Assembly (NCBI GenBank): GCA_030526535.1
Contig: JAUNCP010000001.1
Span: forward strand, 1-46,907
Length of the DNA stretch: 46,907 nucleotides
DNA from: Clostridia bacterium
GTDB taxonomy: Bacteria; Bacillota; Clostridia; Oscillospirales; Acutalibacteraceae
Direction: 5' to 3'
Shown piece after piece: positions 1-46,907 of the stretch; position 1 is the first letter of the stretch; each line of letters begins with the position of its first letter. Under the pieces are notes generated by a model. It was not told the DNA's origin. It did no database searches and was given only the letters and a program-made list of their open reading frames with translations. Both the position numbers and the translations under genes were made by a program.

Positions 1-215
1 ATATTTGTAATTTAATAAACAAAAAATCCTCAGTTTCTATTGGGTGTGTCGTTGTAATTGTAATCCTTGCTAGATTTGGTTCAACTTCCAGTGATACCGC
101 TACATATGTTTTTCAAAGAGTTATGGACACCATACTCGGAGTTTTTGTAGCTACATTTATAAATAAATTTAGTTTTTGGAGCAAAAAAGCAGGTTCTGGT
201 GATACTCAAACTTAA
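1..215 (+). CDS. 3' end of a gene cut by the window edge; hydrophobic C-terminus (...VMDTILGVFVATFINKFSFWSKKAGSGDTQT*), possibly an aromatic-acid-exporter/FUSC-like membrane protein
   Basis: Frame 3 is open from the window edge to TAA at 213-215. The family guess rests only on a weak resemblance of the C-terminal helix. Confidence 0.3.
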   Translation, partial: ICNLINKKSSVSIGCVVVIVILARFGSTSSDTATYVFQRVMDTILGVFVATFINKFSFWSKKAGSGDTQT

Positions 216-236
216 ATAAAAAGGAGAGATAGCACA

Positions 237-1580
237 ATGAAAAAACGTTATTGGATTTTTATATCCATTGTATTATTTTTTATGATTTCTTCAATTTTAA
301 TTTTTATATTTAAAATTTCAAATTCAGAAAACAATTTACTTTTTACCTCTTATTTAAATGATATTTATAGCCTGAATCAATCACCATTCGCAAGCGAGTG
401 CAACGCAAATTTGCCTCAAACTTATGCAAAAAATGCAATTCAAACAAATAAAAATATTCAAAGTAAGCTGGCGTTAAAATATAAAGTGAACACAGGATTT
501 GATTCCCTTCTTTCGCAAACCGAAAAAAACTGTTACCAATTAATAAAAAATCATTGCGGACATATATCTAAAAACAGAAACGAAAAGGGACTGTATCTCA
601 TCGAACAATTTACAATTAAAAATTCAAAACTATCCGCAGAAACAATAAAAAAAGTTTTGTATGCTATTCAAAATGACAATCCTGACATATTTTGGATATC
701 AAATACATTCAGTTACTGCTATTCAAGAAACGACACCATTATAAAATTATATTCTGTATTTTCTGCAAATGAAAAAATTGATGCCGAACAAAAGTTAAAA
801 GAAAAAGTTTTGGATATAATTTCCAAAATTCCTCCGAAAGCTACCGAATACGAAAAAGAATTATTCTTACACGACTACATTGTAAATAACTGCGAATATA
901 ACAAGTCGGCAAATTCACATAAAATTTTCACTTGCTATGGATGTTTAGTAGAACAAAAAGCGGTTTGTTCCGGATATTCAAAAGCTATGCAACTTTTAAT
1001 GAATACAATCGGTATAAATTGCATAACAATAGCAGGCTCAAGTAAAAACGAACCGCATATGTGGAATATTGTAAAAATAAATGATAAGTGCTATCATCTT
1101 GATGTAACTTGGGATGGTGTAGGTGGACTTAATCAATATAATTATTTTAATGTAAATGATGAAATAATAAAAAAAGATCATAATATAAATCCCACATTTG
1201 AAGGTACACGAAATAATATAGGCAAAATTTACAGGAATTTTAATTTGCCGAAATGTTCGGAATTGCAAGATAATTATTATGAAAAAAATGCTGTTAAAAT
1301 AAGTGATTTGTCTGAAAATTCACAGGATAAAATAGTAGAAAAATTATTAAATATAGCTAACTCTAAAAAAGAATACTTATATATAAAAACTGTCGACAAC
1401 TTAAATTTTGATACCGCCGTTAATAGGCTTATTAAACAAAACCCATACAAATTATTTTCGTGTATACGCCGGGCTAACAAATTTATACCGAATAAATCAA
1501 AAAAATTTATTGATAACAATATACAGTTCAGCATTAATAAATTTCAAAATGTTTTGGCAGTTAAATTGAGTTATGTATAA
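237..1580 (+). CDS. membrane-anchored transglutaminase-like cysteine protease domain protein
   Basis: N-terminal TM helix (YWIFISIVLFFMISSILIFIF). Transglutaminase-core Cys/His/Asp pattern: AVCSGYSKAMQLL ... HMWNIVKI ... YHLDVTWD. AGGAG RBS precedes the ATG. Confidence 0.7.
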   Translation: MKKRYWIFISIVLFFMISSILIFIFKISNSENNLLFTSYLNDIYSLNQSPFASECNANLPQTYAKNAIQTNKNIQSKLALKYKVNTGFDSLLSQTEKNCYQLIKNHCGHISKNRNEKGLYLIEQFTIKNSKLSAETIKKVLYAIQNDNPDIFWISNTFSYCYSRNDTIIKLYSVFSANEKIDAEQKLKEKVLDIISKIPPKATEYEKELFLHDYIVNNCEYNKSANSHKIFTCYGCLVEQKAVCSGYSKAMQLLMNTIGINCITIAGSSKNEPHMWNIVKINDKCYHLDVTWDGVGGLNQYNYFNVNDEIIKKDHNINPTFEGTRNNIGKIYRNFNLPKCSELQDNYYEKNAVKISDLSENSQDKIVEKLLNIANSKKEYLYIKTVDNLNFDTAVNRLIKQNPYKLFSCIRRANKFIPNKSKKFIDNNIQFSINKFQNVLAVKLSYV

Positions 1581-1606
1581 GATCATATAAAGGATGTTCA
1601 TATGAT

Positions 1607-2125
1607 ATGATAGATAAAGAAAAAATAAAATCGGCCGTTCTAAATATTTTGGAAGCCATAGGTGAAAATATCAATAGAGAAGGATTGAAAGAAACGCCGG
1701 AAAGAGTTGCGAATATGTGTGAAGAAATTTTTTGCGGACTCCAAAAGCTTCCGGATAATATCGTGACAACATTTAAAAACAATACATATGACAGCACTTC
1801 TGCTATAGAAATAAACAACATACCCGTACGTTCCATATGTGAACATCATCTTTTGCCTTTCATTGGTACAGCTACCATTAAATATATACCAAAAGATGGC
1901 GTGGTACTTGGTTTGTCTAAATTCTCACGTATAGTTAATTATTTTTCTTCTAAACCACAGATGCAAGAGCGTTTAACGTCTGAAATTGCCGAATTTTTAT
2001 TTTCAAAGTTAAATCCCAAAGGAATAAAAGTAAAATTGGAATGCGAACATATGTGTATGTCCATACGTGGCGTGAAATCCATAGGAGCTGTAACTAAAAC
2101 CGAAGTGACACTTGGCGATATTTAA
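1607..2125 (+). CDS. folE: GTP cyclohydrolase I
   Basis: REGLKETPERVA and SICEHHLLPF motifs are typical of FolE. It is the first gene of a fol operon. Confidence 0.9.
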   Translation: MIDKEKIKSAVLNILEAIGENINREGLKETPERVANMCEEIFCGLQKLPDNIVTTFKNNTYDSTSAIEINNIPVRSICEHHLLPFIGTATIKYIPKDGVVLGLSKFSRIVNYFSSKPQMQERLTSEIAEFLFSKLNPKGIKVKLECEHMCMSIRGVKSIGAVTKTEVTLGDI

Positions 2126-2140
2126 TTGAGGAGAATTTTT

Positions 2141-2932
2141 TTGAATTTTAGTTTTACAAATTATAATTTAGACCTTTCAAAAAAAACATACATAATGGGT
2201 ATATTAAATATCACACCCGATTCATTTTCTGATGGCGGTAAGTGGTTTGAAACCGAAAAAGCGATAACTAAGGCTTTCGAAATTGAAAAAGATGGCGCAG
2301 ATATAATAGACATCGGAGCTCAATCGACCAGACCAGGATTTAAAGCTGTTTCTGTAAAAGAAGAATGGAATCGACTAGAGCCTGTTTTATCAGCTATAAA
2401 AGGAAAAATTAAAATTCCTATCTCGATTGACACATTTTACAAAGAAGTAGCTGAAAAATCTATTAAATATGGCGCCGACATTATAAACGATATTACGGGA
2501 TGTTGCGATAACGATATGTTTTCAGCTCTAGAAAATAATAATTGCGGCATCATAATAAACCATAATTTTGGCGATTTAAATATAAAAAGTTTTTTTGAAA
2601 ATAAACTCCAAGAAGCGAAAAGCTATGGCATAAATAACGATAGAATTTGTTTTGACCCGGGTATAGGATTTAATAAAAATCAAAATCAAGACGCTTTTAT
2701 AATTAAAAATCTTCAAAATTTCAAAATAAAAGAAAACGCGTTATTAATTGGATTGTCAAGAAAAAGAGTCATAGGAGTTAATTGTGGTAATCCTTTGCCG
2801 AAAGACAGAGTATTCGGAACTATTGCCGCAAACACTTTAGCAATAAAAAATGGCGCAAATATAATACGGGTACATGATGTTAAAGAAGCTGTACAAGCTT
2901 CTCAAGTTACGGATGCAATTTTAAAAGCATAA
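2141..2932 (+). CDS. folP: dihydropteroate synthase
   Basis: IMGILNITPDSFSDGG, DIGAQSTRPG and GLSRK motifs. The ORF track starts at 2126, but GAGGAG (2128-2133) favours the TTG at 2141. Confidence 0.9.
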   Translation: MNFSFTNYNLDLSKKTYIMGILNITPDSFSDGGKWFETEKAITKAFEIEKDGADIIDIGAQSTRPGFKAVSVKEEWNRLEPVLSAIKGKIKIPISIDTFYKEVAEKSIKYGADIINDITGCCDNDMFSALENNNCGIIINHNFGDLNIKSFFENKLQEAKSYGINNDRICFDPGIGFNKNQNQDAFIIKNLQNFKIKENALLIGLSRKRVIGVNCGNPLPKDRVFGTIAANTLAIKNGANIIRVHDVKEAVQASQVTDAILKA

Positions 2933-2944
2933 GGAGAAATAAAA

Positions 2945-3319
2945 TTGGACAGCATAATAATAAAAAATTTAAAAATTTATGCATATCATGGAGTTAACGA
3001 CGAAGAAAAAATTGACGGACAAAATTTTTTTATAGACGCAGTAATGTTTATAGACAAAAGAGATGCATTTAAAAAAGACGATATAAATAAAACTTTAAGC
3101 TATTCTTCTGCTTGCAAAATTATAAAAAAAGTTGTAGAACTTGATAAGTACAATTTAATAGAAACGGTAGCGGAAAAAATATCCAGAGCTTTATTTGAAA
3201 ATTTCCACGATTTAAAAAAAGCTGAAATAACCGTAAAAAAGCCTGAAGCTCCAATGAAAGCAGATTTTGAATATGTTGCGGTAAAAATAATAAGAGAAAA
3301 AAGTGATTATAATGAGTGA
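2945..3319 (+). CDS. folB: dihydroneopterin aldolase
   Basis: Sequence (IKNLKIYAYHGVNDEEKIDGQNFFIDA) and ~120 aa size fit FolB. It lies between folP and folK. AAGGAG RBS before the TTG start. Confidence 0.85.
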   Translation: MDSIIIKNLKIYAYHGVNDEEKIDGQNFFIDAVMFIDKRDAFKKDDINKTLSYSSACKIIKKVVELDKYNLIETVAEKISRALFENFHDLKKAEITVKKPEAPMKADFEYVAVKIIREKSDYNE

Positions 3320-3794
3320 AGCGATATTATCACTCGGGAGTAATCTCGGTGACAGATTTTTTAATATTACAAAAGCAATTGAGTCTATTCAAAATTTGCC
3401 CGAAACTGAAATTTTAAAAATTTCGGATTTTTACGAAACAGAACCATACGGCGTTACGGAAAAACAAGAGAAATATATAAATTGTTGTTTGAAAATAGAA
3501 ACAGAACTATCTTCTGAAATTCTAATGGGAACATTTTTGGGAATAGAATCTGTGCTCGGAAGAATTCGGACCCATAGATTTTCGCCAAGAACAATTGATA
3601 TAGACCTTTTGGCATACGGAAAAGAAAAACAGAATAAAAAAAATCTTATATTACCACATCCAAGAATGCTTGAAAGAGCGTTTGTTTTGGTTCCTTTAAG
3701 TGATATATGTGAGAATATGGAATTCAATAATATAAATTTTAAAAATATTATTAAATGTTTAGATACAAAGGGAATCAAAAAAATACTTAAATAG
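3312..3794 (+). CDS. folK: 2-amino-4-hydroxy-6-hydroxymethyldihydropteridine diphosphokinase (HPPK)
   Basis: LSLGSNLGDR, YETEPYG, RTIDIDLL and LPHPRM..RAFVL motifs. It overlaps the folB stop. The start could be GTG 3303 or ATG 3312. Confidence 0.9.
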   Translation: MSEAILSLGSNLGDRFFNITKAIESIQNLPETEILKISDFYETEPYGVTEKQEKYINCCLKIETELSSEILMGTFLGIESVLGRIRTHRFSPRTIDIDLLAYGKEKQNKKNLILPHPRMLERAFVLVPLSDICENMEFNNINFKNIIKCLDTKGIKKILK

Positions 3795-3807
3795 GGAGAT
3801 TGGAAAA

Positions 3808-5055
3808 TTGGTATTTAGCAAAAAAATTAAAACAGCTTCAGATAAAGCATTAGAAATGTGCAAAGAGATATTTGTAGAAATAAAAAAAATTGAAGAATAC
3901 AATCAACAAAAAGTTTTAAAATCTTTTATAAAAAATGAAATTAGCGAAAGTCATTTCGTAGAAACCACAGGATATGGATATAATGACCGTGGAAGAGAAA
4001 AATTGGATAAAGTTTTTGCGGACATTTTTGAGTGTGAAGATGCTCTAGTAAGACATAATTTTGTCAGCGGGACACACACATTATCAACCGCATTATTCGG
4101 AATATTGAGACCAAAAGATAAAGTTCTTTGCGTAACCGGCATACCTTATGACACTCTTTCCGATGTTATAAACTCGAAAGGCAAAAATTATGGTTCACTC
4201 AACGATTTTGATATCGATTTTGAATATATTGATTATAACAAAAACGAAGATATTTATTTTAAAAATATAAAAAATAAGCTTTTAAAAAACAAATATAAAT
4301 TATTATATATACAGCGTTCTCGGGGATATACACTCAGAGATTCCTTAAGTTCGAAAAAAATCGGTGACATTATCCAATTTGCAAAAAGCATAGATGATAA
4401 AATTATATCTATGGTAGATAATTGCTACGGAGAATTTGCCGAAAAGCATGAACCTACACATTTCGGAGCAGATTTAATAGCAGGTTCTTTAATAAAAAAT
4501 CCCGGTGGCGGAATAGCCGTAAGCGGTGGATACATAGCTGGCAAAAAAAAATTCGTAGAACAATGCGCTTATCGTTTAACGGCTCCCGGAATAGGAAAAG
4601 AAATCGGTGCTAATTTTGGCGTTAACAGAAGTCTATTTATGGGGATATTAAACGCACCGCATGTAGTAGCAGAAGCAAAGAAAACTGCTGTCTTTGCAGC
4701 GGCACTGTTTGATATATTTGGATATGAAGTTTATCCAAAATATAACGAAACAAGGTGCGATATCGTACAATCTATAGTTTTGCAAAAACCCGAATTGCTT
4801 ATAAACTTTTGTAAAGGAATTCAATCCGCATCTCCGATAGATTCATTCGTTTCACCGGAACCATGGGATATGCCAGGATATGAAAACAAAATTATAATGG
4901 CTGCAGGAACGTTTGTATCAGGCTCATCAATAGAACTTTCCGCAGACGGACCGCTAAAAAGCCCGTATACCGTATGGGTTCAGGGAGGAACAAGTTTTTA
5001 TTGTTCCAAATTAGGAATAATGGCAGCGGCAGAAAAAGTTATAGATCAAAATTAA
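3808..5055 (+). CDS. aluminium-resistance/YnbB-family PLP-dependent (methionine gamma-lyase-like) protein
   Basis: N-terminal pattern (...QKVLKSF...ISESHF..TTGYGYNDRGREKLD.VFA..F..EDALVR...VSGTH) and ~415 aa length are characteristic of this family. Confidence 0.75.
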   Translation: MVFSKKIKTASDKALEMCKEIFVEIKKIEEYNQQKVLKSFIKNEISESHFVETTGYGYNDRGREKLDKVFADIFECEDALVRHNFVSGTHTLSTALFGILRPKDKVLCVTGIPYDTLSDVINSKGKNYGSLNDFDIDFEYIDYNKNEDIYFKNIKNKLLKNKYKLLYIQRSRGYTLRDSLSSKKIGDIIQFAKSIDDKIISMVDNCYGEFAEKHEPTHFGADLIAGSLIKNPGGGIAVSGGYIAGKKKFVEQCAYRLTAPGIGKEIGANFGVNRSLFMGILNAPHVVAEAKKTAVFAAALFDIFGYEVYPKYNETRCDIVQSIVLQKPELLINFCKGIQSASPIDSFVSPEPWDMPGYENKIIMAAGTFVSGSSIELSADGPLKSPYTVWVQGGTSFYCSKLGIMAAAEKVIDQN

Positions 5056-5076
5056 GCTTTTACAAACATCAGTCTA

Positions 5077-5511
5077 TTATTTTAATAAAAAAATTATTAT
5101 TAAAATAATTGCTCCCGTCGTTATAAAATAATCTGAAAAGTTACATACCGGAGAAAAAAATGAAAGTTTTAAATAATCAAAAACGTAACCATAAAAAATT
5201 CTATCTACTAAATTTCCTACCGCTCCACCGATTATGAATGAGCTAGATAAAAGAAACCATTTATCTTTATTTTTTCTTACAAAAATTACATATAAGAATA
5301 TTAATATTTCTAAAATTGCAATCGCTATAAAAAAGTATCTTCCGCCGGGAAAAAAAGAAAATGCCGCACCTGTATTTTTTACATTTGTGATTTTCAAAAA
5401 CGGAAATATCGTACCAACGTAATCTCCATAAGCAATATTTTTATTTATACATTGTTTTAAAATAAAATCTACTATCGGTATTAAAACTATAAAAACATAA
5501 AAAAGAACCAT
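5077..5511 (-). CDS. lspA: lipoprotein signal peptidase (signal peptidase II)
   Basis: NTGAAFSF and GGAVGNLVDRI..GYVFDY motifs, four hydrophobic segments, ~145 aa. Confidence 0.9.
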   Translation of the reverse strand: MVLFYVFIVLIPIVDFILKQCINKNIAYGDYVGTIFPFLKITNVKNTGAAFSFFPGGRYFFIAIAILEILIFLYVIFVRKNKDKWFLLSSSFIIGGAVGNLVDRIFYGYVFDYLKLSFFSPVCNFSDYFITTGAIILIIIFLLK

Positions 5512-5537
5512 AAAAAATTCTCACCAATCTAAATTAC

Positions 5538-6275
5538 TTAAATTAAGAATCCCCCGTTTACTCCTATAACTTGTCCCGTTATAAAACTAGCGTTTTCGCT
5601 AGCTAAAAATACTATTGTTTTAGCTACGTCCAAAGGCGTACCTATATTTTGACAAGGTGTTTCATATTTTAGATTTTCGACATCTTCCAAACTTAAATTT
5701 TTATTCATATCGGTTTCTATAATTCCGGGCGCAACACAATTAACATTTATCCCGGAAGGCCCTAGCTCTTTTGCTAAAGCCTTAGTAAATCCTATAATTG
5801 CAGCTTTTGATGCCGAATAATGCACCTCACACGAAGCCCCTGTTATTCCCCACATCGAAGAAATATTTATTATTTTTCCGCTATGATTTTTTATCATATT
5901 TTTTACCGCTAAACTTGTACAGTTAAACATTCCACCGACATTGACATCAAACATTCTTTTCCAATCTTTGTGAGTAATATCGGTAAATAATTTCTGCTGT
6001 GCTATTCCTGCGTTATTTACTAAAACATCTATTTTAGTAAACTGATTTAGCGTTTCATTTATTAAATATTCAACTTCTTCTTTATTCGAAACATCTGCTT
6101 TTAAAGCTATTGCGCTACATCCAAAATTCCGCAATTTTTCTAAAACCTTGAGCGCTTCATTTTTTGAATTATTATAATTTATAACAATATTTTCATAACC
6201 GTTTCTTGCAAATTCGATAGCTGTTTCGGCGCCTATTCCTCTCGAAGAACCAGTTATAACGACCGTTTTTTTCAT
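5538..6275 (-). CDS. short-chain dehydrogenase/reductase, FabG-like 3-oxoacyl reductase
   Basis: TGSSRGIG cofactor motif, NNAG, and the catalytic S...YSASK pattern of classical SDRs. Confidence 0.8.
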   Translation of the reverse strand: MKKTVVITGSSRGIGAETAIEFARNGYENIVINYNNSKNEALKVLEKLRNFGCSAIALKADVSNKEEVEYLINETLNQFTKIDVLVNNAGIAQQKLFTDITHKDWKRMFDVNVGGMFNCTSLAVKNMIKNHSGKIINISSMWGITGASCEVHYSASKAAIIGFTKALAKELGPSGINVNCVAPGIIETDMNKNLSLEDVENLKYETPCQNIGTPLDVAKTIVFLASENASFITGQVIGVNGGFLI

Positions 6276-6276
6276 A

Positions 6277-6780
6277 TTATTTTTTCACCAAACACTTCAT
6301 AATTTCGCCGACATACATTTTATGATAATCATTATTTTCGTAATTTATTTTAATACTATCATCTAAAAAATTATCAGGTTTTATGAAATCGGTATAAATT
6401 TTTTTACATACAAAAACTAATTTTGCTTGACTAAAAAACGTAAAATTATCGTCAAAAATCGGAGCCAATCCTGTCGATTTCACTTTATCTAAATCTTTAC
6501 CGGAATTTCTTCCGCAAAAAGCAAGTTCTTTTTTAAATTCATCATCAAAAAATGAAAGCGTATAAAAATCATTATTTTCTAAAAATTCAAATGTATATCT
6601 TTGTGGTCTTACAAATATTGTTGCTATATTTTTATTCCAAAGCACCCCTACGCTTCCCCAACTTGCCGTCATTGTATTGAATTTTTCTTTATTTCCCGAG
6701 GTTATAAGCATCCAATCTTTTCCGATTGATTTAAAAGCGTTCATATTCAAATTTTCGCAATTAATTTCTGTAAAATTCAT
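6277..6780 (-). CDS. flavin reductase-like (FMN-binding split-barrel) domain protein
   Basis: The WMLITSG...NTMTASWGSVGVLW..N.ATIFVRPQRYT pattern is typical of this family. GGAGGAG RBS. Confidence 0.65.
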   Translation of the reverse strand: MNFTEINCENLNMNAFKSIGKDWMLITSGNKEKFNTMTASWGSVGVLWNKNIATIFVRPQRYTFEFLENNDFYTLSFFDDEFKKELAFCGRNSGKDLDKVKSTGLAPIFDDNFTFFSQAKLVFVCKKIYTDFIKPDNFLDDSIKINYENNDYHKMYVGEIMKCLVKK

Positions 6781-6799
6781 CCTATCTCCTCCGTAAAAT

Positions 6800-7348
6800 T
6801 CAAAAAATATCTTCTTTAAATAATATATACGAAAATAAATAACATGACAATAAAACGAGCGAAAAGTTATATTTTGAACTAAGTAAAATTAAAAATCCTA
6901 CAATTGCTATCGGAGTTAAAAATACAACTGATATTATATTTGAAATTTTTTTAGCTCGCTCCAAATCACTAATTTTATCGTTTAAAATTATCGACAAAAT
7001 CATTCCGCCGTCCAGCATTCCTATCGGCAATAAGTTTAATATTCCGATAAATAAATTTTGCCAAAATATTATTTCAAACAAACCTCTTTTAGTGTATAAA
7101 AATAGCAATTTTGAAATCAAAGCAATACAAAAATTCACAAACGAACCGCTAAGTAAAATTTTTATCATATCCGAATTTTTATGCACGCTCAAGATTATAT
7201 CCGAATTCACAAACCCTATTTTGATGCGCTTTAATTTATAATTTAAAAGCTTCATCTGCAAAATATGTCCGAATTCATGAAGCAAAGACGCTATAACCGC
7301 AAATATAGCTACGTTTTGTTTATCTGTAACTATAATAAGCGTAATCAT
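6800..7348 (-). CDS. site-2 protease (peptidase M50) family membrane metalloprotease, short form
   Basis: HEFGH zinc motif at aa 34-38 and a second LNLLPIGMLDGG motif. Polytopic and hydrophobic. Confidence 0.7.
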   Translation of the reverse strand: MITLIIVTDKQNVAIFAVIASLLHEFGHILQMKLLNYKLKRIKIGFVNSDIILSVHKNSDMIKILLSGSFVNFCIALISKLLFLYTKRGLFEIIFWQNLFIGILNLLPIGMLDGGMILSIILNDKISDLERAKKISNIISVVFLTPIAIVGFLILLSSKYNFSLVLLSCYLFSYILFKEDIF

Positions 7349-7423
7349 AGCAAGAAAATAAAAACTAAATTTTATTTTACAACCAAAAACAGAAAACTCT
7401 ATGCGTTAGTACCTCTTTCAAAT

Positions 7424-8842
7424 TTACTTTTCATTTAATAAATCCTTATAAATTTGAAATGCCGCTTTTTTGCCCGCTCCCATTGCAAGTATAACTGTTG
7501 CCGCACCGGTTACAATATCTCCGCCGGCATAAACGTGCTTTCTGGAGGTTTGGAGTGTTTCTTCGTTAACTATTATGCGTCCCTTTTCATCAAAATCAAT
7601 CCCTGAATTTTCTTCCCTTATAATTTTATTAGATTCATTTCCGATAGCTATTATTACTGTATCGGCTTTTAATTCAAAAAATTCATTAAGTGGCTCAACA
7701 AAATTTTTACCGCTTTCTAAGTCTTTTGATATTTTCATTTTTGAACATTTTACAGTTTCAACTTTACCGTTTGAACCTAAAAATCCCGTAGGATTACTCA
7801 AAAACATAAAGTTTATTCCTTCTTGTTTTGCGTGAAGTATTTCTTCTTTTCTTGCCGGCATATCTTCCTCGGTTCTTCTATAAACAACCGTTACGCTTTC
7901 GGGAGAGAATCTTTTTGCACATCTTGCTGCATCCATTGCAACGTTTCCTCCGCCGACAACTATCACATTTTTAGATTTTTGTATCGGAGTATCAAACTGC
8001 GGATTGTACGCTTTCATGAGATTTACTCTCGTTAAATATTCATTTGCATAATAAATTCCCGCTAAGCCTTCTCCCGGCAAATTCATAAACCTAGGAAGCC
8101 CTGCACCTGTTGAAATGTAAACCGCACTATAACCATTTTCAAAAAGCTCGTCAACAGTAAAACTTTTTCCGATAACAACATTTGTAATTAAATTTACGGA
8201 TTTATTTTTTAAATTTTCAAGCTCATAATTCAAAATATCCTTCGGAAGTCTAAATTCAGGTATTCCGTACGCCAAAACTCCTCCGCAAGAATGAAGCGCT
8301 TCAAAAACATCAACCTTAAATCCAAAATCAGCAAGTTCAGACGCACAAGCAAGTCCGGATGGTCCGGAACCTACTATTGCAATTTTATGCTTACCGCACT
8401 CGATATTATTTACAATTTTCTCTTTTTTGTTGTCAGTTTTAGATTTTTTTCCATCGAAAATATGTTTATCCGCAACGTATCTTTCGAGTCTACCGATTGC
8501 AACAGGTTCGCCTTTTATCCCCCTAACACAATTAGCTTCACATTGTTTTTCTTGCGGACACACTCTGCCGCAAATTGCCGGAAAAGAATTATTTTCTATG
8601 ATTACGTCATAAGCAAAATCAATTTTACCTTCGGAAACAAGGTGTATAAATTTAGGTATATCTACATTTACAGGGCAACCGCTTACGCAAGGTTTATTTT
8701 TACAATTTAAACATCGCCGAGCTTCTTTTATAGCGCATTCGTCACTGAACCCTAATTCCACTTCCTTAAAACTTGTTTTTCTTTCTTCATCCCTTAGCAT
8801 AGGCATCGGTTCTTTTACATTAGATTTATTAATCATAATCAA
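7424..8842 (-). CDS. nfnB: NADPH-dependent glutamate-synthase-small-chain-like oxidoreductase (NfnB-type subunit)
   Basis: N-terminal Fe-S Cys clusters (CLNCKNKPCVSGCPV; CGRVCPQEKQCEANC). Two dinucleotide folds (VGSGPSGLA; VVGGGNVAMD). Start overlaps the stop of the preceding FAD/NAD/2Fe-2S subunit gene. Confidence 0.8.
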   Translation of the reverse strand: MIMINKSNVKEPMPMLRDEERKTSFKEVELGFSDECAIKEARRCLNCKNKPCVSGCPVNVDIPKFIHLVSEGKIDFAYDVIIENNSFPAICGRVCPQEKQCEANCVRGIKGEPVAIGRLERYVADKHIFDGKKSKTDNKKEKIVNNIECGKHKIAIVGSGPSGLACASELADFGFKVDVFEALHSCGGVLAYGIPEFRLPKDILNYELENLKNKSVNLITNVVIGKSFTVDELFENGYSAVYISTGAGLPRFMNLPGEGLAGIYYANEYLTRVNLMKAYNPQFDTPIQKSKNVIVVGGGNVAMDAARCAKRFSPESVTVVYRRTEEDMPARKEEILHAKQEGINFMFLSNPTGFLGSNGKVETVKCSKMKISKDLESGKNFVEPLNEFFELKADTVIIAIGNESNKIIREENSGIDFDEKGRIIVNEETLQTSRKHVYAGGDIVTGAATVILAMGAGKKAAFQIYKDLLNEK

Positions 8843-9675
8843 ACACCTTTTAATAAATTACAATAATTTTTCAAAGATTTATCTTCTTCGCTTTTGAATG
8901 CTTGTAGTCTTGACATAGTTTCATCGAAATTAACTTCATGCCCGTCGAAATCAGGGCCGTCTACGCAAGCGAATTTTATTTTTCCGCCTACATTTAACCT
9001 ACATCCTCCGCACATTCCTGTTCCGTCTATCATTATCGCCGTCATACTTACAATCGTTTTTATGTTAAATTTTTTAGTAACGTTGCAAACTGCTTTCATC
9101 ATTGGTAGCGGCCCGATAGCTATCACAACATCAAAGTCAGAATTTTCGGAAAGCTTTTCTTCCAAAACATTCGTAACAAATCCTTTTTTACCATTTGAGC
9201 CGTCATCTGTTGTTACATCAAAATTATCTGAAACCGCTTTTATATCGTTTTCGAGTATAATTAAATCTTTATTTCTGAACCCCGCTATAAAATCTACACT
9301 TGCGCTCAATTTTTTTAATTTTTTTGCAACAGGATACGCAATAGCGATTCCAACTCCTCCGGAAACAACTATAGTTTTTTTGTATCCTAAAAGCTCCGTT
9401 TCTTTTCCTAAGGGTCCAACAACGTCTAAAATATAATCATTTTCTTGCTTTTGATCTAATTTATATGTCGTAGTTCCTATTTTTTGATAAATTATATCTA
9501 TCGTTCCGTTTGCTCTGTCGTAATCAAAAACAGTTAGCGGTATTCTTTCGCCAAATTCATCGACTCTTAGAATTATAAATTGTCCTTCTTGTATATTTTT
9601 AGCAACATTTGGCGCAAGTATCGTCATTTTCGATATGCTTTCGTTTAGTATTTCTTTTTTTAGTATTTTAAACAT
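8839..9675 (-). CDS. nfnA: sulfide/dihydroorotate-dehydrogenase-like FAD/NAD-binding 2Fe-2S subunit (NfnA-type)
   Basis: ~280 aa with the C-terminal GTGMCGGCR...ACVDGP cluster motif. Its stop overlaps the start of the GltD-like subunit gene (4 nt). Confidence 0.75.
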   Translation of the reverse strand: MFKILKKEILNESISKMTILAPNVAKNIQEGQFIILRVDEFGERIPLTVFDYDRANGTIDIIYQKIGTTTYKLDQKQENDYILDVVGPLGKETELLGYKKTIVVSGGVGIAIAYPVAKKLKKLSASVDFIAGFRNKDLIILENDIKAVSDNFDVTTDDGSNGKKGFVTNVLEEKLSENSDFDVVIAIGPLPMMKAVCNVTKKFNIKTIVSMTAIMIDGTGMCGGCRLNVGGKIKFACVDGPDFDGHEVNFDETMSRLQAFKSEEDKSLKNYCNLLKGV

Positions 9676-9747
9676 AGAAATTTCATAACACTCCCTGTAT
9701 ATTATAAATTTTCAAAAAAACATTTTTCAAATATTATAAAAGTATCA

Positions 9748-10140
9748 CTATGTATCAAAATTAAATAATTTTATACCAAACCCAAGCCATCTGCCGTCTA
9801 TATCTTCTAAAACTAACTCTTTATTATCATAGTCAGTTACAGAAAGCCTTTTTACAACTTTAAGCCCTTTGCTATCAAATTCCTCTTGTAATTCTTCTTG
9901 ATTATTTACGATTATATAAATGTCATATCCATAACCATACAATTCATGGTTTGGAATAACTTTTTGACCTTTTGAATCTGTGAGTATTATTTCTACATCG
10001 TCTTTGTACAGACATATATGTGGTTCTTTGGCATTTAGATATTCAACGGCATCAAATCCTAATTTTTGAACGTAAAAATCAGCAGTTTTTCCGATATTTG
10101 GTGTAGGAAAAACGGGATGCGTAAAATACATTCTTTTCAT
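9748..10140 (-). CDS. glyoxalase/bleomycin-resistance (VOC) family protein
   Basis: 130 aa with the beta-alpha-beta-beta-beta style pattern (FYVQKLGF...; DIDGRWLGFG) seen in bleomycin-resistance-like VOC proteins. Confidence 0.6.
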   Translation of the reverse strand: MKRMYFTHPVFPTPNIGKTADFYVQKLGFDAVEYLNAKEPHICLYKDDVEIILTDSKGQKVIPNHELYGYGYDIYIIVNNQEELQEEFDSKGLKVVKRLSVTDYDNKELVLEDIDGRWLGFGIKLFNFDT

Positions 10141-10179
10141 AAATTATTTTTTCTCCTTTTCGATTTTAATTCCATATAA

Positions 10180-10225
10180 TATCAAAAATCATCTGCCGTA
10201 CTTACCAAAGCAGATGATTTGCTTT
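10180..10225 (-). terminator. Rho-independent terminator downstream of the glutamine synthetase gene
   Basis: 10-11 bp stem: aaatcatctg(c) at 10186-10196 pairs with (g)cagatgattt at 10210-10220. A T-rich tract follows on the minus strand. Confidence 0.6.
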
Positions 10226-10233
10226 TAACTAAA

Positions 10234-12324
10234 CTATACACTAAAAAGAATATCTTCATATGTCGGATACGGCCAATATTCTTTCGGCATTATGGTTTCC
10301 GCTTCATCAACAAGAATTCTGACTTTATTCATAGTTTCTAAAACAATATCTTTATATTTATTAGCACACTCGGAAATATCTGAAATCTTATTTGCATCTT
10401 TATCTTGAATATAAAGCTTATTTACAGATTTATATATGCTTGACGATATATCACTTAGTCTTTTTAATGTCTCTGTTTCGTAAATCAAAGTAAAACCTAA
10501 ATTGCATTTATTATTTACAGATAAAGATTTATTTAATTTATACATATATTTACTAATTGCGGGCAGTATCTCACTATTTATCATACTGACCATAGCTTTT
10601 GCTTCTATATGAACTATCTTACAATAATTGCTCATGTGAATTTCATATCGAGAAATAAGCTCACGCTTAGAAAGGACCTTGTGCGTTTCAAAAAGCTTGA
10701 TATTTTTTTCATCTAAAGAACGTTCAAGAGCATCTACTGTCGTTTTTAAACTGTACAGGCCACGCTTTTTAGCCTCTTCTTCCCATTCTTTCGAATAACT
10801 ATTGCCATTAAATATAACTCGTTTGTGTTTCTTTATAGTTTCTATAAACAAAGAATTTAATTTCGACGACGGATTTGACGATTTTTCAAGTTCGTCAGCA
10901 AATTCTTTTAATGCTTGTGCAACTATTGTGTTTAGTATCATGTTCGGAGAAGCTACAGATTGACTGGAACCCGCCATTCTGAATTCAAATTTATTTCCTG
11001 TAAATGCAAATGGCGATGTACGATTTCTGTCGGAGTTATCCTTCGGAAAATGCGGAAATACATTTAAGCCTATTTCAAAATTACCACTCCGCTTACTGGT
11101 ATAAATTTCACCATTTTCAATAGCGTTCAAAATTTTCATTATTTCATCGCCAAGATAAACAGAAACTATAGACGGCGGTGCTTCATTTCCGCCAAGACGA
11201 CAATCATTTCCGGCAGAGGAAATTGAAATTCTTAATAAATCGGCATATTCATCTACGGCCTTTATTGTGGCACACAAGAACGTTAAAAATTGTATATTGT
11301 CTTGTGGTGAATTTCCGGGATTAAGCAAGTTAATACCGGTATCAGATGATAAAGACCAGTTGTTGTGTTTTCCGCTTCCATTTATAGAATCGAAAGGTTT
11401 TTCGTGTAAAAGACAAACTAATCCATGTTTTTCGGCTGTGGTTTTTAACAATTCCATTATTATGTGATTTTGATCAGCGGCAAGATTGCAATATGTGTGA
11501 ATCTGTGCAACTTCATGCTGTGCTGGTGCAACTTCATTATGTTTGGTTTTAGAAGGAACGCCTAATTTCCAAAGTTCTTCATCTAAGTCTTTCATAAATT
11601 CCGCCACTCTGGGTTTCAGAGCGGCATAATAATGGTCTGACAAATCTTGTGCTTTTATTGGCTTGGCTCCAAACAAAGTTCTACCGCAAAAAATCAAATC
11701 ACGTCTTTTTTTATATACATCTTTATCTATCAAAAAATATTCCTGCTCTGCGCCCATGGTAGGGGTAACTTTTTTTATTTTATCATTTCCTAAAATTCTT
11801 AAAACTCTGAGCGATTGTTTATTAAGCGCATACATTGATTTTAAAAGAGGCGTTTTTTCATCCAAAACCTCTCCGCTATACGAACAAAAAAACGTCGGAA
11901 TGTACAGAGAATTATTTTTTATAAAAGGGTACGACGTCGGGTCCCAAGATGTATAACCTCTGGCTTCAAACGTAGCTCTCAATCCACCGGACGGCAGACT
12001 TGATGCGTCTGATTCGCCTTTTATAAGTTCTTTACTTGAAAAATTCATTTCCACTTTTCCGTCTGAATCAAAATTCAAAAAGCTATCGTGTTTTTCGGCT
12101 GTTATTTCGGTTAATGGTTGAAACCAATGAGTATAATGTGTTGCGCCTCGTTCTAATGCCCATTCTTTCATCGCTTGAGCTACAACTTCACCGATTTTTG
12201 AATCAACAGGAGAATTTTCTTTTATTGCTTTTTTTAAGTCAGAATAAACTTGCGCAGGTAATCTTTTTTTCATTTCCTCATCGTTAAAAAGCATACTTGC
12301 GTACATTTCAGGAATATTTGTCAT
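10234..12324 (-). CDS. glnN: glutamine synthetase type III
   Basis: ~700 aa with an N-terminal MFNDEEMKKRLP..VY..L pattern, and core motifs (GAEQEYFLID; NGSGKHNNWS; NRTSPFAFTGNKFEFR) typical of GSIII. Confidence 0.85.
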   Translation of the reverse strand: MTNIPEMYASMLFNDEEMKKRLPAQVYSDLKKAIKENSPVDSKIGEVVAQAMKEWALERGATHYTHWFQPLTEITAEKHDSFLNFDSDGKVEMNFSSKELIKGESDASSLPSGGLRATFEARGYTSWDPTSYPFIKNNSLYIPTFFCSYSGEVLDEKTPLLKSMYALNKQSLRVLRILGNDKIKKVTPTMGAEQEYFLIDKDVYKKRRDLIFCGRTLFGAKPIKAQDLSDHYYAALKPRVAEFMKDLDEELWKLGVPSKTKHNEVAPAQHEVAQIHTYCNLAADQNHIIMELLKTTAEKHGLVCLLHEKPFDSINGSGKHNNWSLSSDTGINLLNPGNSPQDNIQFLTFLCATIKAVDEYADLLRISISSAGNDCRLGGNEAPPSIVSVYLGDEIMKILNAIENGEIYTSKRSGNFEIGLNVFPHFPKDNSDRNRTSPFAFTGNKFEFRMAGSSQSVASPNMILNTIVAQALKEFADELEKSSNPSSKLNSLFIETIKKHKRVIFNGNSYSKEWEEEAKKRGLYSLKTTVDALERSLDEKNIKLFETHKVLSKRELISRYEIHMSNYCKIVHIEAKAMVSMINSEILPAISKYMYKLNKSLSVNNKCNLGFTLIYETETLKRLSDISSSIYKSVNKLYIQDKDANKISDISECANKYKDIVLETMNKVRILVDEAETIMPKEYWPYPTYEDILFSV

Positions 12325-12427
12325 AAAAAAACCTCTTTACATTATAGGATCATTTATTAAGATTATACATTACCGCTAAAAAACATTCAATTAAAAAAAT
12401 TTTAAGCCTAATCAAAGCACAAAAGTA

Positions 12428-12455
12428 TTGACAACAACAGAGAAATTGATATAAA
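12428..12455 (+). promoter_or_regulatory. sigma-A-type promoter for tRNA-Ser
   Basis: TTGACA (12428-12433), 16-nt spacer, TATAAA (12450-12455), about 20 nt upstream of the tRNA 5' end. Confidence 0.6.
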
Positions 12456-12476
12456 ATATCAGTACAGTATTAATAT

Positions 12477-12565
12477 GGAGCGGTATCGAAGTGGTCATAA
12501 CGGGGCTGACTCGAAATCAGTTTGCGGGCAACCGCACGTGGGTTCGAATCCCACCCGCTCCGCCA
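12477..12565 (+). tRNA. tRNA-Ser (anticodon CGA), CCA encoded
   Basis: Hand fold: acceptor GGAGCGG/CCGCTCC; anticodon stem GCTGA/TCAGT with loop CTCGAAA; long variable arm TGCGG-GCAA-CCGCA; T arm GTGGG-TTCGAAT-CCCAC. Confidence 0.9.
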
Positions 12566-12587
12566 TTTATATTTCTAATCACAAACG

Positions 12588-12615
12588 AATTTCTATTATT
12601 AGAAATTTTTTATTT
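12588..12615 (+). terminator. Rho-independent terminator after tRNA-Ser
   Basis: Stem aatttcta / tagaaatt with a 4-nt loop, followed by TTTTTATTT. Confidence 0.7.
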
Positions 12616-12653
12616 GGGGAATATGCCCATTACTGACATTTTATAATAATAAA

Positions 12654-12682
12654 TTGTCAGTATTTTATAAGTTTAGTATAAT
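12654..12682 (+). promoter_or_regulatory. sigma-A-type promoter of the leader-kinase gene
   Basis: TTGTCA (12654-12659), 17-nt spacer, TATAAT (12677-12682). GGAGG at 12700-12704 follows. Confidence 0.55.
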
Positions 12683-12705
12683 GTTAAGTAAAAAATTTAG
12701 GAGGG

Positions 12706-14040
12706 ATGGCTATGTACAAAGTAATATTGTTTTTTGAATTTTTAAAAAATAACAAGGAAATCTTAAAAGACGTAGATATCAATGATTTGAGTCTTAAAAA
12801 CGTAGAAGACAATATTGTACCATTGGCAAAAGAGAACGGATTTGAAATTAAAGCCAAAGATATTTTTAGATTTTTTAATGAGTATAGTGAATATTTAGAA
12901 AATGAAGCTAGCTTAATTGATGATAATAATCTAGAAAAAATTGCAGGTGGCATGTGTAATTTTAATAAAGTTATGGCAACAAGCTTTCTTTCTCTTACAG
13001 GACTTATCGGATCCATAGTCAACAATCAAGCATACGCTACTTCTGAAAATGAAAATTTATCGACTATAAAAAAATCTTCAATCAAAACCGTAAAAAGTCA
13101 AATTGACAATACTTTAAGTGATGCAGAAATAAAATATTATCAAGGAAAAATTGGCGAAGAGTACAAATTTGTAAGCAACAAAGGTATGAGTGGCTCTTTT
13201 GCAACTGCTTATAAACTTGAAGACAAAAATGGAAACGAATTTGTTTTAAAAATATCAAATAACCCAGAAAATTCCGAACGGTGGATACAAAATCAAAAAA
13301 ATACAAACGAAAAAATCAAAAAATATTACAAAAATTATCGCGGAGAATTAAAAATCACAAATTATACCAAATTTGGCGATGATTTTGTTATTGAAGAATA
13401 TTTGGGAGAAAGAGTTAATTTCAACGAAAGTTATATAAAAGACAATCCAGAATACTTTGTGAATAGTATGGCTGAATTTTTTAAATACACTCATAAATGT
13501 GAAAAAACTGCTGGCATGTCAATTAATGACGCGTTGTTTAAACACATTAAATTAAATGATGTATATGAATATTTAGACAAAGCCAAAGCACTAAATGAAG
13601 AAGATAAAAAAATGCTAAGTAAATTAATAACCGATTTTGAAAATCGTGATAAAAGTGATGAAAATATTTGTTCTTTGGTTCACACAGATATAAGAGCTCA
13701 AAATATAGTTTATAATCCTAAAACAAAAAAATTCGCTTTAATTGATTTCGATTCTTTATTTGTTGGTGCGCCAATATATCTTAGTTTCACATCTAGAACA
13801 ATAGGTTCTTGTGGTATACCTTTTGAATTAATTTCAAAAACAATCGATAAATACAATGAGATTTCAGACATAAAAGTAAAAAAAGAAAAAGTCAGAGAAT
13901 TACACAAAATTGGCAATTTAATGGAACTTTATATGTGCTCAAAATACAGAGATCGTAATAGTAACGAATATATTCGTACCTATCTTTGGCCAAACATAAA
14001 GAGTCGCTTTCTAGCAATCGATAAAGGTTTCAAAAACTAA
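12706..14040 (+). CDS. Nif11-like/double-glycine leader domain fused to a hydrophobic segment and an APH/choline-kinase/CotS-fold phosphotransferase domain
   Basis: aa 1-82 end in ...LIDDNNLEKIAGG after ...IVPLAKENGFEIKAKDI (Nif11-type leader pattern). Then MCNFNKVMATSFLSLTGLIGSIVNNQAYA (signal/TM-like). Kinase motifs: KGMSGSFATAY, FVLKI, LVHTDIRAQNIVY, LIDFD. RBS spacing favours the ATG at 12712. Confidence 0.7.
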   Translation: MAMYKVILFFEFLKNNKEILKDVDINDLSLKNVEDNIVPLAKENGFEIKAKDIFRFFNEYSEYLENEASLIDDNNLEKIAGGMCNFNKVMATSFLSLTGLIGSIVNNQAYATSENENLSTIKKSSIKTVKSQIDNTLSDAEIKYYQGKIGEEYKFVSNKGMSGSFATAYKLEDKNGNEFVLKISNNPENSERWIQNQKNTNEKIKKYYKNYRGELKITNYTKFGDDFVIEEYLGERVNFNESYIKDNPEYFVNSMAEFFKYTHKCEKTAGMSINDALFKHIKLNDVYEYLDKAKALNEEDKKMLSKLITDFENRDKSDENICSLVHTDIRAQNIVYNPKTKKFALIDFDSLFVGAPIYLSFTSRTIGSCGIPFELISKTIDKYNEISDIKVKKEKVRELHKIGNLMELYMCSKYRDRNSNEYIRTYLWPNIKSRFLAIDKGFKN

Positions 14041-14099
14041 TTTTAACTTTTATTCATTGAATAACTAAACGTTAATTGATATCATAGTCATCGAGATTA

Positions 14100-14468
14100 T
14101 TGACTATGATATTTATTTTAGGAATGATTTTTATTTCTTTAGCAGGGAGCGTTTTACATTTCGCTTACGAAGGAAGCGGTCACAATAAAGTTGTGTCTAT
14201 TTTTAGTACGGTTAACGAAAGTACCTGGGAACACATTAAAATCGCTCTTACTCCAACTTTTCTTTGGAATATTTTAGACGTGCTGATTTATTTTTCTAAT
14301 CCGAACTATCTTTTGGCAAAATTTTTAAGTTTACTAACAATTTTGTTAGCAATACCAATGCTTTTTTATACTTATACATTATTCACTAAAAAAGCAGATG
14401 TATGGTTATTTGTCATATGTCTCTTTTTTACTGTTTGTAACATATCAATTGTAATCCTACGGTTTTAA
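14100..14468 (+). CDS. small polytopic membrane protein (DUF6512-like)
   Basis: The pattern LHFAYEGSGHN..VSIFSTVNESTWEHIKI plus four hydrophobic helices resembles that family from memory. The start is ambiguous (14100, 14106 or 14124). Confidence 0.5.
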   Translation: MTMIFILGMIFISLAGSVLHFAYEGSGHNKVVSIFSTVNESTWEHIKIALTPTFLWNILDVLIYFSNPNYLLAKFLSLLTILLAIPMLFYTYTLFTKKADVWLFVICLFFTVCNISIVILRF

Positions 14469-14490
14469 ACACTTGCAGTATAAAATAAAG

Positions 14491-14519
14491 TTGAATTTAG
14501 AATGAAAACAGTGTATAAT
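14491..14519 (+). promoter_or_regulatory. sigma-A-type promoter upstream of tdk
   Basis: TTGAAT (14491-14496), 17-nt spacer, TATAAT (14514-14519). Confidence 0.5.
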
Positions 14520-14556
14520 TTTTTATATTAAATTATTGATACGGAGAGAATATTTC

Positions 14557-15117
14557 ATGAAAATGTATTTCTACTACGGCGTTATGGGTTCGAGCAAGAC
14601 CGCAAACGCCTTAATGAAAAAATTTAATTTCGAAGAACGAGGAAGAACTGTTGCTCTGTTAAAACCTAGCTTTGACACTCGCAACGGAAAAACTTTAATA
14701 AAATCAAGAATAGGACTTTCAAGTGAAGCTTTTTATTTAGATAGAAATGTTTCAATAAAAGAGACGCTCGGAGATTATAAAAAGTACAATACAATAATGG
14801 TAGATGAAGCTCAGTTTATGTCTGCCGAGCAAGTTGATGAACTTCGTGAGTTTGCAGACAATAATGTTATGGTAATGTGCTACGGACTTAAAACAGACTA
14901 TACCGGAAAACTTTTCGAGGGTAGCAAACGCATAATTGAGGTCAGCGATACTATAAGAGAAATACAATCAATGTGTAGCAAATGCGGTAAAAAAGCCATT
15001 GTAAACGCAAGATACAGCGGAAATAAAATAATATACAGTGGGAACATAATAGACATAGGTGGCGAAGACAAATATATATCTCTTTGCCACAAGTGCTGGA
15101 CAAAAGGTACAATTTAA
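14557..15117 (+). CDS. tdk: thymidine kinase
   Basis: P-loop GVMGSSKT, VDEAQF, and the zinc ribbon CSKCGKKA...LCHKCW. GGAGAG RBS favours ATG 14557 over the track start 14536. Confidence 0.9.
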   Translation: MKMYFYYGVMGSSKTANALMKKFNFEERGRTVALLKPSFDTRNGKTLIKSRIGLSSEAFYLDRNVSIKETLGDYKKYNTIMVDEAQFMSAEQVDELREFADNNVMVMCYGLKTDYTGKLFEGSKRIIEVSDTIREIQSMCSKCGKKAIVNARYSGNKIIYSGNIIDIGGEDKYISLCHKCWTKGTI

Positions 15118-15145
15118 AGAGCAAAAATTAAGGAGTAAAAAATAA

Positions 15146-16510
15146 TTGGCAAATAATGATATTTTGGAACAAAATTTTGACGGATTTAAATCACAGTACA
15201 GTTTAGAAGCGGAGCAATCGGTTTTAGGTGCAATTCTTATCAATTCCGATTGCTTGAATAAAGTTGCCGAGATTTTAATACATTCAGACTATTTTTATCT
15301 TGCCAATCATAAAGTTATATATTCCATAATGTTGGATTTGTTTACTTTGGGGCAGCCTGTAGATTACATAACCGTTCTCGATAAGATAAAGTCCAATAAT
15401 GAATCTGACTATTTGAATTTTAAATCATATTTACTTGAACTGGCGCAAATAGTTCCAACAACTTCTAATATAGAATTTTATGCCGATATCGTACGAGATA
15501 AATATAATTTAAGAAATTTAGTAAATACCGCAAGAGAAATAATAAATGACGCTTCCAGCGGGAATGTAGATTCTTCGGAGCTTTTAAATTCTGCCGAACA
15601 GAAAATTTTTGATATCAGAAGAGGAAAGGAAACTCGAGGATTACAAAGAGTCAACGAAATAGTTGTCAAAACGTTCGATAGATTGGATACTCTAAATTCT
15701 CAACCAAACGGAGAATATTTGGGAATTTCAACCGGTATAAAGGACCTTGACAGAGTCATAATGGGACTTAATAAAAGCGACTTAATACTCTTAGCCGCTC
15801 GACCGGGTATGGGAAAAACCAGCTTCGCATTAAATATTGCCGAATATGCCTCTACAATAAAAAACAAAAAAGTTGCGTTCTTTTCTCTTGAAATGTCAAA
15901 AGAACAGCTTGTTTCCAGAATGCTGTCTGCAATAGGTCAAATTTCAGGACAAAATTTGCGCATGGGTTCACTAAATGATAAAGAATGGGAACGACTAATT
16001 GAAGCGGGCGATATATTATCTAAATCTCAAATTTATATAGATGATACCCCTGGAGTTACTATACCGGAAATGAAAGCAAAGTTAAGAAGGCTTGGAAATG
16101 TAGATTTAGTAATAATCGATTATTTACAACTTATGTCCAGCGCCAAAAGAATAGATAATCGTGTCCAAGAAATTTCTGAAATAACTCGTAATCTTAAAAT
16201 TATGGCAAAAGAAATCGATGTACCGGTTGTAACGCTTTCTCAGCTCTCAAGAGCAAGTGAACAAAGAAATGACCACAGACCGGTACTGTCCGACCTTCGT
16301 GATTCGGGTTCTATAGAGCAGGATGCGGATATTGTTTTATTTTTATACAGAGAGGGATATTACGATTCCGGAAATGTCGATGAAAATCAAAATAAAAATC
16401 TCGGAGAATGTATTGTTGCCAAAAATCGCCATGGCGAAACTCGTTCAATTCAACTTCACTGGCAAGGAGAATTTATGAGATTTACCGGCTTGGAGGTTAG
16501 AAAAAATTGA
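15146..16510 (+). CDS. dnaB: replicative DNA helicase
   Basis: SLEAEQSVLGAIL N-terminus, Walker A ARPGMGKTSFAL, IIDYLQLM, LSQLSR and SGSIEQDADIV motifs. Confidence 0.92.
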   Translation: MANNDILEQNFDGFKSQYSLEAEQSVLGAILINSDCLNKVAEILIHSDYFYLANHKVIYSIMLDLFTLGQPVDYITVLDKIKSNNESDYLNFKSYLLELAQIVPTTSNIEFYADIVRDKYNLRNLVNTAREIINDASSGNVDSSELLNSAEQKIFDIRRGKETRGLQRVNEIVVKTFDRLDTLNSQPNGEYLGISTGIKDLDRVIMGLNKSDLILLAARPGMGKTSFALNIAEYASTIKNKKVAFFSLEMSKEQLVSRMLSAIGQISGQNLRMGSLNDKEWERLIEAGDILSKSQIYIDDTPGVTIPEMKAKLRRLGNVDLVIIDYLQLMSSAKRIDNRVQEISEITRNLKIMAKEIDVPVVTLSQLSRASEQRNDHRPVLSDLRDSGSIEQDADIVLFLYREGYYDSGNVDENQNKNLGECIVAKNRHGETRSIQLHWQGEFMRFTGLEVRKN

Positions 16511-17874
16511 TTTCAAAGGCACTTAATACAATAAATCGATATGAAATGTTAAAGAATACAAAAAAAATAATAGTTGGCTTCTCAGGCGGTGCGGATTCTT
16601 CTGCGTTGCTGCATTTTCTTTTTGTACATGCAAGTAATTTCGGAAAAAATTTTATTGTCGAAGCAGTGCATATAAATCACAATCTTCGTGGCGAAGAATC
16701 TTTGCGTGATGAACTGTCATCGAAAGAATTTTGCAAAAAATTAAACATAAAATTGCATATAAAAAAAATAGACGTTCGAAAAATATCTGAAACTAAAAAA
16801 ATTGGAGAGGAAGAAGCGGGAAGAATTGCAAGATATGAGATTTTTAAAAGATTATCTTGTGAAAATGGTTGTAAAATCGCAACAGCTCATACCTTGTCTG
16901 ACAATTGTGAAACGTTTATCTTAAATTTATTACGCGGTGCATCAATAAAAGGACTTTGCGGAATTCCACCAATAAGAGACAATATAATTCGCCCTCTCAT
17001 TTCTGTATCAAGACAAGAAATTGAAGATTATTGCAAAATTAACAATATAAAATATATAGACGACAGTTCCAACTTTACTAGAAACTACACAAGAAATAAA
17101 GTACGCTTGGATATCATTCCGTTATTAAAAAATATAAATCCAAACTTCGAATCATCTTTAAATCGAACGATAAATACTTTAAAAAAAGATTCAGAATACT
17201 TGGAAAAAATTTCGAATAAATCTTTCTATTCAATAAAAAATTTCGGAAATTACAATATAAACAATTTAAAAGCGCTCCCTGAATGCATACAAAACAGAGT
17301 AATCGGAAAAATTATAAGAGAAAATATAAAAGATAAACCTTTGGAGCAAAAGCATATTTATTTGGTTAAAAATTTTTTGGATAATAAAAAAAATATAATT
17401 TTACCGAATAATTCACAAATTTATTTTGAAAACGGATTTTTAAAAATCAGTAAAGTGGTAAACAATCAAAAAGAACCATTTAACCCTTGGAGTTTTAATC
17501 TAAAAGCTGAAAATAACTTGACACAAATAGGTTTGAATATCATAATTAAAATAATGCCGATTTCCGAATACAGAGTTTTACATAAAAAATTAAATTCAAA
17601 AAATGTGTTCGATTTTGATAAAATTTCTTCATCGGCAATTATAAGAAATCGACGTCAGGGAGATAAATTTCAATTGCCGTTTCGAAATATTACTAAGAGC
17701 TTAAAAAAGCTTCTAAATGAGTTAAAAATACCTGTAAATTTGCGCAACAACTTACCTATAATTGAAGATAAAGGCGAAATCGTTTGGATTGATAAAATAG
17801 GAACATCGAACAAATATATTCTAAGTTCAAGTACTAAAAATGTTGCTGTGGTAGAGGAGAAAAATTTAATATGA
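16507..17874 (+). CDS. tilS: tRNA(Ile)-lysidine synthetase
   Basis: PP-loop GFSGGADS, HINHNLRG and AHTLSDNCETFILNLLRG motifs. Overlaps the dnaB stop and the hpt start. Confidence 0.88.
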   Translation: MISKALNTINRYEMLKNTKKIIVGFSGGADSSALLHFLFVHASNFGKNFIVEAVHINHNLRGEESLRDELSSKEFCKKLNIKLHIKKIDVRKISETKKIGEEEAGRIARYEIFKRLSCENGCKIATAHTLSDNCETFILNLLRGASIKGLCGIPPIRDNIIRPLISVSRQEIEDYCKINNIKYIDDSSNFTRNYTRNKVRLDIIPLLKNINPNFESSLNRTINTLKKDSEYLEKISNKSFYSIKNFGNYNINNLKALPECIQNRVIGKIIRENIKDKPLEQKHIYLVKNFLDNKKNIILPNNSQIYFENGFLKISKVVNNQKEPFNPWSFNLKAENNLTQIGLNIIIKIMPISEYRVLHKKLNSKNVFDFDKISSSAIIRNRRQGDKFQLPFRNITKSLKKLLNELKIPVNLRNNLPIIEDKGEIVWIDKIGTSNKYILSSSTKNVAVVEEKNLI

Positions 17875-18395
17875 ATAATTGCATAAGCGAAATAATTTTA
17901 ACCGAACATGATTTGCAAAATACAGTTAAATCATTGGGTGAACAAATAACAAAGGATTATAAAGGAAAAAAATTATTGCTTGTAGCTCTACTGAAGGGTT
18001 CTGTCATTTTCTTAACAGATTTAATGAGAAGTATAAAATTAGATTGCAAAATTGATTTTATGGTAGTTTCAAGTTATACGGGAACACAAAACGGTGGCGG
18101 AAATGTAAATATTTTAAAAGATTTGTCTATGGATATAACCGATTTAGACATTTTGATTGTCGAAGATATAATTGAAAGCGGATACACATTAAATTGCGTA
18201 ATTGAAATGATTAAGCTTAAAAATCCAAACAGTATAGAAATTTGCACTTTATTAGATAAACCTCAAAAAAGAGAAGTTGATATATCGGCAAAATACGTAG
18301 GAAAAGTTATACCGGATAAATTTGTAATCGGATACGGACTTGATTATAATGAAATCTATAGAAATTTACCATTTGTCGGCGTTTTAAATCCGTAA
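17871..18395 (+). CDS. hpt: hypoxanthine phosphoribosyltransferase
   Basis: PRPP motif ILIVEDIIESGYTL, and the conserved tilS-hpt-ftsH synteny. Confidence 0.9.
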   Translation: MNNCISEIILTEHDLQNTVKSLGEQITKDYKGKKLLLVALLKGSVIFLTDLMRSIKLDCKIDFMVVSSYTGTQNGGGNVNILKDLSMDITDLDILIVEDIIESGYTLNCVIEMIKLKNPNSIEICTLLDKPQKREVDISAKYVGKVIPDKFVIGYGLDYNEIYRNLPFVGVLNP

Positions 18396-18434
18396 AAAAT
18401 ATAATAAATATTTTTAATAAGGAGTGAAATAATT

Positions 18435-20270
18435 TTGGATAATAATAAAAATAAATCGATTAAAGGTATTTTAGCGTTTTTAGGATTACCATTGCTGATA
18501 ATATTAATTTTTTTGATAATTAACGGACTTAGTCCGGTACAGACCTATAATTACTCAGAAATACTGGATAAATTCAAAACATATCAGGTTACTGCATATG
18601 AAATGAATCTTGGCTCCGGAAATATGGAAATAACATTACAGAATAACGAAAAAATTTATTATACTGCTCCAAGCGTTAACTTGATATACTCTGACATCAA
18701 GGAATATGTAGAAAAATACAATGAGAAAAATCCGGACTCCCCTATGACCTATAATCTAGTAAAACCTGCCGATACTTCTTGGTTTATGAATTCTTTTTCT
18801 CTTGTAATACTTCCGGTTTTAATTTTGTGCTTTATCGGATGGATGTTTTTGAGAAGAATTACTTCTATGGGAGACCCTGGTCGACAGATTGGTTTTGGTA
18901 AGGCCAAAACTAAAAATTTGACTGATAACAAGAAGAAAATACTTTTCTCTGATGTTGCTGGAGCAGATGAAGAAAAAGAAGAACTTAAAGAAGTTGTAGA
19001 TTTTCTAAAAAACCCAAAAAAATATACGGAACTCGGCGCAAGAATTCCGAAAGGGACTTTACTTTTTGGCCCTCCGGGAACAGGAAAAACTTTACTTGCT
19101 CGTGCTGTTGCGGGAGAAGCAGATGTGAAATTTTTGTCAGTTTCGGGTTCGGATTTTGTAGAAATGTATGTTGGTGTTGGTGCTTCTCGTGTCAGAGATT
19201 TGTTTGAGCAGGCAAAAAAAAATACCCCTTGTGTAATATTTATAGATGAAATTGATGCTGTAGGAAGAAAACGTGGCACCGGAACAGGCGGTGGAAATGA
19301 TGAAAGAGAGCAAACATTAAATCAAATTCTCGTTGAAATGGATGGATTCGAGGCAAACGAAAACGTTATAGTTATTGCTGCAACAAATAGAGCTGATGTT
19401 CTCGATGATGCTCTCACACGTCCCGGAAGATTTGACAGACAAATTTATATAGGTTATCCCGACATAAAAGGACGTGAAGAAATTTTAAAAGTTCACGCAA
19501 AAGGGAAACCATTCGCTCCAAGCGTAAAATTAAAAACAATAGCCAAAGAAACAGCCGGTTTTACCGGAGCAGACATCGAAAATTTACTAAATGAATCTGC
19601 AATTTTAACAGTAAAACGTGGATTAAAAGCTATTACGATGGACGAAATAGAAGAATCAATTATAAAAATTTCAGCAGGAACTGAAAAGAAATCGAGAGTA
19701 ATAAGCGAAAAAGAAAAACGTGAAACCGCATATCATGAGTCAGGTCATGCAATAGCCACTTACTTTTGCAAAACTCAAGATAAAGTTCATCAAATTTCCA
19801 TTATACCTACAGGGAAAGCTCTTGGATATACTTTACACTTACCGGAAAAAGATAAAATGTGCAAATTTAAAAAAGAAATGTTAGAAAGCATAGTTGTATT
19901 ACTCGGAGGAATTGTGGCAGAAAAAATCATGTTGAATGATACCTCGACAGGTGCATCAAATGACCTCGAAAGAGCAACCAGAACGGCAAAATTAATGGTA
20001 ACTAAGTTTGGTATGAGCAATGGTCTCGGCCCGTCTGTCTATGGCTCCGAAAACGGCGGAAATGACGTTTTAAGTTATTATTCCGAAGCGACCGCCGCAA
20101 AAATAGATGAAGAAATTCGTAATATTATTTCTGAATGCTACAACAAAACACAAAGCATATTAAAAAATAACATTGACAAGATAAAAAAAATAACAGAGTT
20201 TTTAGTTCTAAATGAAAAAATGAACTCAAGCCAATTTGAAGCCATAATGATGGAAAGCTTACCAGAATAA
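18435..20270 (+). CDS. ftsH: ATP-dependent zinc metalloprotease FtsH
   Basis: Two N-terminal TM segments, AAA+ Walker A GPPGTGKT, Walker [13 protein letters not shown] region, and HESGHAI zinc motif. Confidence 0.95.
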
Positions 20271-20294
20271 TAAATTTATAAAGGAGAAAAAATT

Positions 20295-21641
20295 ATGGAC
20301 GATTTTGAATTTAATAATTCTAACAATGATAATAATATTGATTCGCATGAAAATGAAGAATATAAATATCCCGAAAATATGAGTTTATCCGATTATAGTG
20401 ATGAACAAGATGACTCCTCAACAAAAAATATGGATAATCCCGATTTAATCGAAAATTCAGAAAAAAAAGACGATAAAATGAAAACGTTTTTTATTTCTAC
20501 AATCGCTATACTTTCAATTTTAATTATTATTTTGATATCATATATAATTTATTCATTAAAAAATCCTCAAAAAAATATTTTGAACTTTTCGGCAGACAGT
20601 TCTAATCAAACTTCTGAAAATAATAGTACTTCGAACGAAAGCGCTGAAGTAAAATTCGAAGAAATCCCATCTGACAGTAAACAGCTTTCCGCCGAAACAA
20701 TTTACAGCAAATTATCCCCATCCGTTGTGGGTGTTGTTATGTATGATTCAAAAGCCAATATAATATCTGATCCTGTAGGTCAAGGTTCGGGAGTTATAAT
20801 AAGCGAAAATGGATATATTGTTACAAATTCGCATGTAATAGGAAACTCAAAACAATATAATATAAAAGTTGTCTTGAGCAATAATGAAGAATACTCTGCG
20901 AAAATCATAGGATTTGACAGTAAAACAGATTTAGCTGTAATAAAGATAGAAAAAAGCGGATTAACGTTTGCGACTTTTGGAAATTCCGATGAAGTTAAGG
21001 TAGGTTCTTCGGCTTTAGCTCTTGGAAATCCGTTAGGATTGAATTTTGCAGGCTCTTTGACGCGCGGAATAGTTTCTGCGGTTAATCGTTGTACATCCGG
21101 AACCGCAAATAGTTTAGTAAAATATATACAAACAGATGCAGCTATAAATCCGGGAAATTCCGGCGGACCTTTAATAAATATGTATGGACAAATTATTGGC
21201 ATAAATTCATCAAAAATAGCAGTTGAGCATTGTGAAGGTATGGGATTTGCAATTCCGAGTAACACCGTAAAAAGCGTTGTGGATGATATAATTAAAAAAG
21301 GATATGTCAGCGGTCGTGTAAGATTGGGTATATCAGGAAAAATGGTTACAAACTATCAATCACAATTTTATAACGTCCCAATGGGAATTATAATTTCCGA
21401 AATCAGCAGTGACAGTAACCTTTTAGCTAATGGAATACAAACCGGCGATATAATAACAAAAATCAATAATGTGGATATATTAAATTTAGATTCGTTTTAC
21501 GCTGAATTATACAGTCATAAACCCGGAGATACGATAACGCTCAAAGTTTACAGACAACCATCAAATAAAACAATTTCACCCTCTACATTCGATGTAAACG
21601 TTACTTTGTTGGAAGATAAAGGAGAAACTCAAAATCAATAA
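20295..21641 (+). CDS. htrA: HtrA/DegP-family serine protease with a C-terminal PDZ domain and a long acidic N-terminal tail
   Basis: TNSHV (His), DLAVIKI (Asp) and GNSGGPL (Ser) triad motifs. TM segment at about aa 65-87. PDZ-like C-terminus. Confidence 0.88.
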   Translation: MDDFEFNNSNNDNNIDSHENEEYKYPENMSLSDYSDEQDDSSTKNMDNPDLIENSEKKDDKMKTFFISTIAILSILIIILISYIIYSLKNPQKNILNFSADSSNQTSENNSTSNESAEVKFEEIPSDSKQLSAETIYSKLSPSVVGVVMYDSKANIISDPVGQGSGVIISENGYIVTNSHVIGNSKQYNIKVVLSNNEEYSAKIIGFDSKTDLAVIKIEKSGLTFATFGNSDEVKVGSSALALGNPLGLNFAGSLTRGIVSAVNRCTSGTANSLVKYIQTDAAINPGNSGGPLINMYGQIIGINSSKIAVEHCEGMGFAIPSNTVKSVVDDIIKKGYVSGRVRLGISGKMVTNYQSQFYNVPMGIIISEISSDSNLLANGIQTGDIITKINNVDILNLDSFYAELYSHKPGDTITLKVYRQPSNKTISPSTFDVNVTLLEDKGETQNQ

Positions 21642-21648
21642 AAAATCC

Positions 21649-21680
21649 GGCTCTCATATAAAAATATGAGAGTCATTTAT
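21649..21680 (+). terminator. probable terminator after htrA
   Basis: Stem ctctcata (21651-21658) pairs with tatgagag (21665-21672). The downstream T tract is weak. Confidence 0.45.
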
Positions 21681-21747
21681 ATGGACAATATTTCTTTTTA
21701 ATAATAAAATTTAAGATAAATATATATAAATCGGAGAGTGTATACAT

Positions 21748-22599
21748 TTGTACAATTTATCTAACATAAAAACAATAAAATCGATTTTAGAAAAACACGG
21801 ATTTAAATTCACGAAATCTCTTGGACAAAATTTTATAATAAATCCTAGCGTTTGCCCCAAAATGGCTGAATTTTGTTGCGAAAATGAAAAATCCGGAATA
21901 TTAGAGATTGGCCCGGGAATTGGCGTTTTGACTATTGAATTAGCAAAAAGATTCCAAAAAGTCGTTTCGGTTGAAATAGACACGAATCTAATTCCGATTT
22001 TATCCGAAACCACTGCGGATTTTGAAAACATAAAGATAATAAACAAAGACATACTAAAAGTCGATCTAAATCAATTGTATAAAACTGAATTTTTGAATTG
22101 CGAAGAAATTGCTGTTTGTGCTAATTTGCCATATTATATAACGTCAGAAATAGTGATGTATTTACTTGAAAACAACCCCGGATTTAAGTCGTTAACATTT
22201 ATGGTGCAAAAAGAAGCCGCTGAAAGAATTTGTGCGGATTTTGGTACAAGAGAATCCGGCGCAATCAGCGTAGCAATAAGATATTATGGTAAGCCACGAG
22301 TTCTATTTAATGTTAGTCGAGGAAGTTTTATTCCTGCTCCGAAAGTTGATTCCAGCGTTATAAAAATTAATATTAACAGCGATATCTCTTCGAAAATAAA
22401 AAACAAAGAAAAATTTTTTCAAATTATTAAAGCTACATACTCGAAAAGAAGAAAAAATATTCTAAATTCTCTTAGTATGAATTTTAAAATCTCAAAAGAA
22501 GAAATTTTGAAAATTTTGAACACGGCAAATGTTGATCCACATTCCAGACCGGAACAATTAAAGTTGGAAGATTTTATAAACATTTCAGATTTTATTTGA
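21748..22599 (+). CDS. rsmA: 16S rRNA (adenine1518/1519-N6)-dimethyltransferase
   Basis: K.LGQNF N-terminus and SAM motif ILEIGPGIGVLT, ~283 aa. TTG start with a GGAGAG RBS. Confidence 0.9.
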   Translation: MYNLSNIKTIKSILEKHGFKFTKSLGQNFIINPSVCPKMAEFCCENEKSGILEIGPGIGVLTIELAKRFQKVVSVEIDTNLIPILSETTADFENIKIINKDILKVDLNQLYKTEFLNCEEIAVCANLPYYITSEIVMYLLENNPGFKSLTFMVQKEAAERICADFGTRESGAISVAIRYYGKPRVLFNVSRGSFIPAPKVDSSVIKININSDISSKIKNKEKFFQIIKATYSKRRKNILNSLSMNFKISKEEILKILNTANVDPHSRPEQLKLEDFINISDFI

Positions 22600-22617
22600 T
22601 TGAATAACTACTTAAAC

Positions 22618-22650
22618 CTCTAAATTTTAATAGATTTAGAGATTTTTATT
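22618..22650 (+). terminator. Rho-independent terminator after rsmA
   Basis: Stem ctctaaat (22618-22625) pairs with atttagag (22634-22641), followed by ATTTTTATTT. Confidence 0.65.
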
Positions 22651-22723
22651 TATATCGCAAAACACAAATTGTATTCGGTCCACAAATTAATTGTATAAAT
22701 TTTATATTTTTTTAAAAAAATGC

Positions 22724-22752
22724 TTGATAAATATATATGTTATGTATATAAT
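22724..22752 (+). promoter_or_regulatory. sigma-A-type promoter of the orphan GG-leader peptide gene
   Basis: TTGATA (22724-22729), 17-nt spacer, TATAAT (22747-22752). An 11-bp bulged hairpin (22765-22799) sits in the 5' UTR. Confidence 0.6.
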
Positions 22753-22825
22753 AGACTTGAAATCGAGTTAGAAGACTTAAAATTAAATCTTCTAAACTCA
22801 AAAATATGAAAGGATGTTGATTATA

Positions 22826-23059
22826 ATGGCAGAAGAAAAAATTGAAAAAGGCATTATCTCGGAAGAAGCTTTGGAAGAAATCGCAGGCGGACTTAATATT
22901 TCAAAAGACACACTTAAAAAAGTAGCAATCGGCGCTGGGGTAACAATAGGCGCAGGCATTGGTGGAACTATCCTTACTCAAAAATTACGCGATCCTCGAA
23001 AAAAAGAAAAACAAACTGATCCATTTGGAGACGAATATTTCGAGATACTTGATAGATAA
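22826..23059 (+). CDS. double-glycine-leader peptide precursor (77 aa; 22-aa leader plus 55-aa core with a Gly-rich hydrophobic helix)
   Basis: The leader MAEEKIEKGIISEEALEEIAGG has hydrophobic residues at -4, -7 and -12. The core is LNISKDTLKKVAIGAGVTIGAGIGGTILTQKLRD... AAAGGA RBS sits before ATG 22826 (track start 22814). It has its own promoter and terminator. Confidence 0.7.
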   Translation: MAEEKIEKGIISEEALEEIAGGLNISKDTLKKVAIGAGVTIGAGIGGTILTQKLRDPRKKEKQTDPFGDEYFEILDR

Positions 23060-23107
23060 AAAAAATTTTTATCCCCGCTGTTTTGTTAAACAACGGGGTG
23101 GATTTTT
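23060..23107. terminator. bidirectional terminator shared by the GG-peptide gene and spo0A
   Basis: Imperfect GC stem: CCCCG (23073-23077) pairs with CGGGG (23094-23098), with extensions. It is flanked by an A8T5 tract upstream and T6 downstream. Confidence 0.6.
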
Positions 23108-23907
23108 TATGCTGATTTCACTTGTAGGCGAAGTTTGTCGCTTATCATTGCGATGAACTCCGAATTTGTTGGTTTGCCGCGAGATGTATGTATTGTATAT
23201 CCGAAATATGAATTCAAAATATCCATATCCCCTCTATCCCATGCAACTTCTATTGCGTGACGTATCGCTCGCTCGACTCTTGATGAAGTTGTGTTAAATT
23301 TTTTTGCTACCGATGGATAAAGTTGCTTTGTAACAGAATTGATAATCTCGGGGTCTTCCGTTGACATCAAAATAGATGTGCGTAAATAATGGTATCCCTT
23401 TATATGTGCAGGAACTCCTATTTGATGTAAAATTTCAGTTACCTGTAATTCTAAACTGGAATTCGTTCCCGACCCTACATTGCCAATTTTATCATTATTT
23501 ATAAATTTACTTATTATCCTTGCGGATTGATTTTTATAACTGAACTGAATAATCTTATCGATTATATCCATGCAACTAACCGGTTTTAAAAGAAAACACG
23601 ATGCTCCAACTGACAGTGCCTCTCTTTCTAAAGTAGACCTTGCGAAATTCGATGTTATTATGAATATAGGCATATCGATTTTTTTATTTTTCTTAATCGC
23701 TGAAATTATACCTATTGCATCAATTCTGTGCATAAATAAATCCATAACAACAACGTCTGGTTTTGAGTTTTCAATTATTTCTATGGTTTTAAATCCATCT
23801 TTAGGCAAAAATGACAAATCCATACAATAATGTTGAAAAATATCCAACGTCTCTTTATCAAATTCTGCACAGTCCTCCGAAATCAGTACTTTTAACTGGT
23901 TTTCCAT
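23107..23907 (-). CDS. spo0A: sporulation master response regulator Spo0A
   Basis: Receiver domain with [10 protein letters not shown]. The signature C-terminal DNA-binding domain reads ...[16 protein letters not shown]...[29 protein letters not shown] favours ATG 23907. Confidence 0.95.
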
Positions 23908-24026
23908 AAAATTTCCTCCCAATAATATATGATATGTTATATATGTTACCATATATTGCCAAAACTGTCAATAGTTTTCCATTAATTTAACAATATTCAG
24001 TAAATTTGACTTATAAACACCCGAAT

Positions 24027-25271
24027 TTAATAGTCAAGTTTGGTTATACTTCTAAAAATTTTGTTAGAATTTGTAAGCATCGTTTCAGCAAATATACCAT
24101 ATCCCTTTGACGGATTATTTACGAAAACGTGCGTAACTGCTCCGACAAGCATATCATTTTGTATAATCGGGCTTCCGCTCATTCCCTGAACTATCCCACC
24201 TGTTTTTTTTAACAGTTCGGTGTCTTTTACGGATATTTTTATATTCTTGGTCGGCAAGTTAACGTTATAATTTATGGAATCTATATTGATATCGTAATAT
24301 TTGGGTACATTGCCATCTACTGTAGTAAATAATTTTGCCGGACCGGTTTTTACATTCTGTTTCATAGCTACAGAAAATAAATTTTCATTTTTAGATTCTT
24401 CAAAATATTTACCATATATGCCGGATTCAGTATTGGAAAATATTTTTCCCTTTGATTGTAAATCGACAAAATTGCCGTGAAGTTCACCCGGCACCCCTGC
24501 TGAACCTTTTTTTATTTCAAAAATAGATGCGTTTACAATTTCCCCTCGAAAAAGCGGAATAATATTTCCTGTATCAACATCACATATACCATGGCCTAAA
24601 CCGGCAAAAAATTTGGTTTTGGGATTTTTAAATGTAAGCGTACCAATTCCCGCCGAACTGTCTCTAACCCAAATACCGGCACGATATTTTTCTTCATCAT
24701 ATGACTTCACCGGTTTTAACAACGTTTCAAAAATGTCGCCACATCTTTGGACAATAAGACTTATTTCATTTCCTTCGGAATTTTCAATTATTTTTTCAAG
24801 CTCCTCATTATTATAAATTTCTTTATCATTGACTTTTTTCAAAACATCCCCTTTTTTTAAACCGCAATTTTTAGCAGGAGAAACAAAACCATTTTTAGAG
24901 TAAACTTCAGAAATTCCTATTATCATAACCCCCTCTGTATAAATTTTGATTCCAAAAGGCGTACCGCAAATTTCAACTTCTTCCTTTGGAGCAACGTTAA
25001 CAGAAACGGTTTTTATAGGGAAAAAATTCAAAAATTTTAATTTTGCACAATAACTCTTCTCTATATTACAAGGATTGATGCAGTTAGAATAACAAAGTCT
25101 TTCTTTCTCCGATTCCACAAAAAACGGAAATATATTAAACGAACAACTTTCTCCTTCTGAAATTATAAAGTCATTCGGAGTATATATATACATATATGAA
25201 AAGCCAATAGATACAGCCAATAATGAAAGTAATAAAATTATATTCTTGAATTTTTTGAAAATATTTTTCAT
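24027..25271 (-). CDS. spoIVB: SpoIVB peptidase (S55) with PDZ domain
   Basis: N-terminal TM, PDZ (GLKKGDVLKKVN), a GIGTLTF..P motif, and the catalytic region IVQGMSGSPIIQN..LVGAVTHV. Conserved spoIVB-spo0A adjacency. Confidence 0.92.
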   Translation of the reverse strand: MKNIFKKFKNIILLLSLLAVSIGFSYMYIYTPNDFIISEGESCSFNIFPFFVESEKERLCYSNCINPCNIEKSYCAKLKFLNFFPIKTVSVNVAPKEEVEICGTPFGIKIYTEGVMIIGISEVYSKNGFVSPAKNCGLKKGDVLKKVNDKEIYNNEELEKIIENSEGNEISLIVQRCGDIFETLLKPVKSYDEEKYRAGIWVRDSSAGIGTLTFKNPKTKFFAGLGHGICDVDTGNIIPLFRGEIVNASIFEIKKGSAGVPGELHGNFVDLQSKGKIFSNTESGIYGKYFEESKNENLFSVAMKQNVKTGPAKLFTTVDGNVPKYYDINIDSINYNVNLPTKNIKISVKDTELLKKTGGIVQGMSGSPIIQNDMLVGAVTHVFVNNPSKGYGIFAETMLTNSNKIFRSITKLDY

Positions 25272-25287
25272 AAAACAATTCCTCCTT

Positions 25288-25308
25288 TATATATATATAT
25301 ATATATAT
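25288..25308. repeat. (TA)10 dinucleotide microsatellite
   Basis: 21 nt of perfect TA alternation. On the minus strand it ends 2 nt before the AAAGGAGG Shine-Dalgarno of spoIVB. Confidence 0.95.
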
Positions 25309-25518
25309 TGTTACCTTTTTAGACAAAAAAATTATTAATTGTAGAATTAATAAAATTTATGTTTCAAAATGTCGGTCAAAACTAAAAACGCATTTTGGAT
25401 AAATTTTACAAATAATCTTATCGATATACACATAAAATACTAGATGACATTTTTTGTATTTTGTATTAGAATATATGTAATATATTTAGTGAAACAAATT
25501 GATTAGGAGTGGGAATTT

Positions 25519-26286
25519 TTGGACAAAAACTATTTCGGATTAGTCTGCGAAGCTATATCGCAAGCTAACAGAATAAAAAATTTTAAGAAAATAAAAAAAG
25601 ATGAGAGCAATTTTGAATTTCAAGCAAATGAAAAACATTATTTAATTAATTTAGATTCTCAAAAAAAGCTAATAATTCTGAATATTATCGATGATGAAAA
25701 CAATTCGAGTAAAAATTTATCGTCTTGGCTTTTTGATGAAGATACATTAACTCAAAAAGATGTTAGCGATATATCTTCTGATTTTATCGAAACAATGTCC
25801 GTAAAAGAAAAATCATCTCATAAAAAATCTTCTAAAAGCCAAAAAAATTCATCGGACGACACAAACGTTAACGATATGTTTTTTGCTAACAGAATGGTGA
25901 ATTTCTTTCCGGAATTAAAAGAAAAAATGCAAATTGAAAAAGACTCGTACGAAACTTTTAGAACTGCTACATTCACTAAAAATGAAGTATTGCCAGCAAT
26001 AAACGACTTCTTAAAATCGGGAGATAAATCCAGAATTTCTAAATTCGGTAAGCTTATTAGCGATTTATATAAAAATGGTGATTTAAGTGTACGTAGCATA
26101 ATTACTATTGTTATTTTGAATAATTTGGATGAAGCTTCCGAAGGAAAAATAAAGCAAAACCTTTCCGAAGAACTTAAAAAGGCTTATGAATCAGCCAAAA
26201 AATATAAAAACAAAGCAGTAAAACCCGAAAAAAGAAACACTAAAAAATCTTTTATGACAAAAGTTTTGGAAACACAAAATCAATAA
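25519..26286 (+). CDS. hypothetical protein (255 aa, soluble, Ser/Lys-rich linker, basic C-terminal tail)
   Basis: AGGAGTG RBS 9 nt before the TTG start and a strong terminator downstream. I recognise no family with confidence. Confidence 0.6.
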   Translation: MDKNYFGLVCEAISQANRIKNFKKIKKDESNFEFQANEKHYLINLDSQKKLIILNIIDDENNSSKNLSSWLFDEDTLTQKDVSDISSDFIETMSVKEKSSHKKSSKSQKNSSDDTNVNDMFFANRMVNFFPELKEKMQIEKDSYETFRTATFTKNEVLPAINDFLKSGDKSRISKFGKLISDLYKNGDLSVRSIITIVILNNLDEASEGKIKQNLSEELKKAYESAKKYKNKAVKPEKRNTKKSFMTKVLETQNQ

Positions 26287-26291
26287 AATTA

Positions 26292-26335
26292 ATCCTTTCG
26301 CATAAAAATTATAAATTGCGAAAGGATTTTTGCTT
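26292..26335. terminator. terminator between the hypothetical gene and convergent spoVAD
   Basis: 11-bp stem: atcctttcgca (26292-26302) pairs with tgcgaaaggat (26317-26327), followed by TTTTGCTTT. Confidence 0.7.
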
Positions 26336-26336
26336 T

Positions 26337-27350
26337 CTATAAATCATTTCTTATATTTATCAAATGCGCAACACCGGGAATTGTTTCTCCTTGCTGGCAA
26401 GATGTCGGCGACATTAAAGCTCCGGTTGCCATAAACAAAACATTATTCCAAGTTTTTTCTCTTAATTTTCTTAATATAATAGAGCAAAATACCGAAGCGG
26501 AACATCCGCACCCTGAACCGCCCGCATGAACATCTTGTTCTTCTTTATGATATATCATAAGCCCACAATCATTATAGTTATCGCCAAGCCTATAACTTTC
26601 TTTTAAGAGAATTTCTCGCAGTAAATTCGACCCGACTTCTCCCAAATCCCCTGAAAAAATCATATCATATTCAGAAGGATGTGTTTTTGTGTCTTCAAAA
26701 AATGACAGCATAGTTTTTGCCGCTGCAGGAGCCATAGCCGCTCCCATGTTATTTACATCTTTTATTCCTAAATCCACGATTTTTCCAACTGTCGCTTTTG
26801 AAATATATGGACCCTCTCCGGAATTACCGATTATAGCGGCACCGGCACCTGTTACAGTCCATTGAGCGGTTGGTGTCCTCTGCCCTCCATATTGAAGTGG
26901 AAATCTAAACTGTCGTTCTGACGAACAATAATGCGACGACGTAACCGCTACCGAATAATCTGAAATTCCGGCCTCAATTACAGATGAAGCTAAAAATAAA
27001 GTTTGTGCCATTGTAGAACAAGCTCCGAATTGTCCTAAAAACGGTATTCCGAGCGACCTAAGTCCGAAAGCTGATGACATACATTGATTCAAAAGATCTC
27101 CGGCAAAAATATAATTTATTTCTTGCGATTTTAAATTTGCTTTTTCCAACGCAGTATTAACAGCTTCTGTTTGCAGTCTACTTTCAGCTTTTTCCCACGA
27201 AGATTCATTCATCGTAGTATCTTCAAACACTTTATCGAATTGGTCTCCGAGCGGACCTTGTGCTTCTTTTTTTCCGCAAACTGACGCAAAATTTATAATT
27301 CTAGGCTTATTTTCGAAAACAATCGTATTCTTACCTATTCTTTTCCCCAT
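26337..27350 (-). CDS. spoVAD: stage V sporulation protein AD (thiolase-fold)
   Basis: Typical SpoVAD N-terminus (MGKRIGKNTIVFENKPRIINFASVCGKKEAQGPLG..FD) and ~337 aa. AAAGGAG RBS favours ATG 27350 over 27374. No spoVAC or spoVAE is adjacent. Confidence 0.88.
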   Translation of the reverse strand: MGKRIGKNTIVFENKPRIINFASVCGKKEAQGPLGDQFDKVFEDTTMNESSWEKAESRLQTEAVNTALEKANLKSQEINYIFAGDLLNQCMSSAFGLRSLGIPFLGQFGACSTMAQTLFLASSVIEAGISDYSVAVTSSHYCSSERQFRFPLQYGGQRTPTAQWTVTGAGAAIIGNSGEGPYISKATVGKIVDLGIKDVNNMGAAMAPAAAKTMLSFFEDTKTHPSEYDMIFSGDLGEVGSNLLREILLKESYRLGDNYNDCGLMIYHKEEQDVHAGGSGCGCSASVFCSIILRKLREKTWNNVLFMATGALMSPTSCQQGETIPGVAHLINIRNDL

Positions 27351-27370
27351 ACTATATAAACACTCCTTTT

Positions 27371-27420
27371 TCAAAAATAAAAATACTAAAACAAGATATA
27401 TTCCTCTCGTTTTAGTATTT
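27371..27420 (-). terminator. Rho-independent terminator ending the murG...GGGtGRT transcription unit
   Basis: 12-bp stem: aaatactaaaac (27381-27392) pairs with gttttagtattt (27409-27420). The minus strand then reads TTATTTTTGA. Confidence 0.6.
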
Positions 27421-27454
27421 ACTGCTTCGACAAAATTATTAAAAAATTGAAATG

Positions 27455-27667
27455 TTATTTAAATTTCGGTACATCTGTCGGCTGACTTTTAGTACCATTT
27501 GAATTCAAAAAAGCAATTGGCTTATTAACACTATGCATTTCTAAAATTTTCTTTTTTACTATGTTTTCAAAAACAAAATTTCTTTCCGCTATATTCTTAC
27601 TTTTTTCATTCAAAATAACCACCAACTTTTTTAATTTATAGTCGATTATATTTTGAACAAAATGCAA
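27455..27667 (-). CDS. small hypothetical protein (70 aa)
   Basis: An open frame lies between the GGGtGRT gene and the operon terminator. TTG start with no clear RBS, so the coding status is uncertain. Confidence 0.35.
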   Translation of the reverse strand: MHFVQNIIDYKLKKLVVILNEKSKNIAERNFVFENIVKKKILEMHSVNKPIAFLNSNGTKSQPTDVPKFK

Positions 27668-27684
27668 GAAATATATTCAATTAA

Positions 27685-28692
27685 CTATTTTAAAGATTGG
27701 TAAACTTCGACCGCACAAGCAACCGTTGCTCCAACCATAGGATTATTACCCATACCTATAAATCCCATCATATCAACATGTGCAGGTACTGACGAAGAAC
27801 CCGCAAATTGTGCGTCACCATGCATTCTACCCATCGAATCAGTTAAACCATAAGAAGCAGGGCCTGCCCCCATATTATCCGGATGAAGCGTACGGCCTGT
27901 TCCTCCTCCGGAAGCAACAGAAAAATATTCTTTATTATTTTCATACGCCCATTTTTTATATGTTCCCGCTACGATATGCTGAAACCTTGTGGGATTAGTT
28001 GAGTTCCCAGTTATTGAAATATCAACTTTTTCGTATTTTAAAATTTCTAAGCCTTCTAATGGCTCATTTGCTCCATAGCATTTAATTAATGAACGTTCAC
28101 CGTTTGAAAAAGATTTCTCGGATAAAATTTTTAATTCGTGATTTTCGAAATCAAAATCCGTATCAACATAAGTAAATCCGTTTATACGAGAAATTATATA
28201 TGCCGCATCTTTTCCAAGTCCATTAAGAATTACTCTTAAAGGAGTTTTTCTTGCTTTATTAGCAGATTTTACTATTCCTATTGCACCTTCTGCTGCAGCA
28301 AACGATTCATGACCGGCAATAAATGCAAAACACTTAGTTTCTTCTTTTAATAATCTAGACGCTAAATTTCCGTGTCCTATTCCGACTTTTCTGCTATCTG
28401 CGACCGAACCTTTTATGCAAAATGCTTGCAATCCTTCTCCTATATATTCCGCAGTTTCACAAGCCGACTGTGCATTGTTCTTTATAGCTATTGCACAGCC
28501 GAGTGTATATGCCCACACTGCATTTTCGAATGCTATTGGCTGAATTGATTTTATTATTTTATCCGGAAAAACATTTTTTTCGTTACATATTTTTTTAGCT
28601 TCTGGAAGACTTGAAATGCCATATTTCTTTAGGCACAAATTTATACCCTCAATTCGTCTTTCTTGACCTTCAAAAAGTATATTTTCTGTCAT
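27685..28692 (-). CDS. GGGtGRT-motif family protein (uncharacterised)
   Basis: Contains the eponymous SGGGTGRTLHPDNMGAGPASYGLTD motif and is ~335 aa. Good RBS (GAAAGGA). Confidence 0.8.
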   Translation of the reverse strand: MTENILFEGQERRIEGINLCLKKYGISSLPEAKKICNEKNVFPDKIIKSIQPIAFENAVWAYTLGCAIAIKNNAQSACETAEYIGEGLQAFCIKGSVADSRKVGIGHGNLASRLLKEETKCFAFIAGHESFAAAEGAIGIVKSANKARKTPLRVILNGLGKDAAYIISRINGFTYVDTDFDFENHELKILSEKSFSNGERSLIKCYGANEPLEGLEILKYEKVDISITGNSTNPTRFQHIVAGTYKKWAYENNKEYFSVASGGGTGRTLHPDNMGAGPASYGLTDSMGRMHGDAQFAGSSSVPAHVDMMGFIGMGNNPMVGATVACAVEVYQSLK

Positions 28693-28735
28693 AAATTATA
28701 ATTCCTTTCAATTTACAAAAATTTCATAGTGTCGT

Positions 28736-29437
28736 TTATTCGTTTCTCGGGTCTATATACTTTTTGGCTTCGTCAAACCTACCGTAAAATCCTATACTCG
28801 ACTCAAAAGCTTCTTTTGGAGAAATGCCATTTTTTATTTTTTCTATCATTATTCCTGGATTTACAAATTTATATCCGATTATTTCGTCGTTATCGTCAAG
28901 AGCTAATTTTAATATATACCCTTCAACTGTTTGCATATATCTAACGCCTTTGGAGCTAGTTGAAAATATCGTAGAAATCTGAGAACATTTTCCTTTTCCT
29001 AAATCCTCTAACCCTGCTCCGATTGGCAAACCGTTATTTGAAAATGCTGTTTGAGAACGACCATAAGCAAGTTGCAAAAAAATTTCTTTCATTGCGTCGT
29101 TTATTGCGTCGCAAACTAAATCTGTATTTAAACATTCAAGTAGTGTTTTCCCCGGTAAAATTTCTCCCGCCATTGCTGCTGAATGAGTCATTCCGGAGCA
29201 TCCTATCGTTTCGACTAACGCTTCTTCGACTATCCCGTTTTTTACGTTTAACGTAAGTTTACAAGCTCCTTGTTGCGGCGCACATTTTCCAACCCCATGA
29301 GAAAGACCGCATATATCCTTTACTTCCAAAGATTTTACCCATTTTCCTTCTTCCGGAATAGGAGACGGCCCGTGATATGGACAAGATTTGACTTTACACA
29401 TATTATTGACTTCTTGAGAACAATTCAAGATTATCAC
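28736..29437 (-). CDS. IscU/NifU-N-like Fe-S scaffold homologue with a C-terminal extension
   Basis: Cys-containing blocks GKCAPQQGAC, TIGCSGMTHSAAMAGE..PGKTLLE and LVCDAI resemble the IscU scaffold. The start is ambiguous (GTG 29437, TTG 29428 or ATG 29401). Confidence 0.65.
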   Translation of the reverse strand: MIILNCSQEVNNMCKVKSCPYHGPSPIPEEGKWVKSLEVKDICGLSHGVGKCAPQQGACKLTLNVKNGIVEEALVETIGCSGMTHSAAMAGEILPGKTLLECLNTDLVCDAINDAMKEIFLQLAYGRSQTAFSNNGLPIGAGLEDLGKGKCSQISTIFSTSSKGVRYMQTVEGYILKLALDDNDEIIGYKFVNPGIMIEKIKNGISPKEAFESSIGFYGRFDEAKKYIDPRNE

Positions 29438-29452
29438 TCCTAAAAAATTTAA

Positions 29453-29827
29453 TTATTTTACATCAACAGTAAATTTAAGACTACTTTTTATAGGATTTAC
29501 TCCTATCGCACAGCAACCCATACTTTTAACTCTTTGTGAACCCGGAAAACTTTTATATATTTTGAGAGCCTCTTCGTCACTATCTACGAACGGCACAATG
29601 TTTTCGAGTTTCTCGCCTGAAATCATTTCTTCAAAGCTTTTATAAAAATGCAAATATATAATCTCACACAGAACAAATTCGCCTTTACCTTTTAAAAGTA
29701 ATTCGTCCCCTACTTTGAAATTTCTAATATTATTAGTTGCTATACGGCATTCTGCTTTTTTAATTTTCAAACTTATATACTGCAAAAACGGTAACTTTTT
29801 ATTATTAATTATACTTAATTCGTGCAA
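29453..29827 (-). CDS. ASCH (PUA-like) domain protein
   Basis: ~124 aa with the pattern F..I..G.K..E.R.......F.VGD.L.L......V.CEI..L..Y.SFEEM, as in ASCH proteins. GGAG RBS before the TTG start. Confidence 0.5.
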   Translation of the reverse strand: MHELSIINNKKLPFLQYISLKIKKAECRIATNNIRNFKVGDELLLKGKGEFVLCEIIYLHFYKSFEEMISGEKLENIVPFVDSDEEALKIYKSFPGSQRVKSMGCCAIGVNPIKSSLKFTVDVK

Positions 29828-29839
29828 AAAATCACACTC

Positions 29840-30961
29840 CTATTTTTTTATAACATCCGTGATGATTTTATAAATCCTTTCGCTAGAATCTGTAATTGCA
29901 ATGCGTTTTAAATTTTTAGAATAATTTTCAGCGATATTTTTTTCGCTGTCTAAAATTTTATTTATTTCTGCCCAAAGCTTTTCTTCGTTTAAATCTTTTT
30001 CCTCTATAATACTTGCGGCACCTTCGTTTACAAGTGCCATAGCGTTATGATACTGATGATTTTCAGCAACATTCGGTGAAGGAACTAAAATTGCAGGTTT
30101 TTGCGAAGCCTGTATTTCGCTCAGTGTCGTCGCACCTGACCTACAAATTACTAAATCTGCCGCCGCTAAACATTCCGGCATGTTTTTTATATACTCTTTT
30201 ATTATGTATTTACCGTCAGACTTTGTGTTTACACCATTTAAAGCGAGTTGTTTTTCGAAACTATGCTCGTTTTTTCCGTATCCATGAATAAACGTGAAAT
30301 CATTTTCGTTATGATGCTTTATAAAAATATTTTTCATGACATTGTTTATCGTTTTAGCGCCTAAACTTCCGCCAAACGAAAGTATAACCTTTTCGGTTTT
30401 TATTCCTAAATTTTTCCTAGCTTCATTCTTTTCTATATTGGCTATTTTTCGTCTGACAGGAGTTCCGACGACTTCGCATTTAGACGATGTCGGTAAATAT
30501 TTTTTGACCTCGTTATTTATGATTAAAACCTTATTTGCTTTTTTAGCAAGAAGCTTTGTAGTAACCCCGGGATAAGAATTTGAGTCATGAATTAAAAACG
30601 GAATTCCTAATTTTGCCGCAGCTCTTAAAAAAGGGCCGCTCACATATCCTCCCGTTCCAACGCAAATATCGGGGTTGAAGTCTTTTATTATTTTTTTTGA
30701 TTCCAATGTTGAAATAAATATATTTTTCAAGGTAGTTATATTTTTTTTGAAAGAATCAAAATTTATTTTTCTTGAAAAACCCGAAACTGTTATCCCTTTA
30801 AAATCAAGCCCTTCTTCTTTTACAAGACGCTCTTCCATTCCGTTTTTAGCTCCAACATAAAGTATTTCGGAAGTTTTATCTTGGCTTTTTACGTATTCAG
30901 CAAGCGCTAACGCTGGATTTATATGTCCCGCTGTTCCTCCGCCGACAAAAATTATTCTCAA
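29840..30961 (-). CDS. murG: undecaprenyldiphospho-muramoylpentapeptide beta-N-acetylglucosaminyltransferase
   Basis: MRIIFVGGGTAGHINPALA N-terminus, GGYVSGP, and the C-terminal ..ICRSGATTLSE.. motif. Confidence 0.93.
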   Translation of the reverse strand: MRIIFVGGGTAGHINPALALAEYVKSQDKTSEILYVGAKNGMEERLVKEEGLDFKGITVSGFSRKINFDSFKKNITTLKNIFISTLESKKIIKDFNPDICVGTGGYVSGPFLRAAAKLGIPFLIHDSNSYPGVTTKLLAKKANKVLIINNEVKKYLPTSSKCEVVGTPVRRKIANIEKNEARKNLGIKTEKVILSFGGSLGAKTINNVMKNIFIKHHNENDFTFIHGYGKNEHSFEKQLALNGVNTKSDGKYIIKEYIKNMPECLAAADLVICRSGATTLSEIQASQKPAILVPSPNVAENHQYHNAMALVNEGAASIIEEKDLNEEKLWAEINKILDSEKNIAENYSKNLKRIAITDSSERIYKIITDVIKK

Positions 30962-31005
30962 AATATTAACCTCGTTTCAATAAAATTAAATAACAAAATT
31001 TTTAT

Positions 31006-32244
31006 TTATGCTTTTTCTATATTTGCAGTACGAGATATCGACAATACTACTCCCATTTGCGCTAACAACATAAGAAGTGATGTTCCTCCATAACTAAAAA
31101 ACGGCAAGCTTATTCCGGTATTTGGTATTGTGTTCGTTACAACCGCTATATTTAAAATTACTTGTAATCCTACTTGTGCGGTTAATCCAACTCCTAAAAG
31201 TACGCCGAATTTATCTTTTGCATGCATGGATATTGTAATCCCTCTCCAAACCAACATCGCAAACAAAAGCAAAATTATAACCGCTCCGATAAACCCTAAT
31301 TCCTCACAGACAACTGCAAATATAAAGTCATTTTGTGGCTCGGGAATATACAAATATTTTTGTCTGGAATTTCCAAGTCCCAGTCCCCAAAGTCCTCCCG
31401 AACCTATTGCGTAAAGTCCTTGACGTGTTTGCCAAGTATCTACTCCGGCAGCTGGCGAAAAAGGATCCAGCCAACCTGAAATTCTGTTATTCGCATACGT
31501 TAATTTCTTAGTGAATAAAACAAGATACAAAATGGCTGAAGCAATTGCTCCTAAAACCATTCCGAACCATTTTAGTTGCACTCCACCGACAAATAGCATT
31601 CCGGCAGCTAATAAAACTACTATTGCCGTACAAGAAATATGGGGTTCCAAAGCTAACAATATTGCAGTAGGTACCAAAATTATAAGATACGGAAGTATTC
31701 CGTATTTAAACGTTCCCATTCTTTGAAAATTTAAATTTATAAAATGCGCAAATGATACTACTATCGCAAACTTTGTTATTTCTGACGCCTGAAAGCTAAA
31801 TGAACCTAATTGCACCCACCTGTGTACACCATTTCGTGCAGGCATCAATAAAACTATTACAAGCAGAAAAAATGAAACACATAAAATCGGGACTGCCCAT
31901 CTGTGAAAACACGCATAATCTATATGAGAAATCGCTATCATTGCAATTACTCCCATAATCGCAAAAACCACCTGATTCTTTATAAAATAGAAACTGTCAC
32001 CCTTGTGAAGATAATATGCATTCGGATAACTGGCCGAAAACATCATAACAAGTCCGATAACTAAAATCGTAAGTACCAAAAATAAAAATGGTAGATCCAT
32101 ATTCGATTTCAAAGATAAAATTTTAAATTCCGAAAGCATTGACTTGATATTGAATTTTTTCTTTTTTCTTACAGAAGAGCCTTTTTTTAAAATATTTTTA
32201 CTATTTGAATTTTTATATTTACTATCTCTTTTTTTATCTCTCAT
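31006..32244 (-). CDS. ftsW: FtsW/RodA/SpoVE-family (SEDS) peptidoglycan polymerase
   Basis: About ten TM helices and conserved blocks QPSE-like (FQASEITK), IPEPQNDFIF and SYGGTSLL. AGGAGGG RBS favours ATG 32244. In a spore former at this position it may be spoVE. Confidence 0.88.
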   Translation of the reverse strand: MRDKKRDSKYKNSNSKNILKKGSSVRKKKKFNIKSMLSEFKILSLKSNMDLPFLFLVLTILVIGLVMMFSASYPNAYYLHKGDSFYFIKNQVVFAIMGVIAMIAISHIDYACFHRWAVPILCVSFFLLVIVLLMPARNGVHRWVQLGSFSFQASEITKFAIVVSFAHFINLNFQRMGTFKYGILPYLIILVPTAILLALEPHISCTAIVVLLAAGMLFVGGVQLKWFGMVLGAIASAILYLVLFTKKLTYANNRISGWLDPFSPAAGVDTWQTRQGLYAIGSGGLWGLGLGNSRQKYLYIPEPQNDFIFAVVCEELGFIGAVIILLLFAMLVWRGITISMHAKDKFGVLLGVGLTAQVGLQVILNIAVVTNTIPNTGISLPFFSYGGTSLLMLLAQMGVVLSISRTANIEKA

Positions 32245-32276
32245 TAAGACCCTCCTGCTAAAATAAAAAATAATTT

Positions 32277-33323
32277 CTAAAAACAATTCAAAACCAATAA
32301 AGTTGATATTACTCCCAAAAATATAGTTGCTATACTAAAAACCACACAAATTTTCGCTTCGCTCCAACCACACATTTCAAAATGATGATGAATCGGACTC
32401 ATTTTGAAAAGACGTTTACCTTTTGAAATTTTGAAATAAACAACTTGAAGTATTACGGAAAACATCTCTAAAATATATACGAATGATAGAATTATCATAG
32501 GAATATGAATTCCTGCTCCCAAACCCACAGCACAGACCATTCCGCCTAAAAACAAAGAACCCGTATCTCCCATAAATACTTTTGCAGGATGAAAATTCCA
32601 AAATAAAAACCCTAAACATCCTCCGGCAAGTGCGGCGGATTCAATTCCCAATCCAAACATTCCTAAAAAATTAGTTATAAACATGCAAAAAATCGCTATA
32701 AAGAACGCAACTGATGCACTCAGACCATCTATTCCGTCTGTAAGATTAGCCGCATTCACTATACCTACAACTATTATTCCAAAAATTATCCAATAAAATA
32801 TTCCAAAATCTACATTTCCTATGAAAGGAATATTTACTATTGTTAATTTTGCTCCGCCATTAATTTCGTTTATCATATTCAAAACTAAAAAATAACAGCC
32901 GACTATCCCAAACTGCAGAATTAATTTTTGCTTTGGTGTAAGACCCGCATTATGCTTTTTCTTTATTTTTACCAAATCATCTATAACGCCAACCAGACCA
33001 TAGGCTACCGCCATACCTAACCCGGCAAAAATCTTAGTTATCATAAACGGTGTTTCAGTAACATACATTCCATTTTTTGCAGAAATTGTATAATACATAG
33101 GCACACAAATAACAGTAGCAATAATTGTACTTATGATGAACATTATTCCTCCCATTGTTGGGGTCCCTTGTTTATTTTTATGCCATGAGGGTCCTATTTC
33201 TAATATTGTTTGACCGTATTTTAATTTATGCAAAAATGGTATCATGAATTTTCCTAAAATCACAGTGACTAAAAAAGAAATTAAAATCGCTGATATTGCT
33301 GATAATTCATAAGTATTTAACAT
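32277..33323 (-). CDS. mraY: phospho-N-acetylmuramoyl-pentapeptide-transferase
   Basis: PTMGGI, NLTDGIDGL, MGDTGSLFLGG and PIHHHFE motifs. Confidence 0.95.
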   Translation of the reverse strand: MLNTYELSAISAILISFLVTVILGKFMIPFLHKLKYGQTILEIGPSWHKNKQGTPTMGGIMFIISTIIATVICVPMYYTISAKNGMYVTETPFMITKIFAGLGMAVAYGLVGVIDDLVKIKKKHNAGLTPKQKLILQFGIVGCYFLVLNMINEINGGAKLTIVNIPFIGNVDFGIFYWIIFGIIVVGIVNAANLTDGIDGLSASVAFFIAIFCMFITNFLGMFGLGIESAALAGGCLGFLFWNFHPAKVFMGDTGSLFLGGMVCAVGLGAGIHIPMIILSFVYILEMFSVILQVVYFKISKGKRLFKMSPIHHHFEMCGWSEAKICVVFSIATIFLGVISTLLVLNCF

Positions 33324-33384
33324 TTTGTGCCTCCAAGATTTTATATCCTAAAAATTATATAACAACTATAATTTTAAGACAACG

Positions 33385-35607
33385 TTATGTACTATTTTCT
33401 TTGTGCATAAATCCAACCGTCACAGTAGTTCCGGGTTTAACCTCTGTGCCTTCGGGTATACTTTGTGTTGCTGAAATTACTCCAGATTGCGTCAAATCCG
33501 TTCCGGAAAACTTAACGTTGATATTTGAGTTTATAGCCAATTTATTAACTTGAGCAACAGATAATCCTATAAGCTTTGGAACTTTCACTGTACTTTCCTC
33601 ACCTTTATTTTCAGTATAAATAACAACCGTTCCGCCTTTTGGGATTTGTTCGTTAGGCAAAGGCATTTGGGAAATTACCTTTTCTCCATTTCCTATTACA
33701 ACCGGACTTAAATAATTTTCTGAAATACTGTTTTTTGCCTCATTTACGGTTTTACCTATTACGTCTGGTGCTTTAGCGTCAAGCTTTTTAATTTCATCTT
33801 CTGTATATATTTTTTCTATTCCCATATAAGGAAGTATTTCTTGCATCATTTTTGCAAATGCCGGTGCAGCTACGGCGCTACCATAATATAATCCGCCTGT
33901 AGGTGTATCAAAAAACACTAAAATAGCGATTTTAGGATCATCATATGGAGCAAATCCACAAAATGAAGATATATAGTCCTTTATCCCGTGAGTACTAAGA
34001 CCTATTTTTTCTGACGTACCGGTTTTTCCTGCAATTCTGTAACCTGGCACATATGCATTCTTTGCGGCACCATTTACAGCATTTTCATAAAGCATAGCGG
34101 TTACTCTTTTGGCCGTTCTTTCGGATATAACTCTTCTTTTAATAAACGGGTCAATAGATTTTACAATATTTCCGTCTCCGTCCAAAATTTCTTTAACTAT
34201 ATGCGGTTGAACCAAATTTCCGCCATTTGCGATTGTTGAAGCCGCTGTAATCATTTGAATTGGCGTTATACCGAAATTTTGACCCATAGAAGCAACTGCT
34301 AAATCCGTTATAGACATTTTCCCGTCTGCACTGAAAAATAAATCTGTAGATTCTCCGGGTAAATCTATATTGGTTTTATTATGAAATCCAAACGACTTAT
34401 AAAAATTAAAAAAATTTGAAGTACCAATTCTTTGTCCCAACTGTATAAATGCCGGGTTACATGAATTACATAACGCACGTACAAAATCCTGTGTTCCATG
34501 TCCGCCACGCTTATGACATCCTATCGCTTTAGCACCTTCGCACGGCTTAAATGAACCGCTACAAGTGAATGTTGACTGTTCGTTCACAACATCAAGTTCT
34601 AATCCCATAGAAGCTGTTACCATCTTGAAAACAGAACCCGGATAATATGTATCACTTACGGCTTTATTTCTCCATTGCCTTGAAAGTGCTTCGCTTTTAG
34701 CCTTTTGCCGCTCTTCTTCAGGTAAATTATCAATAGTTTCTTTTTCTTCCTCATCGCAAATTTTAAAAGGTTCATTGGGGTCAAAATCGCCTTTAACAGC
34801 CATGCCTAAAATTTCGCCTGTTTTTACGTCCATAGCTATTGCGGCGGCTCGGTTTTTTACCTTGTTATTTTTTATTCCTTCTTCCAAATTTTTTTCCATT
34901 ATTCTCTGAATTGTTTCGTCTATGCAAAGTCTTAAATTGCAACCGGATTTAGTTGGAATCATTTGCTCATAATCAAAAGGCATGTCTGTTCCGATAGCGT
35001 TTTTTGCTGTAAGAATTCTTCCGGGCTCACCTTTCAAATACTTATCATAAAACGCTTCTATTCCGGCTAAACCTTGACTGTCAGCTCCTGTAAAACCTAA
35101 AACCACCGAAGCAAAATTTCCAAGCGGATAATATCTTTTGTAGTCCTCTATAAGCCTTACTCCGCTTGCAATTTTATTTTCAGATTTAAACTGCAAAATT
35201 TTATCTTTTACATCACTGTCAACTTTTTTCTTTATTATCGTATAACAAGACCTTTTCTTAGATAATTCATAAAGCTTTTCTTTTTCCAGTCCTAAAATTT
35301 CGCTCATACCATTACAAATTATTTCACGTTTTTTATCACTGTCTATGTAAGCCGGCTCTAAAACAACCGTCCATACAGTAGCGCTTTGTGCCAACGGTTG
35401 CATATTTCTGTCATAAATAGTTCCACGCTGTGCACTTATTTTAGTATCAGCCATTTGTTGCTCAGATGCCATACGTTCAAAAAATTCGCCTTGAAAAATC
35501 TGTAAATTTACAAGCCTGAATATCAATAGTGAAAAACAAAAAATAACCAGCACGAATAATATTACGACAACTCTATGCCGCATCCTCACGGTAGTTCCCT
35601 TAGCCAA
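33385..35607 (-). CDS. class B penicillin-binding protein (PBP2B/SpoVD/FtsI-type) with two C-terminal PASTA domains
   Basis: N-terminal TM and dimerisation domain. Transpeptidase motifs PGSVFK, SCN and KTGTS. Two PASTA-like repeats (PDVIGKTVNEAK...; VPKLIGLSVAQVNKL...). Confidence 0.9.
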   Translation of the reverse strand: MAKGTTVRMRHRVVVILFVLVIFCFSLLIFRLVNLQIFQGEFFERMASEQQMADTKISAQRGTIYDRNMQPLAQSATVWTVVLEPAYIDSDKKREIICNGMSEILGLEKEKLYELSKKRSCYTIIKKKVDSDVKDKILQFKSENKIASGVRLIEDYKRYYPLGNFASVVLGFTGADSQGLAGIEAFYDKYLKGEPGRILTAKNAIGTDMPFDYEQMIPTKSGCNLRLCIDETIQRIMEKNLEEGIKNNKVKNRAAAIAMDVKTGEILGMAVKGDFDPNEPFKICDEEEKETIDNLPEEERQKAKSEALSRQWRNKAVSDTYYPGSVFKMVTASMGLELDVVNEQSTFTCSGSFKPCEGAKAIGCHKRGGHGTQDFVRALCNSCNPAFIQLGQRIGTSNFFNFYKSFGFHNKTNIDLPGESTDLFFSADGKMSITDLAVASMGQNFGITPIQMITAASTIANGGNLVQPHIVKEILDGDGNIVKSIDPFIKRRVISERTAKRVTAMLYENAVNGAAKNAYVPGYRIAGKTGTSEKIGLSTHGIKDYISSFCGFAPYDDPKIAILVFFDTPTGGLYYGSAVAAPAFAKMMQEILPYMGIEKIYTEDEIKKLDAKAPDVIGKTVNEAKNSISENYLSPVVIGNGEKVISQMPLPNEQIPKGGTVVIYTENKGEESTVKVPKLIGLSVAQVNKLAINSNINVKFSGTDLTQSGVISATQSIPEGTEVKPGTTVTVGFMHKENST

Positions 35608-35734
35608 ATTTTTACACCTCTCGTATTAACTCGTTATTTTATATAAATAAATTCTAATTTGTTATATATTTTATTATAATACTTATTTTCAAATTAAACA
35701 AGTTATTACAAATAATTACTAATTAAAAATTTGA

Positions 35735-35779
35735 TATTTCGAAAAAATTAAGTTTACGAATTGAAAATCGTAAACTTAA
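35735..35779 (-). terminator. Rho-independent terminator downstream of the repeat-protein locus
   Basis: Perfect 12-bp stem: ttaagtttacga (35748-35759) pairs with tcgtaaacttaa (35768-35779), with an 8-nt loop. The minus strand then reads TTTTTTCGAAA. Confidence 0.7.
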
Positions 35780-35879
35780 TCTCTATGATTTTTGAAACAA
35801 AATTTTGTGAAATTTATTTATAGATATTATCACTTAATAAATATTCTCGCATATATGATTATTTTTTATAAACAATAAA

Positions 35880-36137
35880 TTAAACATCGTACTTTACTCG
35901 TCTTACTACTACATTACGATTAAGTTTTGTAATGTCATTTTCATTAATTTCTATATCACTATAAATATTCAGCGTTACATCACGGTTTTGTGCGATTGCG
36001 CCTTCATTCAATCTAGCATCACCATAAATATTCAGCGTTACGTTATTAGTTGATTCATAACTCCATGCAATCGCATCTTTAAGCAATTGCGAGTCATCAT
36101 AAATATTAAGAGTCGTGTTTCCTTGTGGGTAAATAAT
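35880..36137 (-). pseudogene. in-frame 3' continuation of the upstream repeat-protein gene, cut off by a single TAA
   Basis: It is in the same frame as 36138-37322. It encodes IIYPQGNTTLNIYDDSQLL...NNVTLNIYGDARLNEGAIAQNRDVTLNIYSDIEINENDI, three more copies of the ~21-25 aa xLNIY repeat. The track ORF 35880-36086 is the part after an internal TTG. Confidence 0.6.
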
Positions 36138-37322
36138 TTACATGTAACCCAAATCAGTGTTATGTACATTTAATATGAAATTATCAATAACTCCACCAAA
36201 AAGATCTTCATCTTTATTCGTAAAACATGAATCATAAATATTTATTACTGAATCTGAACAACTACGAAATGCATACATTCCTGCTCTAGCTCTCACAATG
36301 TTTAACGTTAAATTACAAAATCTAGAAAAAGAATCGCTAGAAATTTCGAACTTTTGTTCTCTTTCCGGTCTTATTGTAAAAATAATATTTCCACAGTCTA
36401 ACATATTATTAGAAATATCAATATGGTCATTTCTAATTTCCGGAATTTCTACTCCTTTTTTCTTCAATTCTTGAATTATATATCTTAAGTGACGACGTCC
36501 TAATTTGTTACCTTTTTTAACAACAATATATACTAACGCTTTTTTAGATTTTCCATTATTACTTTCTATTGTATCTATCGTGTATTTTATACCTTCACAT
36601 TCTTCAGAAAGCTCTAAGTCATCAAATTCTGAAGCCATACAGTTCATAAATTTTTTCAGACGATTATATTTATCTTTGTTATTTTTAATAGAAAGTAATC
36701 CTTCAAGTTCAATTGATAAATTTTTTTCTAATTCTTGATAATTTTGATACTTTTCTTTAATTCTTTGTATACGTTCAGCAATTTTTTGAATTTTTTCTTG
36801 ATCGGAATTGCTATTTGAAGAATGTTTATTTAATTTTTCTAATTTAAGTTCTAATTCAAATATTTCTTGAACATCTTTAACTTTACTAATTAACTCATCG
36901 CTATATTCTTTATCATATCCATTAATAAATAAAGCGTTACGTATAATTTCATCTATTCCAAAACTATAATCAAAAATAATTTTTTTATCTTTAATTTCAT
37001 CTACATTAGTTTCAGAACCATATAAACATAACGTTTGTAATTGTGGAAACAATTTTGTTACATTTTCTTTCGTAACTGGAATGGGATTAATATGCGTCAT
37101 TTTCAGAGTATCTAAACATTTTTTATTTATTTGTGCATATTTAATCAATGTTTCTTTATCACGTATCTTTTGCATAACACTCAACAGGAAAATTTTTCCT
37201 AATCCTTTTTTATTAGAACTCATAGCACTTACGCTTTGAATACCAACTAATCCTCCGGTCAATAGTGTTGTTCCAAGAACAAATGTTAAAAGTTTTTTTC
37301 TGATTTTCTTTAAATTGGACAT
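36138..37322 (-). CDS. secreted protein with a central coiled-coil and a C-terminal LRR-like (BspA-type?) xLNIY repeat array, ending at a premature-looking TAA
   Basis: Signal peptide MSNLKKIRKKLLTFVLGTTLLTGGLVGIQSVSA. Coiled-coil segment ELELKLEKLNK...QRIKEKYQNYQELEKN. C-terminal repeats CNLTLNIV.../SVINIYDS.../FILNVHNT... AGAGGAGA RBS. Confidence 0.7.
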   Translation of the reverse strand: MSNLKKIRKKLLTFVLGTTLLTGGLVGIQSVSAMSSNKKGLGKIFLLSVMQKIRDKETLIKYAQINKKCLDTLKMTHINPIPVTKENVTKLFPQLQTLCLYGSETNVDEIKDKKIIFDYSFGIDEIIRNALFINGYDKEYSDELISKVKDVQEIFELELKLEKLNKHSSNSNSDQEKIQKIAERIQRIKEKYQNYQELEKNLSIELEGLLSIKNNKDKYNRLKKFMNCMASEFDDLELSEECEGIKYTIDTIESNNGKSKKALVYIVVKKGNKLGRRHLRYIIQELKKKGVEIPEIRNDHIDISNNMLDCGNIIFTIRPEREQKFEISSDSFSRFCNLTLNIVRARAGMYAFRSCSDSVINIYDSCFTNKDEDLFGGVIDNFILNVHNTDLGYM

Positions 37323-37550
37323 TACATACTCTCCTCTGTTAATTTTTTTGATATTTATAAAAAGGTAATTGTTAAAAACTTGCTAATTAGCATTTATATT
37401 TTAATATAATATTTTGAATTTGTAAAGTATTATTTTTGTAACTCTATGTTTTAAACAAAAATATATAGGTTTTTCAAAAATACAAATGCAAAAATTCTAA
37501 TTTTAAAACTGTGTGTTAAAATAAAATTTCACATATTTATGCGCATATCA

Positions 37551-37582
37551 TAAACAAAAATATCGCCTATTTACAGGCGATA
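37551..37582 (-). terminator. Rho-independent terminator after rpoZ
   Basis: Stem tatcgcct (37561-37568) pairs with aggcgata (37575-37582). The minus strand continues TTTTTGTTTA. Confidence 0.7.
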
Positions 37583-37591
37583 AAAATATTT

Positions 37592-37777
37592 CTATTGTGA
37601 TATTTTAAATTTCCCTTTATTAAAATCCTTAATAGCAAGATTTACCGGTTTTTCTTCAACTATATCGCCTTTTAAAACAATATCATCGGTTATCTCTCTA
37701 GCTCTTTTTGCTATTGCTATCGTTAATAAAAATTTTGCCTCCATATCTTCGATTTTATAGTTTGTTATTTCTACCAC
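37592..37777 (-). CDS. rpoZ: DNA-directed RNA polymerase subunit omega
   Basis: 61 aa with the ..KF.L...IAKRAREI motif. Conserved remA-gmk-rpoZ order. GTG start with a GAGAGGG RBS, overlapping the gmk 3' end. Confidence 0.8.
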   Translation of the reverse strand: MVEITNYKIEDMEAKFLLTIAIAKRAREITDDIVLKGDIVEEKPVNLAIKDFNKGKFKISQ

Positions 37778-38402
37778 TTAAAAGCACCCTCTCTATAGTA
37801 TTTCTATTTTGTAAAACCCTACGGCTTTCAGAATCAATAATCTTAATAATATCATCAGAACATTTATCAATGTTATTATTAACAACCACATAATCATAAA
37901 TATGTGCTTTTTGTATTTCTTTTTCTGCCTCTTTTATTCTTTTCAATATAATATTTTTTTCATCGGTACCTCGTACAATTAGCCTATTTTCCAATTCTTC
38001 CATAGACGGTGGTAAAACAAAAATACTAACAGCACCAAGACATTTTTTCATAATTTTCTCTGCACCATTGACTTCTATCTCTAAAATGACAACTTTTCCA
38101 TTATTTATATCATTTTCAATTTTAGTCTTTGGAGTACCATAAAAATTATCACAATATATTGCATACTCAAGCATTTCATCATTATCTATCATATTTTGGA
38201 ATTTTTCTTTGGACAGAAAATAGTAATCTTTACCATTTATCTCTCCTTTTCTTGGTTGTCTGGTAGTACAAGACACAGATAACTCAAGATTTGGACATTT
38301 TTTAAAGATTTTTTTTATGATAGAATCCTTTCCAACTCCCGATGGACCTGAAAAAATTATTAATATTCCTTTATTATTGCTCACGAATAAATACACATCC
38401 AA
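37755..38402 (-). CDS. gmk: guanylate kinase
   Basis: P-loop SGPSGVGKDS and TTRQPRKGEINGKDYYF motifs. The exact start is uncertain (TTG 38402 or a downstream GTG). Confidence 0.92.
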   Translation of the reverse strand: MDVYLFVSNNKGILIIFSGPSGVGKDSIIKKIFKKCPNLELSVSCTTRQPRKGEINGKDYYFLSKEKFQNMIDNDEMLEYAIYCDNFYGTPKTKIENDINNGKVVILEIEVNGAEKIMKKCLGAVSIFVLPPSMEELENRLIVRGTDEKNIILKRIKEAEKEIQKAHIYDYVVVNNNIDKCSDDIIKIIDSESRRVLQNRNTIERVLLSGRNNKL

Positions 38403-38411
38403 ATAAAAATT

Positions 38412-38666
38412 CTAAAAAGTTAATTCAATGTCACTCCTAGATATCTTATTTACTAAATTTTCAGCAGTAAGCGCTGACAAAACAACATGATCACTATTCA
38501 TTATAATAACAGATTGTGTCTTTCTTCCGCATGACGCGTCAATTAAATTTCCGCTTTCCTTAGCAAGGCGAATCAGACGTTTTATAGGTGCAGAATCTAT
38601 ATTTAAAATAGAAATTACTCTTTCTTCGGATACAAAGTTCCCAAATCCTACATTAAAAAGCTTCAA
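38412..38666 (-). CDS. remA: RemA/DUF370-family regulator
   Basis: Signature N-terminus (NVGFGNFVSEERVISIL..DSAPIKRLI..AKE.G.LIDA..GRKT.SVII), 84 aa, upstream of gmk. Confidence 0.88.
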   Translation of the reverse strand: MKLFNVGFGNFVSEERVISILNIDSAPIKRLIRLAKESGNLIDASCGRKTQSVIIMNSDHVVLSALTAENLVNKISRSDIELTF

Positions 38667-38764
38667 TAAAAATACCTCTCTAAAAGTTCAATTAAAATTT
38701 TGTCTTACTACACACGAAAATTGGTGTATAATAAGACAAAATAAAAAATCGATTAATAAAGACT

Positions 38765-38838
38765 TGGAGGCGCCACCCAGATTCGAACTGGGGATAGAGG
38801 TTTTGCAGACCTCGGCCTTACCACTTGGCTATAGCGCC
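38765..38838 (-). tRNA. tRNA-Cys (GCA)
   Basis: The reverse complement, GGCGCTATAGCCAAGTGGTAAGGCCGAGGTCTGCAAAACCTC...TTCGAATC...GGCGCCTCCA, folds as a cloverleaf. Anticodon loop CTGCAAA. Confidence 0.9.
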
Positions 38839-38848
38839 ATAAAAAAAT

Positions 38849-38924
38849 TGGAGCGGATGACGGGGCTCGAACCCGCTACCTCCACCTTGGCAAGGTGGCG
38901 CTCTACCAGATGAGCTACATCCGC
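38849..38924 (-). tRNA. tRNA-Gly (GCC)
   Basis: The reverse complement is GCGGATGTAGCTCATCTGGTAGAGCGCCACCTTGCCAAGGTGG...GGTTCGAGCCC...TCCGCTCCA. Anticodon loop TTGCCAA. Confidence 0.9.
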
Positions 38925-38928
38925 ACTG

Positions 38929-39004
38929 TGGTGCCTCCGGGTGGAATCGAACCACCGACACAAGGATTTTCAGTCCTTTGCTCTACCAACTGAGCTACAG
39001 AGGC
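38929..39004 (-). tRNA. tRNA-Phe (GAA)
   Basis: The reverse complement is GCCTCTGTAGCTCAGTTGGTAGAGCAAAGGACTGAAAATCCTT...GGTTCGATTCC...GAGGCACCA. Anticodon loop CTGAAAA. Confidence 0.9.
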
Positions 39005-39077
39005 TAATGTTTTATGCTTCTTTATAAATATCTATAACACATCGAAATGAAATATTACTATATAAAATAAAGAAAAG

Positions 39078-39154
39078 TGGCGACCCGGAACGGGCTCGAA
39101 CCGTCGACCTCTAGCGTGACAGGCTAGCGTTCTAACCAACTGAACTACCGGGCC
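39078..39154 (-). tRNA. tRNA-Asp (GTC)
   Basis: The reverse complement is GGCCCGGTAGTTCAGTTGGTTAGAACGCTAGCCTGTCACGCTAG...GGTTCGAGCCC...GGGTCGCCA. Anticodon loop CTGTCAC. Confidence 0.9.
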
Positions 39155-39165
39155 ATATTTAATAG

Positions 39166-39242
39166 TGGTGGGAACAATAGGACTCGAACCTATGACCCCT
39201 TGCTTGTAAGGCAAGTGCTCTAACCAGCTGAGCTATGCTCCC
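39166..39242 (-). tRNA. tRNA-Val (TAC)
   Basis: The reverse complement is GGGAGCATAGCTCAGCTGGTTAGAGCACTTGCCTTACAAGCAAG...GGTTCGAGTCC...TTCCCACCA. Anticodon loop CTTACAA. Confidence 0.9.
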
Positions 39243-39307
39243 AAACAAAACTTCACGAGATGCAAAGCTCTGCAATATGATCATCAGTATTATCACTGAC
39301 ATTCATA

Positions 39308-39336
39308 ATAGTATCATTTATAAAAAACTATGTCAA
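39308..39336 (-). promoter_or_regulatory. sigma-A-type promoter of the Val-Asp-Phe-Gly-Cys tRNA operon
   Basis: The minus strand reads TTGACA (39336-39331), 17-nt spacer, TACTAT (39313-39308), about 65 nt upstream of tRNA-Val. Confidence 0.55.
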
Positions 39337-39536
39337 GCACTTATTTTAAAAAATGCAAAAAATAATTCGTCAAAATTTTTGGCGATTTTTTGTGATTTTT
39401 TATCAAAATTGTATGTTGTTATACATTTGTATTTTTTTCAGAAAATATATATATATTATTTTTTGTGTATATTTTACTTATTTATTTTAATATTATTAGT
39501 TATTTTGTATATTGATACAAAAATGAAAAAATACAC

Positions 39537-39565
39537 TTGACTTTATATAAAAATTGTTGTATTAT
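39537..39565 (+). promoter_or_regulatory. sigma-A-type promoter of the second GG-leader gene
   Basis: TTGACT (39537-39542), 17-nt spacer, TATTAT (39560-39565). An 8-bp inverted repeat, TTTTGTAT-ATTG-ATACAAAA (39503-39522), lies just upstream. Confidence 0.6.
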
Positions 39566-39634
39566 TTAATTAAGCGTATAGAAATGATTACGCAAAATTA
39601 AATTTTATTATTTTTTAAGGAGGAAGATTGTACA

Positions 39635-39943
39635 ATGAACAATCAAATAGTTGAAATCTCTTGCGAAGAATTAGATCTAGTTTCTGGTGGATGTCCAGAA
39701 TGGTTAGGAAATTTCGGAAGCGGCCTTGTTAAACCATTCGGTTTTTATGGTAAAACAAAAGACAAAACTGTTGGTCAGTGGAGCTATAAAGATCTTGGTG
39801 AATGTTCTTTGAGCGGAAATGGAAAAATGGGAGCAGTCGGTACTGCTATTACCGACACAGCTATAGTATCTGGATTAATGGCAGCAGGTGCAACCGTAAT
39901 GTATTTTGTAAAAGATAAAGTGGACAGTTTACTTGGCAAATAA
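39635..39943 (+). CDS. double-glycine-leader protein precursor (102 aa; 19-aa leader plus 83-aa core with two Cys and a C-terminal hydrophobic helix)
   Basis: The leader MNNQIVEISCEELDLVSGG has hydrophobic residues at -4, -7, -12 and -15. The core is CPEWLGNFGSGLVKPFGFYGK...GAVGTAITDTAIVSGLMAAGATVMYFV... AAGGAGG RBS, own promoter and own terminator. Confidence 0.75.
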   Translation: MNNQIVEISCEELDLVSGGCPEWLGNFGSGLVKPFGFYGKTKDKTVGQWSYKDLGECSLSGNGKMGAVGTAITDTAIVSGLMAAGATVMYFVKDKVDSLLGK

Positions 39944-39961
39944 TTTAATCGAATAGCTTAT

Positions 39962-40007
39962 AAACCCCAGTCTTCAGTAGAGCCTGGGGTTTGTTATTTG
40001 ATTTTTT
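39962..40007 (+). terminator. Rho-independent terminator after the GG-leader gene
   Basis: Stem aaaccccag (39962-39970) pairs with ctggggttt (39984-39992), followed by a T-rich run GTTATTTGATTTTTT. Confidence 0.75.
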
Positions 40008-41673
40008 AAAACAAACCATTTATTTTGAATTTGTTATCTATATCAATTTTTTCAGAAGCCGGGATTTTAGGTAGTCCTGGCATTTTTAATATTTTACCGG
40101 TTAGAACTACTATAAAGCCCGCTCCGTTTGAAATCGTTATATCCTTGACGTGTATATCAAATCCGCTTCGAACGCCGATTTTAGTTTGATCATCCGACAA
40201 AGAATACGGCGTTTTAGCTATGCATATGGGCAAATTGTCTCTTTTTAACTCTTTTACTTTTTGTAAAGACTTTTCCGCTTCTGGAGAATAAACAACATCA
40301 TCCGCTCTATAAACTTCTTTGGCGATTTTCAAAATTTTATCTTTTACAGAGTCGGTTACATCATATAAATATCTAAACTCTGTTTTTTCTTTGCAAATTT
40401 CACAAACGATATCAGCTAAATTCACAGCTCCGTTTCCGCCGTTTTTATAAACATCTATTTCGGCAAATTTGCAATCCATTTTATCGCAATAATTTTTTAT
40501 TTCTTGTATTTCTTCGTGGCAATCGTTTTCAAATTTATTTAGCGCTACGACGACTTTTAAACCTTGTTTTTGCAAATTCTCAATATGAATTCCTAAATTC
40601 AAAACACCTTTTTTTACTGCTGAAACATTTTCAAAACTCAACTCATTTAATTTTACTCCCGCACTGTATTTTAACGCTCTTACAGTCGCAACTAAAACAA
40701 CGCATGAAGGTTTTAAATTTCCTACCCTACATTTTATATTTAAAAATTTTTCCGCACCTAAATCTGCACCAAACCCAGCCTCTGTTACACAATAATCTCC
40801 TAATTTTAAAGCAAGTTCTGTAGCCCTTATTGAATTACATCCATGCGCTATATTCGCAAAAGGCCCGCCATGAATAATTACAGAATTGCCTTCGATTGTT
40901 TGAACTAAATTAGGATTGATAGCATCTTTCAAAAGTACAGTCATTGCGCCGTCAACTTTTAAATCTTTAGCAAAAATCGGCTCACCGCTATAACTATAAG
41001 CGACCAAAATATTTCCAAGACGTAATCTTAAATCTTCTAAATTTTTCGCCAAACACAAAATCGCCATAACTTCTGTCGCAACTGTTATTATGAAGCCGTC
41101 TTCTCTCGGAATCCCGTTCGTAGTACCGCCCAAACCAATCACAATATTTCTAAGTGCTCTATCGTTCATGTCTACACAACGTTTAACTAAAATTTGTCTC
41201 GGGTCAATATTCAAACTATTTCCTTGATGAATATGATTATCTAAAACTGCACACAGTAAATTATTCGCAGAAGTTATAGCATGCATATCTCCCGTAAAAT
41301 GTAAATTAATATCTTCCATCGGCAGAACTTGAGAATATCCGCCACCTGTCGCTCCGCCTTTTATTCCGAAAACGGGGCCCATAGACGGTTCACGAAGTGC
41401 TATCACAGTTTTTTTGTTAATTCTGTTTAAAGCTTGCCCTAAACCTATCGTGACTGTAGTTTTCCCCTCTCCTGCCGGAGTTGGATTTATAGCCGTGACT
41501 AAAATTAGCTTTCCATAATCTTTTCTGGAAATTCTTTCAAAAGCATTTTCATTTATTTTAGCTTTATATTTTCCGTAAAATTCTATTTCATCATCTTTTA
41601 ACCCCAAATTTTCCGCAATTTCGGTTATTGGCTTTAATTTTACTTGGTTTGCAATTTCTATATCTGAAATCAT
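40006..41673 (-). CDS. fhs: formate--tetrahydrofolate ligase
   Basis: MISDIEIA N-terminus, the nucleotide loop TPAGEGKTT, and 555 aa with overall FTHFS sequence character. Confidence 0.95.
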
Positions 41674-41724
41674 AGTTCATTCCTCCGAAAAAACATTATG
41701 ATTATTTGATTATAACATATTTTT

Positions 41725-41765
41725 TACAAATTAAAAAGCGTGCAAGCAAACCACTCACACGCTTT
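41725..41765 (-). terminator. terminator after the glycosyltransferase gene
   Basis: Stem AAGCGTG (41736-41742) pairs with CACGCTT (41758-41764). The minus strand then reads TTTTAATTTG. Confidence 0.55.
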
Positions 41766-41778
41766 AAGCGACTGTTTT

Positions 41779-43008
41779 TTATTTTTTGTAAGAATCTAAA
41801 ACTTCTTCGAATAATTTAAGCATATTTTTTAAAGAATCTGATTTATCAAAATTTTCACAATTTACTTTCATGCTATTTAACTTTTGCGGATTTTCAAGAA
41901 GATTTTCGATTATCTCTGTTACTCCTTTTTTAGAATCCAGCTTAACCGCCATATTATTCCCCACTAAAAAATCCGCATTTTCTTCTTCCTGGCCTGGAAT
42001 TGCATCGTAAAGCGCCATAGGCAAATTACTTGCAAGCGCTTCGCTTACCGTCAATCCGCCGGGCTTCGTTATTATCAAGTCGGAAATCCACATATATTTA
42101 TCAACCTGATTTGTATAATAAACTATTTTGGTGAATTTTTCGTATTTTTCATTTTTAAAAGTTTTACTAAACTTTCTTATAAACTTCAATTTTTTAAAAT
42201 TAGGAAACTTAGGAACTTTAATAGGTATACGAGAAAGTATTTTGTACTTTACTTCTTTATTTTCGACTAATTTTTGCAATGTTTTGTAAAGTTTTGGATT
42301 TTTTCCGGTTATTATTATTATTTGAAAATCTTTTTTTATACGTTGTAAGCTTTTATATATTCTGCCGACATTTGCAAATCCGCAACTTCCTGCCATTATA
42401 AGTACAGTCGGAATATCACTTTTCAGACCGAACTCCTGTTTTATTTCTGATTTGTTTTTTTGAGAAAAAAACGAATCGTCTACAGGTATTCCGAAAGAAT
42501 AAATAATATTTTCATCCACACCCATATCTTTCATCGCAGAAATCATATCATCATTTGCTACGACATATGCGTCAACATACTTATTTATCCATGTTCTATG
42601 TGGAGCGTAGTCCGTCATAACACATATAAGCGGAACATTTGTTTTATTGTGTTTTTTCAGCTTAGAAATCATTTCCGTGGTGAATGGGTGCGTAGTTACA
42701 ATAATATCCGGCTGATATTCTTCCAAAAGTGGAATAAGTTTCCTGCTTATTAAGCTGTTTGTACTTCCTATCAATCTATTTATAGATTTATTATTTGAAG
42801 ATTTATATACAAGCTTCCAAAGCATGGGGCTTTTTGTAGCAACATATTCATAAATCTCAGTTACCGTTTTATTCAAAAACGGGCTTATATATTCGATAGT
42901 ATCTATAACTTCCGCATTGTGATTTTTGGAAATCAAATAATCTCTTATTGCGTTTGCGGCACTCATATGCCCTCCGCCCGTCGAAGCGGATAATATTATT
43001 ACTTTCAT
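41779..43008 (-). CDS. MGDG-synthase-family glycosyltransferase (UgtP-like diacylglycerol glycosyltransferase)
   Basis: The N-terminus MKVIILSASTGGGHMSAANAI is typical of the family, and there is a GT-B C-terminal half (ITKPGGLTVSEALA). GGAGGA RBS favours ATG 43008. Confidence 0.8.
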   Translation of the reverse strand: MKVIILSASTGGGHMSAANAIRDYLISKNHNAEVIDTIEYISPFLNKTVTEIYEYVATKSPMLWKLVYKSSNNKSINRLIGSTNSLISRKLIPLLEEYQPDIIVTTHPFTTEMISKLKKHNKTNVPLICVMTDYAPHRTWINKYVDAYVVANDDMISAMKDMGVDENIIYSFGIPVDDSFFSQKNKSEIKQEFGLKSDIPTVLIMAGSCGFANVGRIYKSLQRIKKDFQIIIITGKNPKLYKTLQKLVENKEVKYKILSRIPIKVPKFPNFKKLKFIRKFSKTFKNEKYEKFTKIVYYTNQVDKYMWISDLIITKPGGLTVSEALASNLPMALYDAIPGQEEENADFLVGNNMAVKLDSKKGVTEIIENLLENPQKLNSMKVNCENFDKSDSLKNMLKLFEEVLDSYKK

Positions 43009-43046
43009 ACATTCCTCCTTTTTATACATACCTTATATATTTTAAA

Positions 43047-43996
43047 CTATTTTTCTGAATTTTTCTCAAAAATTGTTTTGTCAGAAAGTCTGTATCCTCT
43101 TGCAAAATCTACTGCCGGCATTCTTTTTTTACCGGCTATTTGTACTTCCAAAAGTTCTATGGAAGTATTATCCCCACACCCCACTATGAGCGGATTCACC
43201 GATATGATTTTCCGGGACAATTTGAATAATATGAAGAAATTTTTGTTTTATAAATTTTAAAAAGCTTTCCACGCAAAAAAGTATGTGCAATCGGCCATGG
43301 ATTTGAACCTCTTACTAAATTGTGAATCTCCTCAGCAGATTTTTTCCAATCTATATCACCTGTAATTTTATCAAGTGGCGGCGAAAGAGTCGCTTCATCG
43401 TCATTTTGTTTTATTCTTTCTATAGTGCCGTTTTTAATTTTTTCAAGGGTTTTTATAAGTAAATCGGCACCAACCAAAGAAAGTCTTTTCTTTAAATCTT
43501 CCGATGTTTCGTTCTCATTAATATAAACCTTACTTTGAAGCAAAATATCTCCGGTATCCAATCCCTCATTCATAAACATAGTAGTAATACCGGTAATTTT
43601 ATCGCCATTAATTATGCTCCACTGTATTGGTGCCGCTCCCCTATATTTTGGCAAAAGTGAACCATGAACGTTTATACAACCATATTTAGGAAATTCTATA
43701 ATATTTTTAGGCAGAATTTTACCGTAAGCAACTACAACTATAGCATCCGGCGACAAATCTTCTATAATTTTATAAACTTCCGTAACTTTTAATTTTTCAG
43801 GTTGAAAAACCTTTATCCCTTTTTCCTGCGCAAAAACTTTAACAGGCGGAGGGGTTATTATCATTTTTCGTCCTTGCGGTTTATCCGGTTTCGTAAAAAC
43901 GGCACAAATCTCATGTTCTGCATCAATAAGTGCTTTTAATGACGGTATTGCAAATTCCGGTGTACCCATAAAAAGAATTTTCAAAATTAATTTCAC
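43047..43996 (-). pseudogene. fmt: methionyl-tRNA formyltransferase, reading frame interrupted by a 1-nt frameshift
   Basis: The N-terminal ~262 aa are in one frame (FMGTPEFA, HGSLLPKYRGAAPIQW), running into TGA at 43196-43198. The canonical C-terminus KIISVNPLIVGCGDNTSIELLEVQIAGKKRMPAVDFARGYRL... is in the -1 frame and ends at TAG 43047-43049. The switch is at the A4 run (plus-strand tttt, 43208-43211). Likely start is TTG 43984, after AGGTGA. Confidence 0.85.
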
Positions 43997-44013
43997 CTCA
44001 TAAATTTAGCTAA

Positions 44014-44631
44014 CTATATTTTACTTTTTAGTTCGTGATATTCTTCAAGCGTTAAATTATTGTTGTAAATATATTTTGCGACTTCTTCTCCTACATAACG
44101 TATATGCCAGGGTTCAAACTTCATCTTTGTTATATCTTCTTTTCCTTTTGGATATCTTAAAATAAACCCGAATTTATGAAGAATCGTATGAAGCCATGCG
44201 GTTTCTTCATTTATGCTTCCGTCTTTATTAAGAGCTATCCCGGCCCATTTGCCGTTTCTAAAAATATCACAGTCTATACAAAGACCCGTATTATGTTCCG
44301 AGTATCCCGGCAAGCAGGCACTTTTTGCAGCGAATTCTATTCCGTGTTTATTTACAAAATAATCATATTTCTTTTTTTGTTGCTCAAACGACAAATATCC
44401 GCTTGTGATATCTATCAATAACCCATTTTCTTTTGCGTATTTTTTTAGCTTTTCAAATTGCTTAGCAGTAGTTTTTTCAAGATAAGTTGTGCAATCTTCT
44501 ATTCCAAACGTTTTGTAAACTATATCGTTATTTTTTATTGTATCTACGGGAACAACAGATGGTTTAATGACTTTTTCGAAATAATCTTCACTTATCCCAT
44601 TTGATTTATTTACTAAAATTTGGTAGTCCAT
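44014..44631 (-). CDS. VanY-like D-alanyl-D-alanine carboxypeptidase (peptidase M15B)
   Basis: PGYSEHNTGLCID and EPWHIRYVG zinc-ligand motifs. GGGGG RBS favours ATG 44631 over the track start 44697. Confidence 0.85.
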   Translation of the reverse strand: MDYQILVNKSNGISEDYFEKVIKPSVVPVDTIKNNDIVYKTFGIEDCTTYLEKTTAKQFEKLKKYAKENGLLIDITSGYLSFEQQKKKYDYFVNKHGIEFAAKSACLPGYSEHNTGLCIDCDIFRNGKWAGIALNKDGSINEETAWLHTILHKFGFILRYPKGKEDITKMKFEPWHIRYVGEEVAKYIYNNNLTLEEYHELKSKI

Positions 44632-44795
44632 CACATTAACCCCCTTGATAATATTTTGTCCACTCTTAATAATATTGCACATTAAAAACATTTGCAAATT
44701 ACACCATATAAAATTTGCTCTCAGAGTATATTTTATATTATAATTATCACAAAGTGATTTATAATAAATTTGAGTATAAGGAAGGACTTACAATC

Positions 44796-45872
44796 ATGTT
44801 TAAACGACTTGAAGCAACCGAAAAACGTTTTGAAGAAATAAACCAAAGTTTATGCGATTCGGAAATAATCGCTGACCAAAACACGTATAAAACTTTAATG
44901 AAAGAATTTAAAAATCTTTCACCTATTGTTGAAAAATATAGGGAATATAAAAAAGAAGAAAAAAACTTAAATGAATCGAAAGAAATTTTGTCGGAATCCG
45001 GTATCGACAAAGAATTTAAAGAAATGGCCGAACTTGAAATAGAAATGTCCAAAAAAAATATCGAAAAGATATCTGAAGAATTAAAAATTTTATTACTCCC
45101 AAAAGACCCTAACGACGACAGAAACGTAATAATCGAAATTCGTGGAGGAGCCGGCGGAGAAGAAGCCGCTCTTTTTGCGGGGGTATTGTTCAGAATGTAC
45201 AATATGTACGCTCAAGAAAGAAGATGGAAAGTTGAAATTTTAAATTCAAACGAAACACAACTCGGTGGATTTAAAGAAATTAGTTTTATGATTTCCGGAG
45301 AAGGTGCATATTCGAGATTTAAATACGAAAGCGGAGTTCACAGAGTTCAAAGGGTTCCGGACACAGAAGCGCAAGGACGAGTTCACACTTCTACAGTAAC
45401 GGTTGCTGTTCTTCCGGAAGCAGAAGACGTAGAAATCGACATAAACCCCGCTGATTTACAAATTGATACCTATCGTGCAGGCGGAGCAGGCGGACAACAC
45501 GTTAACAAAACAGAATCCGCTATAAGAATTACGCATATTCCAACAGGAGTAGTTGTTGAATGTCAAGACGAAAGAAGCCAATATAAAAACAAAGACAAAG
45601 CCATGAAAGTTTTGAAATCACGTTTATTGGAAGCCAAAAGAGAAGAACAAAATCAAGCTGTTGCCGAAGAACGTCGTTTACAGGTAGGAACAGGAGACCG
45701 CTCTGAGCGTATTAGAACTTATAATTATCCTCAAAGTAGACTTACAGACCACAGAATCGGTTTAACAATCTATCGTTTGGAAGATGTTTTGAACGGAAAT
45801 TTAGATGAAATAATAGACGCTCTTTCTACTGCCGACAGAGCCGCAAAATTAGCCGGCGAAGGACAACAATAA
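44796..45872 (+). CDS. prfA: peptide chain release factor 1
   Basis: The PAT-equivalent region, [21 protein letters not shown] (GGQ motif) and ~358 aa. AAGGAAGGA RBS before ATG 44796. No internal frameshift. Confidence 0.93.
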
Positions 45873-46885
45873 TGAAAACTATTTATTTAAGCGAAAATGA
45901 GACTGAAAAATCCGCTGAAATATTAAAAAACGGAGGGATTGTTGCTATTCCGACTGAAACGGTTTACGGTTTAGCTGCAAGTACTTTTGATGAAAACGCT
46001 ATAAAAAAAATTTTTTTAGCAAAAGGTCGTCCGAATGACAATCCTTTGATAGTACACATCTGTAATATTAAAAATATTTACGAAGTGGTTAGCGAATTTC
46101 CCGAAAAAGCCAAAAAATTAGCGGATAAATTTTGGCCGGGACCGCTCACTATGATCTTGCCGAAAAATAAATCTATACCAAATTCCGTAACAGCCGGAAT
46201 GGACTCCGTTGCAGTAAGATTTCCTAAAAATAAAATCGCATTAGAAATTATAGAAAAATCAAAAGTGCCTCTTGTAGCTCCTTCGGCGAATCTATCAGGA
46301 AAGCCAAGTCCTACAAAATTTGAACACGTAAAAAATGATATGGAAGGTAAAATCGACGCAATAGTAAACGGCGGCGATTGCGAATTTGGACTCGAGTCAA
46401 CCGTAATATCTCTTATCGGCGAAAAACCGATTATTTTAAGACCCGGTGCTATAACTCCGGCTGATATAAAATCTGTTTTAGGCGAAGAAATCGAAATAGA
46501 CAAAAATGTTTTTTCTAAACCTCAGATTAATCAAAAAGTTTTATCTCCCGGCATGAAGTACACCCACTATTCACCCAAAGCAAAAGTTTTTTTGGTTAAA
46601 GGGACAACAGAAAAATACTGTGATTTTTTAAAAGATAAAAATGAAAACGGCATTTTTGCTCTTTGCTACAACGAAGACATACCATTTTTAAAAATCCCGT
46701 ATATATCTTATGGAAAAAAAGAAAATCCAACAGAGCAAGCTAATAAATTATTCGGCGCTTTAAGAGAATGCGATTTTAAAAAAGCTGAAATTGTTTATGC
46801 TCATTTTGAAATGATAAACGAAATCAGCATAGCGGTTTATAATAGACTAATTAGAGCAGCCGGATTTAATGTTATCGAGATTTAG
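45872..46885 (+). CDS. tsaC: L-threonylcarbamoyladenylate synthase (Sua5/YwlC/TsaC long form)
   Basis: PTETVYGLAA, KGRP..NPLIVH and APSANLSGKPSPT motifs plus a Sua5 C-terminal domain. The ATG overlaps the prfA stop, and prfA-ywlC neighbourhood is conserved. Confidence 0.88.
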   Translation: MKTIYLSENETEKSAEILKNGGIVAIPTETVYGLAASTFDENAIKKIFLAKGRPNDNPLIVHICNIKNIYEVVSEFPEKAKKLADKFWPGPLTMILPKNKSIPNSVTAGMDSVAVRFPKNKIALEIIEKSKVPLVAPSANLSGKPSPTKFEHVKNDMEGKIDAIVNGGDCEFGLESTVISLIGEKPIILRPGAITPADIKSVLGEEIEIDKNVFSKPQINQKVLSPGMKYTHYSPKAKVFLVKGTTEKYCDFLKDKNENGIFALCYNEDIPFLKIPYISYGKKENPTEQANKLFGALRECDFKKAEIVYAHFEMINEISIAVYNRLIRAAGFNVIEI

Positions 46886-46907
46886 AAAGATAGGTGAAAA
46901 AAATAGT

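Follow-up and report, generated by a model that had tools for sequence, protein, structure and literature searches.

A Nif11-type double-glycine leader placed directly before a Sec-type signal peptide on a predicted kinase precursor and other large proteins of Clostridia

As a rule, double-glycine leaders are found on bacteriocins, RiPPs, pheromones and other small peptides, and Sec signal peptides are the N-terminal tags of exported proteins. In a stretch of 46 907 nt from a Clostridia bacterium (called the window in the following) a single gene appears to join a sequence of each kind to a kinase-like domain. This raises the question of how such a protein would be processed and on which side of the membrane its enzyme part would work. 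We refer to the arrangement of leader, two glycines (GG) and signal peptide as the cassette, and to the protein part behind it as the cargo.

The kinase-precursor ORF is present as an earlier note on this DNA gave it (12706..14040, forward strand, 444 aa), and the surrounding elements named there were all found in the sequence as well. A tRNA-Ser gene with the anticodon CGA, detected by ARAGORN, is located immediately upstream (12477..12565, forward strand) and is regarded as context only. The leaderless paralogue P0018 (see below) likewise lies directly downstream of a tRNA gene. The sigma-70-like promoter TTGTCA-17-TATAAT (12654..12682, forward strand) agrees with the consensus at 11 of 12 positions; it is a consensus match only, and promoter-like sites are abundant in this AT-rich region (19 seen compared to 13.5 expected by chance). 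The Shine–Dalgarno sequence GGAGG (12700..12704, forward strand) is there too, but the start assigned to it had to be corrected. It directly abuts the ATG at 12706 and is better spaced for the ATG at 12712, which follows it by 7 nt. As the orthologues all begin with MYKV and a database protein identical to the window protein (P0001) has a length of 442 aa, position 12712 is most likely the true start, and the predicted precursor would comprise 442 aa rather than 444 aa. Residue numbers (G160, K182, GG81-82 etc.) nevertheless follow the 444-aa ORF.

Downstream of the kinase gene a small membrane protein of the type DUF6512 is encoded (14100..14468, forward strand; Pfam annotation of the syntenic loci L011-L013). 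Only in the closest orthologous loci does this gene adjoin the kinase, the remaining family loci lacking it, and whether the two proteins are functionally linked is uncertain. Conserved synteny was discarded as a functional clue, since the neighbourhood in the window is shared by an 85%-identical orthologue only. We also rejected a gene fusion or assembly artefact: the same unbroken ORF occurs in many independent assemblies, and its leader shows coding-type selection.

The N-terminal part (12712..12951, forward strand, 80 aa, MYKVILFF...LIDDNNLEKIAGG) is composed of a helical domain and a flexible GG tail and has a net charge of -7. It carries I at position -12, L at -7 and I at -4 in front of the two glycines, whose codons are located at 12946..12951. 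TIGR03798 was the top match of each of the 14 family leaders (best E = 1.1e-7), and no other family was hit by more than a single leader. The window leader itself reaches 24.4 bits (E = 2.5e-5), which is below the curated cutoff of 32.3 bits; P0127, a cassette protein with another cargo, passes this cutoff with 39.9 bits. The profile of the leader family (A3) matches a Nif11 domain protein in the PDB, 9zn4_A (E = 8.5e-8), through the terminal LEAVAGG, and an exhaustive HMMER search with the leader profile retrieved 98 classical short Nif11 precursors ending in ...ELxxVAGG. A Foldseek comparison of the isolated N-domain model with the PDB gave no match, and in the AF2 model the leader is helical with a pLDDT of about 81 (range about 81-95). 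In an alignment of 25 family sequences GG81-82 is invariant in every member with the N-domain, and most homologues keep the leader. In the comparison with the 85%-identical orthologue, the leader has a pN/pS of 0.13 and the kinase domain one of 0.14. As purifying selection on the leader is as strong as on the kinase domain, we regard the leader as translated sequence and not as a gene-calling artefact. Profile matches and conserved positions identify these 80 aa as a true Nif11-type double-glycine leader, in agreement with the proposal made earlier for residues 1-82. What follows the GG in the window protein is not a short RiPP or bacteriocin core, but 362 aa made up of signal peptide, linker and kinase.

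Directly behind the GG we found a Sec-type signal-peptide segment (12952..13038, forward strand, MCNFNK-VMATSFLSLTGLIGSIV-NNQAYA). It covers residues 83-111 and is thus internal, beginning at residue 83 of the 444-aa ORF and not at the extreme N-terminus. The segment consists of an n-region with Lys, an h-region of 17 aa and an A-x-A site, here A-Y-A, with a predicted signal peptidase I cut at A111|T112. Our signal-peptide call combines a heuristic rule (K/R, hydrophobic stretch, [AVST]-x-A) with the leaderless paralogues, and all elements of this rule are kept in all kinase family members. Four leaderless paralogues (P0018, P0025, P0027 and P0028) begin exactly at the equivalent segment and have ribosome-binding sites of their own, and in two of them (P0018 and P0027) an upstream leader ORF is absent. 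The segment is disordered in the AF2 model and has a pN/pS of 0.41, a faster evolution than that of its flanks and typical of signal peptides. Since the leaderless paralogues start there, and since segments of this kind are largely confined to GG proteins with large cargos (see below), we read it as a functional signal peptide; judged by these homologues, the segment after the GG is of the Sec type, and of the two roles considered for this hydrophobic stretch in the earlier note, signal or anchor, the paralogues bear out the first. A low-complexity linker rich in Ser, Thr and Lys follows (aa 112-135; 13039..13110, forward strand) and would form the N-terminus of the predicted mature protein. 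The model gives it a pLDDT of <50 up to residue 124; in the family alignment (A1) it varies and contains many gaps, and its pN/pS is 0.51.

The remaining part (aa 136-444 and stop; 13111..14040, forward strand) was modelled by AF2 with a pLDDT of about 90, and Foldseek placed it among the APH and macrolide phosphotransferase kinases. The top PDB matches were MPH(2')-II (5igz, E = 4e-10) and APH(2'') (3hav), both with a probability of 1.0, and the structural neighbours are macrolide, aminoglycoside and ethanolamine kinases at 12-18% identity. In the 25-sequence alignment the G-loop residue G160, the beta-3 Lys K182 (13249..13251, forward strand) and N333 are invariant; the latter belongs to the Brenner motif H326-T-D328-IRAQ-N333 (13681..13704, forward strand), whose H326 and D328 are conserved in at least 90% of the sequences, as is the metal-binding Asp D347 of the D347-F-D motif (13744..13752, forward strand). 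Against Pfam APH (PF01636) the window protein scores 19.6-20.3 bits, under the gathering threshold of 23.2 bits. Relatives exceed this threshold (P0031 with 35.5 bits, L006 with 32.3 bits), several have precomputed matches, and some family kinases are fused to Peptidase_MA_2 modules. Taken together, the predicted structure and the alignment indicate that the C-terminal ~310 aa is an APH-type kinase fold with intact catalytic motifs. The motifs that had led the earlier note to an APH/CotS fold are conserved in the family, with the fold now placed next to MPH(2') and APH(2''). Of the refuting outcomes named in that note, those on the leader profile, the start of the homologues and the kinase motifs did not come about. 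An exported ATP-dependent kinase raises the question of where ATP or GTP would come from outside the cell.

The combination of leader and signal peptide is not unique to this kinase; the earlier note knew no described example of either of the two architectures that it considered. By an exhaustive profile search we found about 20 other clusters of large proteins (318-1007 aa) with the same cassette, and it is common to at least 10 unrelated cargo types, among them APH+Peptidase_MA_2, fn3 and BspA-LRR proteins, ADP-ribosyltransferase (ADPrib_exo_Tox) and TNT toxins, a phosphoesterase (Metallophos) and calpain-like and S41 peptidases. The leaders in front of the internal signal peptide range from 36 to 82 aa and the cargos from 230 to 920 aa. 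The shortest leaders, those of 36 aa in the S41 peptidases, have no folded domain and keep the same motif; they pass TIGR01847 (17.1 compared to 15.7 bits) and TIGR03949 (22.6 compared to 21.5 bits). A word-index search with a divergent cassette alignment (A4) gave three homologues. A metagenome scan with the cassette alignment (A5) yielded one further true example (L025); a second hit (L026) was rejected as a chance match to a phage ATPase. Among 24 non-redundant cassette proteins, position -12 is L, I or V in 24, position -7 is L in 23 and position -4 is V or I in 24, and the GG is present in all 24. Across unrelated cargos the two glycines are the only invariant residues of the cassette, with -4, -7 and -12 the next best conserved. 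This pattern agrees with the published PCAT consensus (PMC12184118), and for LahT150, a C39 domain from Lachnospiraceae, the last 13 leader residues suffice and any P' sequence is tolerated (PMC6363468). Of the 38 proteins that continue for at least 150 aa beyond the GG, 34 have a segment resembling a signal peptide behind it, compared to 6 of 72 short precursors. We conclude from these comparisons that leader, GG and signal peptide form a modular cassette in large, presumably exported proteins of uncultured gut Clostridia. In the literature that we compared (PMC2887384, PMC6363468, PMC10885120, PMC12184118, PMC8277102, PMC3482391, PMC11928666 and PMC13556189), whose coverage of the field is incomplete, we found no description of a GG leader directly before a Sec signal peptide on large proteins.

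For a candidate enzyme acting on the GG we searched for PCAT and C39 peptidase genes. In the 46.9-kb window no ORF combines a Walker A motif with LSGGQ; an ORF of 740 aa (33385..35607) was considered as a PCAT and dismissed, as it encodes a PBP2B/SpoVD-like protein and not an ABC transporter. A tblastn search with the PCAT of L021 and with its C39 domain alone gave nothing in ~404 kb of cargo loci, and the surroundings of about 18 cargo loci, to a distance of ~10 kb, hold no PCAT. The extension of the L002 cluster by ~6.6 kb (L030) likewise held no PCAT and added four CPBP genes; in L002/L030, L009 and L028 the kinase has CPBP/Abi immunity-type genes as neighbours. As a control, the classical short Nif11 precursor P0175 adjoins a PCAT. 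That the window protein would be a PCAT cargo is something we infer from sequence.

On balance we favour the reading that the product of the gene is a precursor in three parts from which an extracytoplasmic kinase would arise, probably by Sec export combined with GG cleavage on the cytoplasmic side. The hydrophobic segment would engage Sec with the N-terminus kept in the cytoplasm; we propose this N-in orientation because of the acidic leader and the basic residues right behind the GG. The kinase of ~330 aa would be translocated and then freed by signal peptidase I after A-Y-A, presumably to act on a substrate and draw on a supply of ATP or GTP outside. The leader would be left on the cytoplasmic face, where a C39-type peptidase with its gene elsewhere in the genome, be it a PCAT protease domain or a C39 enzyme on its own, would cut it at G81-G82. 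The cut at the GG may come before translocation, in which case a normal signal peptide would be exposed and export licensed, or afterwards, in which case a signal-peptide fragment of ~29 aa would be cleared or released. That Sec would carry the large cargo, with the GG leader as an added processing element on the cytoplasmic side, is suggested by the contrast between 34 of 38 large and 6 of 72 short proteins. Against this reading count the lack of C39 and PCAT genes in the window and the ~404 kb of cargo loci, the scores of the window protein under the curated cutoffs, the missing PDB match of the isolated N-domain and the nucleotide supply that an exported kinase would need. This reading keeps the leader, signal and kinase parts recognized in the earlier note, and it appears more likely than both options drawn from them there, namely export of the whole protein by a PCAT and a membrane-anchored ecto-kinase.

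The first alternative to Sec export with GG cleavage is that the GG is not cleaved at all. The protein would then be bitopic with its N-terminus inside and its C-terminus outside, or a Sec substrate with a long folded n-region, which we consider unlikely. The same holds for the accompanying role of the Nif11 domain in chaperoning, regulation or partner binding instead of as a leader. The absence of PCAT and C39 genes near the ~18 cargo loci would be in line with it, as would a folded helical bundle (pLDDT about 81-95) under the same purifying selection as the enzyme domain, and the Pfam Nif11 family includes non-leader proteins too (PMC2887384). However, the sole invariant residues of the cassette, the two glycines, and the next best conserved positions -4, -7 and -12 are exactly the C39 recognition set, for which a purely cytoplasmic domain would have no use. 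Moreover, the S41 leaders of 36 aa keep the motif without a folded domain and pass the bacteriocin double-glycine signal model, and a permanent membrane anchor is hard to reconcile with the conserved A-x-A site.

A second alternative, to which we give rather little weight, is that a PCAT exports the whole cargo: after the cut at the GG, the entire polypeptide of 360 aa would be threaded through the transporter with the hydrophobic segment as the mature N-terminus. Equally doubtful in our view is the role that this segment would then have, as a membrane-associating or bacteriocin-like module and not as a Sec signal. All C39 recognition residues are borne by the leader, and the match of the S41 short-leader cassette to the class IIb bacteriocin model TIGR03949 extends over the leader into the first part of the hydrophobic segment. 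Hydrophobic cores behind the GG are also found in many short Nif11 precursors, and the CPBP/Abi immunity-type genes beside several of the kinases point in the same direction. Very large unfolded proteins are indeed threaded by type I secretion ABC transporters, which are related to PCATs (PMC8277102). Against whole-protein export, the characterized PCAT cargos are small and fit an alternating-access cavity (CtA with 90 aa, MAM with 135 aa; PMC6959990, PMC12184118, PMC8277102), and no PCAT lies near any examined cargo gene. In addition, the full n-h-c layout with [AVST]-x-A, which such a route does not need, is specific to the large cargos, and the same segment serves as an ordinary N-terminal signal peptide in the leaderless paralogues.

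The cassette could also be a dual-use export signal, a speculative idea that we rate as rather improbable. Here the leader-GG-signal peptide left over once Sec has translocated the cargo and signal peptidase I has cut would be a complete precursor like that of a class II bacteriocin, from which a PCAT, cutting at the GG, would expel the cationic hydrophobic signal peptide of ~29 aa as a bacteriocin or pheromone, and the CPBP/Abi proteins encoded beside several loci would provide immunity or processing.

Very improbable, finally, is an alternative start, with the GG codons acting as an internal Shine–Dalgarno-like sequence, the Met after the GG initiating an isoform with a plain signal peptide, and, just as improbably, the leader-bearing isoform being minor, regulatory or vestigial: 7 of 24 cassettes have a Met at +2 and the window protein has one at +1, S41 genes read TCA GGA GGA ATT ATG with a perfect AGGAGG 4 nt before the ATG, and the leaderless paralogues show that a short form is viable, but the spacer in the window gene is 1 nt (GCA GGT GGC ATG), a leader pN/pS of 0.13 excludes a vestigial leader, and the conservation at -12, -7 and -4 is unexplained by a ribosome-binding site. 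A start at Met83 was also discarded as a general rule for the homologues, as most of them have Lys after the GG and no Met nearby (e.g. GGKGNFNRVMAA).

Sec export with GG processing, as we prefer it, shares single elements with several known systems. Nif11 leaders (TIGR03798/N11P, as in ProcA and LahA, with PCATs such as LahT) likewise have an N-domain of ~80 aa ending in L(-12)...[DE](-8)-L(-7)-E-x-V(-4)-[AS]-G-G, and this leader type occurs in Clostridia also (PMC6363468). Known Nif11 precursors, however, have a core of ~15-70 aa and are usually clustered with a PCAT and/or modifying enzymes, as seen for P0175, whereas the cassette proteins have a Sec signal peptide, a cargo of 230-920 aa and no PCAT nearby in the examined loci. 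Precursors of class II bacteriocins and MAM (PCAT1/CtA, Faecalibacterium MAM) share the GG leader with hydrophobic residues at -4, -7 and -12, and MAM is an example of a non-bacteriocin protein for which gut Clostridia employ a PCAT (PMC12184118); yet their cargos do not exceed ~135 aa, their genes lie beside a PCAT and none is described with a Sec signal peptide after the GG. With ordinary Sec signal peptides the segment has the n-h-c layout and the A-x-A site in common, and the paralogues use it as an N-terminal one. Extended signal peptides are known from autotransporters (ESPR) and Gram-positive proteins (KxYKxGKxW), but here the signal peptide is internal and follows a leader of 36-82 aa with its own protease site. 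To our knowledge, the known signal-peptide extensions carry no double-glycine cleavage motif. The kinase domain resembles the APH/Mph, choline/ethanolamine (PF01636/PF01633) and CotS kinases in its bilobal fold, H-x-D-x4-N, D-F-D and beta-3 Lys; it differs from them by an identity of 12-18%, and the known ones stay in the cytoplasm or are assembled within the mother cell, whereas the family has export signals. Type IV prepilins (class III) offer an analogy only, in that the leader is cut after a Gly on the cytoplasmic face, before a hydrophobic segment. They are cleaved by the aspartyl protease PilD instead of a C39 cysteine protease, have the site G|FTLIE, another leader length and no A-x-A, and share no homology.

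Cassette proteins are prone to mis-annotation as RiPP precursors, or to being overlooked by signal-peptide predictors on account of the internal position of the signal peptide. An exported kinase of the APH fold would be unusual, as few small-molecule kinases are secreted, and the enzymes closest to it in structure confer macrolide and aminoglycoside resistance. The fusion of both tags in a fixed order on at least 10 unrelated families of large proteins, ADP-ribosyltransferase and TNT toxins included, suggests that protein export, or its regulation, involves an undescribed step in these abundant but uncultured gut Clostridia. If GG cleavage licenses Sec export, these cells would have a new means of gating the release of toxins and enzymes. 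Should the signal peptide be bioactive once released, it would link protein secretion to peptide signalling or antagonism, and should the dual-use reading be true, a bioactive peptide would leave the cell alongside each large effector, whether this is a kinase, a toxin, a protease or an adhesin.

The 444-aa open reading frame reported in the earlier note was found at 12706..14040 (+), together with its GGAGG ribosome-binding site (12700..12704) and the upstream tRNA-Ser(cga) gene (12477..12565). The GGAGG abuts the ATG at 12706 and lies 7 nt 5' of the ATG at 12712, all orthologues start with MYKV, and P0001, a database protein with 100% identity, has 442 aa; these observations all point to 12712 and not the longest-ORF start at 12706 as the true start (residue numbers below follow the 444-aa frame). 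A promoter-like TTGTCA-17-TATAAT sequence is present as well (12654..12682, 11 of 12 positions match), but since such matches are frequent in this 31% GC DNA (19 observed vs 13.5 expected) we regard the proposed promoter only as plausible. Between the stop codon and the DUF6512 gene we observed a perfect 10-bp inverted repeat (ATCATAGTCA / TGACTATGAT, 10-nt loop) followed by a T-rich run (14081..14110), possibly a weak terminator. It overlaps the TTG given as the start codon of the DUF6512 reading frame, which may in fact begin at the ATG at 14106. The window is a piece of the chromosome of a spore-forming clostridial bacterium and carries Spo0A, SpoIVB, SpoVAD, GlnA type III, DnaB, TilS and FtsH; every related locus stems from an uncultured gut MAG assigned to the Clostridia or 'Eubacteriales'.

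The leader (aa 3-82, ending in a double glycine, GG) had been described as Nif11-type. Searched alone it matches the NCBIfam model TIGR03798 (Nif11-like leader; E = 2.5e-5), the match stopping exactly at the GG, although its 24.4 bits fall under the curated cutoff of 32.3 bits. TIGR03798 is matched by all 14 kinase-family leaders (best E = 1.1e-7), whereas no other family is matched by more than a single leader, and the leader profile aligns end to end, including the terminal LEAVAGG, with 9zn4_A, a solved 77-aa 'Nif11 domain-containing protein' (E = 8.5e-8). In the AlphaFold2 model residues 2-68 form a helical bundle, followed by a flexible tail bearing the GG; a Foldseek search of the small isolated leader model against the PDB library gave no match. 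Compared with the 85% identical orthologue at L011, the leader has a pN/pS of 0.13, equal to the level of the kinase domain (0.14), which indicates that it is translated and under selection.

The segment directly after the GG (aa 83-111, MCNFNK-VMATSFLSLTGLIGSIV-NNQAYA) resembles a Sec signal peptide, one of the two readings in the earlier note: it shows the n-h-c layout and an A-x-A site, and it evolves faster than the flanking parts (pN/pS 0.41 against the same orthologue). Four paralogues of the kinase family (P0018, P0025, P0027 and P0028) are without a leader and start directly at the equivalent segment. The DNA of P0018 and P0027 shows a ribosome-binding site for each and no leader-coding sequence upstream, and for P0018 a tRNA gene is located where this sequence would be. 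Because these paralogues begin at the same segment with ribosome-binding sites of their own, we infer that aa 83-111 works as a signal peptide and that the kinase domain is exported. A tRNA gene is thus found immediately upstream of both the window gene and P0018 (L016 9775..9860), in otherwise unrelated neighbourhoods, a position that would fit an accessory gene, perhaps one gained by insertion. Elsewhere in the window, a 394-aa protein annotated without function (36138..37322 (-)) carries an ordinary N-terminal signal peptide (MSNLKKIRKKLLTFVLGTTLLTGGLVGIQSVSA).

For the kinase domain (aa 136-444) the AlphaFold2 model (pLDDT ~90) matched macrolide 2'-phosphotransferases and APH(2'') enzymes in Foldseek (E = 4e-10, probability 1.0, 12-18% identity). 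Across 25 sequences G160, K182 and N333 are invariant, and conservation of H326, D328 and D347 is 90% or higher; these residues make up the Brenner motif HxDxxxxN and the DFD. Fold and motifs therefore agree with the proposed APH-type kinase, although the Pfam APH score of the window protein (20.3 bits) lies just under the threshold of 23.2 bits, which its relatives exceed. Long kinase variants of 687-909 aa (L004 395..3040, L006 3616..6261, L009 4540..7269 and P0031) have one or two fused C-terminal Peptidase_MA_2-like modules with a HEFTHA (HExxH) motif, and the S41 peptidases of L002 and L014 end in the same module.

An exhaustive HMMER search with the leader profile in 1.84 billion representative proteins gave 125 matches at E ≤ 0.001. 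Classical short precursors of 66-170 aa (mostly 85-160) make up 98 of these, most running to ELxxVAGG and then a short core, and ~20 are much longer (318-1007 aa). These large proteins all show the same order: Nif11-like domain, L-E-x-V-[AS]-G-G, K/R-containing hydrophobic stretch, A-x-A-like site, cargo. Their cargos are mutually unrelated and of types typical of extracellular proteins: APH kinase fused to Peptidase_MA_2, fn3, BspA-type LRR, ADP-ribosyltransferase exotoxin (two tandem genes at L018), TNT toxin, calcineurin-like phosphoesterase, calpain-like protease and S41 peptidases. A segment was counted as signal-peptide-like by a simple rule: at least one K/R before a hydrophobic stretch, a hydrophobic window score ≥1.6, no more than one acidic residue, and [AVST]-x-A behind the stretch. 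Of the proteins in which the GG is followed by at least 150 aa, 34 of 38 show this pattern, vs 6 of 72 short precursors; large cargo and post-GG signal peptide therefore go together.

Both exotoxin genes (L018 8262..9941 and 10001..11677; 559 and 558 aa) encode a Nif11-type GG leader according to the HMM, with the post-GG signal peptide confirmed for the second (P0083) only; they stand among the housekeeping genes MutL, RecJ, RelA and AlaS. The fn3 protein P0153 (L024) and the kinase P0010 (L028) adjoin prophage or mobile-element genes (DUF927 primase, terminase-like, HNH, family-A DNA polymerase), and after P0153 come genes for a 950-aa ankyrin-repeat protein and an Imm-NTF2-like protein. Three proteins of ~200 aa (P0054, P0070, P0149) contain two tandem Nif11-like leader domains; the GG ends both domains in P0054 and the second only in P0070 and P0149, where a short hydrophobic core follows the final GG.

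The S41 peptidase genes adjoin the kinase gene in three loci (L002 4829..6904 (-), L009 2855..4369 (+), L014 6651..8750 (-)). Their leader is shorter (36 aa, NLTENDLENVSGG followed by IMNRKLAASVL), precedes a signal peptide and scores above the curated cutoff of both TIGR01847 and TIGR03949, which model double-glycine bacteriocin signals. In these genes translation could conceivably begin at the Met after the GG, as the junction TCA GGA GGA ATT ATG offers a perfect AGGAGG 4 nt before the in-frame ATG, possibly giving a plain signal-peptide isoform. Such an internal start is unlikely for the window gene, where the spacer is just 1 nt, and for most kinase-family members, which have no Met after the GG.

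In 24 non-redundant cassette proteins the two glycines and nothing else are invariant, followed by V/I at -4 (24/24), L at -7 (23/24), L/I/V at -12 (24/24) and D/E at -8 (17/24). These leader positions are the published C39-domain recognition determinants of peptidase-containing ABC transporters (PCATs; consensus quoted in PMC12184118). For LahT150, from a Lachnospiraceae PCAT acting on Nif11-type leaders, the last 13 leader residues suffice and any sequence is accepted after the cut (PMC6363468). Because the best-conserved positions coincide with these determinants and the LahT150 requirements agree, the pattern argues strongly for a C39-type enzyme as the predicted protease cutting at the GG. 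The same conservation, together with the 36-aa leaders without a folded domain, disfavours an ecto-kinase that retains an uncleaved Nif11-like domain in the cytoplasm, one of two options in the earlier note. The other option, a PCAT exporting the whole enzyme, is also less likely, because the signal-peptide layout is specific to large cargos and the PCAT cargos known so far are small. That layout, universal in the large cargos, and the leaderless paralogues argue that Sec, not an ABC transporter, would carry the cargo.

The exporter gene anticipated earlier was not encountered at locus level: no PCAT or C39 gene was found in the window, in ~404 kb of cargo loci or in the extended L002/L030 cluster (no PCAT within 20.7 kb). 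Since the classical short precursor P0175 does adjoin a PCAT, along with modification-type genes, at locus level this absence near cargo genes is real. Precursor genes can, however, be dispersed and depend on a PCAT encoded far away, as is known for the prochlorosin precursors. We lean modestly towards a mechanism in which Sec would translocate the kinase, signal peptidase I would release it, and a C39 peptidase would remove the leader on the cytoplasmic side, either before export (licensing) or after it (to clear or set free the signal-peptide fragment). With a net charge of -7 the leader is acidic, and basic residues follow directly after the GG; both features would fit an N-in orientation.

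L002 (2637..11329) and L030 (contig CALWJB010000034.1) contain a cluster of GG-leader genes: the kinase (Nif11 leader and signal peptide), the S41 peptidase (short GG leader and signal peptide) and a 208-aa protein (L002 4164..4790 (-)) with Nif11-like leader, GG and two-TM bacteriocin-like cargo, accompanied by a stand-alone MA-like peptidase (L002 9153..9959), PadR/HAAS genes and four CPBP/Rce1-like genes. In both L009 (7353..9628) and L028 (9349..12399) the kinase gene is directly followed by three CPBP/Rce1-like (PF02517) genes for intramembrane proteases. CPBP/Abi proteins are characteristic of loci for bacteriocin immunity (or processing), which leaves a faint possibility that the hydrophobic peptide set free by cuts at the GG and the A-x-A site might itself be bioactive. 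The CPBP-bearing loci (L002/L030, L009, L028) are probably related by descent and therefore count as about one observation.

Nif11/GG leader, Sec signal peptide and APH fold are each already known; in the literature searched we found no description of GG leader, Sec signal peptide and cargo fused in this order on large proteins. What makes the predicted cassette highly interesting is its recurrence, judged from computational evidence throughout, on many families of cargo, toxins among them, in gut bacteria that are abundant but uncultured.
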